Made by a program: the position numbers and the translations under genes
Shown here: positions 1-4,710 of the stretch, one piece after another
Numbering within the stretch: the stretch's first letter is position 1
Layout of the letters: each line of letters begins with the position of its first letter
Origin: a virus
Lineage: Duplodnaviria; Heunggongvirae; Uroviricota; Caudoviricetes
Virus record (IMG/VR): IMGVR_UViG_2617270988_000012
Coordinates: 1 to 4,710 of that record
Strand: one strand, 5' to 3'
Length of the DNA stretch: 4,710 bases
Notes under the pieces: generated by a model
Told to the model about the DNA's origin: nothing
The model's input: the letters and a program-made list of their open reading frames with translations, nothing else
The model's database searches: none

Positions 1-345
1 CTTTATGGGATATCTGAAAGGGAAAAGCAGTCTGATGCTTTACGAGCAGTTTGGTGATTTGAAATTCAAGTACAGGAACAGGGAGTTCTGGTGCAGAGGG
101 TATTACGTCGATACGGTGGGTAAGAACACGGCGAAGATACAGGATTACATAAAGCACCAGCTTGAAGAGGATAAAATGGGAGAGCAGTTATCGATTCCCT
201 ATCCGGGCAGCCCGTTTACGGGCCGTAAGTAACGAAGTTGGATGCAAATGTCAGATCGTGTGCGCCTGTTAGGGCGCGGCTGGTAAGAGAGCCTTATAGG
301 CGCATTTGAAAAACCTCCGGCTATGCCGGAGGATATTTATTATTG
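1..345 (+). mobile_element. IS200-like insertion sequence, 3' portion (tnpA 3' end plus right-end region with subterminal hairpins); right boundary approximate
   Basis: tnpA fragment at 2-232 followed by about 100 nt noncoding with two hairpins (GCGCC-tgttag-GGCGC near 269-284; CCTCCGGC-tat-GCCGGAGG at 314-332). IS200/IS605 elements carry subterminal hairpins and IS200 has roughly 100 bp after tnpA, so the element probably ends near 335-345. Exact end not determinable without a reference. Confidence 0.6.
2..232 (+). CDS. tnpA: IS200/IS605-family transposase TnpA (Y1 HUH transposase), C-terminal fragment; 5' end lies upstream of the window
   Basis: Open frame enters from the window edge and stops at TAA 230-232. 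Translation (...FMGYLKGKSSLMLYEQFGDLKFKYRNREFWCRGYYVDTVGKNTAKIQDYIKHQLEEDKMGEQLSIPYPGSPFTGRK) matches my recollection of the C-terminus of enterobacterial IS200 TnpA, including the region carrying the catalytic Tyr (WCRGYYVD). Confidence 0.9.
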   Translation, partial: FMGYLKGKSSLMLYEQFGDLKFKYRNREFWCRGYYVDTVGKNTAKIQDYIKHQLEEDKMGEQLSIPYPGSPFTGRK

Positions 346-376
346 TTGTCAGCTTCCGGATAACGGGAGACGGGGT

Positions 377-592
377 ATGTACCAGATGGAAAAAATCACA
401 ACAGGTGTGTCATACACCACGTCAGCGGTGGGAACGGGCTACTGGTTCCTGCAGTTGCTGGACAGGGTTTCCCCGTCTCAGTGGGCGGCAATAGGCGTGC
501 TGGGAAGTCTGCTGTTTGGGCTGCTGACATATCTGACTAACCTGTATTTCAAAATCAGAGAGGACCGGCGTAAGGCCGCCCGGGGAGAGTGA
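377..592 (+). CDS. S: Class II holin (pinholin, phage 21 S21-like), 71 aa with dual-start motif (Met1/Met4 giving 71- and 68-aa products)
   Basis: SD GGGAGA at 365-370, ATG 377 and second in-frame ATG 386. Product [71 protein letters not shown] has two TMDs (a weakly hydrophobic Gly/Ser/Thr-rich TMD1 and a canonical TMD2) and a charged C-tail; near-colinear with recalled phage 21 S21 71/68. The upstream ATG at 323 lies inside the hairpin and has no SD. Confidence 0.9.
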
Positions 593-595
593 ATA

Positions 596-1153
596 ATGAA
601 CCATGAAGAAATGAATCAGCGCTTCAGTCGCCTGGAAAATGAAATTGCTGAACTGAATAAAAAACTGTCGACGCTGATGCCTTCTGAAGATGAAAAAAAA
701 CGCCGCGATGAGCAGTTTGCTGCGTTTGACGATTATTGTCGGAAAGTGATGAGCAAAAATCTCGCAGAGTGTTTCAGTATTCATAATGATAATTTCAGTG
801 AGCTGGAATGGGAGTGTAACCGGCCATCCTTTGTTGTATCCGGTGATGCCGGGAAAATAACCATCTCAGAAAATGGGAAAGTAACACCTCCATCGCACCA
901 GCACAGTGAGGAGCTCATTGAATTTGCCATTGATTACCTGAAGAACAATAAAAAGCAGGGGCTGATGAAGCGCGTTGGCCGTTGCATGGGATATCTTCAG
1001 GTAGCCGCTGAGATTGAAGCGCTGGCCAGTGGTGCTGATAAGGATGCAATTGTGCGGGAGGCTCTTCTTCGTGATTTTAATACTCCACCCTTTAAAAAAG
1101 TGCCGGCTTACTGGCTTCATCCGGGGCTGACTTATCTTAAAGTGCGTATTTAG
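596..1153 (+). CDS. Hypothetical 185-aa soluble protein (moron) inserted between holin and endolysin; function unknown
   Basis: ATG 596 is 3 nt after the holin stop, with SD GGAG 5-8 nt upstream (translational coupling). Long uninterrupted ORF with an acidic, coiled-coil-like N-terminus (NQRFSRLENEIAELNKKLSTL...), no TM segment and no signal peptide. Hand-counted GC about 42% versus about 60% in the adjacent endolysin. No family recognised by eye. Confidence 0.6.
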   Translation: MNHEEMNQRFSRLENEIAELNKKLSTLMPSEDEKKRRDEQFAAFDDYCRKVMSKNLAECFSIHNDNFSELEWECNRPSFVVSGDAGKITISENGKVTPPSHQHSEELIEFAIDYLKNNKKQGLMKRVGRCMGYLQVAAEIEALASGADKDAIVREALLRDFNTPPFKKVPAYWLHPGLTYLKVRI

Positions 1154-1189
1154 TGGGCCAGGGACAGCGGCTGAATATTTAATATATCC

Positions 1190-1723
1190 ATGAACACCAA
1201 AATCAAATACGGCCTGTCGGCTGCCGTTCTGGCGCTGATTGCCGCTGGTGCGTCTGCGCCTGACATTCTCGACCAGTTTCTGGATGAAAAGGAAGGTAAC
1301 CACACCACGGCATACCGTGATGGCGCGGGTATCTGGACCATCTGCCGCGGTGCCATCCTGGTGGATAGTAAACCTGTCGTCCCGGGCATGAAGTTGTCGA
1401 AGGAAAAATGCGACCAGGTTAACGCCATTGAACGTGATAAGGCGCTGGAGTGGGTGGAGCGCAATATTAAAGTACCGCTGACCGAACCCCAGAAAGCGGG
1501 GATCGCGTCATTCTGTCCGTACAACATTGGTCCCGGTAAGTGTTTCCCGTCGACGTTTTATAGACGAATTAATGCAGGTGATCGAAAAGGTGCCTGCGAA
1601 GCGATTCGCTGGTGGATTAAGGACGGTGGCAGAGACTGCCGTATTCGCTCAAACAACTGTTACGGTCAGGTATTCCGTCGTGACCAGGAGAGCGCGCTGG
1701 CGTGCTGGGGAATCGACAGATAA
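1190..1723 (+). CDS. R: SAR endolysin (signal-anchor-release lysozyme, T4-lysozyme-like glycoside hydrolase family 24; phage 21 R21 type)
   Basis: N-terminal uncharged Ala/Gly/Leu-rich SAR segment (YGLSAAVLALIAAGASAP) followed by the lysozyme catalytic triad spacing E-x8-D-x5-T (EGNHTTAYRDGAGIWT). Overall similarity to recalled R21/P1 Lyz-type lysozymes. No Cys in the SAR domain, so R21-like rather than P1 Lyz-like regulation. Confidence 0.9.
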   Translation: MNTKIKYGLSAAVLALIAAGASAPDILDQFLDEKEGNHTTAYRDGAGIWTICRGAILVDSKPVVPGMKLSKEKCDQVNAIERDKALEWVERNIKVPLTEPQKAGIASFCPYNIGPGKCFPSTFYRRINAGDRKGACEAIRWWIKDGGRDCRIRSNNCYGQVFRRDQESALACWGIDR

Positions 1724-1812
1724 GCAGAATATTTTGCTGAAAAATAAGGTTGGCCAACGCGGGCGGATAACACGAAGTCCTGCGAACTGGCGAAACCTAA
1801 GTGAATAAAAGT

Positions 1813-1854
1813 AAAAACCCCGTTTGTTGGCACCAAGCGGGGTTTTGTGTTTCT
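1813..1854 (+). terminator. Rho-independent terminator (potentially bidirectional) downstream of endolysin
   Basis: Imperfect GC-rich hairpin AACCCCG(1816-1822)...CGGGGTT(1838-1844) with inner TTGG/CCAA pairing, flanked by an A-run upstream (1813-1817) and a T-rich tract downstream (TTTTGTGTTTCT). Confidence 0.7.
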
Positions 1855-1879
1855 GACCTTGAGTAAGGCAAGGGAGAAC

Positions 1880-2062
1880 ATGGCGAAGTATAAACGAATT
1901 CTGTTGAGGTTGACCATGAAAAACGGCCTTGAACTGAAAGCGCCTGTAACTGATGACATCAGCAGAGCACTGGCTTTTGCCATTAAGTGGGTGGCGGTCG
2001 GTGTTGCTGTGTCCCCGATGCTGTATGGGCTGGCAAAACTGGTCATTGCGTTGAAATCGTGA
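1880..2062 (+). CDS. Hypothetical small membrane protein (60 aa; basic N-terminus, C-terminal TM helix)
   Basis: Strong SD AGGGAGA (1872-1878) just upstream of ATG 1880. Product [60 protein letters not shown] has one predicted C-terminal TM segment. Sits between endolysin and Rz. The upstream extension from 1847 is rejected because it has no SD and overlaps the terminator. Confidence 0.5.
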
Positions 2063-2076
2063 AGGGAGGATTAAGC

Positions 2077-2208
2077 ATGTCAGACAAACTCATAACGCTG
2101 GCGAAGATCCTCTGTGTAATTGTCGGCATTTCATTTTCACTAATGCTGGTTGCTCTTTTTCTTTCCATGGCCTGGATGATGTTGTCTTCGTCGGGGCTGC
2201 TGGGGTGA
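2077..2208 (+). CDS. Hypothetical small hydrophobic peptide (43 aa, single TM helix)
   Basis: SD GAAGGGAGGA (2061-2070) then ATG 2077. Product [43 protein letters not shown] is almost entirely one TM helix. Its stop TGA (2206-2208) overlaps the Rz GTG start (2205-2207), suggesting translational coupling into Rz. Confidence 0.45.
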
Positions 2209-2678
2209 ACATAAACCGAATGCTTTCCGCGTTTATCGTTATTCTGCTGGTGGCCTGTGGTGCGCTGTGGATGGCAACAGACCATTACCGTGATAACGCG
2301 ATTACCTACAAAGCGCAGCGCGATAACAAAGCCAGTGAACTGAAGCTGGCGAACGCAACCATTACTGATATGCAGGTGCGCCAGCGCGATGTTGCTGCGC
2401 TCGATGCAAAATACTCGAGGGAATTAGCCGATGCGAGAGCTGAAAATGAAACTCTTCGCGCTGACGTTGCCGCTGGTCGTAAGCGCCTGCGGATCAACGC
2501 CACCTGTCCAGGCTCCGTGCGTGAAGCCCCCACCACCTCCGGCGTGGATAATGCAACCGGCCCCCGACTGGCAGACACCGCTGAACGGGATTATTTCACC
2601 CTCAGAGAGCGGCTGATGACGATGCACAAGCAACTGGAAGGGGCACAGGAATATATCCGTACTCAGTGCCTGAAATAA
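2205..2678 (+). CDS. Rz: Rz i-spanin (inner-membrane spanin subunit), lambda Rz-like
   Basis: Product has an N-terminal TM segment then ...[76 protein letters not shown]...[33 protein letters not shown], nearly colinear with recalled lambda Rz. Start uncertain between GTG 2205 (coupled to the upstream ORF) and ATG 2220. Confidence 0.93.
2431..2616 (+). CDS. Rz1: Rz1 o-spanin (outer-membrane lipoprotein spanin subunit), embedded in the +1 frame of Rz
   Basis: Fully nested inside Rz in an alternate frame. Product [61 protein letters not shown] has a lipobox (LVVSAC) and a Pro-rich core almost identical to recalled lambda Rz1. Confidence 0.92.
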
Positions 2679-3028
2679 GTTTTGTTGATGCGCCGTATCG
2701 TCGCTGTATTCCCTCATTAACAGAGACCGCAGCCCGACAGGGAGACTCCTCTGCGCGAGTGTGCGGGGATAATCAAAAACGATACACACCGGGGTTTACC
2801 GTGTTAACGGAGCGCGGCGTTGTCCCCTCATAGTCGCCTGTCCGGTGCGATGGTGGAAGAAGCCGGATGTTTATCACTATTAATTGATGACACAGAAATG
2901 GATTCATTGAATTTCAGCACGTTTTTGTATTCGTGTTATTGAACATCTGTTTATTTTACTTTTAACATATTGATAATAAAAAGAGCTGTAAATCTTTAGA
3001 TGAGTCGATTTTGTCCGGGGAAGTTCAA

Positions 3029-3169
3029 ATGGATTTTATGCTGACGGTTTCTGGTGTGGTTATCCTGTCCATTGCTTATATTGCAGATAAATATGGCTGC
3101 CATTTGTTATCACGTATTGGCGCTTATTGTTCGTTGATGCTGATTTTCTCGTCGCTTTTTTTTGAGTAA
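3029..3169 (+). CDS. Putative 46-aa hydrophobic peptide within the AT-rich island (speculative)
   Basis: ATG 3029 preceded by GGGGA (3016-3020); product MDFMLTVSGVVILSIAYIADKYGCHLLSRIGAYCSLMLIFSSLFFE. Below the ORF-track size cutoff, sits in roughly 28% GC DNA, and has no conservation evidence, so it could be a chance ORF. Confidence 0.2.
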   Translation: MDFMLTVSGVVILSIAYIADKYGCHLLSRIGAYCSLMLIFSSLFFE

Positions 3170-3301
3170 GTTATATTAATTATAACAAATAATTTTCTGT
3201 GTTATTTTTTCAGGCTATCCCGTCAGAGGGGAAGCCTGTACTGCCGGGGAGCGAATGGAAAACTGATGTGTCCGGTAACTGCGTGTTCTGTGAACACCAT
3301 G

Positions 3302-3487
3302 TTACTTAATTATGTAATTCATACCCGAATTCTCTGTTGACAGCCTTCTTCTGCAGGCTTCAATAACCCACGCTGAAAAGTTTCCTGAACCTTTCAGATC
3401 AAGAGCGATGTTAATTTGTTCAATCATCTGGTTTGGAAATCGGATGTTGCGGGTTGTTGTTCTGCGGGTTCTGTTCTTTGATGACAT
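3302..3487 (-). CDS. Small cos-proximal protein, YlcI/YnfO-like (DUF3950-type) family of lambdoid phages
   Basis: Minus-strand ORF, ATG at 3487-3485 with GGGGA upstream. Product MSSKNRTRRTTTRNIRFPNQMIEQINIALDLKGSGNFSAWVIEACRRRL... matches my recollection of the small protein encoded at the same place (just left of cos, minus strand) in lambda and of E. coli DLP12 YlcI; the C-terminal 12 aa diverge. Confidence 0.7.
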   Translation of the reverse strand: MSSKNRTRRTTTRNIRFPNQMIEQINIALDLKGSGNFSAWVIEACRRRLSTENSGMNYIIK

Positions 3488-3687
3488 AATGTTTCCCCAT
3501 ATTCAGTGTTGCTGATTTGTATTATCTGAAGTTGCTTTTACGTTAATTTGACGCAGATCAATTAATACGATACCTGCGTCATAATTGATTATTTCTCGTG
3601 GTTTGATGGCGTACACACATGTTGTGATAAACCTTATATAGATGATAATCATTATCATTTCGTGGGTCCTTTCCGGCGATCCGACCG

Positions 3688-3711
3688 GTTACGGGGCGGC
3701 GACCTCGCGGG
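3688..3711. other. cosN (terminase nicking site); the 12-nt cohesive-end sequence GGGCGGCGACCT lies at 3694-3705
   Basis: Sequence ...GGTTACG/GGGCGGCGACCT/CGCGGGTTTTCGCTATTTATGAAAATTTTCCGG reproduces the lambda right-end/left-end junction; the 12-nt block is the known lambda cohesive end. Flanking 3640-3690 resembles the lambda cosQ region. Confidence 0.9.
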
Positions 3712-3742
3712 TTTTCGCTATTTATGAAAATTTTCCGGGAAC

Positions 3743-3841
3743 CATGTCCGGTTTCTCTTCAAGTTAACTATATGAAAAATATAAAAACAGGTCTTCTGTG
3801 AACCGGACATGCGCAAAAAATGGACATGTAAACCGGACATG
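3743..3841. promoter_or_regulatory. cosB-like terminase small-subunit binding region with three copies of an 11-bp motif (AACCGGACATG) in R3-I1-R2-R1-like arrangement
   Basis: Inverted copy CATGTCCGGTT at 3743-3753, an AT-rich spacer at 3760-3790 (possible IHF bend site, no clean consensus found), direct copies AACCGGACATG at 3801-3811 and 3831-3841, and a partial GGACATG at 3822-3828. Position between cosN and the Nu1-like gene matches lambda cosB architecture, but the motif differs from lambda R sites. Confidence 0.55.
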
Positions 3842-3888
3842 ACCGGTTTTGTTGTGATTGTGAGGTGAGAGTTTTTGCGAGGTGAGGA

Positions 3889-4398
3889 GTGGCTACGCAG
3901 ACTGAAGTTGCCAGGCATTTAAGTCTGACCGATCGCCAGCTTCGCAGATTGCAGAAATTGCCGGGTGCCCCGATATCGAATAAGCGAGGGCAACTGGATC
4001 TGGATGCCTGGCGCGATTTTTACATATCGTATCTGAGGAGAAGTAAAAACGATGTGCCTGATGGCGATAGCGAAGACGACTATGAGGAAAAATTGCTTAT
4101 TGCCAGATGGGAACTGACAGCAGAACAGGCTGTTACACAGCAGTTAAAAAATGAGGTGTCAAAAGGAAAACTGATTGACACCGGATTCTGTATTTTTGCC
4201 CTCAGTAAGCTGGCAATGGCGTTATCCAGTACGCTTGATTCCATCCCTTTATCCATGCAGCGACAGTTTCCTGATTTAACACCGCGCCATCTTGACCATC
4301 TGAAAACCCTTATTGCGAAGGGGGCAAATCAGTGTGCGCGGGCAGGGGATAAATTACCGGATTTACTCGATGAATATATCAGAGCAACAACTGAATAA
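3889..4398 (+). CDS. nu1: Terminase small subunit (lambda gpNu1-like)
   Basis: GTG start 3889 with SD GAGG at 3879-3882; the frame is closed by TGA at 3883-3885, so no longer start is possible. C-terminal two-thirds (...TGFCIFALSKLAMALSSTLDSIPLSMQRQFPDLTPRHLDHLKTLIAKGANQ...LPDLLDEYIRATTE) align with recalled lambda Nu1; the N-terminal HTH region (ATQTEVARHLSLTDRQLRRLQ) is divergent. Confidence 0.92.
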   Translation: MATQTEVARHLSLTDRQLRRLQKLPGAPISNKRGQLDLDAWRDFYISYLRRSKNDVPDGDSEDDYEEKLLIARWELTAEQAVTQQLKNEVSKGKLIDTGFCIFALSKLAMALSSTLDSIPLSMQRQFPDLTPRHLDHLKTLIAKGANQCARAGDKLPDLLDEYIRATTE

Positions 4399-4399
4399 T

Positions 4400-4710
4400 A
4401 TGATGAGTGCTGTCACAACAGCATTACAGCCCCTGATAAGGGCATTGCCGGTGACGCCAGTTGAATGGGCTGATCAAAATTATTATCTGCCGAAAGAATC
4501 TTCATATGGTGAGGGAGAATGGAAAACGCTGCCATTCCAGATCGCCATTATGAACTGTATGGGTAACGACCAGGTTCGCACGGTTAACCTGATTAAATCT
4601 GCCCGTGTTGGCTATACAAAGATGTTGCTGGGGGTGGTCGGGTATTTTATTGAGCATAAATCCCGAAACAGTCTGCTTTTTCAGCCCACGGATTCTGCCG
4701 CTGAAGATTT
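4400..4710 (+). CDS. A: Terminase large subunit (lambda gpA-like), N-terminal fragment; continues beyond window end
   Basis: ATG 4400 is 1 nt after the Nu1 stop (TAAtATGATG). Product ...PVEWADQNYYLPKESSYGEGEWKTLPFQIAIMNCMGNDQVRTVNLIKSARVGYTKMLLGVVGYFIEHK... is close to the recalled lambda gpA N-terminal region; open to the window end. Confidence 0.93.
   Translation, partial: MMSAVTTALQPLIRALPVTPVEWADQNYYLPKESSYGEGEWKTLPFQIAIMNCMGNDQVRTVNLIKSARVGYTKMLLGVVGYFIEHKSRNSLLFQPTDSAAED

Follow-up and report, generated by a model that had tools for sequence, protein, structure and literature searches.

A gene between the pinholin and endolysin genes of an Escherichia coli lambdoid prophage as a DUF1327-less allele of the long YdfR-family lineage

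Introduction

A stretch of 4,710 nt from a Caudoviricetes record (IMG/VR IMGVR_UViG_2617270988_000012, positions 1 to 4,710), referred to here in its entirety as the window, contains an open reading frame of 185 codons, ORF185, situated between the genes for a pinholin and a SAR endolysin. The question raised by this locus is what that gene is and what its product might do alongside the proteins of lysis. An earlier note, made from the sequence alone, began from the premise that the endolysin gene directly follows the holin gene in cassettes of this kind. That premise fails for the lambdoid prophages of E. coli. In a sample of complete E. coli genomes (a spread of 40 of the 4,280 matching records), most cassettes were found to carry a gene annotated as 'YdfR family protein' or as hypothetical between the class II holin and the lysozyme, and the occupied slot is therefore ordinary. 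A literature search returned no papers on the genes of the holin-endolysin slot; two comparative papers on Stx phages describe only S, R and Rz.

Results

The window and its lysis cassette

The 4.7-kb window represents the late region of a lambdoid prophage of E. coli that resembles the Stx phages. Its gene order is the 3′ end of an IS200 tnpA gene, holin, ORF185, lysozyme, two small ORFs, Rz/Rz1, an AT-rich stretch, YlcI/YnfO (minus strand), cos, Nu1 and the start of the terminase gene. The principal features are as follows.

377 to 592, plus strand: S21-type class II holin (pinholin family), 71 aa; PF04971, E=9e-33, and PHROG holin families
584 to 587, plus strand: Shine-Dalgarno sequence GGAG, within the last holin codons and 8 nt 5′ of the ORF185 ATG; read directly
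596 to 1153, plus strand: ORF185, 185 aa plus stop, ATG start; from the ORF list, with the phrog_1085 match and dN/dS values given below
1190 to 1723, plus strand: SAR-type endolysin, 177 aa; PF00959 (Phage_lysozyme), E=5.5e-24, and phrog_7
2205 to 2678, plus strand: Rz i-spanin; PF03245, E=6e-50
2431 to 2616, plus strand: Rz1 o-spanin, embedded in Rz; ORF with the lipobox LVVSAC
3889 to 4398: Nu1, followed by the start of the large terminase gene

The N-terminus of the endolysin, YGLSAAVLALIAAGASAP, is Gly/Ala-rich and SAR-like, and the E35/D44/T50 spacing is present, as read from the ORF translation. The holin begins with MYQM (377-388), in which there are two Met codons, like those of the dual-start S21, and no basic residue between them. 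The N-terminus of the S21 holin reads MKSM, and the S21 antiholin relies on the basic residue between the starts. If the two alleles differ in this way, the charge-based antiholin mechanism may not apply to the holin of the window.

Several other elements of the window were recorded. The C-terminus of the IS200 tnpA lies at 5-232 and is followed by a strong hairpin at 314-332, about 45 bp before the start of the holin gene. On either strand it resembles a terminator, and its position is downstream of the late promoter region and ahead of the lysis genes. Similarity of the window to other prophages starts only at about 324-336, and none of 5,426 complete E. coli genomes has the IS200-holin junction. 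Directly downstream of the endolysin gene there is a strong terminator-like hairpin (1814-1846, 13 pairs and a T-run). It is followed by two small hydrophobic ORFs, of 60 aa (1880-2062; phrog_1115) and 43 aa (2077-2208; phrog_4906), whose position between R and Rz is kept in related prophages and which may be additional accessory genes of the lysis cassette. The lysozyme-Rz interval is another variable slot in the cassette: some relatives from E. coli and Salmonella have an insertion there of an N6/N4 DNA methyltransferase gene (locus L014, 6342-7277; locus L103, 6501-7445).

Between Rz and cos there is an AT-rich island (2800-3490; 33-40% G+C), which contains a hydrophobic 52-aa ORF with no family match (3011-3169) and, on the minus strand, the YlcI/YnfO (DUF3950) gene (3302-3487). 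The cos region (3684-3850), just 5′ of Nu1, consists of GGGCGGCGACCTCGCGGGTTTTCGCTATTTATGAAAATTTTCCGG, which matches the left cohesive end of lambda, followed by three copies of AACCGGACATG (3801-3811, 3831-3841 and, inverted, 3743-3753). These elements are presumably cosN and the terminase-binding repeats. An Rfam scan of the window gave no match.

ORF185 is a gene of the late operon

Comparison of diverged alleles gave dN/dS values of 0.12-0.40 for the plus-strand frame, indicating purifying selection, and ORF185 is a genuine gene, not a chance reading frame. The exact protein was found on 240 contigs and has hundreds of homologues. It is identical to WP_001015163.1, annotated as a hypothetical protein. 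ORF185 is a common accessory gene of E. coli lambda-like prophages that has already been catalogued. A 145-aa ORF on the opposite strand (866-1303) was rejected as spurious, in view of the selection on the plus frame and of stops in the antisense frame in loci L002 and L018.

The holin stop codon, TGA, occupies 590-592 and the ORF185 start codon 596-598, leaving a gap of 3 nt, and the GGAG sequence at 584-587 lies inside the holin gene. The coupling described in the earlier note, by a 3-nt gap and an own Shine-Dalgarno sequence, is therefore as stated there. The same spacing between the holin gene and an ORF185-type gene was also found in related loci. Translational coupling of this kind implies co-expression with the holin in a fixed proportion. 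A consensus-only scan, which weak promoters could escape, found no sigma-70-like promoter upstream of ORF185 on the plus strand. Nor was a terminator found after the gene, the only 3′ hairpin (1112-1129) being a weak match inside the coding sequence. ORF185 is read, then, as part of the late operon.

A low G+C content had been the argument of the earlier note for a separately acquired moron. The values determined were 45.2% for ORF185 (GC3, 44.6%), 54.6% for the holin gene and 54.1% for the endolysin gene, as compared with the claimed values of about 42, 50 and 60%. It is apparent that ORF185 is indeed lower than both neighbours, and its composition is distinct from theirs, but the contrast of approximately 9 points on each side is smaller than had been supposed, and 26.5% of all 558-nt segments of the window have a G+C content as low or lower, so that the value is locally unexceptional.

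These results bear on the possibility that ORF185 is moron cargo, serving in lysogen defence, superinfection exclusion or abortive infection, or as an anti-defence factor of the phage. Besides the difference of 45.2% from about 54% in the neighbouring genes, such a role would fit the patchy, mosaic distribution of the gene and its location in the Q-to-R region, which carries lambdoid cargo such as stx, nanS-p and pertussis-like toxin genes. A gene situated inside the Q-dependent late operon should, however, be silent in the lysogen, and anti-defence genes are typically early genes. Neither a promoter-like site nor a terminator of its own was found for ORF185, and the PADLOC-DB 2.0 models yielded 0 families at E<=0.1. 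ORF185 does not qualify as a classical moron, nothing points to its expression in the prophage state, and the anti-defence, superinfection-exclusion and abortive-infection candidates put forward earlier are unsupported; cargo of this kind is considered highly improbable.

The product is predicted to be soluble and cytoplasmic, as had also been proposed: the maximum 19-residue Kyte-Doolittle mean is 0.75, which leaves no hydrophobic or membrane segment, the GRAVY value is -0.62 and the pI is 6.2.

Relationship of ORF185 to the YdfR family

Searches of Pfam (E<=0.1) and NCBIfam gave no match to ORF185. This accords with the absence of any recognised family in the earlier note, the one PHROGs family matched being phrog_1085, to which no function is assigned there. 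The match to phrog_1085 is strong (E=7.7e-113, 377.7 bits) and covers only positions 117-296 of the 296 in the profile. The first 116 positions, which represent the DUF1327 part, are missing from ORF185.

Individual proteins present the same picture. In gp05 of Stx2-converting phage 86 (YP_794052.1, 268 aa), a protein of the same slot that is annotated as YdfR family protein and has DUF1327 at its N-terminus, residues 154-268 are 83% identical to residues 71-185 of ORF185. In a 169-aa DUF1327 protein of PhiR12_1, residues 106-162, which follow DUF1327, are 61% identical to residues 4-60 of ORF185. DUF1327 proteins of 287-296 aa show 86-88% identity to ORF185 over 98% of its length. These comparisons indicate that ORF185 corresponds to the part of the long YdfR-family proteins that lies beyond DUF1327, namely a coiled coil (CC) and a C-terminal domain (CTD). 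The 90% cluster to which ORF185 itself belongs is represented by a 329-aa YdfR family protein. The long proteins (287-330 aa; P0033, P0006 and P0172) occupy the same slot, match the same phrog_1085 and are 83-95% identical to ORF185 in the shared CC-CTD; ORF185, in contrast, has no N-terminal DUF1327 (approximately 100-115 aa) and begins at the coiled coil.

PF07041 (DUF1327) was not detected in ORF185 by Pfam at E<=0.1, the positive controls being gp05 of Stx2-converting phage 86 (4e-45) and the PhiR12 protein (2e-34). A tblastn search of the window with three DUF1327 queries likewise gave no match. The location of ORF185, between a class II holin and a lysozyme, is nevertheless that of a YdfR-family gene, and it was the analogy with ydfR of the Qin prophage that the earlier note had raised. 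Qin YdfR (E. coli K-12, P76160, 103 aa, PF07041) is encoded at the same position, in the order essQ-X-rrrQ. It consists of the DUF1327 module only, whereas ORF185 consists of the complementary CC-CTD module only, and there is no sequence similarity between them. BLASTP produced no alignment of the two proteins, and their relation is therefore not one of homology. The analogy holds as to position, and the link is real in another sense, since the two proteins represent partner domains of the same long proteins. From these comparisons of sequence, the identity of ORF185 is regarded as settled: it is a naturally DUF1327-less, recombinant allele of the long YdfR-family lineage.

Modules and predicted structure

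Three parts were distinguished in the protein.

596 to 781, plus strand: N-terminal module (CC), aa 1-62; antiparallel two-helix hairpin or coiled coil in the AF2 model, helices 3-27 and 31-62, containing RLENEIAELNKKLS...PSEDEKKRRDEQFAAF
782 to 829, plus strand: variable linker, aa 63-78; pLDDT <50 at residues 63-69, and an indel region in alignment A2
830 to 1150, plus strand: C-terminal domain (CTD), aa 79-185, approximately 107 aa; three-stranded sheet and four helices in the AF2 model, with strands at 79-97

An acidic, coiled-coil-like N-terminus had been claimed. The helical hairpin is predicted, but residues 1-62 are only mildly acidic (13 acidic and 11 basic residues, pI 5.35). The CTD is basic (pI 9.07). 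In the longer alleles (209-221 aa) the linker contains an insertion of 24-36 aa.

AF2 gave an unusable model (pLDDT 55) with an alignment of 12 sequences from E. coli only. Addition of the distant relatives (alignment A4, 15 sequences) raised the pLDDT to 80.5, with a pTM of 0.54, which represents a moderate model; by block, pLDDT was 80-93 over residues 1-50 and 68 over residues 51-60. In alignment A4, which includes Salmonella relatives at 24-37% identity, residues L115, G128, R129, L134, Q135, A137, P165, K167, W173, P176 and Y180 of the CTD are invariant. A putative metal site (H101/H103/C130) was discounted, since neither C130 nor H101 is kept among the distant relatives.

Foldseek searches with the A4-based model returned 0 matches at E<=1e-3 in the PDB and in BFVD, and a profile search of the PDB sequences gave nothing below E=0.17. 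Among the 15 sequences of alignment A4, all scanned with Pfam, DUF1327 was the only domain detected, in the long forms, and the CTD has no Pfam model. No known structural or lysis family was thus found by homology or by fold (Pfam, NCBIfam, lysis PHROGs, PDB and BFVD), one of the outcomes by which the earlier note had proposed that its reading be judged. Given a moderate model and no informative fold match, it is conservation from which the idea of a binding module must be drawn.

Alleles, mosaicism and distant relatives

The DUF1327-less alleles comprise forms of 185, 209, 213 and 216-221 aa that are 50-97% identical to one another. They share the N-terminus MNHEEMNQR...LENEIAELNKKLS and start 3 nt past the holin stop codon. 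The short form is thus old, and not the result of a single truncation. The ORF185 allele is itself a mosaic of two segments.

596 to 710, plus strand: 5′ segment of the short-form lineage; 94.8% identical to the 213-aa allele in locus L013, and 72% (partial alignment) to the long allele in locus L004
711 to 1189, plus strand: 3′ segment and downstream spacer of a long-form lineage; 99.2% (475/479) identical to the L004 allele, and 87.6% to L013

On these identities, the first 115 nt of ORF185 derive from the short-form lineage and the remainder from a long-form lineage, represented by the 297-aa, DUF1327-containing allele of E. coli AVS0536 (L004). In that strain, positions 1718-2611 of the locus contain an intact ORF of 297 codons encoding DUF1327, CC and CTD. 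In RefSeq this ORF is entered as a truncated pseudogene at 1721-2056 ('missing C-terminus'), the probable cause being a naming model that extends over the short YdfR alone. The entry has the look of an artefact of annotation, by which the CC-CTD part is hidden.

A HMMER search of 1.84 billion representative sequences gave 42 matches, two of which, the long multi-repeat proteins P0138 and P0144, were discarded as unrelated repetitive proteins. In none of the HMMER matches and relatives was the CC-CTD fused to a domain with a known function. The distant relatives, 24-37% identical, bear Salmonella enterica names or derive from metagenome assemblies. They also match phrog_1085 (P0162 and P0129, both from Salmonella enterica, among them), and they occur both with and without a DUF1327-like N-terminal domain, the latter form being exemplified by P0136 (184 aa, metagenome assembly) and P0227 (165 aa, Salmonella enterica subsp. 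diarizonae). All named members of the family are from Escherichia, Shigella or Salmonella.

Occupancy of the slot and genomic context

Genomic context was surveyed in 83 related loci, from 3 species-representative genomes and 80 IMG/VR records. In 80 of these the gene lies between a holin gene immediately upstream and a lysozyme gene downstream, and the other three are cut by contig ends. The recurrence of homologues between holin and endolysin genes, proposed as a check in the earlier note, is thus borne out. DUF1327 is lacking in 43 loci, fused or upstream in 39 and downstream in one. It is apparent that CC-CTD and DUF1327 may be fused, encoded by adjacent separate genes, or present each alone.

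The split arrangement is seen in loci L013-L016, in which the two modules belong to different genes, one encoding a CC-CTD protein of 213 aa and, after it, one encoding a PF07041 protein of 75 aa. This is a permutation of the gene order of the fused form. The 213-aa type is widespread, and in one locus lies directly downstream of stx. The protein of this Stx-type prophage arrangement, P0054, has the same N-terminus as ORF185 (MNHEEMNQRFSRLENEIAELNKKLS), the same start 3 nt past the holin and the same CTD. It differs in a 28-aa linker insertion that is missing from ORF185, and its loci carry both the separate DUF1327 gene and an antisense 95-aa ORF before the lysozyme, neither of which is present in the window. 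No DUF1327 gene was detected within 9 kb of the identical ORF185 gene in locus L001, and any partnership would therefore have to operate in trans, if it exists.

In many related loci the interval between the CC-CTD gene and the lysozyme contains an ORF of 95-118 aa in antisense orientation (phrog_1853 or phrog_10490; L002, 4078-4392; L005, 2370-2726; L010, 4661-4975; L013, 4902-5189). In the window, ORF185 and the lysozyme gene are separated by a 36-nt spacer only. In ten Salmonella-type loci the family member is found in the Q-S interval, 0-2 genes ahead of the holin. In L101 (2157-3469) and L102 (2325-3469) it follows a pertussis-toxin-S1-like gene and a 106-aa ORF in the Q-to-holin interval, a location that corresponds to that of stx in the phages of E. 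coli.

Approximately 11 of the 83 copies (about 13%) are frameshifted or truncated, a rate that implies weak constraint in resident prophages. Together with the missing N-terminal domain of the long forms and the pseudogene flags that RefSeq attaches to some copies, this disruption might suggest that ORF185 is a remnant without function: part of a long YdfR-family gene in decay, from which DUF1327 has been lost and which persists only by linkage to the lysis genes. Decay is difficult to reconcile with the dN/dS values of 0.12-0.40, with a start conserved right after the holin across alleles as little as 50% identical, or with the exact protein on 240 contigs; the DUF1327-less architecture, moreover, recurs in the distant relatives P0136 and P0227. 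The chance that ORF185 is such a remnant is regarded as slight.

Empty slots occur with the same holin-endolysin pairs (for example in H97), as does a short DUF1327 protein alone. Because such cassettes exist, and because about 13% of the loci are disrupted, ORF185 cannot be essential for lysis. This result bears in turn on the main rival to the reading preferred here, according to which the product would be a cytoplasmic modulator of lysis timing that advances or delays triggering through binding to the pinholin, at its cytoplasmic C-terminal tail, or to the membrane-tethered SAR endolysin. Linkage to a class II holin throughout some 95 loci of Escherichia, Shigella and Salmonella (0-2 genes away in Salmonella) would be expected of such a protein, as would the 3-nt gap and the Shine-Dalgarno sequence inside the holin gene in E. 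coli. The absence from the MYQM start of the basic residue present in S21 also points in this direction. The same holin-endolysin pairs, however, are found with the slot empty or filled by a DUF1327 protein alone, and the S, R, Rz and Rz1 genes of phage 21 suffice for lysis. ORF185 has no membrane segment. No lysis-category PHROG was among its matches, which included no similarity to antiholins or holin regulators (S21-71, lambda S107, T4 RI/RIII, P1 LydB). The Salmonella gene lies upstream of the holin and is uncoupled, and pseudogenes are frequent. A role in lysis timing is, on balance, improbable.

Discussion

Qin YdfR is the sole member of the wider family for which there are experimental data, and those data concern DUF1327, the module that ORF185 lacks. 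Residues 1-72 of Qin YdfR bind the catalytic N-terminal domain of RNase E, as determined by two-hybrid and pull-down assays, and RNA co-purifies with the protein (PMC13232886).

The explanation favoured here combines the identity of ORF185 as a CC-CTD protein with a role as an accessory factor. ORF185 is translated in step with the S21-type pinholin gene. The CC-CTD protein would be made only late, under Q-dependent antitermination, and in proportion to the holin. Most likely it would be a non-essential cytoplasmic factor that binds protein or RNA in the pathway served by DUF1327, a pathway whose Qin representative targets membrane-bound RNase E. It could act alone, by way of the basic and highly conserved surface of the CTD, or in trans with the DUF1327 proteins of co-resident prophages, and it would not be required for pinholin/SAR-endolysin lysis itself. 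To this explanation as a whole we assign a probability of approximately 0.45. Its functional part, a partner module of DUF1327 acting by protein or RNA binding, is suggested by fusion, fission and linkage, and we would put its probability at roughly one in four. In a hypervariable hotspot of recombination, fusion and fission could reflect shuffling, as opposed to functional coupling.

Functional analogies may be drawn with other small, soluble phage proteins that have a membrane-associated target, whether the cytoplasmic domain of a holin or RNase E. RIII of T4 is a soluble, cytoplasmic antiholin cofactor, and gp0.7 of T7, Srd of T4 and Dip of phiKZ are phage modulators of RNase E. The resemblance is one of function only, ORF185 having no similarity to any lysis-category PHROG in sequence, or to any PDB entry in sequence or fold.

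What is new here is the division of these proteins into two separable modules, the unmodelled and structurally unmatched CTD, its fusion, fission and permutation with DUF1327, and the conserved linkage to class II holins. In most lambdoid prophages of E. coli, Shiga-toxin phages among them, the slot between pinholin and SAR endolysin is filled, and none of its occupants has an assigned role. The Pfam model DUF1327/YdfR describes one of the two modules, and the second, CC-CTD, is the more conserved. There is accordingly a case for a new domain model for CC-CTD and for correction of the RefSeq pseudogene calls.

The gene is common, catalogued, dispensable for lysis and often disrupted, and the likely outcome of its further study is an accessory modulator, not a new principle. 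A broader reading, which we consider doubtful, is that the CC-CTD proteins form a structurally new domain family, confined to enterobacterial lambdoid phages, and that, by themselves or as fusions with DUF1327, they work at the inner membrane during the final minutes of infection and either retune RNase E-dependent RNA decay or set the time of pinholin triggering. If that were true, the hypervariable slot between holin and endolysin would be a previously unrecognised regulatory layer of lysis and toxin release in lambdoid phages, the Stx phages included.

Follow-up and report, generated by a model that had tools for sequence, protein, structure and literature searches.

What do two reading frames of 60 and 43 codons do between the endolysin and Rz genes of a lambdoid prophage? 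The first-pass annotation of this DNA had read them, together with a hairpin upstream, as a dedicated two-peptide membrane module with a possible role in lysis. The window considered here is the whole stretch of 4,710 nucleotides in which the two frames were noticed; profile searches with Pfam and PHROG identify it as late-region DNA from a lambdoid prophage of E. coli.

The slot between the endolysin and Rz genes

The window begins with the 3' end of an IS200-type transposase gene (5-232; Y1_Tnp), followed by a P21-type holin gene (377-592; Phage_holin_2_1, E=9e-33) and a 185-aa ORF with no assigned function (596-1153). The endolysin gene R (1190-1723, plus strand) encodes a lysozyme-type protein of 177 aa with a hydrophobic N-terminal anchor (Pfam Phage_lysozyme, E=5.5e-24; phrog_7, endolysin) and forms the left border of the slot. 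The right border is the gene of the i-spanin Rz (GTG 2205 or ATG 2220 to 2678, plus strand; Pfam Phage_lysis, E=6e-50), inside which lies the gene of the o-spanin lipoprotein Rz1 (2431-2616, plus strand; Pfam Rz1, E=1.8e-21). Downstream of Rz/Rz1, an AT-rich gap of 1.2 kb contains a minus-strand DUF3950/YlcI gene; the Nu1 terminase subunit gene (3889-4398) and the first part of the large terminase gene complete the window.

The R-Rz slot between the two border genes holds a hairpin, then ORF1, then ORF2. Lambda and two prophages of K-12, DLP12 and Qin, have an empty slot, with R overlapping Rz directly; this bears out the earlier remark that lambda has nothing at this place. The G+C content of ORF1 (0.49) and ORF2 (0.47) is lower than that of R (0.54) and Rz (0.55), the holin gene also falling within 0.54-0.55.

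ORF1 and ORF2 are conserved genes for predicted single-helix peptides

ORF1 (1880-2062, plus strand; ATG 1880, TGA 2060-2062) encodes 60 residues and ORF2 (2077-2208, plus strand; ATG 2077, TGA 2206-2208) encodes 43, in agreement with the frames first annotated. ORFs of at least 30 aa are common in the window (48 in all); it is the combination of frame-specific purifying selection and strong PHROG matches that argues for real genes rather than chance ORFs. By the Nei-Gojobori method, the distinct ORF1 alleles collected yielded a dN/dS of 0.14 in frame versus 0.94 and 1.56 in the shifted frames. The first 22 codons, also at 0.14, behave in the same way as the helix part. For ORF2, the corresponding values are 0.42 versus 0.75 and 1.40, both halves of the gene being similar. 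Selection on ORF2 is thus no more than moderate, and the tight linkage of this gene to Rz, which is highly conserved, is a confounding factor in its conservation.

ORF1 matches phrog_1115 over residues 1-60 (E=2.6e-42) and ORF2 matches phrog_4906 over residues 1-43 (E=2.1e-23); both groups are annotated as of unknown function. The respective RefSeq entries, WP_001151823.1 and WP_001280932.1, are labelled "hypothetical", and the Sakai homologue of ORF2 is ECs_5707. Searches of Pfam, NCBIfam and PADLOC returned no significant family for ORF1 or ORF2; DUF3930 was considered and rejected at E=0.08, below threshold. A literature search on the RefSeq accessions, ECs_5707, the R-Rz interval and lysis cassettes yielded no mention of these ORFs, which are likewise not discussed in two papers on Stx-phage genomics (PMC8136144, PMC10462455). 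Neither peptide, despite its wide occurrence, has a name, a Pfam family or a published mention that we found.

Both products are predicted to be hydrophobic and to contain one membrane helix each, as the first-pass annotation had proposed. The Kyte-Doolittle hydropathy maximum (19-residue window) is 2.89 for ORF2, a strongly transmembrane value, and a moderate 1.88 for ORF1, over residues 30-58. In the AlphaFold2 model of ORF1 (pLDDT 74), a basic helix of residues 2-16 is joined by a loop to a 37-residue helix spanning residues 23-59. The ORF1 sequence accordingly divides into a basic N-terminal helix, a conserved MKNGLE..AP turn and one long hydrophobic helix. The C-termini, ...IALKS in ORF1 and ...SSSGLLG in ORF2, bear no charged tail.

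Each ORF had been credited with an excellent Shine-Dalgarno (SD) sequence. This description fits ORF2, whose GGGAGG (2064-2069) is followed by a 7-nt spacer, but is too generous for ORF1. The ORF1 SD, AAGGGAG (1870-1876; spacer of 3 nt from the GGAG core or 6 nt from the AAGG core), is good, but its first four bases lie within a small 5-bp hairpin, CCTTG-7 nt-CAAGG, predicted by folding at 1857-1873 on the plus strand. The stem of this small hairpin recurs, with different loops, before related small ORFs of other phages. A candidate internal second start, read from the sequence as GAGG, 6 nt and ATG 1916 (1906-1918, plus strand), would give a 48-aa form of ORF1. The GAGG-6 nt-ATG spacing is kept in divergent ORF1 relatives though the codons there encode other residues, and many gene callers choose this start (48-aa entries).

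The two genes are widespread. DNA of positions 1724-2230 matches 2117 of 5426 complete E. coli genomes (about 39%) when any part is counted, and 990 at 80% coverage or more; most of the Shiga-toxin phages sampled carry one of the two genes. ORF2 has full-length tblastn matches of 65-100% identity in 276 phage records, mostly of Stx-converting phages and many with ORF2 left unannotated. Its length of 43 aa is kept in every one of the 276, down to 65% identity. The phages PhiR5_2, PhiR12_1, PhiR12_2 and PhiR12_5, for which K-12 or E. coli C serves as host, have the slot of the window at about 96.5% identity. ORF1, searched by tblastn against 50,697 phage records, matched only 14 Escherichia phages, none listed as HK97, and a profile search of genome contigs with the ORF1 alignment gave no confirmed relative. 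ORF1 relatives were found in Salmonella and in metagenomes. Those with 40-50% identity, at unrelated genomic positions, retain KY.R, MKNGLE..AP and the helix core.

In 80 loci selected via ORF2, ORF1 was intact in 78; conversely, ORF2 scored as full-length in 77 of 80 loci selected via ORF1. The length test counts frameshifted ORF2 alleles as intact, so the canonical ORF2 is present in at most 72 of these 80. Decay was seen as a frameshifted C-terminal half of ORF2 in five sampled loci and as a frameshift in the shortened ORF1 form described below (ORF1') in one. Two scans of viral contigs returned only relatives of 95-100% identity, so that the diversity described here comes from phage records and from encoding-contig and representative searches.

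ORF2 and the start of Rz

Wherever both flanks could be read, ORF2 lies between the endolysin gene and Rz, usually directly beside Rz; at one further locus the contig ends immediately after ORF2. In the window, the stop codon of ORF2 overlaps a possible GTG start of Rz in the sequence GTGA (2205-2208). Read from this GTG, Rz begins MNINRML..., parallel to the MNRVL... of the other Rz 5' class, and gains an N-terminal arginine. In RefSeq, the homologous Rz begins at the ATG that corresponds to position 2220. The stop codon of the last slot gene lies no more than 12 nt from the Rz start in every architecture seen, and no more than 8 nt if Rz of the window class begins at the GTG. The overlap noted in the first-pass annotation is therefore present as a sequence, while the GTG is a candidate start of Rz and RefSeq uses the ATG instead. 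Translational coupling of ORF2 into Rz, which the annotation had stated outright, is plausible given the short distances in all architectures seen.

The E. coli carriers examined all have P21-type holins. A tie of ORF2 to the SAR-endolysin/pinholin type was considered and set aside, as it is indistinguishable from simple linkage.

A conserved leader and a terminator-like hairpin precede different cargo

The GC-rich hairpin (1814-1846) consists of AAAACCCCGTTTG-TTGGCAC-CAAGCGGGGTTTT, that is, 13 pairs and a 7-nt loop, and is preceded by an A-run and followed by a U-rich tail that reaches to about 1859 (GTGTTTCTGA; also given as UUUUGUGUUUCUG). Its predicted folding energy is -18.9 kcal/mol (z = -3.2), and none of 200 shuffled sequences was equally stable. 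By fold and U-rich tail it looks like a canonical intrinsic terminator, and the strong terminator hairpin noted between R and Rz is present in the sequence. Because of the A-run upstream, the hairpin should be bidirectional by sequence: on the reverse strand it is followed by TTTTTACTTTTATT, giving a terminator-like element on both strands. Across about 159 close loci, variation falls mostly in the loop and a few alleles break the stem; the Salmonella relatives have the same hairpin structure with different stem sequences.

Between the endolysin stop codon and the hairpin lies a conserved non-coding leader of ~90 nt (1724-1813, plus strand), whose core, GATAACAC, is invariant. The leader can be aligned in all slot types, including those of Stx phages and of Salmonella prophages with a GH19-type endolysin; a few compensatory pairs were seen in this region. 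An Rfam search at E<=1 gave no credible match in the hairpin or the leader; a rimP leader hit was rejected because it scored 26 bits where the gathering score is 47. Slots of the antirepressor type have the same leader, then a different hairpin, GGCACC..GGTGCC, and the same U-rich tail. Since the leader with a hairpin after it also occurs in slots without ORF1 or ORF2, the terminator is not specific to the two peptides, and its assignment to a two-peptide module is not supported. All 13 leaders of ORF1-family genes and neighbouring small ORFs that were examined contain a GC hairpin between A- and U-runs, 30-60 nt ahead of the start codon, and 9 of the 13 have another small hairpin at the SD or close to it.

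The R-Rz junction is a hot spot for variable cargo

For the description of slot architectures we use provisional names: T for the hairpin, ORF1' for a 38-40-aa form equal to ORF1 residues 23-60, pepA for ..WKFLLVWxIPFLW..AIKG and pepD for MSAELIRAMAFAIRIVAIAVLVWAIRWW. The loci were gathered by similarity searches, closest relatives first, and the census of architectures is accordingly not an unbiased one. Commonest among the loci collected was T-ORF1-ORF2-Rz, the arrangement of the window. Others seen were T-ORF1-ORF2-ORF1'-pepD-Rz, T-ORF1-pepD-Rz and T-pepA-ORF2-ORF1'-pepD-Rz, as well as a KilAC antirepressor-like gene followed by pepA-ORF2-ORF1'-pepD-Rz. The Stx phages examined, Sakai Sp5, BP-4795, Min27 and P13374 among them, have a P22_AR_N antirepressor gene followed by ORF2'-Rz. 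At other loci, T-ORF1-ORF2 is followed by an N6/N4 DNA methylase gene and then Rz, and phage GER2 carries an ORF1/pepD chimera.

By gene order, the R-Rz junction is a cargo hot spot that accommodates variable arrays of at least four micro-peptide families, antirepressors or a DNA methylase. The micro-peptides of the slot are 28-60 aa long and stand in variable tandem arrays. Each of ORF1 and ORF2 is also found without the other or with different neighbours, so the two do not form a fixed pair; arrangements such as ant-ORF2-Rz, ORF1-pepD-Rz and pepA-ORF2-ORF1'-pepD-Rz speak against the dedicated two-peptide module that had been proposed. PADLOC defence profiles matched none of ORF1, ORF2, pepA, pepD and the 185-aa ORF.

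The ORF1 family outside the slot

In three different cassettes, a Salmonella homologue of ORF1 with 77% identity stands immediately upstream of Rz. A lambda-S-type holin is combined with a GH19-type endolysin in one of them, and the others include P21-type cassettes. From its place beside a lambda-S-type holin and GH19-type endolysin it follows that ORF1 is not tied to the pinholin/SAR-endolysin system. Family members of greater divergence follow tail-fibre genes, a SASA/DUF6645 esterase gene or the major capsid gene. Each of these lies 30-60 nt behind a GC hairpin and is often followed by other one-helix micro-peptide genes, including pepA-like ones whose products end in RWW; at one tail-fibre locus the ORF1-family gene has terminators on both sides.

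As its scattered positions indicate, the ORF1 family is a floating cassette. The conservation and synteny that the first-pass annotation had named as a check were found in part: both frames are conserved and ORF2 stays in the slot, but ORF1 floats and the pair is not fixed. The annotation had also named a lysis role as a possibility, from position. With ORF1 relatives after capsid, tail-fibre and esterase genes, and with antirepressors and a methylase in the same slot, position alone is not evidence of a lysis function.

Expression of the slot genes

A simple consensus scan, which can miss real, weak or atypical promoters, predicted no sigma-70-like promoter between the hairpin and the ATG of ORF1, about 33 nt apart. 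The sole plus-strand promoter-like site that the sigma-70 scan returned for the window, at 3622-3649, is far from the slot. On the minus strand, a weak promoter-like site (1887-1916; TGGTCA-18-TATACT) is directed toward the hairpin; it has 9 of 12 consensus matches, where chance would give 6.5 such sites over the window, and is no more than a lead. For two other slot types, no equivalent of it was reported close to the hairpin.

Because no promoter is predicted and a canonical terminator stands directly upstream, it is probable that the lysogen does not make the peptides and that they come from Q-modified late transcripts only. Terminator-resistant late transcription is, we infer, the simplest reading of their expression. 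The earlier suggestion that expression depends on Q-type antitermination agrees with the promoter prediction.

Weighing the explanations

On balance, the region is probably a late-operon insertion hot spot with two independent morons, each encoding a single-pass inner-membrane micro-protein. The add-on cassettes recombine freely with at least two further micro-peptide families, pepA and pepD, and with antirepressor or methylase cargo. Q-modified, terminator-resistant RNA polymerase would read through the hairpin into ORF1 and ORF2, each peptide would be translated from its own SD, and translation of ORF2 would run into the Rz start. Late in infection the peptides would probably be inserted N-in into the cytoplasmic membrane. 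As to their role, we tentatively suggest the tuning of an end-of-infection envelope event, for example of when, or how efficiently, the pinholin, SAR-endolysin or spanins act. Such a role may suit ORF2, found only in the Rz slot, more than ORF1. A late membrane function outside lysis, for instance the blocking of incoming phage DNA or a membrane-based host defence, is an only slightly less likely suggestion, and the remaining probability is spread over the rival readings below. We think it unlikely that the elements form a hitherto unrecognised class of mobile micro-peptide cassette, in which a bidirectional hairpin, an SD-occluding mini-hairpin and a gene of 28-64 aa for one helix would shuffle between lambdoid late-operon junctions and whose arrays would act as a tunable late inner-membrane switch. 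Such a switch might modulate pinholin triggering or depolarise the membrane and, if it exists, could affect lysis and Shiga-toxin release in Stx phages.

The hot-spot reading has to be weighed against several others. Were ORF1 and ORF2 a dedicated lysis-control module, an antiholin-like or spanin-accessory pair that times the pinholin, the SAR-endolysin and Rz/Rz1, their location within the lysis cassette, with a SAR-type endolysin gene on one side and Rz on the other, would be in keeping with it. The same holds for the end of ORF2, which in all classes examined coincides with the Rz start or is no more than 12 nt away from it, for the occurrence of ORF2 in the slot only, for the possible dual start of ORF1, as in holin/antiholin pairs, and for the P21-type holins of all E. 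coli carriers examined. Yet each ORF occurs without the other, the close Salmonella relative of ORF1 also accompanies a lambda-S-type holin and a GH19-type endolysin, and ORF1-family genes lie far away from lysis genes as well. The slot, moreover, accepts antirepressors and a DNA methylase, so that position does not imply a lysis function, and neither similarity to Pfam or NCBIfam holins and antiholins nor a charged C-terminal tail was seen; a lysis module of this kind is improbable. The opposite extreme, in which the ORFs are functionless passengers whose frames are kept by linkage to R and Rz and by recent spread and not by selection on the peptides, is the least probable of the explanations considered. 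It agrees with the existence of frameshifted alleles, with the dN/dS of only 0.42 for ORF2 and with the very close relationship of most sampled loci. It is at odds with a non-synonymous deficit that is frame-specific in both ORFs, with the 43-aa length of ORF2, which stays constant in all 276 phage records although identity falls to 65%, and with the ORF1 motifs that persist at 40-50% identity in unrelated genomic positions.

Two further explanations place expression in the lysogen or under antisense control. Conversion or exclusion genes expressed in the lysogen from a missed promoter, and protective through, for example, a block of DNA entry like that of HK97 gp15, would match the moron-like appearance of the locus (insertion between genes that abut elsewhere, lower G+C, an associated terminator) and the position of ORF1-family genes after tail-fibre genes, a classic moron position, with one locus flanked by terminators. 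Against this stand the lack of a predicted promoter in the about 33 nt available between terminator and start codon, the location of the terminator upstream of the gene in the window, the lack of a PADLOC match and the ORF1 matches in only 14 Escherichia phages of 50,697 records, none listed as HK97. We regard exclusion genes of this type as improbable too. Very unlikely, in our view, is a type-I-toxin-like system, in which ORF1 would be a depolarising toxin blocked by a cis-antisense RNA of ~75 nt running from the 5' end of ORF1 to the bidirectional hairpin. ORF1 is hydrophobic and 60 aa long, its SD is partly covered by the small hairpin, and the minus-strand promoter-like site (1916 to 1887) faces a hairpin that is also terminator-like on the minus strand. 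A -10-like TATACT, TATAAT or TACAAT lies within the conserved K-Y codons of most relatives, and short convergent sRNAs are known at other moron sites of lambdoid prophages (PMC4104026). However, a 9/12 match with 6.5 expected by chance in the window is a weak promoter candidate, and the conserved Lys-Tyr codons may be all that lies behind the -10-like element. No equivalent antisense site was reported in other slot types, Rfam gave no match, and ORF1 itself lies within an operon, with an ordinary SD and no predicted promoter of its own.

Relation to known systems

Morons of lambdoid phages, with lambda bor and lom and HK97 gp15 as examples, were reportedly described by Juhala et al. in 2000. 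A classical moron has a promoter upstream and a terminator downstream; HK97 gp15 is a small membrane protein that blocks DNA entry of other phages. Like morons, the slot genes are extra small genes between late genes that abut in related phages, differ in base composition, are associated with an intrinsic terminator and have a mosaic distribution, and morons, too, often encode membrane proteins. Unlike morons, they have no detected promoter and their terminator lies upstream instead of downstream, although some ORF1 relatives have hairpins on both sides of the gene. Also unlike in morons, the products are micro-peptides of 28-60 aa in variable tandem arrays and are probably expressed late and not in the lysogen. 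The lambdoid moron is nevertheless the closest concept: the slot genes share its insertion and its deviant composition, and they depart from it in promoter and terminator placement.

Small membrane regulators of lysis include lambda S107/S105, phage 21 S71/S68, T4 RI, P1 LydB and the Mu releasin gp25 (PMC9239132, PMC9025707). The slot ORFs resemble them in being genes for small membrane proteins in a lysis cassette beside a SAR-type endolysin, and ORF1 has a candidate dual start. They differ in that they show neither sequence similarity nor a charged C-terminal domain, that the candidate ORF1 starts are 12 codons apart and that ORF1 relatives occur outside lysis cassettes.

The type I toxins Hok, Ldr, TisB, Ibs and ShoB are hydrophobic single-helix peptides of under 60 aa. 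ORF1 and ORF2, at 60 and 43 aa, are similarly hydrophobic, the ORF1 SD is partly occluded and a cis-antisense RNA is possible. In contrast to the toxin genes, the slot genes are part of a phage late operon and have no predicted promoter of their own; the candidate antisense promoter is a weak consensus match, and there is no family match. The AgvB/AsxR and Pas sRNAs of the prophage sRNA papers lie elsewhere, downstream of PR' cargo or upstream of the holin.

With the micro-peptide arrays, the hairpin-containing conserved leader before many different small ORFs, in units of varying place and order, recalls a further system. In T4-type phages, mobile regulatory cassettes consisting of a promoter plus a stem-loop (PeSLs) are said to shuffle small ORFs (Arbiol et al., 2010). 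The slot belongs to another phage group and its element has no promoter; a recombination role for the hairpin leader is conjecture. We consider the variable micro-peptide arrays with their conserved hairpin leaders the most novel aspect of the locus.

Taken together, the slot genes are best seen as shuffled late-operon cargo and not as a defined two-peptide lysis module. Lysis governs toxin release in Stx phages, and for this reason a late peptide that alters lysis timing or membrane integrity would matter medically as well as for the holin-endolysin-spanin model. If the peptides are instead ordinary passengers, the locus shows that a position in the lysis cassette is not evidence of a lysis function. 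The R-Rz hot spot is a compact system in which to ask what phage micro-proteins do, and the phages PhiR5 and PhiR12 provide a plaque-forming experimental system for the slot.

Conserved boundaries of the R-Rz slot

Directly 3' of the endolysin (R) stop codon lies a non-coding leader of ~90 nt (1724-1813) with an invariant core, GATAACAC. The leader is kept across every type of R-Rz content, including that of Shiga-toxin phages and of Salmonella prophages whose endolysin is of the GH19 type. On its 3' side there is always a hairpin that ends in a U-rich tail. The leader could represent a 3'-UTR RNA element. At the other boundary, in locus L063 (IMG/VR contig 2617271340_000015), a gene for a 311-aa N6/N4 DNA methylase is inserted between ORF2, the 43-aa one-helix peptide gene (2077-2208, plus strand), and Rz. 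The methylase-to-Rz junction, GGTGGTGATATG, is identical to that between pepD, another micro-peptide family of the slot, and Rz in other phages; this shared junction sequence suggests that the Rz start is a recombination hot spot.

Internal start and natural alleles of the small membrane-peptide genes

Within ORF1, the 60-aa one-helix peptide gene (1880-2062, plus strand), an internal GAGG is followed after 6 nt by an ATG (1906-1918). Divergent ORF1 relatives retain the GAGG-to-ATG spacing, including those in which the overlapping codons specify other residues (LRLT versus VEAN). This retention suggests that ORF1 may yield two products, predicted to be 60 and 48 aa long. Natural frameshift alleles of ORF2 occur in five sampled loci (L086, L085, L076, L064 and L066); in these a hydrophilic sequence replaces the C-terminal half and the length is still 43 aa. 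A further natural frameshift allele, in L007, disrupts ORF1', the 38-40-aa form equal to ORF1 residues 23-60; pepD is truncated in this locus.

ORF1-family genes also occur in tandem arrays on metagenomic phage contigs (L179, 3001-3903; L180, 325-737; L181, 547-827), where they are arrayed with other 30-60-aa one-helix peptides at positions outside any lysis cassette. Several of these peptides end in RWW, and several of the genes are preceded by their own hairpin leader.

Neighboring intervals

The AT-rich Rz-Nu1 gap (2679-3888; 1.2 kb, G+C 0.42) holds a DUF3950/YlcI-YnfO gene on the minus strand (3302-3487) and a hydrophobic 52-aa ORF (3011-3169) with no family match. The holin-endolysin interval is a second cargo slot of this lysis cassette. 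It carries an inserted 185-aa ORF (596-1153; phrog_1085) without a Pfam family; the equivalent position is occupied by YdfR in Qin and by ORF47 in BP-4795. Positions 5-232, just 5' of the holin, hold the 3' end of a Y1 transposase gene of the IS200 type. After it comes a GC hairpin (314-332) with a perfect 8-bp stem, which is terminator-like on both strands.
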